Of a DNA stretch of 64,000 nt, positions 1 to 64,000 are shown in pieces (position 1 is the first letter of the stretch; the number at the start of each line of letters is the position of its first letter). The stretch lies in the NCBI RefSeq assembly GCF_031769215.1, contig NW_026782320.1, positions 62,001 to 126,000 on the forward strand. Reading direction: 5' to 3'. The notes beneath the pieces are model-generated. The model was not told the origin of the DNA, made no database searches, and saw only the letters and a list, made by a program, of their open reading frames with translations. Source of the stretch: Ylistrum balloti (Eukaryota). A program made the position numbers and the translations under genes.

Positions 1-62
1 AGTTAAATACCACGCCGGCTAGCTATACATGTATGTAGATACGATAACATACATATATTTAT

Positions 63-125
63 AAACCGAAAGTAAATCACTGCGCATGTAAGTTGATCAA
101 ACCGAAAGTACAACACTACGCATGT
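63..125. repeat. Short tandem duplication (36-bp period) of AAACCGAAAGTA...CGCATGT
   Basis: AAACCGAAAGTA at 63-74 and 99-110, each followed by CACT(G/A)CGCATGT. Confidence 0.6.
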
Positions 126-198
126 GCATTGATTACACTTCCTGTTCTGGTGCTATCTGTTGTAATTTTCCCCGTCCCGTTGCAAGGAGGTCTCTATA

Positions 199-227
199 GG
201 CCTTTCCGATAACTATGTTATCTCCCC
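199..227 (+). repeat. Left TIR of element 1
   Basis: GGCCTTTCCGATAACTATGTTATCTCCCC versus reverse complement of 5633-5661, GCCCTTTCCGATAACTAGGTTATCTCCCC. Confidence 0.9.
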
Positions 228-278
228 CTGTTTTTCTTACTTTTGCCGCGAGGCGGCGCTAGAATTAGTTTACATGTT

Positions 279-295
279 CTACTTCCGGGGGCTAT
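279..295 (+). promoter_or_regulatory. Subterminal inverted motif with ETS-type core (ACTTCCGG), left copy
   Basis: CTACTTCCGGGGGCTAT, perfect inverted copy at 5588-5604; lies 36 nt upstream of the ATG at 332. Confidence 0.55.
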
Positions 296-331
296 GGCTT
301 CAGTGACAACGAGTGATAAAAAAACGTAACG

Positions 332-2542
332 ATGCCTCCCAAGACGAAGAAATATTGTTGTATATGTAGCAACTACAGAGGAAAAGAGGTTGATTCTAAG
401 CGTATATCACTGCACAGATTTCCAGCAATCGAAAGAGTGAAAAAAGTTTGGTTGCAACGATGCAAACTTGTGATGAAAACATTTAAGTATACCAGGAATA
501 GTTTGTTGTGTTCAGACCATTTTGCCGACAGGGAAGGACCTTCGCCTATCAACCCGATTCCATCATGTTTTGGAAGTAAATCATTCAGAACTTCGGTAAG
601 CTTTTTCTTAAACATATAAAAAAATATAACGCCAAATTGTTTTCATGATTATGTTGCTCGGTCGCGATAACCCATTGTGTTTCATACAAGAAATTTTACG
701 TAGCGCATTCATGTACATGTTATAACAATAAATAAAAACCTCATCGACACTCAAGACAACAGGTAACCCAAATTTACAGGTCATTATACAGAGATTAATT
801 ATTTTGTATCCTGCTATGTACACAATTTTATAAATAGCTGTAATAACGGGATATGATCTTAGGTGGTAAATATTCATGAATAGTGTTACCTCTAACAGCC
901 AATTACTTACAAAACGTGACATCAAAGATGTTTTCATCGAATATAGACTAGCAGATACTACTACAGTATACAAGTAACCCTGACACCATTTGAAAATGAA
1001 ATGTTATAATGAATATAATATGTATGAGAATATGTATAAAAAAGTATTAAGTGCAAGATGAAAAGTTTCAATATATCTGATTAGCACTGTGTATTTGTAA
1101 ATCTTGGCATATGTAGATGTGTGATCTTAATTTAGAAAAAAAAATATGCTTTAGGTAATTTATTTATAGAATAAATATACAGTGTTTATATATTCAGTTC
1201 ATGAAATTGGTGTGAATAGATTTGTAAATTAAAATTAATTCTGTATTTTTTTTTCTTACAGAAACTTGATGAAAACCAAAATGATATAGAAAATGAGGTT
1301 CCAGAGGTTCTTGAACAAGAAATTGAATGCAACATCAGTTTAAACAGTGATGATTCTTTGAGCAGTGCACAGGGGTTTGTTACATCAGAGTCGGTATTAG
1401 ATACATCCCTGCGAATCCATGACTACTTGGGACATTCGGATGTGGAAAGTTACTCATCAATAAGAAATCAGTATGTTCAGACAATGCCATCGAATAGAAC
1501 AATTGGAACTCAAACAGAAGGTGACTCATTCGTTCGTCGTTTTGTAGATGCTGACTGTCAGACCAATGATGAAACTGTTTGTGTTGATGCTAGTGCACAG
1601 GTATCCCTCCCCATACTGACATATGATGACATCAAATCAGATGGACAGAAACTTATGTTTTATACCGGCATTCCAGATGCAGACACGTTTGATGCTTTAT
1701 TTGATGAGCTAAGAGATGATGCTGAAGAAAGAACATCTCGAAGTGTTAACGGCAATGGAACTGGTGGCCGTCCACGCATCTTACGTGCCATTGATGAGTT
1801 TTTTATGGTGCTAATGCGTTTAAGATTGGGTCTCTTGTTAGAGGACTTAGCATTTAGATTTTGCATTTCAACCAGCACATGTGGGGACATTTTCAACAGG
1901 TGGATTGACTTTTTAGACAGTCAGTTATCCTTTCTTGTCATGTGGCCTAGTAGAGAAGCTATAGATAGTAATATGCCTGAAATTTTTAAAGAAAAATTTC
2001 CAACAACAAGAGTGGTTATTGATGCAACAGAGATACAGACAGAAACACCTTCATCATTACAGTTAAAATCTCTTATGTACAGTGACTACAAATCCCACAT
2101 GACCTGGAAATCTCTGGTAGGAATAAGCCCAGCTGGAGTTGTGACATATGTTTCAGATCTTTGGTGTGGAAGCATTAGTGACAAACAGATCACCATAGAA
2201 AGTGGTTTAGTTGAAATGTGTGAAGCAGGTGATGCAATAATGGCTGATAAGGGCTTTACTATTTCTGATTTGACTACACCAAGAGGAGTAAAGCTGATCA
2301 TTCCACCCTTCAAGAGAAAGAAAACACAATTTTCAAAGAATGATGTTAAAAAAACAAAAGACATTGCTAATGCACGTATCCATGTGGAGCGGCAAATGGA
2401 GAGAATAAAGAATTTCCGAATTGTACAGGGTGTCATGCCAATCACTATGGCTAATCGTGCGTCAAAAGTTTGGCGACTTTGTGCAAGACTTACAAACTTA
2501 CAACCTCCCTTGGTTCCAGAAAATAGATTTAAACGAAAGTAG
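332..2542 (+). CDS. THAP-domain DDE transposase (DDE_Tnp_4 type), 2 exons (332-595, 1262-2542), about 514 aa, apparently intact
   Basis: THAP C2CH (CCICSN...LHRFP...W...LLCSDHF); phase-0 GTAAG donor at 596 and polyT-CAG acceptor at 1261 join in frame with the 1358 ORF; catalytic motifs VVIDATE, MADKGF, HVERQMERIK. Confidence 0.9.
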
Positions 2543-3308
2543 ATACCAATCAGTTATTTATGTTCTGTCTGACTGCCTCTTGTTGTTCCAACATTTTACT
2601 TGTTTAAATGTATATGATTGTTACATTGTGACATAATAAATTCTAAAACTTAAGATTCAATCACAACAGGCGAAGGAGCTATTGGTAGTTCTTGTAGTTT
2701 ATTTGATGTGTCGAAATTTTTACATATCAATAAAATATATGGGCATAATAATGATTAAGAGAATGCAAACTTTGCTATGTAAATAATAAATTTGGTTTAA
2801 TTTGAAAATTTGGAGTTGTGTTCTGTATCAGAAGCTGAATTATATTAACACATTTGAGTCATAAATAATTCTAAAATAACATTTCCAAGTTTTGAAGGTT
2901 GGTAATTCAAAATCTCTGTGCTGAGGAAATAAAATCTAAAAATAAATCAACATATACACACAATACAAAATATTTATTATGGAGTTGCTGGTACACAATA
3001 AAATATCAGTTCTAACAATCTACTGTTTATTTGAAGATAATTTGAATAATTATATTAAACATCATTTTGTAGTTCAATAACACAATTATATATTATAATT
3101 ACTTAAGTTGAAATATGCTAATGAAAACATACTAATATTTAAGTGTCTGAACAAGAATTGAAAACTTGAGTGAATATTTCAATTCGATACATCTTGTGTG
3201 TATTATATATACACTTATTAGAGCAGCACTTGATAGAAATTATAGTACAAAACCCTCAATGTAATGTTTCATACAAAGTATATATGAGAAGTACTTTGAT
3301 TGGCACAG

Positions 3309-5570
3309 TTATGGAAATAACTTAAGTCCTCTTGAAACACGTCCACTGAACAGTTCAGGAAGAAATGAGTCCACATAAAATGTGCTCAATTTACTCAGCA
3401 TGTCAACCCACAGTTCCTGGTCAAACCATACCCTCTGAATTGATGCTGTCCCTCTTAATGTCCATACTACAAAGTCACACCACTTTCTCCCTGTGATTGC
3501 CATCTGCCCCTGCACCTGGAAGTAATAATTGTGATTTGTTTTAAGTTTGACTTTTCCTTTATCATTGAGGTAACAGAAAAAATTTGAAACTTTTGCACAT
3601 TCCTGGGGTGTTGACATTCTCCACTGCATTGATGCTGGACACTTGATTTCTAATAGTCCATGACCAACAGGTTTGCACTCTGAACATGTGCAGTAGACCA
3701 GTCCATCAGGGCTTGCTCCTAAGTGCGGGAATTTCTTATCCACTATCAAGCCACACTGTTTAACAGTAAGTCAAGGATGAGATTTTTTCATCTGACGGAT
3801 ATATGTCTTTCTGGCAGCAGCCTCATGTTTCTGACCATACTCCACAAACTTATTGGAAAAAGTCCGATAACCACATATGTCTTTTAAAAGAGCATCTGGC
3901 TCGCTCATATGTTTGCGCTTGATCACCTTGCCAAAATAAGATGAGGTTATTCTTTCCTTTCGGGCAGACTGCCAGCATTCACTCTTGGACTGTTCACGTG
4001 TCAAGTGTTCTATTGTAACAGATTCGCTTTCACTTATTTTGAGTTTTTCAAAATATGACACAAAACGTGATTTACAATGATCACTTTTCAAATCTGTGTG
4101 ATTGGAGAATTGGAACTTAATGTTGTGAAGAAGAGGTAATGGCATTGTAATCTCTTTGACTGTGCCTGTGTCTTTCACAAAATTAGTCAACCAACCTGCC
4201 TTGGATTTGTTACTGATAAGTTTATCACGGAAACGTTCCACATTTACTGTTGACTTCTGTATATCAAACACTTTGATGCATTTATTTGCTGGTGCTTCGC
4301 GGTCAAATGTGTGTTTTCTAAACAATACATTCTCTGCTTTCTTTGGGCTTAATTTCCTTTTTCTTGGATTATTCCATTTGCACTTCTGCGATGTTGGGGC
4401 AAGTTTCCCATTAATTTTCTTCTCCGTAACATCAGCAATGGCATAAAGTAGGGCAGCTATATGATTGCAGGCCTCCCCTTCACTGAAAGAAATTAAAATA
4501 TGCATGTACTGATTGATTTAAATTAAAGATTACTTTTCTTCAGTTTTTTTTTAATATATTATATTTGAAATTTGAAAGCTTATTGAATTTCAAAACTATT
4601 TAGTTGTCAATCATAATGACTATATTTAACTTATTTTACATAAACATTTATATTTACACTTATGTTTATATCATTATTAATTTACTTAAATAATAATATT
4701 TATGTTCAGAAACACTTATAATCATCCCACAGGGGATTGTTATGTCTGAAATACAAATGCACTACTGATATGTCCCAATATACATAGACAAGTCAGATTT
4801 GCATTAATTCAAACCCCTTTGCATTTATAAAGAGAAACTGATATAATGACAAAAAAAGCCAGTAATAAATTTATATACAAGAAGTTCTTAGTAACCACTA
4901 TGAAAAGTTCATTTTATATAATCATACAACATTTATACAATTACTGTTTTAATAAATAAAAGTAATTTTATACTAATTTACATAAATATGCTTACCCTGC
5001 AGTACAATTGCATTCTGCTGAATTAATACACCCAGACACTTTCGACATCATGACCCACACATCATAGTCAGGTGTGTTTTTCTTATTGGCTGATGGCAAC
5101 GATGGCAAAACTTTGCATTTCACATAGCAATGACTAGAGTTCTCGTCAATCTCACAGATCTGAACGGAATGTACATGTCCATCTTCATAAAATACTCGAG
5201 ATTTAAGTTGCTTTTTACAATTCATTTTCAAAACGATATAATTGTAAATATCTTTCTGATAAAAGTCTGGTACACTTGACAAATCATCACTCCAAAGTTT
5301 TAATCCAGTGGGGTGAACAAGAACTTCTCCCAGCGGCGTCGTAAGTTTATTTACTTTTCTTTCAAATAACTCGATGTCGTCTTCGGCCTTGGTCACATTG
5401 ATATCAACTAATCCCAGTCGATTCGCACCTTTCACACGTTCTATCAGTTGTCTTTTGTTCCCCGAGACAGTTTGTCCACGATTACTCAGGTAGCCCTTTA
5501 ATTCTACGATGGTAAACCTCTCCAGGCTATCGTTGTTTACACACGCTTCATTAATCCCTTTGTCCGCCAT
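3309..5570 (-). pseudogene. SAP-like/SWIM/YqaJ (lambda-exonuclease-like) accessory gene of element 1; exons 5570-4996 and 4482-3309; one premature stop
   Basis: FTIVELKGYLSNRGQTVSGNKRQLIERV (SAP-like); splicing rebuilds CNCTAGEGEACNH (SWIM); RITSS, GASPDG, EIKCP, YYFQVQGQM (YqaJ); in-frame TGA at 3771-3773 is the only visible lesion. Confidence 0.88.
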
Positions 5571-5587
5571 TATTGATTCTGGTGATA

Positions 5588-5604
5588 ATAGCCCCCGGAA
5601 GTAG
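5588..5604 (-). promoter_or_regulatory. Subterminal inverted motif with ETS-type core, right copy
   Basis: ATAGCCCCCGGAAGTAG; 17 nt upstream of the minus-strand ATG at 5570. Confidence 0.55.
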
Positions 5605-5632
5605 ATAGTGTCGGCAGCGCGTCGTATAGTAA

Positions 5633-5661
5633 GGGGAGATAACCTAGTTATCGGAAAGGGC
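5633..5661 (-). repeat. Right TIR of element 1
   Basis: Inverted match to 199-227, followed by TA. Confidence 0.9.
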
Positions 5662-5663
5662 TA

Positions 5664-6050
5664 TTTAATGGTATGTTTCTGTGAGGGACTTGATTATTGA
5701 CAAGGTTAGCAACTCCACCGGTTGCTTTGTTGCCTACAGGACCAAAGCAATTAGACATTACACTGGAATTGTGTTCCTGAGACAGTCGAACAATATCATC
5801 AATATCGGAACGAAGACCTCTACAATTCCATTTTATTATTGTATCCATTATCATTAATAAAAATAGAGATAAGTGGGGGACCTTTGATAATTAGCTATAC
5901 TATTTATTTAACTAAAGGTTGTTTGACAGCTTTAATTGAGATGTTGGAGGATCTGGAAGTAGCTACCTGATATTCCACATCTTCCAGAGAACCGAATTTG
6001 TTGAAAGTGTGAATTGGTATGAAATAGAACTCCTGTGTTTCCTGCTTATA
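5664..6050 (-). mobile_element. Degenerate non-LTR retrotransposon: ORF1 end and start of ORF2 AP endonuclease (I-clade-like)
   Basis: IIKWNCRGLRS is an APE N-terminal motif; GGVANLVNNQVPH; upstream NKFGSLED resembles an ORF1 C-terminus. Confidence 0.65.
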
Positions 6051-6763
6051 TCCTATTAAGCCACGCCCATTAATAGCATTTGTATACAGTATACACCATG
6101 TAGCCAGACTACACATTATGTAATTAAAATTACTCTGATGATGTAACGGCTTGTCTTTTGTAATGTGTCTGTCGACCAGCTGGTTAACAAACAAGGCACA
6201 ATACTATTAAAATTCATCGTTAATCCATTAAAACCAAATTAACAAAATATCTATCCATCTAGAGATACTTTGGTGAAGATTGTTTCTTAATTGTAAATAT
6301 TGTTTAGGAAATATTTGTATGTGGTATTCTCCCACACTTCACCCCAGTTTGTCATATCCATGAAGGACAAACATAATTTTGTTTCAGCAACTATCTTGTA
6401 TTACACTAGATATCCTCCATGTGCTTGCAATAACGGACAAAATTGCAGAAAATCTAAGGGATATATGTATAAATAAATTAATTACAGCCTAATTAGCAAT
6501 ATTCCTATATACGGTTATAAGGGGACATGAATCTGCCCATTGTTATTATCTGTATTTCCTCCAAATATGAAGATTTACAAAGACAACTATATAAACATCA
6601 ATACATTACATAAATTTACACACGTACACACCAACACGCACATACATATATATAAAGTTACAATATGTTTTGATGGTTAATTAGAAGTATTTCACTAAAC
6701 TATTCCTTCAACACATTTTCAAGATATAGTGTTTTGGTACTTATATGTACCAGAAAAATCAGA

Positions 6764-7300
6764 TCACTGATAATAGTTTTTCAACATTTGACATGCATAT
6801 GAGATAGCGCCTAATCTGAATTGTTCCGTTTTCTCTGAAGATAAATCATACTTTAATAGACTGCCTAACAGAGCATTAGTTAATTCGAAATCCGATAAGT
6901 TATGTATATGGACACTGAATTGAATATCTGACATGTTAATAACATAGCACCATAATTCGTCTCTAATACCTGCATTTGCATCACAATGTAGAACAATATG
7001 AGTTACAGAATCATTGTAAAATTGTCCACAAACATGGCACAATTCCATATTGGTAGATCTGCGAGAGGTTCAACGCCATCTTAAAATACAATGTATAGAT
7101 CTAGAGTACTGAGGATATTTTGCAGCAAGTTTCCACAAGCAATGTGAATCTAGCTTGTTATGAATCGACGCGAACCGGAAGAAGTCACTGTCATTTGACA
7201 TTCTTTGTTTCAATTCATTTTCTTCAAATATATATACATACTTATTTACCAATGTTTTCCACTGTCGTTTACCAGGTAACGAGCCCGTTCTTATTAAATC
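6764..7300 (-). mobile_element. 3' end of a LINE ORF2 with C-terminal CCHC zinc-binding motif
   Basis: WKTLVNKYVY...FFRFASIH...HCLW, then CHVCGQFYNDSVTHIVLHC...RDELW; the ORF track fuses this to the BEL integrase. Confidence 0.6.
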
Positions 7301-7309
7301 TGAAAAAAA

Positions 7310-9459
7310 TACCAACGACGCAAGAACATTCCTGACCGAACGGATCTGTCTCTCCCATACACCACCCATGTGGCTAGCGGAGGGTACATTCATCTTGAAG
7401 CCAATGTAATCGCAACCCTTGTCGGAGAGGTACCGCTGAAGCGCCTGATCATCAAATTCCTGAAGAGCTTCTTTGAGCTTGCGCTCAGCACCCACAAAAT
7501 TTGTTCCTCTGTCCGATCTCAATTGTCTTACTGGACCACGAACAGAGAGAAATCTTCTTAGTGCATTAATGAACGAGCTGGTATCCAGAGAGTTTGCCGT
7601 TTCCGGATGGATGGCACGACTCGACATGCACGTAAATAGAACACCGTACCTCTTCAACACCTTTCGGCCTTCCTTAATGTAAAAGGGACCAAAGAGATCC
7701 ATTCCACTAAACATCAATGGAGGTTCAGTCTGCAGTCTCTCTGCAGGCAAGTCAGCCATCTTCTGACCCTGAGAGCAGCCTCACAGCTTGCGACATGTTA
7801 CGCATTTGTAGATACAACTCGACACAGCAGAGCTGCATCCGATAATCCAGAAGCCATTGGCTCTAATTTCATTTGTGGTCATACCACGTCCTTGGTGCCT
7901 CACAATCTGGTGAAAATGACGAATCACAAGCTCAGTGATATGAGCTTTCCTGGGGAGGATGACAGGATGCTTCATTTCAGTACTAAATTCAACCTGTCGA
8001 ATACGTCCACCGACTCGCAGAATTCCTTTTTTCGTCGAGGAACGGATCCAAACCACACAGAGACGATGCACCTTTGAAACGACATTTCCGTTTCTGATCG
8101 CAGATATCTGAAGACATCTCAGAGGCACGAAGAAGCTCGATATCCTCCTCATACGATATTCAATCGGCTCACCACGGCTGTCTCCATTTTCCCACCACAA
8201 GAATCGGAGATAGTTTCTGTGTTCAACGTTTACCTTGAACTGGTGGAACATTTGTTCGATGTCGCACATAAACGCAATCGGCTCTTTATGGAAACGACAC
8301 AGGACACCAATAAGAGTTTTGGTAAGATCTGGTCCCTGTAAAAGGTGAGAATTTAAGGATTCCCTCTTGAAGTTAGCACTGCAGTCAAAGACTACCCAAA
8401 TTTTATTCGGTTTCTGGGGGTAATAAACACCATGATGAGGAATATACCATTCATGCCTGTCTTCCGCTTCTGGGACTCTTTCTGCAAAGCCCTTTCCTAT
8501 TAGCTCTGCCATGAAAGAAGTATATTGCTCCTGGTATTTGTTGTTAGAATCCAAGCGTTTCTTCAGCTGTTGAAGTCGACTTAGTGCCGATGTCTTGTTG
8601 TTCGGAAGGCACGGCATGCCTTCTCTAAACGGTAATGGCATCTCATAATGTCCGTTGTCGATGTGAATTCCGTCCCTCAGCAGGTTGAGGAATTGACAAT
8701 CCTCATGCGAATAAGTTGCGTTGGTATCACAGGGTTCGTTGAAATCCTGTTTTAGAATCAACACGAGTTCTTCGGGATTAATAATCTCCTTGATACTACA
8801 CCTAAAGGAGAATACTACATGGTCAGGAACCTTTTCGCTATCACCCGATAATAGAGCAGGTGGCACCGTACACGTAATACTATGATGACTCGTGCCAACA
8901 GGATCAACGTCTTCTAAGCTAGCCCCATCAACAGTACCCACAATGCCCAATCCAAGGTCAGTCCTCTGAGCATAGGGTCCACTGTCGCAATTACCTCACG
9001 CGGAACCAATGCACGCGCACAATTACATCCAATGAGCAGTCCGACTTCGCAATCGTTTAACGGCATTAGCTCATCCGCAATAGGAACCAAGTAAGACCAT
9101 TGTCTGGCCACGTGTGTAGTAATGTGAGCTCGGTTGGCCGGCATGATGCTTCGTGTGAAAGTATCAGGGAGTGGTATGCTCAGAGAACTGTTAAATCCAC
9201 AGACGGCGAGGCCCTTTACCTTTCGACTGTCCACTACTCGATTTTCTGCATACATGGTAGAAAGTAGAAGTTTGACATCCACACACGAAATTCCAACAGA
9301 TCTACACGTATCCTCCAGAATAAACGTAGTATCTGACTGCGTATCCAACAAGGCATAAACCAATTTCTCCCTTCCGGGGTTGTCACAATGAGAAATATAC
9401 ACTGGTACAACCATTGAACTCTTACAACTTGTACATGTACTGTTGAATGCAGAGTGCAC
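7310..9459 (-). pseudogene. BEL pol (PR, partial RT, integrase) with frameshifts and a large RT/RNase H deletion near 8150
   Basis: RT stops at PIEYRM; no YVDD motif; integrase core truncated after SVRNVL. Confidence 0.8.
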
Positions 9460-9546
9460 ATGGGAATTAGTAGACGCAGGAGCCTTAACGCCATCAAGGT
9501 TCGTATTATTTATAACATTATTATTTTTGCCATTAGGCTTTGACCT

Positions 9547-10693
9547 TCACAGATCGCCATGTAAGGAACTGGGATGGGGTTTGGCGCATGTTTTACATTG
9601 TTTCCGCTGAGTACATTTCTTTGATATGGGTCCTGTCCCAAGGCATCCAAAACAAAGACCATTCTCCCTTGCATATTCCTTACGTTTATCCAATGGTTTG
9701 GATAGGAATTGTTTACAACAATTCAGATCGTGGTTATTCTTACACAAAGTTCCACAGGATTTAGCTTCCTTCGGCGAAGCCTCTGTCATCAGCGTTCGTC
9801 CTGTTGTAGGTCTTGTGACCTTAGCAGATTTTGAATCATCCCCATGATCTGTACGGAAAGACTGCAGTGAGGTGACTGGATCGCATGCAATCTTCGCCTC
9901 CTTCTGAACGAATGCTACAAAGTCCTTAAAGGGAGGAAAGTCATTCCCGTCTTCCTTTGTTTGGTTTACGATTCTTCCCCATCTGGTGACAATCCAGTCT
10001 GGGAGTTTGGATAGCATCTTCTTGTTCTCTCTACTGTCATTGAGAACGTCCAGTCTACCTATGCTCTGCGATGCCGCGAGGCATTGTCCGAGGAAGTCTG
10101 AAAACTTTCGCATTAGCTACAACAAAGGGGTTGTCGTATCGCTCGTCGAGCAAGTTCTTGGCATCCATATAAGCGTCATTGCTTGACAACAAAAAGTAAT
10201 TCTCAACCACTTCCTTCACAGAACCACCGAGATATTTCTTGAGGTAGTGTATTCTTTCGGATGACGGTATCTTCCTCTCTTCCATTAGAGTTTGGAAAGC
10301 GGCCTTCCAACCAGGATATTGCAGAGGATCTCCGAAAAATACACTCGGTTCTGGAGGCGGAAGACGACTTAATGTAACCTGCTCTGCATGATATTTCGCA
10401 AGTGCCATCAGCCCTTGTTTCGTAATTCCAACATTTGGCAAGGGCAGGTTCGTGGCAGATCCCTGATCAGCTGCGTTGCTAGACGCGTTGTGGTTGGTCG
10501 ACATATCTGTACGCAAATACTGAGATTCTAGCATCCACGTGGTTTGTGTCCGAGCGCTATTATATGCAGTAGGGAACGAAAGTGCGCCTTTTGGCGCAAA
10601 TTCCTTGGGAAATGGGTTTAACGTACTGGCTACATCTTTAGGTAATGACATACCTACATTTAAGTTAACACTAGGGAACAACCCACTAACCAT
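9547..10693 (-). pseudogene. BEL gag (frameshifted near 10100)
   Basis: ORFs 10055-10693 and 9547-10113; CFGCLGTGPISKKC, CKTCAKPHPSSLH. Confidence 0.8.
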
Positions 10694-10869
10694 ATTGACA
10701 GTACTAGTAACAGCAGATGTTACGGGTTCCGAAATAATTTATCTCAGAACAAAAGAATCTTACCTTGATATCCATATTGTTGTCCAATAAAGCTGGAAAG
10801 GGAACAAAAATGATTGATTAAATACATGAAATTAACAACAAAATCTTGACTCTTGACTTACAAAGACAA

Positions 10870-11050
10870 ATTACAATTAAACTTACAAGACAAAAGATAG
10901 ATATCAAATATATTCAAAGGAAAATGAATGACAATTAAAATTACAAGAGAAAAGATCTATATCCAATATAATCAAAGGAAATTAATTGCAAAGACATTTT
11001 ACAATTGAAATTACAAGAGAAAAGATAAATATCAAATATAATCGAAGGAA
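10870..11050. repeat. Three imperfect tandem copies of a roughly 60-70 bp unit
   Basis: ACAATT(A/G)AA(A/C)TTACAAGA(C/G)AAAAGAT...TATC.AATATA.TC.AAGGAAA x3. Confidence 0.7.
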
Positions 11051-12399
11051 AATAAAAATAAGGCAATCAATATCCAACCGATGTCTGGGGACTTCTTATA
11101 CACTAGTACCAGTAAAAAGATGTAATATGATCAAGGCTGAGTAATTCACTAATTAACAGGCAAGACTCGCCACTCTGGCCTGAAGGTGTGAAAGCAGCAA
11201 TTTACCTGGGCGGTTTTGAAAACACCTGGACTCAAGGTGTCATTAAGACAGCTAATTGAGCACAGGTTTCCAGCTCGCCTGATATTAGCGAACACACCTC
11301 ACCGCTATAGCCGGAAGGTGTCACAAACCCATCTGTTTAACCTGATCAGTGGAGGAGACAGCGTAACTATTGAACTGCAGAAAATAGTAAGAACAGCAAC
11401 ATTTCATTTGGACAGTACTACATTCAATCCTCCTGAACTAAAAGTAAAATGGTCGTTTCCAAATAACTTTTTACATAGTGAATGTTTTGACGTACAGCTG
11501 ATGAGTTCTAAAGATGACGAGATCACCGATATAAATCTTCAACGCACAAGAATTTCGTTCCTCCAAGCAAGAAAAATACAAAAATCCCTTGCAATGGATG
11601 AGCCATTGGCTTTCTATTTTTCACTCTGCGATGGAACATTATTTGTTAATTTGGGGGAAAAAAGTGAAGGACCATTATCAAAAAAGACAACATTAAGATT
11701 ATGTATTTTTATGTAATGCGATAAAATAATTTTAATATTGATGCCAGGCTTACCTGTTACCATTCAACACGATCCCTTGAAGGTGTGAATAATCAGTGCT
11801 TACCTGAGCAGTTGTCACCTGTCGACACTAGTCAGTACAGGTGTAAGAATTGTTTTGACAACGGCCCGGGTAAGTCCACACCTTCAGGGGAGTGCGGCCA
11901 GTCGTGACTTCATAGGTAGGTTTTACCTGAATGCCGAAGGTGACGGTTATGGATGAAGCTGTTGAATGGGAATACTATTAAAATTAAAATTATTTTGTTT
12001 CATTACCATTTATGCATTTAATGTGTAAATTGGGATATTATCTTCTATAATAATAAAAAACTTATTGAGAATATAAAACATGTTTAGCCAACGGCTAATC
12101 TTCCACACGGTCCTCTGGTTAGTTAAGATCTACTAAGTTACATACATGAATCAAGTTTAAACTACAAACTTCATATTAAATAACAATAGGATTTAAACTA
12201 AAAAAAAAAAAAAATAAAAATCACAGACACTAATTAAATTTATCACAGAATGCACAATTACTCATGCAAACCTATTTTGATCAATTAAATGGCTGGTGCC
12301 TAATGTACATACATGCTAATATAACAGATAAAAATTGACATAGTTAGGCGCTAATATAACATAGTCTAAAATTTAGGTCAATATTGTGGTAAAAAAGTT

Positions 12400-13263
12400 G
12401 AATAAGAATGCCAAATATATCACAAAGAGATCTAAGACATAGATATAAGATGTTGAATAAGTTTTCCTTATATAAGAATAAGTGGAAAAACAGTGGACAT
12501 TCTTAATATCATTGGGTAAAAGATCCCATTCTTTAATACCGTCAGTAAGAAATTGTTTAGAGTAAAACAGATCTATGTTTTGGCACTTGGAAATTGTTTT
12601 CAGAAGCATATCTAGTATTCCTGTTGTGACCATTCCTCACTAGTGATACATTGTTTGACAAATATTCTGGAACAGTCTGGTGATGACATTTAAATAACAT
12701 ACACAGCCTTCTAAATTTGTAATACATATTAATTGGCATCCATCTAAGTTGCTGAAACATTACACTGGAGGGTGTGTCAAAAGGTACATTTAAAGTAATA
12801 CGGACTGCCTGCTGCTGAGCTTTGAGAAGTTTTCCCACTGATTTTTTGTTGCAACCTCACCATACAGTACTACATAAAAAGCGAGGGAAAACACAAGAAT
12901 TAAAAAACCTAAGTTTACCTTCAGTAGGTAGATATGGACTAATGCGTCGTAATAAACCAAGTCTTAGTCTAATCCTAGATACAACAAATGCAATATGACT
13001 TGACCACGTAAGCCCATCATCAATGTTTTCACCAAGTAGTTTATCATTACAAACCTGTTCTAAAAGTTCATCACACATAAAAAAGTTTAAGATTTAATTT
13101 TTTTCTCCTTTGTTTTTGCTTTGATGAGATACACATACATTTGGTTTTTTGTACATTAATCATCATTCTGTTATCTACACACCATCTACTCACATTGTTT
13201 ATCTTCCACTGACTTACCAACAGCAGACAACGTAGAATCATCAGCATACATATCAGTGCTTGA
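12400..13263 (-). mobile_element. 5'-truncated CR1/L2-type LINE, RT C-terminal part
   Basis: Minus-strand MYADDSTL, KLLGENIDDGLTW..HI, RLGLLRRI, QLRWMPI, GIKEWDLLP; several frameshifts. Confidence 0.85.
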
Positions 13264-13377
13264 TAAACTCGAGTGTTGAGATTGGACTCGAATGCGAATC
13301 GAACGCATCGAAGTGCGACCCATGGATTGAGGTCAAGAGTATACTCTCCATTTACCGAGGAGTGAAAAAGAAGCAAG

Positions 13378-15083
13378 ATGGCCGACGACAGGCAGCGCAG
13401 GTAAGCTGCAAAGTTCTAAATTTTAATATATTAAAATTATCTGTTCAAATGACCAAACTATATCAGGAGAACGCTTTTACTGGTGACAGTGTATATATTA
13501 AGACGCTTTGAAAGAAACAACCGGGTTTTTTTCATACAAGGTGAAAATATACTGATATATCGCGTACACGTGTTGCACAGCATGCTAGCATAACCTTTTA
13601 ATATATGGTATGTAAATAAAATAGTTTTATAGCCTATACTGCGTGGTTTAAAAAAGGTATTCGTTTTTTAATTAAAAATATTTTAAATGGATTTTTTTTG
13701 TTTTGTTTCGGCAGAATTATGAAGACAGTTAACGTTGAATATGAGGGTCAACAATATCAGATCAGTTGAAGAAGAACTAATTGCAAGACTGAATCCATTA
13801 GGTAATATATATATACTGTACTTAATCAAATGGTTTTGTATATTGATACCAAATATCGATTAAGGGTCAGGGTACCCAAATCGGATCACATGAGCAGTTT
13901 TCATCCGCTTTTTTCTTAAGTTGCTGAAGAGAAAATTGTCACTAGTGTCAAAAATAGACGATCCAATATTGTATATGCTATGTTAAATTAAAGTTTTCAA
14001 TCATCAATAATATTGTTGTGTGTCAGAAAATAGCTCTTGAAGCTAACGTCGTCTGTATTATATTGCCGACTTCAACATTATTTCAATTTACAGATCAAGT
14101 TATACGTGGGGCAGCAACAGAGCAGTTAGTACGCATGGTGAGAGACATTGCACAAGTTGGGTTATATGTATATATGTTGATGTCTGAGTGACCAATTTTT
14201 TTATCATTAGTAATTATTACAAACCTGCTTTTGTATAGTAATCTTTCATACACTTTATATGTGTACATTTTTCGAATGAAAACAGTAGTAACAAAGGATT
14301 GTGTTTTTTCTTGACTTGATAGCCTAATGCACTTACTGAAGATTGAAGGGAAGTATACATTTATTGATTTTTTTCAATACACCAGATTGTCATTCTTCAT
14401 TAAGTGCAGATTTTCTTTTTACAGCATCATCATCCCATTCTTGCAAATCTACAGATACAGAATTGACATCAGTGTCAAAAGACGATGAGCAACCTGTTTC
14501 ATCCTTATCGGATAACTCGCCAACTAACAGTTTATCTCCAAAGATTTGGAGTGAATCTGAGGCAAAAATACTACTGGACACGAGACTTGAAATGGACAAG
14601 CTGTTCCAAGGATCCACGAATAATAAAACTCTTTGGGGTAAAATAGCAGAAAGAATGTTGCTCAAAACATCCATGTAACTGGCGATCAATGCAACAACAA
14701 ATTCAAAGCCATGAAAAGGGATTATAGGGCAATAAAAGACCACAACGAACAGAGCGGTAATGATAAGAAAACATGTAGGTTTTACGAAACCTTTGATGAA
14801 TGGTATGGCTGCAAAGCTGGAACCAAGCCAACAACAACCTCAGCTAGTTTTGGGTCAGAAGACCAAGAAGACCAGAGTACACAGTCAATTTAAAACAAAA
14901 GAAAAGGAAACTTCGAACAACCCGTCCCCTGCTGTCAGTCCAAATTCAGAATATTTAGATCGTATGGAAAAATGGAAAGATGAGAGAATGCAAACATTGA
15001 AAGCAATGCATGATGATAAGGTTAAACTGCTAGAAAGGTTTTTGGCTGTATTTGAGAACAAATGCAACCACCAAAACCAGTGA
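13378..15083 (+). pseudogene. Multi-exon Myb/SANT trihelix gene (type that partners Harbinger transposases)
   Basis: AAGATGGCC start, exon MADDRQR with GTAAG donor at 13401, acceptors near 13714, 14093, 14386; WSESEAKILL...LWGKIAERM, MKRDYRAIKDHNEQSGNDKKTCRFYETFDEWYG; coiled-coil tail; frameshifted. Confidence 0.7.
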
Positions 15084-15371
15084 GAGAAATACTATGCACT
15101 GATCATGATAAGTAGGATATACATGCTCAAAATATTAAATGTTTTATATATATCTATTTCTTTAAAACAAAAGACTGGCTCTGGGAATTCACTGTTTGTG
15201 AGTTTATCAAATATGTTTAATAGTGTAAAGGGTGTGTCAAATCTGTAAATCTAAACATTCCTGATTACTGTTTGTAAATTTAACGTATATCTTCTGTTAC
15301 AAAAAAAACCTTTAAACTTTGTTACTTCCCAAATGTTACCAAATGTTACCAGAAGGCTTTGTTTTCATTAC

Positions 15372-16001
15372 AGAGACATTTTGGATCTTCCAGAAGAGAT
15401 TGTAGCTGAAATCCTGTCATATTTATCCATGGTGAATATATACTTTCGAAAAATTGTTTTCAGAAATAATAAAAAAAAATTGTGTAGTACAGCAATACCT
15501 GGAAGTAAATACATTGGTTGATTTGCAAAACCTAACATCTCTGAAAATTTTGGATGATTTTAATGTTGAAGCTCAAGACCAGGAATGTGTTTTGCAACAT
15601 TATGCCACAGTTGCTAAAATAGAATAGAATTAGGGGCCTTGCGACGTTTATTCAAAATAGAATTTGTTGGAATAGAAGTTTCTTCTTCCCTGCATCTGCT
15701 TGTACACCATCTATCAAAATTACCGGAGTTAGTAGCATACAGTCAAAGGCACTGTTCAAGTCTCAGTCACGATCATGTATTATTGCTCTTAAAAGCTCCA
15801 GCAATCAAATTTATTGAGGCTAGAGCAAACATGTTAGAAAGAAATGAAAAGATGTGGTGGGCAAATTTGCTGAAACATCTCTGTGGAAAGGTTACATTTT
15901 GTCATCACATAATAGATTCACTGCCCAGAAATATGTTAACAAATCATAGCCAAGCTTATAGCTGGCCATGGCCAACTGGGTTACACTCCTCCACATTGTG
16001 A
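15372..16001 (+). pseudogene. F-box (probably F-box/LRR) gene fragment
   Basis: After an acceptor (TTCATTACAG): ILDLPEEIVAEILSYLS; then LQNLTSLKIL and HLSKLPEL in shifted frames. Confidence 0.55.
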
Positions 16002-16829
16002 AACAACTTTTGCTGAATCCAGTCGGTCATAAAAACAGAGAAATCAATGCATTTTAGAGGACTTGTGTACCATTTTTCATAGTATAGATGAAACATATGA
16101 ATTTGTAATTTGTATAATTTTAATAATTAAAGTTTACGTTGCCCATGTTTTGGGCCCTGAGTATTGAAAATGAAAGAAAATTCGGTGTGACAGTGGAACA
16201 TGCTTTATCAGGTGCAATGTATACAAGTGTAGCAAAATCAAATAAGATGTGCCATCAATATTATTTGTTTTTTTTTTTCTTTTTTGCTGTTATTTTTTTT
16301 ATTTTACTGTTATTTTTTATCATATGTTTTAGATTTTTTTTAGTGAAAACTAAGTACCAGTAAAGTACTTTTTGCTTTTATGTATTGTGCCAAATATTAA
16401 TTTGGTAAAGCATGATGCTAAGGAGGGCTGTTTGACATTTTTTTTAATTCACCAGAAAGATCAATAAATGTATGAGCCACCCAGTTACATTGTTAGAACA
16501 TTTCCTGTGGAAATACTCAATGTAAAGATAGCCACCATGCCAATGATAACCAGGTATCTTGAAGTTTGACATGTTATGAAGATTTATTGTTGAAATAAAT
16601 CTATTTTTTTCCAAAAAATACAATGTCTTTATTATTTATTTGAAGATATTGCAGCATAAGTGAACATAGTCTTTCAAACATGGTACTTCCAAGTTGTATA
16701 ACTTTTCATATAAAAATACTTTGGTAATATGTAATTTTTTTTCTCAGCATATTAAATACCGATAATATTCTGGTTTTACAAAGTCTATTGTCAAACTGTG
16801 TACGATACACTAAACTCTAAACTAAAGTT

Positions 16830-19800
16830 CTTGTATAGTTAACAGGTTGCACTAAGAAGATACGATCCCTTCATTTCTTTCCATTGAAGAATAATGATAT
16901 TTGTAGAAAGTGGACTTCATTTGTAACAACGAAAAGGAAGAACTGGGCCGGAGCCACCAAACATTCAGTAATTTGTTCGAAACATTTCGACAAGTCCTGT
17001 TACCCGGCGAAGTATCAGATCATGGAAAGTTTAGGCCAGTCAGTCCGAAGAAAGGACCTGCTTCCAGATGCTGTTCCATCTATACACGCTTCAGAACCAA
17101 GCCCGATGTCTAATATTACAGAGACGCCACCACCGCCAAAGAAACAAAGAATGGCTTTTACTAAGAGAGAAAATGCTAGGGTAGGTACAATTTAGTAATG
17201 ACGTGCGTATTGGTATTTTCATAATTTTGTTTAAAATTCAGACAACTAGAATTCTAGTCAATGTTTCATTGGTCTATATTACACATATGTATAATGGTGC
17301 CCCAACTTTCTATACTGGGAAGAGAATCAAATATACAGCATGTACATTTAAAGTGAAGGTATTATACCAGTAGAGTGTACAATGTAGCTAGTATATACCA
17401 GTCACACCTATTTGTCTCAAATTTGAACTATGATATGAAATTTTATAAGTCATTAGTATTTTGATTTTGATCATTTGTTTTCCCCTCCAGCTACTGTCAC
17501 AGCATTTCGTAGCAACAGAACTGATGGAGATTGACCATGATGTTGACAATGGTTCGAATAATACCATGGTGTGCGGTATTGAGAGTGATAACTCAACACC
17601 ACATGTAATAATTTGAGGATAAACAATTCAAAGTGCAATTAGTTCATGGAAAGGAAACATCTGACAATTTATTTTAGCACATAGAATCTAAATGGTATTA
17701 ATAGAGTTTGTAACTATGTCCTAGTTTTTAGCATCCATTCCGTAGAAGTTAGAACGAGATTCAGCTTTGTTGGATATATTTTGATATTGATACCAGATCA
17801 GAGTTCATAAAGAAGTATTTGAAAAGTGCTTCATTATAAAAGTCTCATACCTAGATTACAATTAAGCTTGTTTTCTTAAAAGTTGAGAAACTAGTATTTT
17901 TTCTTGATATTACGGAGTCTGATATAGGCAGACAACAGAGAGGCATGGGGCAGAAGGGATACCTATGTAACAGGGTTTTCATGTGTTTTATTGAAGTTTG
18001 TGTATTTCAACGTTTTTTTTAGACACCATCAGGATCAACAACAGCTTTAACAAGAACCTATGGTTGCCAAGTAGGTTTGAAGAAGCCAGCAAGAAGGTCA
18101 AAGAAAATACAAACAAGTTTTAAAACTCATAACCAAGGCACAGTGATTAATCAAAATTATGCATCAGAAATTGATATTGGGTGTAGTTAAGTTTTTGCAG
18201 ATGTATTAACAGTTCATCATATTGTAATGAAGACAGTTCTGTTTGATTTGCGAAAAGGAAGATAAATATACACTCAATCATCTGAGTTAAAATTGCAATT
18301 ATAATATCTTGTTCACAAAACAAATGATTTGTGTAAGGTGTTTGATGGAGTCCCCCCTACATTTTTTTTGCAATTTTTAATGAATTTGTTTTCCAGTACA
18401 CTTCCGAGTTTCGTTAGTAATACACACTTCCGGAAATTTCATCTATCTTGAATCCTGATGTTAGTATTATGACCTTGTTTGCGGTGCTTATGTAAACTGG
18501 TACAACCTTTTCTTCAGTTTTTTTTTAATTCTTGCATCTGCATTATGGATGGCGGATTGTTAAATAGTTACACTTTACTACCACTCTCTGCTCCAAAGGA
18601 ACAGGTGCAGCCCAATGTTACGTTGCTGTAAAGGTGTTGAATAGGAGAAAGTTATCATATTCTGAGCTCAGAAAAAAAGTGTTTTCATTCTCTTAGTGTG
18701 TTACACCACTTCTATCATTTTTCGTTATTGTAGTATGTCAGACGACATCCAATGAATGCAAGTCTGTGGCCATCCAGTGTGATATTATAAAACCAGAACA
18801 AACGTCAAACACCAACATGTGCGAGGACCACAATCTTACTTTTGATCATGACGGCACAGAGGACAATGGAGATATGGATGACCATAGTCCCCAAGAAGAC
18901 TTGTTTGACAGTTCATTTAATGCGTCATTTCAGAGTGAAGCAGATGAAGATGTTGACTCTGATAGCAACATAGATGATGAAAGGTGATTTTTTACACAAA
19001 AATGCTGTTGTGTATTTTTTGCTCTAGAGAAAACTGTCACAAATCGTTTTTGCTCATGAATAATATACAGTAATTACAAAATGAGATACTACAAACAAAT
19101 CAAGCCATGGGAGATGTTTTCATTAATTGTTATGATCAATTGTAAAGTTAAAGGATTGTTATTAAAGGTCGCTAGACCTCTGTGTTAAAAAGGTTTGTGG
19201 TATGTTGATGTGGTTTAATTCAAGGGTCATAATTAGTAACATTTTACCACATAATGGTACTTGTACATCTTCATCTATATCACTTTCTTTATCCCACCAC
19301 CACTTTTTGGATCTCTTGTGTTATTACTAAGGCTAAATTATTACTCAGTGCAAGTGCCTTTCGTTGGCCTGGCAAATTATGACAAAATACACTGCCCAAA
19401 CCAAGAATTTAAAGTAAAATGATTTTTTTTTCAGGGATGATGGAAGAGACAGAAAATTTTAGGTTTACGAATCAGAACTCCTAAAATTATTTTCAGCATG
19501 CCCAAGATGCTCCAGCCCAACATTTGGACATATTCAACAGCTGCGCGGTACAGCAGTGAAAATTCTACAGGACTGTGGTTTTTGTTCCTATACCAATGTT
19601 TGGAAGAGCCAACCAATGATCGGGTCAATACCAGCTAGAAACTTACTGCTTTCATGTGCAATTCTGTTTTCTGGGTCGCTTCCAAGCAAATCACTGCGGA
19701 TGTTCAACTTTATGCACATGGCCACAATATCTTGCGATACATTTTTGCAACATCAGAAGTATTTTCTTCAGCCAGCCATATTGCAAGTTTGGAATGACCA

Positions 19801-22800
19801 TCAGCAGTGCTATTTGGACAGTGTGATTCAAGAAAATAGGGAAATTGTATTGGGAGGAGATGGACGTGCAGATACCCCAGGCCACTCTGCAAAGTATGGC
19901 AGCTTCACAATGATGGATTTAGATGAATCCAGAGTAGTCGATGTGCAATTGGTTCAGGTAATTGTTTTAAGTCCACCTGTCAGCTGAAAGCTCTTGTTCT
20001 ATTGCGATCATGTTTTGTTTTCCCATATGGAAAAAAATGGGCCAGAAATGGCCCCTTGGGGGCCTGCAATGGGCAAACAGAGGCCATGTGAACTTGCAAA
20101 TGTGAAGTAAATCTGTCCATACATGTTACTAGAAAATCTGTGATTTGTTTTGTACTATTATCATATGATTCCATCATGGGAGTGTAACGTAGACAGAAAA
20201 ATCTCCACCTGAGGGTTGAGATTTTTTGTTCACTTTACAACCCCACAATTGATTTTCTCCCACACTCATGATGCTGAAAACCTTGTTTCAGTGTTGGATA
20301 CTAATTTTTTTGTGAATGAGATTGTGATGTCATTTGGCAGTTTTTGTGACATCATAGCATGTTTAAGCAGTCATTTCCCTAGTGGCTGTAAGACAGCTTT
20401 GTCTTTTCACAGGTAAATCCTTTTGGAAGTGTTGGGAAAAAAATCAAATAAATCCCTTGCCTTTACATTCAATTCATTTATCAATTTCACACATTCTATT
20501 TTTAGAGTAACGAAGTCAAAAGTAGCTACCACATGGAAAAAGAAGGGTTGATCACAAGTGTGAAGACCTTCAATGACGCTGGAATTACTATACAGAAGAT
20601 TGTTACAGATCGTCATGTACAAATTTTGAAATGGGTCAGGAAAATATGCCTAAAACAAAACACTGTGTAGATATCTGGCATGTAGCAAAGGGTAAGTTTT
20701 CAACAAAAAATGCTTTTTCATATAACACTCTTGGTTGTTGAAGTACTCCTATACTAAGTGTAATTTAAGTTTGATATGTAAGTCATTTTTAGATAGTTAA
20801 AATTGTTTATGAAGACCCAGGTTTAGAGGAAAACTGTCCTTTATAGACAGTTGTCCTTAGTATAGAGGTCAGTTACATTGCAAACTGCACCGGGTTGGTT
20901 TAATCAATCTATCCACCATACAAAGGTATGCTGCAAAGCAGGTTTGACTGTAGACAACTGCATAATGGTTTGATAGCTGAATATTTCTCACTAATTTTGA
21001 CATGTTTTTTTATTACTAGGATTAAAGAAAAAGTTTTTTTATTACTAGGATTAAAGAAAAAACCGACAGCAATATCCAAGGATAAAGATTGTGATGCATT
21101 AACACCTTGGATAAAGGGTATCAGCAACCACCTTTATTGGGTAGCTGCATCAACTCCGTCTGCAGATCCTTAACTAATGATGGAAAAGTGGCAGAGTGCA
21201 GCAAACCATGTACAAAACATACATGAAGGTCATGGATCTCTGTTTGAGAAGTGTTGTCATGGTGACCTGTCCGGTAGAGAAAGGCAGAAGAAATGGATTA
21301 AACCAGGTATTTGACAATACCATTTATTTCAGAAATTAACTTCAACTTGCATAACAATGGTAGGGAAAATGTGTTGGGTCAAACGAATAATGGACACAAA
21401 TTCTATGGACATGTTTTGTGAAAATAATCCATGACCATAGAAGAAACATTAATTATTGAAAATTTCAGTCCATTAATTAATCATAATTTTGAAATGAACA
21501 TCAACAAAGTGAAAAGTAACTAGTTATTTCCTGTTAAAATTATTGAACTCTCTTTACAACAACCAAGGTTAGTGAAAGACTAGATGATGTCATTCTCTCC
21601 AACCAGATGAAGAAAGACATTCCTATGTTGTCCACAGGACAACAGACTTCCAGTATAGAGGCTTACCATTCTGTCATAAATCATTTTGCACCAAAGATGA
21701 TTGGGTTTTCATACCATGGGATGATATTGATATGTATGTGTGTGTCAGAGAAGAAAGGATCCAATTATAAAGAGATTTCCAAATACCATAAAATTTAAGA
21801 TTTGTGAGCTCCTTAGTTTTTAAGGGAATATAGACTTCAAATTCCTAGTATTACTTTTTCCACAATTAAGCTATGATCATCTAATTTTGTAGATTATTTA
21901 CACTTATACTTTGTGCTTGATTCAATGCCTACAACTCGCATTTTTTACACAGCTCTTGGTAAAGATTCACGTTGGAAGTATAACTTGTCTTTGAATTTGG
22001 AGTATGTCAATGACATTTGATGTATACCATGACTTACCTATACTGCATGAAGTTTAATTTGTACAGTAAATGTGATGCAATGGAACATATAATCAACTTA
22101 TATATTTTCCATTATATTTCACTACAGGTTGCAGTTAGCAGCCCTTCACTTTAATGAAAACCGCTCCAGATTACAAGCAGTTGATAAAGACGGTGTGTTG
22201 CGTTACCGCTTGGAATTTCCCAGATATAAAAAAGGAGAACATATCGTCAGGAAAGTCAAAGTTCATATCACCTTTGGTAAGTTTTATGTATAGACTTTTA
22301 ATTATTAGTATTAATACATTTGCTTCTCGTGTATAAGTTTCAGTATGTAGCCAGGTGATAGAATACATCATTTTAAATCATCGCGCGTAAAGCAAGTATG
22401 AAAGAATGTATGTATGTGCACGTCGAGCACGGACTTCACGTCCTCTGTCCAGTCACCGCCAACTCCCACCAAGAGCCACCACACTCGCACAGCATCACTC
22501 AGACAGTCAACACGTAGGCTAACCTGTCAAATCTGAAGCGAGAGCACCAAAGCCGGCGTCCCTGGTAAGCTTAATTAATATAAGTCACATTAATATATTG
22601 TAATCTTCAAACTATAAATACATTCCTCATAATTTACCGCAGTGTGCAAGGTGTGTGAGTGAATGTGTATTTATAATTGTATTTTTAATTTTAGGTCTTC
22701 TTCAGACAATTAAATCATTTTCCAACCGAAGAAGGGGTTTTGGTAGTCTATCCACCCACGGTTACAAGTATATTATCTTAAGCTGCCTATCGTGACCTGC

Positions 22801-23118
22801 CAGACATTTAAGCGCACTCTTAATCAACAGAATAACCAGATGTGTCATTTGAATGTTTTTAGATAATTGTAACTTTTCTCTAGATGTACAAATCGAATGT
22901 ACAGTTAAAATATGAATAATGAAACATGCATTTTTTCTTTCAGATTACCTGGAAAATCTTACAGAAGTTGTCATGAGCATGGCAGAAAGATCTTCACTAG
23001 CAAAGCAACGAATTCCTATTCCACCCACAGTTCCTCCACCATTGTGTATGACTTTCTTCACCCAGATATGTCGGATGCCATAGCAGGAATGCATTCAAGA
23101 TTTTCTATGAACTTTTGA
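16830..23118 (+). pseudogene. THAP-domain DDE transposase, Kolobok-like (Mutator-like fold), at least 8 exons
   Basis: THAP (SLHFFP...W...VICSKHF...DAVPSI); exons 19435-19957 (GGDGRADTPGHSAKY), 20506-20691 (HMEKEGL, VTDRH, DIWH), 21049-21306, about 21560-21725 (TSSIEAYHS), 22128-22276 (AALHFNEN), 22944-23118; stops and frameshifts; TIRs not found. Confidence 0.75.
22346..22806. mobile_element. Candidate solo LTR in a transposase intron
   Basis: TGT...ACA ends with imperfect inversion (TGTAGCCAGG / CCTGCCAGACA), GC-richer than the intron, internal donor/acceptor-like sites; no TSD seen. Confidence 0.3.
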
Positions 23119-23368
23119 ACTTCATTTTTGAAGTGAATACTTACCCTGCCGGTACAAACGTACCAATTTGATTTATGATGCTATTTTTTTTCTGAAATCC
23201 ACATACCTATGACGCTTACATTTGTTATTTGTATTTTTTGCCTGTTGAATTTTGTTGTAAAATGAAAATATTACATAGAACAGCAAAACAATACAAAAAA
23301 TATTTATTACGATTTTAAATAAATATACAAAATATCACAGAGACTTTTGTCATTTATCCCAAGAATTT

Positions 23369-23845
23369 TCATGCTGCACGCTGGAAGCCAGTATATTCAT
23401 CATCTTCAGCTGGGAAGTTGCTCCGTACTTTGCTGACAACACAGGATGGAATTGGAACCCTCACTTTCCTGCCCAAATAACCAAAGCACCACCTGACCAG
23501 TTGTCTGTAGGCAACATACCTACGTCGGCCGTAAAATAATGTAGGAATTTTAAATAACACCACAGCGCAAGAAATTCAATTTTACAGGAATATATATCAT
23601 TTACAAAATGAAATTTTATGCTGGGCAATTAAAATGTGTAAAAGCTTTCAAGTTGTTTTTTCCTGCAAAAAATCAGATCTTTGAATTCCTTGTAGAGATT
23701 CTAAATCACAATGAAACTTATCCGACTTGAATTTTGTAAAAGTGTTTGTTTGAGACAGTAAAGACTTTGTAAACATTCCTGTAAACAAATACTTACTCTG
23801 GAGTGTCTTCCATTTCTTCCCCATACTGCTGTAGTACTTACTGAT
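23369..23845 (-). pseudogene. Accessory gene with similarity to the P2X7 C-terminal ballast domain, convergent with the transposase
   Basis: RRRYVAYRQLVRWCFGYLGRKVRVPIPSCVVSKVRSNFP...YTGF; upstream mini-exon QQYGEEMEDTP with GTAAG donor near 23795; acceptor mutated (TTTTACGG). Confidence 0.7.
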
Positions 23846-24385
23846 TTAATCTAATCTGCATTATGTACACAATATAGTTTCATATTTGTTACATATACAC
23901 TGTAAAAGAAATTGACCAGGAAAGAAGTGAACTTGAAAATTGTAAAGGTCAAGGGTCAACTGAAAGCTGTAGTTTTGTTGATCAGATTTCGTTAAATACA
24001 TTGTTAGGGCATCATATTTTTTGTTTAAATCAAGACGAGCCCTGATTTTTCTGTTGAAATGTTAATTTTTTGGCTTTGAGAAAATTACAGTGGATTCTAC
24101 ATAACTGCAACTATTCTTTTGTCAAGAAAATAGAATAAGTTATAAAATGAAGATTTAATCCAATTATAATAAAAGAATAAGACTGTTTCATAATTTAGAA
24201 AAAAAAAATGACAATGGAATTTGATTTATTATTAGGTTATTGGACCTCTCTTTCTAAATAGTATTTACCTTCTTTATTTGAGTCTTTTTTGCACAATCTC
24301 TAATGAGGATCCACGTAATTTGTTTTGTTGGAAAAAATATTATGTTGAGTAGTCATATTTCATAGCGCAAGTAAATATTTACTGG

Positions 24386-27300
24386 ATGGATATCTCTATA
24401 CATTTTTCAGAGGCCTTCAGAAAGAAGCCGGACTCATTGGAAACTGGGAAAAACAATGTTGATATGAATCCAAGGAATATTGCAAGGGATGTTTCCAATC
24501 CAGCAATTTTTGTTGCACTTGTCTCGAAGAGAGAATTTTCCAACTCTGGTAAAAGGAAGAAAACCAAAAGAGTATATGACTCAAAACATCCATGTGCTTT
24601 CTGTGACAAAATTGTCAGCAATTTTTCACATCACATCTTAACAAAAAGCCATGAACAAGAAGATGAAGTCAAGTTGATCAAAGAAGAAGGAGATGAAAAA
24701 TCACGGAAGAAACTTATCACTAAACTTCGTCTTAAAAGCCGAAAAAGGAGAGATTTTTCTACTGAGGAGATCACATTCTGTTGTTGGGGAAATGGAGGAA
24801 CATAATGAGACAGATGAGGAAGATGATGATCTTAAGCAAAATTTGGATATAGGAAAGTATGGTCCATGTCCAAAGTGCCTTGGATGGATTCTGCAGAAGT
24901 CAATTAAACGCCACATGAAAACCTGTACTTCAGACCTTCCGTTGACTGGTTCAAAAGGCTCTTTGATCCTTCAGTCTGACATTTTATTAGGGAAAATACC
25001 TGATGGTGCTTCCCAGGCTTTGACCCTGGAGGTTTTTCCAATCATGCAAGTCGATGAAGTGTCTGATGTTGCAAAGAATGATGGACTAATTATTGGTTTA
25101 GGAAACCAATGGATGATGAGAAAACGTGGGAATCAAATAATGAGAAAGTACTACACAAGTTCCACTATGAGACTTTCTGCAAAAATGAAGATGGGATGTC
25201 AGGCATTAACAAAAAACTCCACAGCAACTATGGATAATTTCTTAAAGCCAAGTTGCTTTGATCATGTATTGAAAGCATCTTTAAATTGCTGCAATGTTGA
25301 TGAGATATGTTGATGAGATGGATGAAGAAAATTTGAATGCACCAAGTAACGCAATAAAATTAGGACATGACATCAAAAGAATGTTATCAGCAAAATTGGC
25401 ATAGTCGATTCGGAATGGTGATGAAAGGAAAATGAAAGAAGCAGAAGAGTTCAAGAAGTTAATGGAGATCGAATGGGGTTTGCGTGTAGCAAAATTAGCA
25501 AGATCACTACTAGCAGAAAGGTCTTTCAACAGTGAACGTAAGCTTCCACTTCCAGAGGATGTAAAGAAGTTGGCATCCTTCCTTCAAGGAGAAATCAATG
25601 ATCTACAGTTGGACGACACCTCCTTCTCAAATTTCAAGAAAGCTGCCATTCTTTCTTTAGCAAGGATCACACTCTTTAACCGAAGAAGATGCCATGAAGT
25701 CCAAGCTATGAAGTAATTTCCATTACATTATTCTATCTCTCTTTAAAGTGTGGAAATATAAGGGTTTGCTTGATAAAGTGCAGTCTCTGAAAAAATGCTC
25801 ATGACTATTTCAGAATTAATATGATCGGAGGGGAATTTGACACTATTTTATTGACTTGTAATACATTATTTTTTTGTTTTGTTATTGGAATCAGGGATTA
25901 ATTGTAAAATCTGCTATTAAAATGGAGTTCCTGACTAATTTCACTGCAACTTGCAACAATCTGTACAGAGTCCCCTCTACAGCTTTATTTATAAAAGTCA
26001 ATGACCACTTGATGTTGTTTTGTTTCATTATCTTTATTTTGATACTTATTTTAACAGGCTGACATCTTATGCGGCACGTAAAACTGGTATTGATTCAGTG
26101 GGTGAAGAGCTGCGAGGGGAACTTACCAAATTTGAGAGCCACTTGCTACATAGTCAAGAAATGGTGGTCATACGTGGAAAGGTATAATTTTGATTATATT
26201 ACATTTCTGTATGACAGAGAAATCTTGAAATGTAATTTTTGATTTTATTATTTAACTTTTCAATGCACTATGGTGTCTTGAAGTTACAGTTTAAGTTACA
26301 GAAATATGCCGTGGCATCTGCTTAACATGCAGACTTCTTAATCCAAATAGCACACATTCATAATTTGGTTCCATATATTTTGAATATAAAAGGAGGCACA
26401 AAGATATATTTTGAGGTCTTGACTTCATGTTTCAACTGTATTTGTTCCAAGACCCTTTCATCGTTATGTTTTTTCTCAATCAGACTGGTAGAGGGGTACC
26501 GGTTATTCTCCCACGAGATGTGAAAGAATCCCTTTGCTTCCTAGCTGACCCCAATGTCCGAAGACAGGCTGGAATCCAATCAAACAACGAATACATGTTT
26601 GCTAATGCTGGTAAGTTGTATATGCTTCAGTTCAATAGACAAAAATGATATTGGAGTGGACATCAGATTTGATTAAAAAGTCAATAATAGAAATAATGGT
26701 GGAATGTTAATTACATTATTTATACACAAATTGGTAATAGAAGACAAGGCATATCAGCAATATTAATGGAGACTAAACATTGATGATCATTTTGTAAAAT
26801 TTTGGATTTCCATAAATTTTATAAATCAGATTTATAGAAAAACAGCAATTAAGCAAGAGTTGTCATCTACAAGCAAATAGTGTAAGGAAGTATTTTTGAA
26901 AGGCTGTTTAAACTTTTCAGAGTTTTGTTTTTTTCTTTTGATATTTTTACATGATAATTGAAAATGTAAATTCTAGGTGCAGGTGTCTTCAGAGCATATG
27001 ACTCAATTCGTGAGGTGACTCGTGATCCAAAGGCAGGCTTGTTGTCACCAGATCTCATAAGAAGATCTAACATGAGAAAATATATGGCAACAATGGTGCA
27101 GGTAAAATGTTATGGGCTGCTGATACTGTTTATTGACATTTAATGTTAGAAAATAGAAAAAAATGTCTTCCTTTTGTTTTAGAGATGAGTTTTTAATTAA
27201 TCAGAACAATTTCCTTGCTAGTTTCATTTTAATTATTATTATCTTTCTCATGCTAAAGAGGTAGAATTCTTTACTTTTCTTAATAACAGCAGTTCACCAA

Positions 27301-28470
27301 ATCATCTGCAATATCTTGATTAAAACCCCTCTATGCTTTTGTAACATAATAATTTGGACACAATAAAATTGAATGATAGAAAATATAAAGTGATCATCAG
27401 AGCATATGATCTGCAGTTTTTCATTATTGTAATTAAAACCAGGAAACCTCTCATTATAATAGGGAATGTGCCCCACTTTCTACAATTTCTATATGTAGCA
27501 AATGGCTTTTTATTTTGTTAGTTTGGTAGTGATATAAAATGTGCATTAACATTTGTTTTTGTAGGCCATGAGTACAGATGATACCGAAAAGCAGTGGATT
27601 ATTGATCATTTAGGGCACACCATGAATGTGCACACCGTGCATTACCGACAAACTTCTGATGTCCTTGAAAGAGTTGACATTGCAAAGATCTTACTGATTC
27701 AAGATTTTGGACTAGTTGGGCAGTTTCGGGGGAAAAAATTACAGGAAATACAGTTAGATGGTAAGTGTCTATGGAAGGTATGATAAAGCTTTTTTTCTGA
27801 AATTATTGTTATAAGACGTAGGGTTTTCTGTAAGTAGCTGGATGGTACTAAACTGAAATAATGGAGGATCACATCATAGGACTTAAAGCCAAGTTAGATG
27901 TACAGGGTGATCTTGGTCCCATCTATCTCAGAAACAAAGCCATCAAGAAGTGATAATAAAATTCATAAACCTTTGATCTTCCTGTTACGTAACAACTGTG
28001 CAAATGTACTTATCAACCTCTCATTCATAAAGAAAGGCAGTAAGACGAGATACATGAAGTAAAGGTTTTTGATAATTTTGCTTTACTTATAGATATTATG
28101 GAGGTCACACAGGACAGAGCATGTGACAGAGCACAGGATGGAGTCCTGGATCCACACATCCACCCAGAAATTCCTCCAGAACCAGAAAATGTCATTGATG
28201 AAGAGTACATACCAGATCTAGCAGAAATGGATCACCTTGAAGAGGATTGTGAACCTGTCAACAAAATCAGGAAAACGCCACAACTATCCACCAGGCAGAA
28301 ATGGACAGTCGAGGAAGAGAAAGAATTGACTGGGATGCAGACAAATTCCCAGGTCAAAAGAGAATTGAAGAGGTTATGAGATTAAGCAAACAGAAGCAAG
28401 GTACTATCCATCTTCGGAAAAGAGACAATATTTAAAACAAAACTCAGCAACATGATGATCAAAACAAGGA
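24386..28470 (+). pseudogene. Intron-containing tyrosine recombinase (Crypton-like, family unassigned), YR1
   Basis: Exons about 24410-25712, 26058-26181, 26484-26610, 26977-27101, 27565-27760, 28093 onward; motifs LFNRRRCHEV (R), IRGK, NMRKYMAT, HLGHTMNVHTVHY (H..Y); N-terminal Cys/His motifs; 13-bp duplication 25294-25319, a deletion near 24736, TAG near 25401. Confidence 0.8.
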
Positions 28471-28539
28471 AGTCAAACCACAGAGAGTATGGGACACATA
28501 TTGTGATACCAGGTGTCAAAATAAACCTTAAAGGTTTTG

Positions 28540-29220
28540 ATCCAATGGGACGATTTTTTTGTTATATTAGTTGTCCAGATAATTCTTTCACAAGTGACTA
28601 TAAATGAACATTTATCATGAAAAAGATTTCTAAAATCTTAAGACTTGAATTAAGAGTTTTTGTCATATTAATTGTCAACTTTATGGCAAGTAAATAATCA
28701 GAAAATGTCTTATAAGATGTTAAAAAACCTCAAAGGTTAGATTCATTTGACATGCTTTAGGTATTTTATTTGTAAAGTTGATTCCCTCACAACTGAGTAA
28801 TGATAAAATAATTTCATATTATAATACAAGATTTCAGTTATATCAGTTGTCCAGGTGATTCTTTTGTAAGTAAATTATCTAAAGAAACATGATACGATAC
28901 AAGATGGCAAAAAACCTTGAAATTTGGATTCATTTGACAGGTGTATGTGTTTGTTTAGTTTTCAAGTTGATTCTCTCACAATTGTATAATTAAAAATAAT
29001 GTATTATGATACCTGATGTCATAAAAAAAACGTATGAAAATCATTTGACATCTTTCGTTATTTTAATTTTAGTTGTAAAGTCGATTCTCTCACAACTGAG
29101 ATGGAAAATAATGTATTATAATATAAGGTCTCAAAAAACCAAGCTTGGATTCATTGGATAAGTTTTTGTTATATAAGTTCTCAAGTGTTTCTTTCACAAG
29201 TGAATTGTCAAAAATATTCA
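28540..29220. repeat. Degenerate AT-rich tandem repeats downstream of YR1
   Basis: TCATTTGACA...AAGT(T/C)GATTC(C/T)CTCACAA(C/T)TG...AAAATAAT recurring near 28740, 28930 and 29040. Confidence 0.5.
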
Positions 29221-29789
29221 AGATGTCAAGACCTTATTGAAAAGTTGGACTCTTTTGGTGAGTTGTGAAAATAAAACCTCAAGCTTATGACTTTCTGTTG
29301 TTGTATATCAAGAAGAAAGTTGGCAATTACATGTACAGTGTACGTCAACATAAAAACGGAAATTAGATAATGGAGGAAAAAGCTGTGTCTCAAGGTCCTG
29401 TGGTTTATTTCTTCATTTATATACAAGAACAAATACTGCAATTATCCTTTATTGGGATTTGTCAGCCCCTCCTATTGATGTAGTTTTACCTCGAGAATTT
29501 TAATGCTGCCAAAAAGGAATTTATTTTGGGATAATGACAGAAAATTCTCGAGGTAAAACTACATCAATAGGATGAAAACGAAAATTTATGGACTGAATGA
29601 AAAATATGTTGGAATTGACTCATATCAGTCTTTAGGAAATGACAATATATGCATTGGAGAAAAAATGGGGAAGTCTGTCAAGGATTTAACAAGAGAAACA
29701 TTGTTGGATGACATCTTTACTTCAATAAAACTACCCAACTTAAACGAACATCCTTTGTTAGGTACTATCCATAATGCTGGGGTAGGATT

Positions 29790-30525
29790 TTATGTAACAC
29801 TTTGAGGTTGACCATGTTGGCATTATTTCTGTCCATAACCACTGTGGGGTAGCTTTCTAAGTAACTGTGGGATTGTTTCTGTCCATTATTACTGTGGGGT
29901 AGCTTTCTATCTATTACACGGGGTACCATTCTACACAACATTGTGGGGTTGTTTTGTCCATTACCACTGTGAGGTAGCTTTCTATGTAAATTGTTGGGTT
30001 GTTTCTTTCCATTACAATAAATAAAACATTGTGGGGTTGTTTTGTCCATGACACTGTAGGGTACCATTCTACACAACATTGCGGGGTTGTTTCTGTCCAT
30101 TACCACTGTGGGGTAGCTTCTTTCCGTTATAAGTATAACTTTAAATAAAACATTGTGAGGTTGCTTCTGTCCATTACCACTGTGAGGTAGCTTTCTATGT
30201 AAATTGTGGGGTTGTTTCTTTCCATTACAAGTATAACTTTAAATAAAACATTGTGGGGTTGTTTCTGTCCATTACCACTGTGGGGTAGCTTTCTATCTGT
30301 TACACGGGGTACCATTCTACACAACATTGTGGGGTTGTTTTGTCCATTACACGATGGGGTACCATTCTACACAACATTGTGGGGTTGTTTTGTCCATGAC
30401 ACTGTAGGGTACCATTCTACACAACTTTATGAGGTTGTTTCTGTCCATTACACTGTGGGGTACCATTCTACACAACATTGTGGGGTTGTTTCTGTCCGCA
30501 ACATTGTGGGGTCTTCCCAACCCCA
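29790..30525. repeat. Minisatellite built on CA(T/C)TGTGGGG, with GTTGTTT(C/T)TGTCCATT and GGGTACCATTCTACACAA blocks
   Basis: Numerous copies at about 20-45 bp spacing; inverted copies CCCCACAATG and CCCCACAGTG follow near 30560-30600. Confidence 0.8.
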
Positions 30526-30989
30526 GAATGTAGCTCTCATCTGAATTCCTAATGCTTCCCCACAATGACATTTTGAGCAGGATCGAAACCCCACAGTGAA
30601 TGTCTAAGTCAACAACCCCATTATGTACCTCTCGTATGTACGTCCGCTTAAGATCGTCAGCACTCTAGTGGCATTGTTCTTATATGGATTTCCATCAAAC
30701 TGCACACACATGTACAGAATTGAAATATCTTGGACAAGTTTGAGTTTCAAAGTCGTGGGGTCAAGGTCACTGTTACTATTTTTTGGAAAATTGCATCTAA
30801 AGAATTTGGGGGCCGGAAGGGGACATGTATTGCTTCAGAAATACTCAGTATGCTTGTTGTATTTTGTCAATATGGAGTAGTTTGACGCCAACATTTGTCT
30901 AGGTAAGCTACTGTAACATCTCTACATATTTAAATGTATATATCAGAATAAGAGTAATAAGTACAATGAAATTAACAACTATATTTACA

Positions 30990-31180
30990 GGTGACACTGA
31001 AAGTACAGGTAACATGCAAGAAGATTTTTTCTTCTTGAGAAAGAGAAGTTCAAGTATTTGAAAGAGTATAAAGAAAAGAAAATCAAGCTGCAGGAGAAAT
31101 CACTGGAGCAGCAGGAGGACATGCTACAGCTACAGAGGAAATCTACAACTGCACTTGAATTACTAGATGTGAAAATTTAG
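30990..31180 (+). pseudogene. Coiled-coil 3' exon, probable C-terminus of a Harbinger Myb-like partner gene
   Basis: After acceptor TTTACAG; KEYKEKKIKLQEKSLEQQEDMLQLQRKSTTALELL; convergent with the Harbinger transposase. Confidence 0.4.
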
Positions 31181-31289
31181 CCTGGACAGTCATTTGATTT
31201 TCAATCATTCATATCCCCATTTTCAGTTTCCCTGTTATTGGTTTTGGCAAATGAGAAAATTGTTATAGCATTTTTTAGCAGATAGTTGG

Positions 31290-32490
31290 CTATTCAATAA
31301 ATATCGCCATCTTTTCCCCTCCTTGGTATGCAATGTTGTTGTTGTACAGGTGTACTACTGGCCCATCTGCACCCAAAGGGATTCTTTCGTTGATGGCTTT
31401 ATTGTGCAGTCTAAAGCAGCACTCAATTATCCTGATGCTCTTTGCTGGCCTAAATTGCAGGCATCCTCCTGTTTTGTGCAAACATCTGTGAAAAAAATAT
31501 CAATTTCTTACGGGTATGAAAAGTATGACTTATGGTGAATCAATTAATGCTATCTTGCTTTAAAGAAGTTTAAAATCATTGTACAGCTTAACATTCTTCA
31601 AAGCAATAAAGGATACAAAGGAAAAGAGGCTCAATGGGTCTGTATCGTTCATCTGCACTTTAAATTAATTTAATTCATTTACTCCATTTGAGCAAACTTG
31701 GTAACCCTTTATACCAGCATACTGTGACACACACCCAATATCTTTAGGTAATTAAGAAATCATTTGAATGGAAAAGTTGGACAGATGCCGCACCACGACA
31801 TTTGCTCCCTGACACTTAACCATTATTTTTTTGCATAATTTATTCCATAGAATTGTATTTCTTTATCCTGAATATACCTGAACCTGCTCTTAATCACTCC
31901 AAAGGCTCTTTCCACAGTGTTCCTAGTAGAGCAGTGAGCTTTGTTGTATCTCTCTTCCTGTGGATTCCCTGTGGCACCAAAAGGAGTCAACAACCATCTT
32001 TTTAAAGGATACCCCGAGTCTCCCAAGAGCCAACCATTCATGTTTTCCATTATATTTCGTAGACCAGAAAAATGAAAGCCTCATGGGTTGCTCCAAGCCA
32101 CCTAACCACAATGTTGGTAAAACTGTAAAAAAAAAGTACTAAATTAAATACAGTGTATTACTAAATCAAATTCATGTATGGTCAAACTTTACCCCTTTAG
32201 TCCCCACTACTAAGTATCTGTGGGATGAGGAGCATATAATTCCCAATTTTGTTGGACCTTTGCCTAAGGAAGGTTTTTGTAATAGTTAATCAAAATCGGT
32301 GCAATGTTTTTTGAGAAGTATAAAATGTAGAAAGTTTATGATGCAGAACAGTCGGACACTGGACATGCAAACTTACCGAAGATTGGCATCCACAACTCCC
32401 TGCACATTGATAGCTGGGATTCGTTTACGACAGATGAAGTTCGGTTCTTCTTCCCCAGACATTCCTTAGTGTTATATACACCTATATGAC
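31290..32490 (-). pseudogene. Harbinger (HARBI1-like) transposase, 3' part, 3 exons
   Basis: RKRIPAINVQGVVDANL (exon ending 32377); LLGDSGYPLKRWLLTP, RNTVERAFGVIKSRFR (ending 31878); CLHKTGGCLQF...CCFRLHN (31485-31290). Confidence 0.85.
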
Positions 32491-33824
32491 TGGTCAGGTT
32501 GTTTCAGATTATTTTGTTCATTCCGGATATTTGACCCAGTGTCCGGGTCCTTTTGTTTATATGTTTATTATTATTATGTTGATTTCCGGTTGATTAAACG
32601 GCGGTAACCGCATGGTAATGGAAATGGTCTTTTTGTGTGTTTTAACCTCTCACAAGCCAAGCACCGTGTATTCCCCAACACCACCCACAACATTGGATAG
32701 GTATCTGCGTACCATCAATGGACCCCACAACATTAGGGAAGCTAGCTATGTTATAAAATCCATCTTTGACTCTGTTCAGATCATCATTTGATGTTGTCAA
32801 GTTTATCACAAAGAGCTGAACAAACAGAATAGATGATCTTGGATACTAATGCTATGGATATTCCATGGAGGTCACCAACCTCCGACAGGAATTCTCCCTT
32901 TGCCAAAAAGCGCAAAATTTTGTAAATGAATAAAATATCTTCTGATATCAGAAAATTATAGTCACAAAATTTTCAGGCAATGAATTTCTGAATTCCTAAT
33001 TAAAACATTCAATGAAAAAAAAACTCCGATGTTTAATTATTTGATGAATTTTTATTGCAGAAAATAGGTAATAAATACTGAAATGGCACCCACAAATATT
33101 ATTGTCATGATTGTTAGCATATGTATACAGGAGAAACGGAAGAAAAAAGTAACTTTTCACTTAAGGGTAATATCGATCGTAAGAATTTTTGTGAAAAGCT
33201 GCACTGAACTGTAATGTCCTGTAGTGATCGGTGTGCTCGGTCTAGTCGCTATATGTTGGTTAGTCTGTCTCGTACGCAAAAGTCGATTAATACGACGTCT
33301 GTCTGTGCGTCTCTTCGTTAATACAACATGTAAACAGCCACAACGTTTGGCTCTGGTGTTTTGTTTAAATACAGGAACTGCACACTACAGAGGTCTTACT
33401 TCTCAATGCCCAACCAACCGATATCTATGGCAACATACAGAAACCCACAACTGAAAAAGTGTCCGATTTGACCTGTAAATTGCGGCCCATTTGATCTCAA
33501 GTTACCAGCTTTTCGATAGGCTTTAAGTTATACTAATTTATGTCAATCTGTCCTCAAGATACGAACTGTGATTGGATTTGATGACATAACGCCTGACACA
33601 TAGATATCATCAAGTTTTTACTTGTTGGAATAGACACCGCAATTGTGACGAAGTAACTGAAGAAGAGAGTATATTTCGACCACATTCACTCCAGGCTACC
33701 CTAGCGTGGGCAGTACTGTTGAAATGACGAATTGTCTCAACCTGGTTGATGCATATGTATTCCATAAAAATGATCCGTGTGATAATCCTATTCAAAGATA
33801 TAACTCAAATACAGCTATGACACA

Positions 33825-34054
33825 TTATCGCTTCATCATGATGTTTGTGATATAAACATGGGAGGTGCAAGGTTTTGGTATCAGCATGATGATGACCCTT
33901 GTTGTGACGAATGCAGACCGAGAGGGAAGAAATGAGAAACACATTACGGAATTATTTAAGAGTTTCACAAACCTCTGAGAAAAGGATAACTTTAAGGACA
34001 ACCTCTTTACAACTTGGGGTGGAGGAATTGTAGAAGAGGTGGGAGGCAACATTA
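33825..34054 (-). pseudogene. Old Gypsy gag remnant, 3' piece (left of the young LTR element)
   Basis: Continues in frame from 41593-41700 once the LTR element and one ATTA are removed. Confidence 0.55.
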
Positions 34055-34990
34055 TGTAACGAACGACGTCTCGCGACCCGCTAGTGGCCGCACCGCGGAC
34101 GTCACCTCTGTAGTTACAATAATAAAAGTGCCCAATGGGTTCGACTGCCGCTTTCGCTTGCAGATTTCACAAACAAATTTCGACCAAGTACTGGCAATAA
34201 TGACGAGAAGAATTAAACAGATTCAACAATTTATTATATATTTTACAAGAGTAAAGTTTAGCATGAAAGACATTTAACCGGCTCAGTGAGTGTTTCTAAT
34301 TAACCCTAACAATGTACAGAAGCCACCTGAAATAAACTTTTACCTAAACTAACTATCAGGCAGGAACCAATGTCGTGGTTGTCGAAATTCTCTAGCTAAA
34401 TTAACTCTCGGCCCACGGAATCTGACACCGTTCCTGGGGGCGAGTCTCAAACCTCGCCGAACGGACAAATCTCCGCCACGTGACCGACTCCAAATTTACA
34501 AAGTCCAACTCAACACTACCGCCTTCTCCTACGTTCGTCTTGGCAAGGGGGGCACACAAAAATCAGCCTCACCGAACGGGAGAAAACTACTCCCCGAGAA
34601 TACCAATTCTCGAATTATCCACTATTTAACAAAATTTCAACAGCTAGCGAACGTTCCCCTCAATCACGACACAAGGTTCCAGCCAAAACTTAAGTCCGCA
34701 TAAATCGAAAAATATACCAAAATACACGGTCGGAAATCAAACCTATCGGGTTGTAGGTGGCAACTGATGTTTAGTAAACCATTTTATAACATTTTAGGGA
34801 AGAGATGGGCGCTGACAACACAAAAATCTAACAGATTACCCTGCCCGAATTTCAATACCGACCTATCGTATCTTGGCCTCCAAAGGAAGAGGCTGCGACG
34901 TCACTTTTTCTCCCAGAGTTCCTCGCTTCCTCGGACAGGGTTGTACTAAATTCCGGAAAAACGACACGAAGCGACCCACGCGTCGCTACA
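34055..34990 (-). repeat. 3' LTR
   Basis: TGTAACGAACG...GTCGCTACA, direct repeat of 40655-41592. Confidence 0.95.
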
Positions 34991-35099
34991 CACCCTCCAA
35001 CCACCCGGGCAGGCTACGACCGCGTAGCCGAGACTCAACTTACTGTTTCAAAATCCGTAAAATATTTCTATGTTAAGTAATGGCCTTTGTCCTGGTAAT

Positions 35100-35330
35100 A
35101 TTGACCTTTGGTCCAATGACCTTGGACTCGACTGACTATGACTCATTTCCTCTCAGGATGTCTTACAATTCCACCAGTGAACGACATAAACCTCGACCTT
35201 GACCTTTATTCGGCAATATCGACCTTTGACCTAGTGACCTTGGCTCCTTTACCTCTGATCCTTTCTATCTCATGATGTCTTGCCACAATTCCACCAGTGA
35301 AAGACAAACCCCGACCTTGACCTTTGACCT
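35100..35330 (-). promoter_or_regulatory. Two-copy repeat of about 120 bp carrying AGGTCA direct repeats
   Basis: TGACCTTTGACCT at 35318-35330 (perfect DR1), CGACCTTTGACCT at 35220, TGACCTTTGGTCC at 35102. Confidence 0.45.
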
Positions 35331-36239
35331 AGTTAAGGTTTGTCACCCATAATGGTAATGTATCACCAGGCTGGCCAACGATGGTTCCACATGGATTGCT
35401 GTTGAAACAACACGTGGTCCACAGGACAAACCAGGTGGGCCAAAGCCGCCCAAACTTCTCGGAACTGAACTTAAAATTAAAAGATTAGCCATGTGCTATC
35501 AATTGCCACATCCAACTCGACTCACAATAATAATAATAATATTAATAATAATAATGAACTATTGCATTTGATTAAGTACCATCATTTCCTCACTGGCCAA
35601 TAAATTTGAATGACATTTCATGTCTTTACATACAACAAAATTTCACCATTTGAAAATAATACCCAATGGAGGCAGGCCCCTATAGCATGAAGTTTAAAAT
35701 TACAATACAAAAATATTGGCATTATTACACATAATCTCAATTTCCAGATGACTCGGCCCAAGTCTTTATTACTATAATTGCTTGTACAATTTTAAATTAC
35801 AATCTACTAAAGATAAATTGGTTGGTATCTAAATGTCACTTATATAAAGTCTTGCTCAATTGTAATTTAGTTAAGAGTCACAACTGTATGATCAGATTTT
35901 TTTTTTTTTACTTTGGTGCAACTCCTGGAGCGTCAGCAAATAATTATTGCCAAACTTCAACAGTAAGTAATCAATATTACAAATATGTGCTTCCCATAAA
36001 ATAATGGGTCATGACAGTCCTTGTCCTCACATGGTTGTTTGTCTGGAATGTTTAAAGTTCTGGGAAGCACCATAAAATTTATAATTTTAAGCAGATGTTC
36101 TCAAGGTGCAGTTAACTCAGTTTCTGAACACTTTCAATCACAACAACTCCTGATCTCTTCAGGCTGTAGACACAATTTACATTCTCTCCACTGTGAGGAA
36201 AGTTTTTGGCATCCCTAAGCATGTTAAGCATCATTGAGC

Positions 36240-36615
36240 ATTTGCGAGCATCTTTTGAGCATTTTTCCACGAGTAGCACCAGATGTACATGGTAATGGTT
36301 GTTTAAGCACAGATGAGCACAATTGAGCATATTTTAAGCATCTTTGGAGCATTTTTCTATGAGTAGCACCAGATGTACATGGTAATGGTTGTTAAGCACA
36401 GATGAGCACACTTGAGCATATTTTAAGCCTCTTTGGAGCATTTTTCTATGGGTAGCACCCGATGTACATGGTAATAGTTGTTAAGCACAGATGAGCACAC
36501 TTGAGCATATTTTAAGCATCTTTGGAGCATTTTTTTTCTATGAGTAGCACCAGATGTACATGGTAATGGTTGTTTAAGCACAGATGAGCACAATTGAGCA
36601 TATTTTAAACATCTT
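36240..36615. repeat. Tandem repeat, about 90-bp unit, about 4 copies
   Basis: GAGTAGCACC anchors at 36271, 36361, 36450, 36542. Confidence 0.9.
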
Positions 36616-37393
36616 TCTAAGATAAGTGCATAATGTTCATGGTAATCATTCCTAGTGCTTAAGTTACAGATAATTCAGGCTAGCAGCCAATATAACAGTA
36701 CATTATTTGATTAGTATAATTTGAATTGATACACTGTGGGCCATTACTGTCATCTCCAAACAATCGAATTTTTACATTTTTATCTCAACAAGTTTAACTG
36801 GAACCAAGAAAAATATTCAGAGAGTACAGTTACAATTTTACTGTGTACATTACATTATAACAATTTGAACTACAGTTTACAATATAGAAGAACCCGACTA
36901 GTTATGGCTGCTGCTTAATCATTACATTCCATGTTCGAATTTCACTACTGGCTATCATGATGATCATTACTAGTCTATTAGTGGTACCTCAATATTATTA
37001 CCACAGTCGAATGAAAATATATAAATTCATCATTCCAGACTTCAGAAACCCCCCATTTTGAACAGAAATACCCGTATTAGCACTAGTCAGGTTCTTGGCT
37101 AAGGGGCAATACCTCCATAATCACCATCTCCTTGGTGGCAACATGATTTCCTCTCAGAGGTATTTACTTGTATAACAAAAATAAAAATAACAAAAATATA
37201 TGACATATATAAAATTAGCAAACTTGAAAAAAATATTCTGCTCCTCCTCCGGCGGCCAAGAGTTTTTCCCCCCTACCCACAGCTATCACTGGGGAAGCCA
37301 CCCTATACTAACATATGACTAAATTAAGCCGGTCCAGGCATTCGGACACCCTCCCCTATTCTAACTAAATGGCTGTGAATGGTGCTCCGCCCA

Positions 37394-37710
37394 AGTGTTG
37401 GTCGTATCAACTCTAGCCACAAGGACTAGAGCCCCACTCGAAGCCAACCTAACTAACCTACCAGGCCGAATAACCCACCCCATCAATTTTGAACCCTGGG
37501 AGAGTCAAGGCAAGGCTAATCTTGAGTGTTGGTCGTATCAACTCTGGCCACCCAGACCAGCCCCTACCCGGTGACCTCCCTTTCTAACCCAACCAAACTG
37601 TAAACCTATCTAACCTATCAAGCCGAATAACCCACCCTATGAATTTTGACTATGGGGGAGTCAGGACAAGGTTAATCGAAAGTGTTGGTCGTATCAACTC
37701 TGGCCACCCT
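37394..37710. repeat. Three copies of a conserved 26-nt motif with diverged spacers
   Basis: AGTGTTGGTCGTATCAACTCT(A/G)GCCAC at 37394, 37525, 37681; GCCGAATAACCCACCC twice between them. Confidence 0.8.
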
Positions 37711-37975
37711 GACCAACCCCGTCCAAGGGACCTCCCCCTCTATCCCAGCTACCTAAACTACTTGCCCAATTATCTCCCCTTGAACACCTGGCCCGACTTG
37801 TACTACCTATAACATGACACCAACTTATAAATTCCTATCACTCTATCTTAACTCGCTGTCTCCTCCCTTCCTGTTCCCATGCTCCCCTGCCTCTACCTAG
37901 AACCACCCCCCCCCCCCCACATCTAGAATTTACAGGACCCCCCCCCCCCCCCCCAGTCCAAGTTCAGTCCCTACC

Positions 37976-38559
37976 CTACGTTCGTCTTAACTCCCGGATG
38001 GCCAGGTGGCGGATCTCATGCAGGTACCTCCGCATCCCTGTGGGGTTCAGGTGCACACCGTCGCCCAGCAACCCCGGAGACAGCAGCCGCCGGCGGACCA
38101 CCAAATCCAAGCCCCGCTCCCGCAACTTGAAATTGAGGGCTAGGTTAAGGCGGGCCCGCCGCGCAGCATACTCCGCCGGGGTCACCGACCGAGGGCGCAG
38201 ACGCAGAAACACCTTCATGACCGCCACCCTGGCCACCCCCCATTTATCTAACCTGTCCAAAAGCCCCCTGAATAACCCCATAAACTGTGCTATGTTGAAA
38301 TCCCGATTACTAATGTCATTCCCCCCGATCTGTAATATCACCACCCCCGGCCTAAACCCCCCCGCCATCATGTCATCTACCAACCTCCATAGCGTCCAGA
38401 TATTCGCCCCCCCCCCCTCCCATAGAACCGCACCTCCACCCCCTGCAACCCCAAATTTTCTCTAAACCTCCCCTCCCACTCCCTCCTAACCTGGTTCTCC
38501 AGTCTGGTAATATAACTGTGTCCAATAAGGGCAACCTTTCCCGAAACAAATCTGTTCAT
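37976..38559 (-). CDS. SGNH/GDSL-type hydrolase, about 193 aa, split by a frameshift in an 11-G run
   Basis: Block I GHSY, block II GRGGA, block III QIGGND, block V DGVHL; 9 or 12 G at 38407-38417 would restore the frame; preceded by branch point, polypyrimidine tract and AG (38568-38601). Confidence 0.85.
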
Positions 38560-39375
38560 GGCGAAATCTAGGGAAGAGAGAAGAGGAAACAGGAGGTTAG
38601 GACGAATCAATTTGGTCTATATACAACATCACATCCTACTCAATTAAGTCACTAATGTCCGTAATGTTTAAAGATGTGTCTGACACGCTTCCCTGGGGGA
38701 GGGAAATTTGTTGTGGACGTCGACTCTGGTGTCCCACGGGCCCCTGGTTACCTGTCCTCGAGTTGCGCGCATACAGTTATTTACCACCAGAAACGAAAGT
38801 TCTCCTGATTGGGTGTGGAGGTCTCTCACCGCCAGGGACGTCTTCCTGTCTCCAGGTCTCCGAGTAGGTATTTGGGGGTCACTGCCACGTCTGGGGTGTG
38901 GCCACCACCCCAGGGGTCCATGGTGGCTATCCCAATGTTCAATCACCCGCGCACATAAGAGAAAACTGTATCATTGCAAATACCAAAGGTTCCTGGAGGG
39001 CGAGAGTCTCCCAGGACGTATCCAGCCGCAGCACTGCATGAACGTTATACCGATTCACCAATGGACAGGTCGCCGGCAGTTTCAGGGGCCCGGGTCATCC
39101 TCTTCTGTCTTTATCCCTCCCCCAGGTCAGGGGGTGTCAAGAGCACCATTTTACATGAAAGATAAAACAAGTATAGTTCAGACAGGATCTACATAATCTA
39201 AATTACTATACAGACATCTTCCCTAACCTACACAAATAAATGTACTGAAGGGCCAATCAGGTGAGGTCATAGGCCCCGGACCGCATCCAGTCGGGAGGCC
39301 GTCTACGACGCCTCCCCACTCGACGGTCCGGAGTTGCCCACAGGCTCCCCCGACGTCGCCATATTGATGCCGAAC

Positions 39376-40503
39376 TTAGCGCGGACGCCCGATCGACATA
39401 GAGCACCTGAAGCACTGAGGCCCCCTCTGAGCCTGGCCATAGTAATTTCCCTGACGGGGGGGTGGCTGATCTCCCCTACGATAATCCCTATCCCTATTAA
39501 ATCGGGCCTGTAACGCCTCTATCTTCTTAACAAGAGTGGCTATTTGTTCTTGCTCGGAGGTCCGAGCCTCCTCCCTCTCTACAACGGGGGATTCTGTTAA
39601 GCTATCGACCCCCCCCCCCCCCCCCGCTTGGGGTATCCTAGCAGACCCGCCTATCCGATCATAGCTCTCCTCATCAAGGGCCATACGAACGGCCTCTGCT
39701 AAACTGGAAGGCTTATTCCTTCTTAGCTGTTTCTGGACCTCCCGATTGTCCAGCGCATCGATAAAATGTTGGATCTCAATAATACTCCGCGTCTCCTGAT
39801 CAGAGTCTGGATAGGCCCGAGCCGCTATCCTTTGGATATACCCAGCCAACTCGGATAATGACTCCCCCTTCTTCCTAGTTTTTCCCCGAAGCTGGGCCCA
39901 GTACACACCCACATCCCTCTCGGGGTCAAATCTGGATTTAAGTGCCGACGTCACACTTTTATAGTCTAAGCGCTCTGTGGGGGTTAGATCACTATATACC
40001 CTAAGGGCCGTACCCTTGAGTTTCACAGCCAGGAATTGGCAAGCTTGAGCCTCTGTCCAAGCGTTAATGGTCTTGCAAGCCTCAAAGTGTGTAAACCAAT
40101 CTTTATAACTACCCTGGCCATTATAAGCTTCCGGGACAACTATGGGTTTGGGCAGGGGAACTAACTGGGGCGACTGGGGCCGAGTCGCCTGCGAAGGGGC
40201 TGCCCCGGGTCTTGATCTAGGGGTCGAGCCAGCAAGGGGTGTACTAAACCTAATCCTTGAAGGACTCCAGCTAGAGGGCTCCCTATTCGTACCTTGGCCT
40301 AGGCCGCGAGGGGACCCCGTATCTTGGGCGGCCTCCCCAATTTTGCCATCGCCCACCCCTTCCCTTTCACGAGCCGGCCGCCTTCCACGCGTTTCGCTCC
40401 TACACAACAGCTCATCTAATCTTTGGCGCATTGATTCTATCTGTATTCCGTAGTCCGGAATATCAAAATTAAACTCACCGCCCTCCGCCATCATTGCCAG
40501 CAC
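39376..40503 (-). CDS. Gypsy gag, 375 aa, zinc knuckle cut after CFRC
   Basis: PEAYNGQGSYKDWFTHFE...W...LAVKLKGTA..., ESLSELAGYIQRIAARAYP, HFIDAL, PQCFRC. Confidence 0.85.
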   Translation of the reverse strand: MLAMMAEGGEFNFDIPDYGIQIESMRQRLDELLCRSETRGRRPAREREGVGDGKIGEAAQDTGSPRGLGQGTNREPSSWSPSRIRFSTPLAGSTPRSRPGAAPSQATRPQSPQLVPLPKPIVVPEAYNGQGSYKDWFTHFEACKTINAWTEAQACQFLAVKLKGTALRVYSDLTPTERLDYKSVTSALKSRFDPERDVGVYWAQLRGKTRKKGESLSELAGYIQRIAARAYPDSDQETRSIIEIQHFIDALDNREVQKQLRRNKPSSLAEAVRMALDEESYDRIGGSARIPQAGGGGGVDSLTESPVVEREEARTSEQEQIATLVKKIEALQARFNRDRDYRRGDQPPPRQGNYYGQAQRGPQCFRCSMSIGRPR

Positions 40504-40654
40504 TTAATGACTAAGTTTTTAATAGAAGTAGTTATCAAACAGTCGAACCAATTTCAGATAGAATTATTTATAACTTATCTTGACCTTTAAACCTTAATTT
40601 TCCCTATACTCCTAATGGTATCTTTTTAGCACCTGTCCCGCCGGAGGTTCCAAT

Positions 40655-41592
40655 TGTAACGAACGACGTCTCGCGACCCGCTAGTGGCCGCACCGCGGAC
40701 GTCACCTCTGTAGTTACAATAATAAAAGTGCCCAATGGGTTCGACTGCCGCTTTCGCTTGCAGATTTCACAAACAAATTTCGACCAAGTACTGGCAATAA
40801 TGACGAGAAGAATTAAACAGATTCAACAATTTATTATATATTTTACAAGAGTAAAGTTTAGCATGAAAGACATTTAACCGGCTCAGTGAGTGTTTCTAAT
40901 TAACCCTAACAATGTACAGAAGCCACCTGAAATAAACACTTTTACCTAAACTAACTATCAGGCAGGAACCAATGTCGTGGTTGTCGAAATTCTCTAGCTA
41001 AATTAACTCTCGGCCCACGGAATCTGACACCGTTCCTCGGGGCGAGTCTCAAACCTCGCCGAACGGACAAATCTCCGCCACGTGACCGACTCCAAATTTA
41101 CAAAGTCCAACTCAACACTACCGCCTTCTCCTACGTTCGTCTTGGCAAGGGGGGCACACAAAAATCAGCCTCACCGAACGGGAGAAAACTACTCCCCGAG
41201 AATACCAATTCTCGAATTATCCACTATTTAACAAAATTTCAACAGCTAGCGAACGTTCCCCTCAATCACGACACAAGGTTCCAGCCAAAACTTAAGTCCG
41301 CATAAATCGAAAAATATACCAAAATACACGGTCGGAAATCAAACCTATCGGGTTGTAGGTGGCAACTGATGTTTAGTAAACCATTTTATAACATTTTAGG
41401 GAAGAGATGGGCGCTGACAACACAAAAATCTAACAGATTACCCTGCCCGAATTTCAATACCGACCTATCGTATCTTGGCCTCCAAAGGAAGAGGCTGCGA
41501 CATCACTTTTTCTCCCAGAGTTCCTCGCTTCCTCGGACAGGGTTGTACTAAATTCCGGAAAAACGACACGAAGCGACCCACGCGTCGCTACA
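40655..41592 (-). repeat. 5' LTR
   Basis: Direct repeat of 34055-34990. Confidence 0.95.
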
Positions 41593-42211
41593 ATTACACC
41601 CTCACTGTGGTAACAATATCAACAGATCTCGCCCATTTTTGCTGAGTTCAAGGCAGCTGTTATGTCTGTTGGTGATCCAGCACGAACAAAAAAGCTAATT
41701 TGTTTGGCAGACCACTAATAAATTTTGATAGAACCTCAAAACTTGGTTTCCCAATGATCTCCCCTTTCTCAACTACCTGGCAATGATGATCCTCTATTGG
41801 CTGACCAGGAAGGAGAACAAGTTTTGTAAAGTTCTCAGACTCTAAAAGCATCGCTGGACCATTTGAATATCCAATAAGAAAGCGCTGTTTAAAAAGATGT
41901 AGGATACTGTCCCAATTATCCTGTTCTGTCAAAGAATTGAACCATGTTAATGCAGGTCCTTTGCGGGGAAGATGAAAAGCAGCTATTTTCCGACTAGGAT
42001 ATAGGATAATCTAATTTTAGAAATACAGCATTGGAGGTGAATTCCTGATTCAAAATTTTCAAAATCTTTGTCAATTATCCTTGAAAAAATAAATTCATTA
42101 CTAGTAGTTGGATAATTTGGAAGAGATATGTCCTCTGATGGAAATGATGTAACTGGAAGTGGAATGTCACTGAAACTAGTAAAAGATGTGTTCAAAAATC
42201 TGAATTTGTAT
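41593..42211 (-). pseudogene. Old Gypsy gag remnant, middle piece
   Basis: AAFHL..KGPALTWFNSL, PGQPIED, KFISGLPNKLAF, FVRAGSPTD...SAKMGE; stops and frameshifts. Confidence 0.75.
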
Positions 42212-42341
42212 TCTTAGTTTTCTCGTGACGTCACAACTCTACCCATAATGCTTCCGTCCGCCATCTTGTAGGTCAAAGTTATTTCTATAAATATTCATCG
42301 TGGTATCATTATTTGGACAAACTAAACAAGCTATTTCAGCT

Positions 42342-44775
42342 ATGGTAAACGTTTGTGTCGTGTACGACTGTCACAACCGTTCTTCCCAGGGTGTTGTTAA
42401 ACGTTCCTTTCATGCGATTCCGGCTATTATCACAACACAAGGCGAGAAGACGCAATAGCAAGGAAAGACTGGACACCAACGAAATATTCTAAAGTTTGCT
42501 CAGATCACTTCGTTTCAGGTATATTTATCACTAATTACATTGGCTAACATGAGCTTCTTTACCTGTTATAAAAATCGTTTGAGATGTTTTACTCTGAGGT
42601 TGGAAAGCTACAGCACGCATAAACACAAACAACGTGCGTTCAATGACCCATGTCTCTGTAAACAGCATATATATACATTCTTAAACCACTATACTTGTGT
42701 GTGTGTATTATCTGTAACGTTTCCATGCATAAGGTATTAACGTTAATTTTAATAACTTGATTTGTTGAAGGACGCATTGACGTTACATAGTCATAGGATG
42801 TACTGTATTGTAGCTCTATAACTTATTACTGATTGAAAAAGATCATGATAAAAACTGTGTTCTAGCTCGAATCATCATTAAAATAACTCTGTTTTTTTTT
42901 TCAGGAAAACCATTAGATCTGTACAACCAAAGTCATCCTGACTGGGCACCTTCCCTGAAACTTGGTCTTGCAAGATCTGGTGAGGAGAAAGCAAACACCT
43001 GTTCCCCAACATCGTTAGAAAGGTAAATTATAACTCTAACTAGGCCTATTCTAATTATTATCATTCATTTATTTTGTGGTAACATGTTCTCTGTAAATTT
43101 TCCCATTGCTTAGTTTCTAGTAATACATGTTTTCAAATAGATTAATTAGATTGTAATCTTTAGTAGCTAATTCTGTATTTTGTTTTTTGTGTTTTTTTTG
43201 TCATTAGTTATTACATGTGTACATATATTTTTTCCTAGTTTATATATTTTAATGTGAACATCATAATATTTTATCCGGGTAAAAGATTATATAACACACA
43301 ATACATTTATAAGTATCACAAGTAATTATTATTTATTATAGACACTCTCGCTTAAATTTACAATTGTATCTCAGAAAAGTAGTAATGTCCAAATGAAACC
43401 TTGGATATAAGTGAAAAAGCTTATTTCCAATTGGGGTCATCAGAACACCAAAGTGTATATCATTACTATCAATTCTTTATCTATCAAATGAATTGTATAT
43501 GGTACAAGTTATTGGTACCAGGTACATACATTCTTGTAAATAAAATGTGTAAGCAGCTGCACTATGAAATTTTATTTTGTCTTGTGTAATTTTAGATATT
43601 CCAGAGCTCTGGAGAGACAACACAAGAGGATTAAATACTCTGCAGCAGAGACTTTGCTGGAACTGGCAGATCCTGTTCTCACTGCAAGCCCATCAGATGT
43701 GACCATACCATGTAGTACTAGTAAAACGTATACTTTTCGTTTGATGGGTAAGCTTGACCCAAGAAGTACTGATCAACAGACAGAAGGACCAAGTGTAGAC
43801 CAGATCCGAGAGGACCACCAAAATCTGACCACTGAAAACTTGGATTTAAGGAAGAAGTTACAAGAGCAGGACATCACACCAGAGTCTCTAAAAGACAAGG
43901 ATGAGAAGGTGAAATATTTCACAGGTCTTCCTGGATATTTAAGCCTGATGGCATTATTCAATTTTTTGGATCCACACATCAGTGGCAACGGCAGAAATAT
44001 TTTAACAAACTTTCAGAAATTGTTTTTGGTGCTGATGAAGCTTCGACTAGACCTGAGTGTGCAAGATTTAGCTTACCGATTTGGTGTATCTGCATCAACA
44101 GTATCCAGAACATTCAACCGTGTTATACATATCATGTATGTTAGAATGAAAGATCTAATCATGTGGCCCGACCGAGAACAGTTGAGATCTACTATGCCCA
44201 TGGAGTTTAGAAAGAACTTTGGTCTTAAAGTTGCCGTTATCATAGATTGTTTCGAGATTTTTATCGAAAGACCGTCAAATCTTCTTGCTCGTGCTGAAAC
44301 CTGGTCGAATTATAAACATCATAATACCATCAAGTTTCTTATTGGTGTTACACCACAAGGAGTTGTGTCATTCCTGTCACCAGGCTGGGGTGGACGAACC
44401 AGTGACAAACAGATTACTGAAAATTGTGACTTACTACAACACTTGTTACCAGGTGATCTAGTTTTAGCAGATCGTGGTTTTGACATTGCAGAAAGTGTAG
44501 GATTGAAGTGTGCCGAGGTAAAAATCCCAGCTTTCACAAAAGGAAAAAAACAGTTGTCAGCCTTGGAAGTAGAACAGACCAGGAAAATCGCCCATGTCAG
44601 GATACATGTAGAACGAGTGATTGGACTTGTGCGCAATAAATACACTATTCTCAAAGGAACACTACCCATTGACTATTTACAAAGTGATCATGAAGAAGTG
44701 CCATTAGTGGACAAGATAGTTACAGTTTGCTGTGCTCTGACAAATCTATGTGATTCTGTTGTACCTTTCAATTGA
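42342..44775 (+). pseudogene. THAP-DDE transposase, exons 42342-42518, 42905-43022, 43596-44775; frameshifting deletion in THAP exon
   Basis: CVVYDCHN...KVCSDHF; VIIDCFE, LADRGF, HVERVIG; THAP lacks its central segment (EKTQ-stop). Confidence 0.85.
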
Positions 44776-45487
44776 CCTGACTTTGCTTAACATATATTAT
44801 GGTTCAGTATAATATCTAAAAAATGATCTGTGATATTAATGTGATGTACATTAGTTCTAGTGTTTATTGTATCTTGTTTAACTGGCTTTGTTACACAATC
44901 AGTTACAGATTGTTAAATTTTATACTGGTCAGCAAAATCAGTCCCTGCATGTAATATTGTACTGGAAAGGTAAAGTCACAATTTCAGTTTTCTGTGATAG
45001 AAATGTTAATTTATGCGAGATTGTCTGTGATAATTACTTGTAATACTAAATGTACTGTACAACTAAGTGTAGTCACAAGTTGATAAAAGCTGTTTATTTG
45101 TTAACCTGTATTTTGAGGAAATGTAAGAAAGTGATAAACATATGATTAATAAACATGTACAGGATTCTGAAATATTAAAACCATTGACTTGTATTCTTGT
45201 ATTATACATTGTCCTCATTATGAATTATTCAGTTGGTGTGGGAGGAAATTGAGGATATTCACATGAATCAGTGCTTGTCTTGATGTAGAAAAGTTTTGTC
45301 TGACAAGATTAAATTTAAGTACTGGCAATTCCAGCAAATCGGAGTCCCTCAACAAAATCTAGGAATAATCTTGTAGAGAATAGTATTACATTTAAGTGTT
45401 ATGCCAAGTTTTCCAGAGAGTGTGCATGGTCAATTTCATAATTCATGTACAACAATTCTTAAAAACCAGCAATCAGCAAAACCTAGA

Positions 45488-45680
45488 TTTGTTTGTTTGT
45501 TGTGTTTATCGCCCTGTGAACAGCCAAGGTCATTTTGAGGCGGGGGTCTCCTTGTAGTAGTTTGTGACTACCTCACTGAACAACACGCGGGAGGCCCGTC
45601 GTATGTCATCAAAAGAAATTAGGGTAAAGTGTCTTGCCAAGGACACAACCAACGACAGCACAGACCGGTCAGTCCTCAGG
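45488..45680 (-). mobile_element. 5'-truncated SINE
   Basis: Minus-strand (AAAC)n tail at 45488; GTTGTGTCCTTGGCAAGACACTTTACC core typical of tRNA-derived SINEs. Confidence 0.65.
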
Positions 45681-46264
45681 CAAAAAAAATGGGGTTTCAT
45701 TTACTCTGAATGCTCTCTGAATGGCATGGAGAGGTCATCATCACAATTATTAAAAAAGATGTCAGGCTTTTTTTTTCCCTTGGAGAACAATTTGACAATA
45801 GGCATTAAAGATAAGGATTGATTCACATAAATTTGCTCGTACATGTAAGCGAGTAGTAGATAGCAGCTACTAGGAAAGATGAAACATTTTTTTTCTCCTT
45901 GGCAAAAATCACATTGTTATAAAACAAAAATAAAAACACAAGAAAAATATATCTTTTTCAGATTTAATAGACTAAATACCCCAGATAAATTTTACATGAT
46001 GAAATTGTACAATTAATCTTAGTTCAGAAGAGAAGGTACAATGTACATGATCATCGGAAGATAAATCTTTACTATAATTCCTACTGATAGATGTAAGGAC
46101 CTGAAAACAAGCTAAACCAATAATAATATATAGCTGGACATCAGGATTATATATATTACAGTAATAATTCCATCAATTAATCCTTAGATACTACCATTTA
46201 ATATTGTAATAATTGAATGATCATCATGCATGATTTCATATTTATACGTTCACGTTCATTTGAA

Positions 46265-48132
46265 TCACATTTTTCTGCACTCTTGACAAAACCAGTCACC
46301 TTTTGGTATTCTCTTAATTTTTACACACTTGAAGTGGAGCCATACATAGGGACAGTTTTCATTGTCGCATCCAATTACAGAATCTGTATCTGGGTTGTAT
46401 ACAGACTGACACACACATATCAACCTGTTCGAATCTTCACTGGTGTCCTGTACACTTACACTGGGAGAAATGTCTGTTCTTTGTTCCGCAGAGTTAATGA
46501 TAGATGATGTAGCCAAAGGACGAGAGTATAGCTTTCCGATCAATTCAGGTAATATCGCCCTCAAAAAGAAAGTCGACGACTTCTTCACAATTTCCTTGCA
46601 AAGTTCCTGGTCTACATCTATTCTCTCTGCATGATAGTCCACATTTGTCCACACAACAAAGTCTGAGTACTCTTTCTCACAAACAAAGAGTTGACGCTGG
46701 ATTTGGTAGTAATATTGGTGGGTCTTTTTTAATCTAAGCTGGTCCCCATGCTTTTCTAGACAGAAGTTGCTATCCAGTGAGTCTTTAATAACTGAATCCC
46801 TCTTACAATAAGGACACTTGATTTCAATACATACTTCACCACAACAGTCACAGGAAGCAATACCATCTGGTGAGGCTCCAATAAAGGGATATTTCTCACT
46901 AATGACAAATCCACTGTCCCGTACACTGAAGTTTTCATGGTCCTTTTGCATCAGTTGGGTGTACGACTTGAGCGCCTCTTTTTCATGCTGACATCCCCAT
47001 TTTGTTGCCTTTGTTGTGAACTTGTTCACGTTCGGATAGCAAGCAAATAGACTTCACTAAACTCTGTGAAGGGTTGTCCACTGATGTCTTGTACACGTTC
47101 TTCATCCGTGACGCAGTTATTCGTCCAGTTCTGAATCGATGCCATTCACGGCTCTTTGCTTGCTCGCGTGTAAGTTCTTCAGCATTTTTGATTTCCTCTG
47201 GTTCAATCGTAATGTCTTTCATAACTTCCTCGCAATGTTTTAGCAAATGTTCCTTGTCTACATTTACATATTTCTCATCCTGCAATTCTGACAAGACTAG
47301 TGGATATTTCTTGCTCAGCACATTTGGAATGTAGTGTTCACTATACTCTGGTATAAGAGACAACAACACTGGTCTTGATCCAGAGGAGTGTAACGCAGAA
47401 AATAAAGTTCTGAGTTCATCACTTGTTGGTTTGGCAACATCTGGGACAGATTTTTTAACAGGTGGAGTGAAAGATGCGTTAGCAATACATTTATCCAACT
47501 TCGTTTTCTTGGTTTTGGCTGAGGTGAAGTCAATTTCCCGAACTGTCTTACCTTTGACTTTCTTAACTGAGGAAGGGAGAAGCCAATACGCCTTGTCTTG
47601 TGTAACTGTCTGAGAATCTCTTGAGTTTCACTGACGCATCACGCGCAAACATGAGTGCACCGACATGACTACAAGACTCGCCAAGTCCAGCCATACAGTT
47701 ACAATGGGCAGCCATGACCTTACCGTTATTCTCTGCCATCAACCACGGGTGTAATGGTGAGTCATTCATACACTGAGAATGGCGGACTCGTGCCGATATC
47801 AGGCGTAAATCATTATCCATCTTCACAGAACCGAGATCTCTCACCCAACCACTGACGAAATAGTTGTACGATTCTAGCGATTTATAAGCCTTCAAATTGT
47901 CCAGAGTGTAAGCACTTTGAGTGTTGACTAAATAGTTCACGATATCTGGGTATGCGATGGCAGGCAGTTCGTGGACATCGTCACTCCATTCTGACTTCGT
48001 AAGTTCGTATGGGTCCTTTCCACCGATAATGCTGATTTTCTGGTCATATCTGGCTTTAGAAATCACATCCAGGGTATCTCTGTAACGTTCCTTACTAGCA
48101 AGCTTCGGTTTGGAAGGTTTGTAATCACTCAT
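46265..48132 (-). pseudogene. SWIM-YqaJ-PHD accessory gene of element 2, intronless, two frameshifts
   Basis: AHCNCMAGLGESCSH (SWIM), RITAS, GASPDG, EIKCPY, YYYQIQ (YqaJ), terminal PHD (CVC...IGCDNENC...WLHFKCV...WFCQEC); 1-nt insertion near 47620 and 4-bp duplication near 47040. Confidence 0.88.
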
Positions 48133-48257
48133 CCTTGTTGACATCAAAGGTCGAAAATTTGCACACAAAATAACGCCCACTGATTTTCCGCTTGACCTAC
48201 AAGATGGCCGCGTTCAATCGAAGTGCCCGGATGTACGGATCAGTGAAAACTAAGAAT

Positions 48258-48352
48258 TTGTTGCCAGTTAATTGGCTTTGTTCTAAAAATTGCTCATCAA
48301 TTAGGCCACTGCTAGTATTACTGTCTGAATCTGAATGTTCATTATCTGACAT
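48258..48352 (-). pseudogene. Old Gypsy gag remnant, probable N-terminus (MSDNEH...)
   Basis: Joins in frame to the ORF at 42195 after removal of element 2 (TGNK-YKFRFLNTSF). Confidence 0.6.
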
Positions 48353-49682
48353 CTGAACTCTGACTGGAGTTAATCTGTTCCTATCAAAAGTTCGAAACAT
48401 CAAACAAACATCTGGTAACAATCGTCTCACCATCCGGTCCCACGGTGGTCTTTGTTGTTGTCTCTTCCTGTCTGTGCCCCTTTTCACGGACATGAAACAC
48501 TGGATGCCCACGTCATTGGTCGTGACGTGCTGTGATGATGTGCCTCCTCCTCCGTCCACGACTGGCGTCTCAGAAATTTCTTCCCCGTTTGACGTCCTCT
48601 TGACGGGTGTAGAACGGCTTAACAGTGACAACATCTTGGTCTGTACCATCACTGTTTGAAGGGAAACGTCTGGGTTGGTACCAATAGTAGTATCAACTTC
48701 TACAGCCATCTGTGCATCCTCCAACGTGTACGGGCATTCAGGAGATTTTGCTTTTTCCATGGCACTACACCTAGACATGCTGACACAACTGCGCCTTGGC
48801 GGTGTCATATCCTTCGCTTTCACAGGGTGCTGGCGCACAATAACTGACACAGATCCCCCTTTCTTGACAGTGTCTGGGAACAGTCTTGGCAGGGATGACA
48901 TTCTTTATTGTGCGTCTTCTCTGGTGACTTCCTCTCATCATGGTTGACGACTAAGGTGTCTCGGGCTCTCTCGGTGAACAACATGAAGCGACCTCATATC
49001 GTCATAAAACTTCCGCAACCTGAAACCTGAAAGAGTTCAATGGGCGACTTGACTGCCGGGATCTTGAATACGTCATATTCCCTTGGATAGATGTCGACTG
49101 GACTCCAGAGGGTCTGGAGTTGGAAATTTATGAAAGCGCCTTGTTTGCTAGGGAGAACAGAGGACCCATCCTGTCTAACGATGCATGCCTTGTTGTATAA
49201 ACACTTTTAGCTAGGTCAATGTTAACCATTGATTGTCCAGAAATGTGAAATTCCACAGGTTCATTTCAGGTTATCTGGGATAGGGGTCTAAAGTAAATTC
49301 CACAGATTTGCTCCACACCGGCTTGAAAGCGAGGGAGGGAGAACAACATAAATTGACACTGCAATCCTTCTTCCATTATGAGAAGTTAATAGGGTGCTTG
49401 CATTTGTTAGATTTTGGGCGAGTGGGGTCAAGTGTGATGAACATTCAAGACTCTCACCAAGATGCCTAGAGGGGGTCACAAAGAATCTTGTCCATTTTCA
49501 ACATGATATGAGTTAATCATAGGAACAGTTGAGTTCTAAAATGAAGTGTGAGAGTATCTTGTCATTGTAGAGATCCATCCTTATTTTTAAGCACCGCGTA
49601 GAACCCCATATCAAGCTTCAGTCACCCAATCGGAGTCTATCTAGGAGTCTTTTGACCAACCCATTCATTTCACTAGTAATTG

Positions 49683-50190
49683 TTTTTAGGTCGAAGGGTC
49701 CGATGACCTATTGCGATCGACTTTTGTCCGGCGTGTCTGTCGTAAACATTTTCAACTTCTTCTCAAGTTCTAATGTCTCATTGAGCTGAAACTTACCTGA
49801 AATGATCATGACATGATCCTGACCAAAGTTTATTAATTTCTGGTTGGTCCGAAATCAAAGATGGCTGCAATCTTGAAAACACATTTTCGACTTCTTCTCA
49901 AGTTCCATCAGTGCGATTGAGCCAAAACTTGCAAGAAATGATCATGACATGGCACTGACCAAAGTTTGTTACTTGAAACATCCTCTGAATAACCAGAACA
50001 TCTAGGGTGATATTTGGTCTGTAGCATGCTGGGATGAAGGTTTACGAAGTTTGTTGAAATGAATAACATTAACCCACTTTCACGGTGGTGGCTGAGTGCC
50101 CTTGATCCTTAAATACAGGTGAAATAAGTTCGAAATTTGGAACCTTGTATTTTATTTCACATCACCATTAAGGCCCATGGGCCTCTTGTT
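49683..50190 (+). mobile_element. Non-autonomous HINE/Helentron-like repeat
   Basis: TTTTTAGGTC start, internal duplication of about 125 bp, 3' palindrome AGGCCCATGGGCCT (50171-50184) followed by CTTGTT. Confidence 0.6.
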
Positions 50191-50239
50191 TCTTGTTACA
50201 CCATTGTGTCTTTAGGACACTTTCTAACCTATGTATTAA

Positions 50240-51062
50240 CCCCTTCGGCGCCAATTATCTCTTACAATGTACAGCTCAGCGCAAAATATTTTCCGGAAAA
50301 TATCCGAAAACAATGGCAGCATTACTGAAACAAGCATACCTTGGCTAATAATAAAGATGTTAACTTCAAATTTGGAATAGTAATCATTTATTGCATACAG
50401 ATTCTAAATATGTATTCAAAATTATATAATTCTAATGATAAGACCAATAACTTGCAAGTTAAACTTTTATAAAATATTTTTAGCAAATGAGTGTTTTCCA
50501 CTCTGTTACAGGAAATTGGGGAAGAATTTTGTTAAAAGTAATTCTGGCTTGTATTTACAGTCTTTATGAAAACCAGAAATGAATTATGCTAGTTTGCTTT
50601 CAAACTTTTTTCCTTTTGATCACAAATTATAAACACGATGAGCAGCAGCACATCTATAATTTTGCTGCATGTGGTAAATTTCATGACAAGGTACACAACA
50701 CATGGATAAATTGCACTGAATGCACTAATAGTTTGTTTGCTTTCTTTTCCACCCATTTTCTGTTCTGCTACTGCAAATAATAGTCTTGTTTATATTTTGC
50801 ATCTCCATACTGTCCCACAAAGTGACGTTCGACCAAACGCTCTGAAAGTTCCAGGTTGGATGGTCTTCATCGTCTAGAAGACTTTCGAACAAATCCCTGT
50901 AATAATCCACTGATGACCTGTTCCCTAAACACTGTTTGGCCAACCGGTAATTCTGTTTTCTGGCAGTACACAACATAAGCGTTCACTAAAGCCACTTCGC
51001 GAATTTGGTGATAAACGGTATAATACCACTTGGATGACTTGCGTGGATATGCATGCGTCATC
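50240..51062 (-). mobile_element. piggyBac 3' fragment
   Basis: YPRKSSKWYYTVY...ALVNAYVVY; C-terminal cysteine-rich domain (KQTNY-CIQC...CVPCHEIYH); terminus TTAA (50236-50239) + CCCCTT. Confidence 0.75.
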
Positions 51063-51223
51063 AGTTACTGATCCAAAAGATCATCATTCCTGTGCAGGTA
51101 AGATAACACAGTTCTTCTTAACAATTATTTATTTGCATCCTCCAGTGAGGGTGAAAACTCGACAAAAAGATAGCACACTCTAAGAATGACAAGGTTTGTC
51201 CAGTCCATGCTTTACAGAATGGT

Positions 51224-54200
51224 CAGGGTGAGAAAAATATTTTTGAAAGCACTCATCCAAGGGGGACAAGTGCCACATGAGAACCACTCGTCCCTGAACA
51301 AAAATTACTTGTCCCTCAGACTTGCAATTTTTAATTCTACATAAAAGTAAACAAAACCTGTGTTAATGTGTTTTCATTGTTTTAATAATCATATCTTGTA
51401 ATTATACAGGAACTGCAGTTTTGTTTAGTCATCATTTCAGATTTGTCTCTCTCATAGAAAATGTCACTCTATGAATTAGTCAGAATCGCTATCACTATCC
51501 TCAAGCTGAGGTAATTCTGGTAGGTCTGTTGGTTCAGCAGCAGCATCCGGAGCATTGGTTACAGTTTTGACATCATCAGATTTTCCTGTCACATACCTGC
51601 GAGTTTTTGCTGAACATAACCATATATTGACTGCTTCATTTGCATCAAATGTTGAAACATTTTGTTGCATCTGTTTTATTTGCATTACATTCTGAAGTGT
51701 TGTTTGTTTCATCTGTGACCTGTATGTTGTCTTGAGTTTGTTCATTGAGCTAAAAGCTCGTTCACAAACAGCTGTGCAGGGTGAAAGTGTGATTATTATG
51801 TTTACCAATGCTAATATATGCTGAAGATTATCTGGATTGAGCATCAGTAAGTTTGCATATACTGTCTGAGGGGGTGAGCTCCGCTGCCTGTTCAACCTTA
51901 GCTTCAGATCTAGCCACTCTGCAGAGGTCCCATTTATGTCATATTCAGAAAGGCAGTCTTTGAAGTGATCAGTCAGATTGGCTACTTGGTTGTTACCAAA
52001 ACTTCTCAGTTCATTAAGGTCAACAGGCCATAATGTGTGGTCAAACACTTGAAAATCAGCATAAGGAGGGTCCTGTAAAGATCCAAACCTATTACTGATT
52101 TACTGAACAACTTCCCCAAGAAATGTTGTGAATGTCCCAATCAAGTTTGCACCTTTATTTGTAAGTGAAACTGATTGAGCTGATTCCTTTCCACACTTGA
52201 AAACCCCATCAGAGTAACTCTGTACAAACTTGCTGTAAAATTCTCCTGTATCAGGTCCATTCTCTTTCAGCTCGGACAACTCCCATGAAGCTAACTCCAA
52301 CTTTCTGACAACATCACTGATAAAGAGCTCATCTATCTGATAACATTCACTGAGGTGCTTAAGAACAGAAGTTACATCAATCATAAAATGCAAATATTTG
52401 ACAAACTTTTCAGTTTTGAGTTCCCTTAGCAACCCTGTGGACCTGGCAGAATCTTCCCCAGTTCCCTGACCAACATGTTCCAAGTGATCAATTGTAACAG
52501 CATAATGTTTCTCTAAAGCTGCTAGTGATCTGTGCCTACTTGCCAACCAACGAATTTGCTGAACCCCACTGTAATAGGCATAGTCTTCCTCAATTATTTC
52601 AGAAATAGCCTTAAGTTCTCTTCTCTTCTTCGGTGAGTAAAAGTGGTATTTAAATACTCCTTTGACAGTGTCATCAAACTGACGTAGATATGGAACAGTT
52701 TTCACAGCATCCAACACCCCAAGTTCTAGATTGTGAGCGACACAGTGAATTGACAATAAGTGAGGGACCCTTTGTGACAACCTAGTAGCTACACCAGGCT
52801 TTTTTCCCATCATGACAGCTGCCCCATCAAAATTACAGCCAACCAGTTTTGAAACTAAAATTTCCTGAGTTACTCCAAACAGTTTCTACAGCTTCATCAA
52901 TTGCTGCTAAAACACCTTCAGCTGTTGCATTTTCAAGAGAAACAATGTCACAAAGAAGAGTCTTTGCCCTGCCCGACGCTGGACCAACATATCGTAGAAA
53001 AACGGCCTCTTGCTCAACAATTCCTGCATTCGTGCTACCATCTGACAGAACACATAAAAACATGGCATGTTTTAGTTCTTGAGAAATAGCTTTCACCTCA
53101 TTTGTGGCAATGTTGTTAATAAAAGTGGCACATGCCTTGTCATTCTTGTACTTCGAACCTAGATCTACTCCATTTTTTTCTTTTAACTCACAAAAGCCCT
53201 GGAATGATTTAAACGACTGGCCTTGTTTTGCTACATAAAATGAGGTGTTGAAAAGGCAGCCAATTTGCGTACGGACATTTTCACCCAGAGTTAAAGACAT
53301 TTTTTTCAGAGGACCAGCATAATTTGGTCTGTTCTCAGACTCATACTTTTCCTGACACTTCAGATGTAATTCAGACTTACTATGAAACGTTAGAGATTCT
53401 TTTCTGAAATTCCCCTCACCCCCGGCGCCTTTGAAAAGTGGGCTGTCTTTATCTGCCACCATTGGATATTTCAGACAGTATGTGCAAACCATTTTATTTC
53501 TGTTTTAATCGTATTGAACCCAAGGAAATTCCTTGTGCCAACTTTCATTGAAATTTCTTTTTTTCTTTTTTGGTTTAACCACTTCTGTTTCTCCCTGCAT
53601 AGCTGTTTTAGCTTTTGTTTTATCTTCTTCATCACGCTCTTGTCTTATTTTCTTAGACGATGAAGCTTTCACAAAGAACGATTCTATCGTTCGCTTCGCC
53701 ATAGCGACATATTAACAGGAACTAAAAAGTGGATTCTAAGCAGTAAAATCATTTTCCGGACTTGATTCTAAATAAAGTGTAATCATGTATCCTTCTTGAA
53801 ATCTGGTATTAGAACACACAGAAACGAAATATGAACACGTGTGACTTGATAATTCTTAGATAATGTCATTCTCAGTACCTTTAAAATTTTCCGTAATTGA
53901 TACGATACTGGGTCCGGAATACATTGTCATATCCATTTATTAGTCTCTCCCTTCTTTATCACGTAAACACATCAAAATCACGTCGGCGCTTCTGTATCGT
54001 GAACATAGAGAAAAGGCTTCGACGGAACTTAATTTTAAGTATGATTTAATCCTAATTTGTTTAGAAAGATTTCATGGAATAAATGCTGAAGACAATGCAC
54101 GTATATTCATCATTTTGATTTATTTATTATTTGCTTTTGAAATCTACTCGTCACCTGGATGAGTGCACGACGACATTCACTCCTCCCCAGCCAAATTTAG

Positions 54201-54242
54201 CTCGTCCAGGACGAGTGGACGAGTGCTTTTTTTTGCGCCCTG
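51224..54242 (-). mobile_element. Complete hAT transposon with 5-bp TSD
   Basis: CAGGG...AAAGCACTC ends (51224; inverted, ending 54242); ATGGT on both flanks (51219-51223, 54243-54247); subterminal CT(C/T)GTCC motifs. Confidence 0.85.
51476..53702 (-). pseudogene. ZNF862-like hAT transposase
   Basis: FNESWHKEFPW..MVCTYC zinc finger, LSDGST, NFDGAAVM, HCVAHNLEL, RWLAS, TAVCERAFS; stop at 53505-53507 and frameshifts near 52880 and 52100. Confidence 0.9.
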
Positions 54243-54974
54243 ATGGTATATTAAGAAAATTGCACAATAACAGGATTTTACACACTGGATTCACATTCTC
54301 TTACTTGATATACTGGTTTAAAGGCAGAGATCTTATTATGGATACCTGATACACCGTAACCTCAAATCCAAGGTAATCTACATAGAAACTCTGTAGAGTC
54401 CTTATTTTACAGCATATCGTACAGAATGACTGAATGGACGATTGAATGACTAAATGTGACAAAGGACTGACAGCTACATTATACAGTTTAGAACTGCTGA
54501 TGTAATCATTTGTAAGGTAAACAAAAACACTTACTCTGTAGTTTGCCGACATCAACCTATCTGAGCTAAACTGTCTACACATGACAGACATGTCCATGGC
54601 GCTTTTCAAACAGGAAGTAAACAAAGTGTGCGAGGCTTGACTAAATCTCGGAACATAATCCGGGCTATTCTGGATAGGGCACAAGTTTGAAAAAAGTTAA
54701 AAAGCTTTACATGCATTAATGCTCTGGTCCCATAATGGCGTAAAAGTTTAAGGATTTTTGCCAGTACGCTATCGTAAAAGATTGAAACACATGAACATGT
54801 AATTTACATGTACCTACAGGCAGCATGACCCAGCTGATCGCTAGCTTCAGATTTTAGCATTAAATGTTCTTGGCATATGATAATTATTTTCAACCATGAT
54901 AATTAAATTTAACTACAGTAGTTAACACTATAAACAGTGGTACTATATATATAACATCAAAGACTGGTACATAT

Positions 54975-55710
54975 ATACTTAACAAAAAAAGAAAGGTTAC
55001 ACTACTTTATTCTGCGATTTATTAATTAACCCCTTCATCAATCCTTACCAATAAAGTAATTGATCAATTCTGATAAAACTGCAGTCATGGTTCATTATAA
55101 ATCTTTGCGTTCAGTTGATTTTATTCGACTGTAAAGGATGTTGGGGTCAATTTCAAAGGTAACACCATTAGTAACAGGTATGGCCACCGTTTTCGAAGTA
55201 AACAGCATTGCAGCGTCGTTGCATGGAACTCTTAACAGGCGCATAATTCGAGGAGAGATTATGTTCCATTCAGCGATCAAGGCTTGGGCCAGCTCCTGCA
55301 AGTTTGACGGCTGATTTTGACGTTCTCCTGCGCGTCGCCCAAGAACGTCCCAGACATGCTCAATTGGTGACAAATCAGGTGATTTAGATGGCCAATCTAA
55401 CACCTGTACGTTATTCTGCTACATGAAAGTTCTGCTGACGCGACTGGTGCATTTTCCTGTTGAAAAATGGCGCCAACGCTATGGTGTTTTAAGAATGGCA
55501 GAACCACTGGTCTTAAAATTTCGTCCTGATATTGAATGCCGGTTAAATTGCTATTTAACACAACAAGCCTGGTACAAGTCCCCCGACAAATACCACCCCA
55601 AACCATTGCACTTCCGCCGCCAAAGCAGTCGCATTCTGCAACGCAGCAGTTCGCAAAACACTCCCCTCGTCACTGTGTTGCAGACAAAACCTGGACTCAC
55701 AATTCACCAT
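54975..55710 (-). mobile_element. Tc1/mariner 3' fragment
   Basis: ESRF, VMVWGGI, FQQENAP, DWPSKSPDLSPIEHVW; frameshifted. Confidence 0.85.
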
Positions 55711-57369
55711 GTATATATGTACAAAGTGATAACAGCGAAAAAAGCCTCCTGGAAAGGAGCGACACAACATGGGATTCGAACAAATATTAAATTATGTTTA
55801 CACCCTATTTATTGTTTATCTTGACTAGAGTTGAATATGTAGCCATTTACAGTAGAAACAAATTCTATCAACATCAGTAAATGACTGAAAAAAGTATTGG
55901 ACAACAATCTCATAAATAATGAGCCAAATAATATCACACTGATTTATGATATTACTCTGAGCCAGATAATGAACTGCTGTGGATATTGAATTAATTTACC
56001 AATTTATCAACCAATTAATATTGCAATGAATAATGAGAAAAATGAGTAGGTCACTGAAATTCACTAAAATTCATTGTTACATTTGTCACCATAAATTATA
56101 ACTGTCCAAAAGTTCCCAATAATAGCAGAGGGTGCAATATATACTGAAGATTGACCATGTATTTGAAGTCGTAGAGGTTACTAATGAGTCGTTGAAGTGC
56201 CCAGGCTGTCCAGTTCTCTGTCGTGGCGTGAATCCGTAACAAAGGAGTTGCAGAATTTATAATGACCTGGTTGCCATTATTCGGGTGTCATCCTGACATC
56301 ACTGCACCGTGTACGTGACTATGAAACTTCTAGTTGAGCAATTATCCCTAATATTACCTCAAAGCACTTTTCATCTCTTGACAACACTTTATAACTATTA
56401 AATGTATCCCTATATGACTAGAAATGTTCAAAAATAGACCTAAACAATAGTTATTACTCTTCTTGTACTTCACACAATGTATTGCATATTAGCCCTGCAC
56501 ATGGTTCAGCGAGCCAATTTCACTATCAACATTACTTGCTAAAAATATGACAAAAATACTATGACTGCTACTTAACTGGTTATATAATTCAGATGATGTT
56601 GGTTTTATACGAAACACTCACCCTGAGAATTTCCCTAACTTGCTTTCTACTTCATGTCTATGAAGTTTTAAGACGCAGCCAACGTCAACATGGCTACATG
56701 TCTAGCTGTCACGTAGACGAGTCAGCCAAGTAATTACCCTGAAGAATTCCACAACTCAAAGACTGGTAATTTCTAACATTTAATAAAATAACAATAACAA
56801 TAGTATACAGTTAAGATTCTAAGTAACACCCACCTATGGAGCTCCAAGACTAACTCTGACCTATAGTGGCTAATAAATATATCTGACATACATAAATAAA
56901 CACTACCCTGAATGGAATAATCCCCCCTATAGAAACACACTTTACAGTCGTAGAATCTTAACAGTAGCACAACACCATTGTAGATTACGAGTATGAAGCA
57001 CATACAGTTCCTCACTACACAGTAGTATGACATGTCTATCCGCAGATAACAATAAGCAGTCTTTACTGCGCACAGAATTCTCTTTCACCATGAACAGAAT
57101 ATGTCGCAGAGGTGGAAAGGAGAATTATCATAAGGCCACGACACGCCTATATGGACGTCTATCATTGTGGTCTCGCATTGTTCCAGTAACCGTGTATCAC
57201 ACACTTGCACTCATGCTGAGCTGTAACAATTAGTCGTTGTACTAATAGCACATGTACCCATATTAACCTTGTACCACAATCTTATGCCAGTCACCACGTT
57301 TACTCTACTGTTTCCATCCATGTGTCACGTGCCCAGCCCGCACGCCTGCCTATCCCTACGACCCCCATA

Positions 57370-58091
57370 TTTATGTTGCAATGGGGGAAAATGTATGTTG
57401 CAATATGCCAGGATTTTGCAACTTAACATTAAGTTGAAATTCGCAAGTGCCAAAACATTCAACTTAAATGCCAAATTCGTTGTTTTTTGCAACATAACTG
57501 ATAGACCATTGGCACTTTAAGTTGTTATTTTTTTTGATGTTTTTTTCAGAAATAATCAATTTTTTCTCTTTGTTGACGTGATTAAGCTTTTCTAAAGCTT
57601 TCTAACCCTCTATAACTCATATAACCTTTATATATATATATAAAAAGTTATGTGGCAAACAAATTTTTGACCCATTTTGTTAAGTTGCAAATTGGCATGC
57701 ATTTATAATTATGCATATTTATCTTTTTCGTAAATGTAGAGCTTCAAAATTAGGTGTATTTATAGTTTTTACAATTTTCTACATATTACTAATTTTTGGG
57801 TGGTATACCTACCCTGATTTCCTCAAAAGATAATTTCACGTATGAAAAATCCATCAATAGCATGGAAAATCATTAAAAATGTTGTTGTTGATTCAATATT
57901 TTTTTTATTTGAATTCTTCTCTTCAGATATCCTTTGTGTAATACATCTATGACGTTCAGGCAGAAAAGAACTGTTTTTCATGGGAAAAACACCAATTTCT
58001 CAGTTTAAGATATTTGTGTAGTGACACCTATACTGTTAAGTTGCAAAACGCGGAGTTGCACGGTTAGGGTTTGTTTAAGTTGCATATGGCT
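57370..58091. repeat. Scattered half-site motifs TTA(T/A)GTTGCAA and inverse leading into the palindrome arrays
   Basis: TATGTTGCAA, TGCAACTTAA, TTAAGTTGCAA recur from 57370 to about 58085. Confidence 0.55.
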
Positions 58092-58498
58092 TTAGATTAT
58101 GTTGTAAAATGCCTATTTTGTCATGATATGAGCGACCTTGTGGTCAGATTATGTTGCAACCGGTAGATGTGTATGCAACATAATCTAACCCCAGGGTTTG
58201 CTTATGTTGCAAACGGTAAGAATTGAGAGGTCGATCGCAACATAATCTAACACCAGGGGTTAGATTATGTTGCAAACATCAGGCCCTGTAGCAACATAAC
58301 CTAACCCTGTGGTTTGATTATGTTGCATCATGTCAAACTTACTCCCTTACCAACATAACCTAACCCTGGGGTTAGGTTATGTTGCAATGAGCTTAAAATT
58401 CTAACCGTTTGCAACATATGAAAACCCTGGGGTTAGATTATGTTGCATTTGCTAAACCTCTTGCAACATAATCTAACCCTGGGGTTAGATTATGTTGC
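58092..58498. repeat. Palindrome-cassette array 1 (6 complete palindromes)
   Basis: Consensus GCAACATAATCTAA-CCCTGGGG-TTAGATTATGTTGC at 58175, 58237, 58291, 58350, 58411, 58463. Confidence 0.9.
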
Positions 58499-59488
58499 AA
58501 TCGACTTATCAATTAAAAATGAACTCGTTACATAATTTATTCTGTAAAAATATCGATGTGCATTAACTCTCAATATGACTATATATTGACTAGAATTAAA
58601 TGTCTCTCACTCATTTGTATACAGATAAAATTCAAAATCACTTACACAATTACTGAAAAGTATCGATGAATAAAACCAATTCATGGACAAAGGAATAACA
58701 CTGCGTACTTTCGAGAGCAACTGGAGCGTTTCGGGAGATTTTGTGGCCCTGAAAGGGCCGTTTTAAATTACACTACAAGAGTCCTAGCCACCAGGTGCCG
58801 GCCCAGCCGGAATGGGCCTGTAAATGCTATACAACAACCAATGTTGATAGTTGAACAACATGAGTTGATGCATGTCATTTGGAGATCCATACAAGACAAG
58901 CGCTGCATGCCCAGCGACCATGTCCTCCATGTAGTCGAAGTGCCTCTGGAAACAGAACTCAGAGGCAGCAGCGGCGTCAGCTCAAAAATCGTAGATAAAT
59001 ATAGCTGTTGGATATGCCATGATGTTTCTGAATGAACAAAATCAGGTTTGACCGAATTATATAAGCAATTCACTCGGTCGTTTGCGAAGCCACCTGTACA
59101 ATTCCAATGAGTTTCAATTCTATTAAATTGAAATAAACACAACTATTGTTTTTAAGTTGGGTGTTGAAGTGTTTCTACGCAAACGAATATACGAGATATC
59201 CGTGGAAGTATGCATTTTAATGGGAAAGGGAACATTGACAGTCAATCGTTTATCTATTTCTTTTATTTCTTCTGTTCTAGCCATAAATCATGTAGATCAA
59301 AATTATTTTGCAATGAAAACTGGATGGATGAATAACTTGTAACAATAGGAAAGTATGTTATTTTTTGCTACAGCTAGATGAACACCTATCCTACCTCACT
59401 GCCAAATATCTAGTGATAGGAATTCTTAAAACGACAATAAATGCGTGTTTTAATGCATTTGAAAAACACAATATAATTTGTTACAAAA

Positions 59489-60190
59489 CCTGGGGTTAAA
59501 TTATGTTGCAATTGCAAAACCTCTTGCAACATAATCTAACCCTGGGGTTAGATTATGTTGCAAAGATCAGGCCCTCTAGCAACATAACCTAACCCTGTGG
59601 TTTGATTATGTTGCATCATGTCAAACTTACCCCCTTACCAACATAACCTAACCCTAGGGTTAGGTTATGTTGCAATGAGCTTAAAATTCTAACCGTTTGC
59701 AACATATGAAAACCCTGGGGTTAGATTATGTTGTGATCGACCTCTCAATTCTTACCGTTTGCAACATAAGCAAACCCTGGGGTTAGATTATGTTGCAATT
59801 GCAAAACCTCTTGCAACATAATCTAACCCTGGGGTTAGATTATGTTGCAAACATCAGACCCTGAAGCAACATAACCTAACCCTGGGGTTTGATTATGTTG
59901 CATCATGTCAAACTTACCCCCTTACCAACATAACCTAACCATAATCAAACCACAGGGTTAGGTTATGTTGCTAGAGGGCCTGATGTTTGCAACATAATCT
60001 AACCCCAGGGTTAGATTATGTTGCAAGAGGTTTTGCAATTGCAACATAATGAAACCCCAGGGTTTGCTTATGTTGCAAACGGTAAGAATTGAGAAGTCGG
60101 TTGCAACATAATCTCACCCCAGGGTTTGATTATGTTGGAAGAGGTTTTGCAAATGCAACATAATCTAACCCCAGGGTTAGGTTATGTTGT
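59489..60190. repeat. Palindrome-cassette array 2 (11 complete palindromes, one broken junction)
   Basis: Starts at 59526, 59579, 59638, 59699, 59761, 59813, 59866, then 59989, 60041, 60103, 60155 with inverted core CCCCAGGG. Confidence 0.9.
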
Positions 60191-60719
60191 TAATGGGATT
60201 AGTTTGTCTTTTTATTCCAGTTCTTAGATTATAGTTCAATTGTTTTAAATATTAGATCAAGTATCGCTCAGCTGTTATCTGGTTTTCATTACAAAAAAAG
60301 ATAACAGTACAACAGATTTGAACCAGTGACCTTGAATATGAATCAAGTTCTTTCTTTTCACAAAGTTTGTCGAGCTTTCTCCAAGAAAAATTAAAGCTGA
60401 ATATTCTTCTTGACTTTTAGCTAATTAGGTATTTCGAAGTATTCGTTTAAATGGAAATGTTGGCGCTAGACTAATGGACAGACGATGGACGCATTAACAC
60501 GGCATATTGTGAACTAAAAACAAGAAAAGACGATACTAATTATACTTTTTATTCTAAAGGACATCAGTCGAAATCGGGTTCGGTTCGTGAAACCTGTCCT
60601 TTTAGGACCCATAATCAAAGACACTACCTGTGTAAAAATTAACTTAATAAACAAAACAGTAAATTAAATATGATCTGTAAAACTAATTGGATAAGCTTAA
60701 ATTAAAATAGACATAAAAA

Positions 60720-61370
60720 ATAGCATCACAGAAAAGAAAAATCACAGCACCTGGAAAACTAGCGACATGAATAAAAATAGCCATTCTTTTGGTTGCCTAC
60801 TTAATTATTATATTTACAATGATTTAAAACTGATTGGTGTAAGTAAAATTTGAATTATTGAAAGTAGACATTTAAAACAAAAATACTGCTACAACGTTAG
60901 ACAACAAAAAATTTACTACAGTAGAAGGAACATCACAGAACCTGAAAAACTTGCGACATAAATAAAAATAACTATTTTTGGTTGCTTACTTAATTATTAT
61001 ATTTACATCGATGTAAAACTGATTGGTGGAAATAAAATTTGAATTACTGTCAGTAGACATTTTTTTAATAACACAAGTAATGCAGTTACAAATAATTCAA
61101 TGCACGTTGGACAACACTAAATTTACTATTTACAGATGAGGTAGTTAGGTTAATATTGTAGAATCTGTCTAATTTGAGCAAAATTAAAGAAAATAGGTGT
61201 TTTGCATAATTGATTATTCTATTTACATCAATAGATTTTAAAATAAAGATAACACAACTAGTTCAAAAATAACAATTTTTTTGGTTGCCTACTTCATTAT
61301 TATATTTACATTGATTTAAAACTGATTGGTGAAAACAAAAGTTGAATTATCTTAAGTAGACATTTTTTTA
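60720..61370. repeat. Three degenerate copies of an AT-rich unit downstream of YR2
   Basis: TTTTGGTTGC(C/T)TACTT.ATTATTATATTTACA..GAT.TAAAACTGATTGGTG near 60787, 60976 and 61281. Confidence 0.75.
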
Positions 61371-61469
61371 ATTTTTAAAATAACCAACTGCCATGGAAAT
61401 AATTACATATATTTTGTTACCGAATTATGTCAGTGCTTTTGCCTGTTTGCGCAAAGTCACATGTTTAAT

Positions 61470-63995
61470 CTATACGGAAAGTTTTCCCTTTTTGAAGCCC
61501 TTCCGGGCGGTGCGAATTCTGTCAGATAATTGTTTTTTGTTGTAGGAATTAACTAGGTGCGTCTCCAACACTTTATCCAGCACTTTTTTTGCAGTAATGC
61601 TCTCGTCCGATTTTATTAGGTCCACACAGAGACTTATAAGTAGCTTACTGTCACTTTTCGTAAAGCTTCTCCTCGCCCCAACAGGGGTTCCTACTGTTTT
61701 GTTTTCCTCTTCGCTTTCGTTGTTGTCTTCTTCAGGTATGTTGTTACTCTCGTTGTCCTCGTTAGCGTTTTGTGTATTGTCCTCATTTTCAATTTCCCCA
61801 TCAGGAGAGCTAGGGTCAGCAGTCGTTTGATTTGTAAATGATTTTGAAATCATCGTGGAAACGACGCTTGCTTCTTTCTGGCGGTCGTGAAGCAAATAGT
61901 TAGCGTCGGCAGTCACCTTTCTGTGCGTCATCTGGGAGGCGAGGACATCCGCTGATTGTGGGTATTTGTCCCTGACTTCAGTCACAGCAAGTTTCCTTAT
62001 CCTCGTAGGAGTGATATTGTTCTCTTCACCAAGAGCGTAATTCCATAATTGGTTAATGCACCTTGACACCCTTTTTGAAGTAAGTGACGTCGGAGCCTCA
62101 TCATCTTGGCTTGGCCAGGATAAAAAGACCTCTGCGTCGTCAGCCAACTGATCCAAAGTGATGTTAGGGACCAAAACCCTCAATTTCACAAAATTTTGCA
62201 AATATTTGAACAGCTCGTCATACAGAAATAGAACTGCAACTGTTCTATTCCCCGTTTTGTGGTGAGCGATGTTGAGAATATGTCCTCCATCAGTTTTTTG
62301 AGCTTTCCGCACCGATTTCACTGTTATACCACAGATAGCGCCTGACCGTTGTGCGTTATTGAGCAGTATCTCCAATATGAGATAATTTCTGAGGCAGTTG
62401 TAAACACCTTTCTCCAACACATAGCAGTTAAGTTCACCTTCTAAATCCTCAAACATTTCCTTTATTGTAGTAACTACCTCTGAATTGTGGAAGGAATCGA
62501 TGTCTTCAACGGTGAGGGCATCCTCAAAGTCGCTCTACAGCTCTTGTTTTACAAAGTTTGGCCATTGAAGCGCTCCATCGGTCAATGCATAACTTCACAC
62601 GGTAAGCATTTCCTTCCGAAATCTTTATCGTTTCCAGATAGCAAAGAAATTGCTTAAATGCTCCAAGATAACTTTTCACTGTCACTGGCTGTTTTTCAGT
62701 TCTAAACTTTTCAAGCCAACCATTGAGTAATAAGTCACTGTCAAGCATATCCTCCACTGTGACTGCTTTGATATAATCGGCTATGGTTTGAATTTGTGAG
62801 ACATTTTGGGATGCTGTTTCAGGGTTCTTTAGCCGTTCTGCTGACTGAAGAAATTGCCTATATTTCGCCAACAATGGAGCGAGCTCTGTTCCGCTAGTCG
62901 AGGCCTTTTCTGTTATTGGAGGATCCCGGGCCTCTTTGATAAGTTTGCGAATTAATGAGTTTTCCAACCCATGGACGGTTTTCAAATGTTTGGCTAAACG
63001 GACAACACGCGCTGGGCAGCCGTCCCTTGGACAATTGTAGTAGCAAGACTCCTTTCGTTTGAGCTCTGTTGTCCTTTCTCTATTTATGGCTGCGGCCCGC
63101 AAAGTTTCAAAATGGTTATTTTTATCATCCGCATTCCTCTGATGCCTTGCCATGTCAACTACAGAAATGCCGCAAGTGTCGCAAAGCTTTCGCTTCCTCC
63201 GATTGACAGATGTCTGTTTTCTTGACACGGTCCTTTTTATGTGGATTTCTGATGTGCGTTCCTTTGTATATACACGTTTATATTTTGAGTCTGTTTTGAT
63301 TGGTATTTTAGTATGTCTGTACGTAGCCTCATAGGTTTGTCCCCCATTTTCGTCGTCATCAGATTCCTCACTGGCCTCAGGCTTATAGTCTTGGTCTCTG
63401 TCGTCGTCATAATCAGATTCCTCATTGTCATAATTGTGATCTTGTGGTAGATTACTGTTTTCACTTATCCCTTTACTGGCATGTTGTATGTCCCCCATCT
63501 CATCACTGTAATCTTGAGGTAATTTATTGTCCTGATTTCCTATGCTGATTTCTGTGTTATTGTTGTTTTCACTTATCCCTATACTTGCTTGTTGTTGTAT
63601 GTCCCCCATCTCATCACTGTAATCTTGTGGTAATTTACTGTCCTGATTTCCTATGCTGATTTCTGTGTTATTGTTGTTTTCACTTATCCCTATACTTGCT
63701 TGTTGTTGTATGTCCCCCATCTCATCACTGTGATCTTGTGGTAATTTACTGTCCTGATTTCCTATGCTGATTTCTGTGTTATTGTTGTTTTCACTTATCC
63801 CTATACTTGCTTGTTGTTGTATGTCCCCCATCTCATCACTGTGATCTTGTGGTAATTTACTGTCCTGATTTCCTATGCTGATTTCTGTGTTATTGTTGTT
63901 TTCACTTATCCCTTTACTGTCTTGCTGTTGTATGTCCCCCATCTCATCACTGTGATCTTGTGGTAATTTACTGTCCTGATTTTCTGTGCTGACTC
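61470..63995 (-). CDS. Zinc-finger tyrosine recombinase YR2 in two frames joined by a +1 shift at 62524-62529; probably has an upstream exon outside the window
   Basis: C2H2-like CDTC..MARHQ and CPRDGC..LAKHLKTVH; core-binding region (TVKSYLGAFKQF); catalytic NNAQRSGAI (R), HHKT (K), TRIRK, MTH...ANY (Y); in-frame TAG at the window edge reads as acceptor CTTAG. Confidence 0.8.
63430..63995 (-). repeat. Coding tandem repeat, 111 bp / 37 aa, about 5 copies
   Basis: TCCCCCATCTCATCACTG anchors at 63491, 63602, 63713, 63824, 63935. Confidence 0.95.
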
Positions 63996-64000
63996 CTAAG

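What the first reader, a model, noticed from the sequence alone, without database searches (positions are those of the whole stretch)
37976..38601. SGNH hydrolase in the env position of an LTR element, with an env-like splice acceptor
Seen: all four SGNH blocks (GHS, GxGG, GGND, DGVH); 8 nt before the ATG (GCCATG) lies CCTAAC + long pyrimidine tract + TAG. The only lesion is an 11-G run. Known: SGNH esterases occur in some LINE ORF1s, DIRS/Ngaro elements and as extra ORFs of some invertebrate LTR elements; env genes are expressed from spliced subgenomic RNA. Inference: a spliced, lipid- or acetyl-ester-modifying accessory protein retained although pol was lost.
Basis: partly seen in the sequence, partly recalled or inferred. 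Interest (0 to 1): 0.72.

Follow-up and report, generated by a model that had tools for sequence, protein, structure and literature searches.

The report
Gypsy retrotransposon's dispensable esterase gene
This jumping gene carries an extra esterase-type gene behind a strong splice signal, likely made from a spliced RNA and likely helping the element at cell membranes; most copies have lost the gene, and similar extras are already known from rotifer jumping genes.

Summary
A Ty3/Gypsy element (minus strand, 41592-34055; LTRs differ at 2 of 936 bases; TAAT target duplication) carries an SGNH hydrolase ORF (38559-37976) with all four catalytic blocks. Its frame shifts in an 11-G run; a sibling copy reads open. 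The upstream acceptor is the best of 508 AG sites in the element, and the best donor-like site in LTR/leader/gag lies in gag codon 5, in phase. Splicing is predicted, not shown. The ORF was under purifying selection (dN/dS about 0.09-0.37 between copies), and a second Gypsy family has a decayed orthologue after its integrase. The 'retained although pol was lost' story fails: pol-bearing siblings exist, only 4 of 27 loci keep a near-full ORF (1 open), and 15 share one deletion that removes it and has spread to about 10 insertion sites. The protein has no envelope features. GDSL/SGNH ORF3s are published for bdelloid Vesta LTR elements, and this scan noted Gypsy or copia elements with SGNH domains in other genomes. 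Verdict: new lineage of a known kind.

The parts
40655..41592 (-). 5' LTR (TG...CA); TATA-like 41390, Inr-like 41369, AATAAA 40835
   Evidence: promoter and polyA roles inferred from motifs
40635..40654 (-). Primer-binding-site-like sequence after the 5' LTR; priming tRNA not identified
   Evidence: first 10 bases identical behind the complete 5' LTRs listed
40473..40478 (-). Predicted splice donor (G|GTGAGT) in gag codon 5, in phase with the SGNH ORF
   Evidence: top of 141 GT sites in LTR+leader+gag (matrix from recall); present in the copies listed except C1229; absent from the SGNH-less sister C373
39376..40491 (-). gag ORF; its last codons are replaced at the pol-deletion junction
   Evidence: weak Ty3_capsid hit E 0.044, below cut-off
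39306..39404 (-). pol deletion junction and remnant of the pol 3' end (about 3.8 kb missing against pol-bearing siblings)
38568..38601 (-). Branch point, pyrimidine tract and TAG: predicted splice acceptor
37976..38559 (-). SGNH/GDSL hydrolase ORF3 (193 aa in the open sibling; pI 11.6; no signal peptide or TM segment); frame shifts here in the G-run 38417-38407
37876..38634 (-). Segment removed by one shared deletion in 15 of 27 family loci (acceptor plus whole ORF)
   Evidence: a joint at 37876|38643 also in contigs of run X24
34991..37875 (-). Long non-coding 3' region with about 156-bp and 89-bp tandem repeats; purine-rich tract before the 3' LTR
34055..34990 (-). 3' LTR; 2 substitutions in 936 bases against the 5' LTR; TAAT duplicated on both flanks

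Best explanation
This is a pol-deleted copy of a young Ty3/Gypsy family whose third gene encodes an SGNH hydrolase, likely expressed from a spliced subgenomic RNA and likely acting as a membrane-binding accessory esterase that copies do not need in cis. Shown: anatomy, fold, catalytic residues, purifying selection, frequent loss. Inferred: the LTR transcript is spliced from a donor in gag codon 5 to the acceptor at 38568, which puts a few Gag and linker residues in frame before the ORF's own Met (that Met could also be the start). The product would be a small, soluble, very basic enzyme that, like the ZfL2-1 esterase, binds anionic phospholipids and hydrolyses short acyl esters, helping the particle reach or cross internal membranes. 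It would work in trans, as Pol does for this copy. Its presence here is a by-product of where the pol deletion fell, and the break at the G-run is a homopolymer error or slip.
For: LTRs, TSD and gag. Siblings with PR-RT-RH-IN pol upstream of the same 3' region. AlphaFold pLDDT 94.5, SGNH matches Z 17-19, rmsd 2.2-4.0 over 160-182 residues; best sequence hit in PDB is the LINE ORF1 esterase 4c1b, E 2e-12. S15, G50, N80, D166, H169 at least 90% conserved in 68 homologues. Against the open copy: C821 17 synonymous/5 non-synonymous, C1295 24/20, window 5/2; NG86 dN/dS 0.09, 0.25, 0.13. Acceptor rank 1 of 508; donor rank 1 of 141 and in phase, missing in the SGNH-less sister. A second Gypsy family with 40% identical integrase has a decayed orthologue in the same place (3 of 3 loci checked; same clade). 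Frame breaks in three near-full copies fall at Gly-rich codons 51, 67 and 78. [quoted passage not shown]
Against: Phase agreement has a 1-in-3 chance, 4 of the 5 top gag donors printed were in phase, and pol holds stronger donor-like sites (scores 11.2, 10.7, 9.6, 8.6 against 8.5). The donor bases are also gag coding sequence. The second family shows no clear pyrimidine tract before its decayed ORF. No copy among 26 had gag, pol and a full ORF3 together (several are cut by contig ends). The protein lacks the His/Ser pair and coiled coil of LINE esterases, so the membrane role is analogy only. dS in the ORF (0.13) far exceeds flank divergence (0.016-0.021), so the selection signal largely predates the present burst.
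Confidence: 0.62

Rival explanations
1. The esterase was useful to ancestors but is now decaying cargo; the family currently spreads with no contribution from it, in cis or in trans.
For: 15 of 27 loci share one deletion of acceptor and ORF, at about 10 different flanks, five of them with LTR pairs differing at 0-2 bases. Pol-bearing copies C55, C29 and C658x lack it. Sister C373 lacks it. Contigs of runs X1, X2 and X5 from two other coded organisms join across the ORF with other breakpoints. The second family's orthologue is dead.
Against: Synonymous excess even between window and C1316 (5:2, p 0.03). One open copy exists and could supply the protein in trans. This window's ORF-bearing copy is itself very young.
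Confidence: 0.25
2. One reading: pol-less copies keep the esterase because it is selected in them.
For: Two of the four near-full ORFs, including the only open one, are in pol-less copies.
Against: Of 8 copies with full gag and no pol, 4 lack the ORF and 2 are partly deleted. The same ORF deletion occurs with and without pol, as expected from recombination between modules.
Confidence: 0.07
3. The ORF is functional but expressed without this splice, from an internal promoter or its own ATG; the pyrimidine tract has another role.
For: Good start context (purine at -3 in all copies shown); the closest homologues begin with Met at about the same place (their starts are gene-caller choices); 660 bases of non-coding DNA lie upstream.
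Against: Branch point, tract and YAG together are unique in the window.
Confidence: 0.06

Closest known systems
GDSL/SGNH ORF3 of bdelloid rotifer Vesta LTR retrotransposons (Rodriguez et al. 2017, PMC5408684; passages and section 3.6 read)
   Same: Separate SGNH ORF after pol in place of env; catalytic residues intact; no TM or coiled coil; missing from some related lineages; function untested.
   Different: No dUTPase found in this pol; ORF 0.58 kb against 1.3-kb GDSL amplicons; explicit acceptor and gag-donor prediction here; purifying selection seen here whereas intragenomic variation there was reported as mostly neutral. Common origin not tested (no Vesta sequences in hand).
ORF1 esterase of non-LTR elements, ZfL2-1 (PDB 4c1b; Schneider et al. 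2013, PMC3905857; parts 2-3 of 6 read)
   Same: SGNH fold, triad and oxyanion residues, high pI; best PDB sequence hit.
   Different: Stand-alone ORF3, no coiled coil; His191 and Ser228 positions hold Gln and Met here (read).
Hydro-SGNH ORF of Ngaro-like YR retrotransposons (PMC9210276; passages read)
   Same: Small stand-alone SGNH ORF; relatives of about 30% identity lie beside RT or tyrosine-recombinase ORFs in this genome.
   Different: Host is an integrase LTR element; its SGNH falls in a separate clade from those (midpoint root, support 95/90).
Errantivirus env (PMC12992720, PMC13669377; passages read)
   Same: Third-ORF position; predicted spliced subgenomic RNA; a donor inside gag is reported for the idefix subclade.
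   Different: Not a glycoprotein: no signal peptide or TM segment; an enzyme fold.

Membership tests
Ty3/Gypsy LTR retrotransposon | TG...CA LTRs, short TSD, PBS, PPT | tested here: met
   priming tRNA not identified
Ty3/Gypsy LTR retrotransposon | pol order PR-RT-RH-IN | tested here: met
   Pfam on sibling C658x; deleted in the window copy
SGNH hydrolase | Ser, Gly, Asn, Asp-x-x-His in blocks I, II, III, V and flavodoxin-like fold | tested here: met
SGNH hydrolase | ester hydrolysis | not testable with these tools
   needs assay
Envelope protein | signal peptide and TM anchor | tested here: not met
   maximum Kyte-Doolittle 19-mer 1.04; a beta strand of the fold starts at residue 7
Envelope protein | expressed from spliced subgenomic RNA | tested here: inconclusive
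   signals predicted; see Tried and rejected for reads
Vesta-type GDSL ORF3 | separate intact GDSL ORF after pol | tested here: met
Vesta-type GDSL ORF3 | belongs to the rotifer Vesta lineage (pol phylogeny; dUTPase in three rotifer lineages) | tested here: inconclusive
   no dUTPase hit at E 0.01; no tree with Vesta sequences
Non-LTR ORF1 esterase | transposon-specific His191/Ser228 pair and N-terminal coiled coil | tested here: not met
   Gln76 invariant in the clade, Met at the Ser position, no N-terminal extension

The most novel reading that the evidence does not exclude
A distinct Gypsy lineage has for a long time used a spliced, Gag-tagged lipid esterase in place of env to get its particles across membranes or between cells, and the family now works as complementing partners: pol-bearing copies without the esterase and pol-less copies that supply it in trans.
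Probability: 0.08. Interest if true: 0.72.

Novelty: new member of a known kind. Interest (0 to 1): 0.36.

Why it matters
SGNH esterases recur in LINEs, Ngaro, Penelope-like and LTR elements, and their role in transposition is still open. This family offers exact splice coordinates to test, a small well-folded enzyme, and natural with/without variants of the same young element. That makes the question easier to test, but the arrangement itself is published.

Tried and rejected
RNA evidence: no RNA holder listed (23 runs only guessed to be RNA). The joints across the ORF do not have intron ends, so they are deletions. Run X24 has a contig over 38074-38601 with one gap whose place was not shown; it may be the window's own sample. 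No spliced retrocopy (acceptor replaced by upstream exon) among the 28 DNA hits. Context of outside homologues not obtained: two metagenome scans and one viral scan gave no usable locus; cluster look-up gave no informative names. A search with P0002 found no further intact family of this clade in the genome. CpG decay as the cause of synonymous excess rejected: 3 of 22 and 8 of 47 changes were CpG-type. Envelope identity rejected. No tRNA in the window. Look-up of earlier findings by sequence was empty. Literature searches found only PMC5408684 for an SGNH ORF3 in LTR elements; subscription journals and repeat-database reports are not covered, and no supplements were read.

Full report
1. Observation. 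On the minus strand an ATG at 38559 opens a frame with IGHS; the frame shifts in an 11-G run (38417-38407) and continues with GGND and DGVH to a stop at 37976. The 3' piece hits Pfam GDSL_2 at E 7e-8. A sibling on contig C1316 reads open for 193 codons and differs from the window by one indel at that run and 7 substitutions. The acceptor-like sequence is real and unusual: first of 508 AG sites in the element, the only site of its quality among 7085 in the window, and none in 300 simulations (threshold set after the fact).

2. The element. LTRs lie at 41592-40655 and 34990-34055, differ at 2 of 936 bases, end TG...CA and are flanked by TAAT. Gag follows; about 3.8 kb of pol is missing. [quoted passage not shown] The SGNH ORF is therefore ORF3 of a gag-pol-ORF3 Gypsy family, and the window copy is an internal-deletion derivative moved in trans.

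3. Census. Of 27 loci anchored just downstream of the ORF, 4 are near full-length (window, C1316, C821, C1295), 5 are partial and 18 lack it or keep under 50 bases; 15 share one junction, 38634|37876, that removes acceptor and ORF. Only C1316 is open. The deleted form sits at about 10 different flanks, two pairs of contigs being the same site, and five have LTR pairs with 0-2 differences, so it has kept moving. Among 26 copies mapped by module, 7 hold 40% or more of pol and 4 hold 95% or more of ORF3; only C821 is in both sets, and none had all three genes (contig ends cut several). Of 8 copies with full gag and no pol, 2 keep the ORF. Searches score only the best candidates, so counts are lower bounds. 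Contigs of three runs from two other coded organisms also join across the ORF, with different breakpoints.

4. Selection and depth. Against the open copy, synonymous/non-synonymous counts were 5/2, 17/5, 24/20, 14/12 and 21/14 (NG86 dN/dS 0.13, 0.09, 0.25, 0.36, 0.21), near gag and pol controls (0.24 and 0.12 against the sister C373). Synonymous divergence in the ORF exceeds that of its flanks, and C821 shares many 5'-half changes with C1295, which suggests two older alleles recombining onto a young backbone. A second Gypsy family (integrase 40% identical) has a decayed orthologue about 0.9 kb after the integrase match in 3 of 3 loci. It groups with this protein and six outside proteins of 34-50% identity (long branch). 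The gene is old in this lineage and repeatedly lost.

5. Protein. AlphaFold gives a confident model (pLDDT 94.5) matching SGNH hydrolases. The best PDB sequence hit is the ZfL2-1 ORF1 esterase. Catalytic residues are conserved in 68 homologues. It is basic (pI 11.6; close homologues 9.7-11.0) with no signal or TM segment. It lacks the His/Ser pair that Schneider et al. found specific to non-LTR esterases.

6. Expression model. The best donor-like site among 141 GT sites in LTR, leader and gag lies 13 coding bases after the conserved gag ATG; with the 8 bases after the acceptor this is in phase with the ORF. The diverged sister C373, which lacks the ORF, lacks this donor. Caveats: recalled matrix, 1-in-3 phase chance, stronger sites in pol, one comparison only. 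Splicing from within gag is reported for idefix-type env (PMC12992720, passages). Read data did not settle it.

7. Mechanism. Most likely a spliced, soluble, basic esterase that binds anionic lipids and assists particle trafficking, by analogy with ZfL2-1 (PMC3905857), supplied in trans and unnecessary in cis (0.62). Main rival: cargo no longer used (0.25).

8. Novelty. Rodriguez et al. 2017 (PMC5408684) describe GDSL ORF3s in rotifer LTR elements; no other such paper appeared. Unchecked notes of this scan report SGNH domains in Gypsy and copia elements of other genomes. New here: a separate SGNH clade, concrete splice coordinates, evidence of selection and of recurrent loss. New member of a known kind; interest 0.36.

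Noticed in passing
G000 C521:28267-34558, C717:10703-12682, C1228:14337-16317: Tandem arrays of a unit of about 1.44 kb made of a gag fragment, the acceptor and a truncated SGNH ORF (5, 2 and 2 units).
   Followed up: partly
L079-L097 (own genome): At least seven other SGNH ORF families, about 26-37% identical; several lie upstream of RT or tyrosine-recombinase ORFs, one near a LINE endonuclease. L083 and L091 lie between direct repeats of 306 and 180 bases with no pol seen. L084/L092 show a short intron-like pattern before the ATG.
   Followed up: partly
window 43540-48213: DDE_Tnp_4 transposase facing opposite-strand ORFs that look like a YqaJ-type nuclease with PHD finger and a SWIM motif; recalled as Kolobok-like, not tested.
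   Followed up: no
window 41660-42010 (-): The element sits beside a decayed gag-like ORF with no Pfam hit; possibly nested in an older element.
   Followed up: partly
window 37906-37954, 38407-38417, 39609-39625: Long G runs on the element's sense strand; gag frames of several sibling copies end at the Gly-rich run, so homopolymer errors may be common in this assembly.
   Followed up: partly
P0073, P0124, P0043: Distant homologues fuse the SGNH domain to NADAR or DUF4326 domains.
   Followed up: no
G000 C658, C1030, C521: Tandem elements sharing a middle LTR.
   Followed up: no
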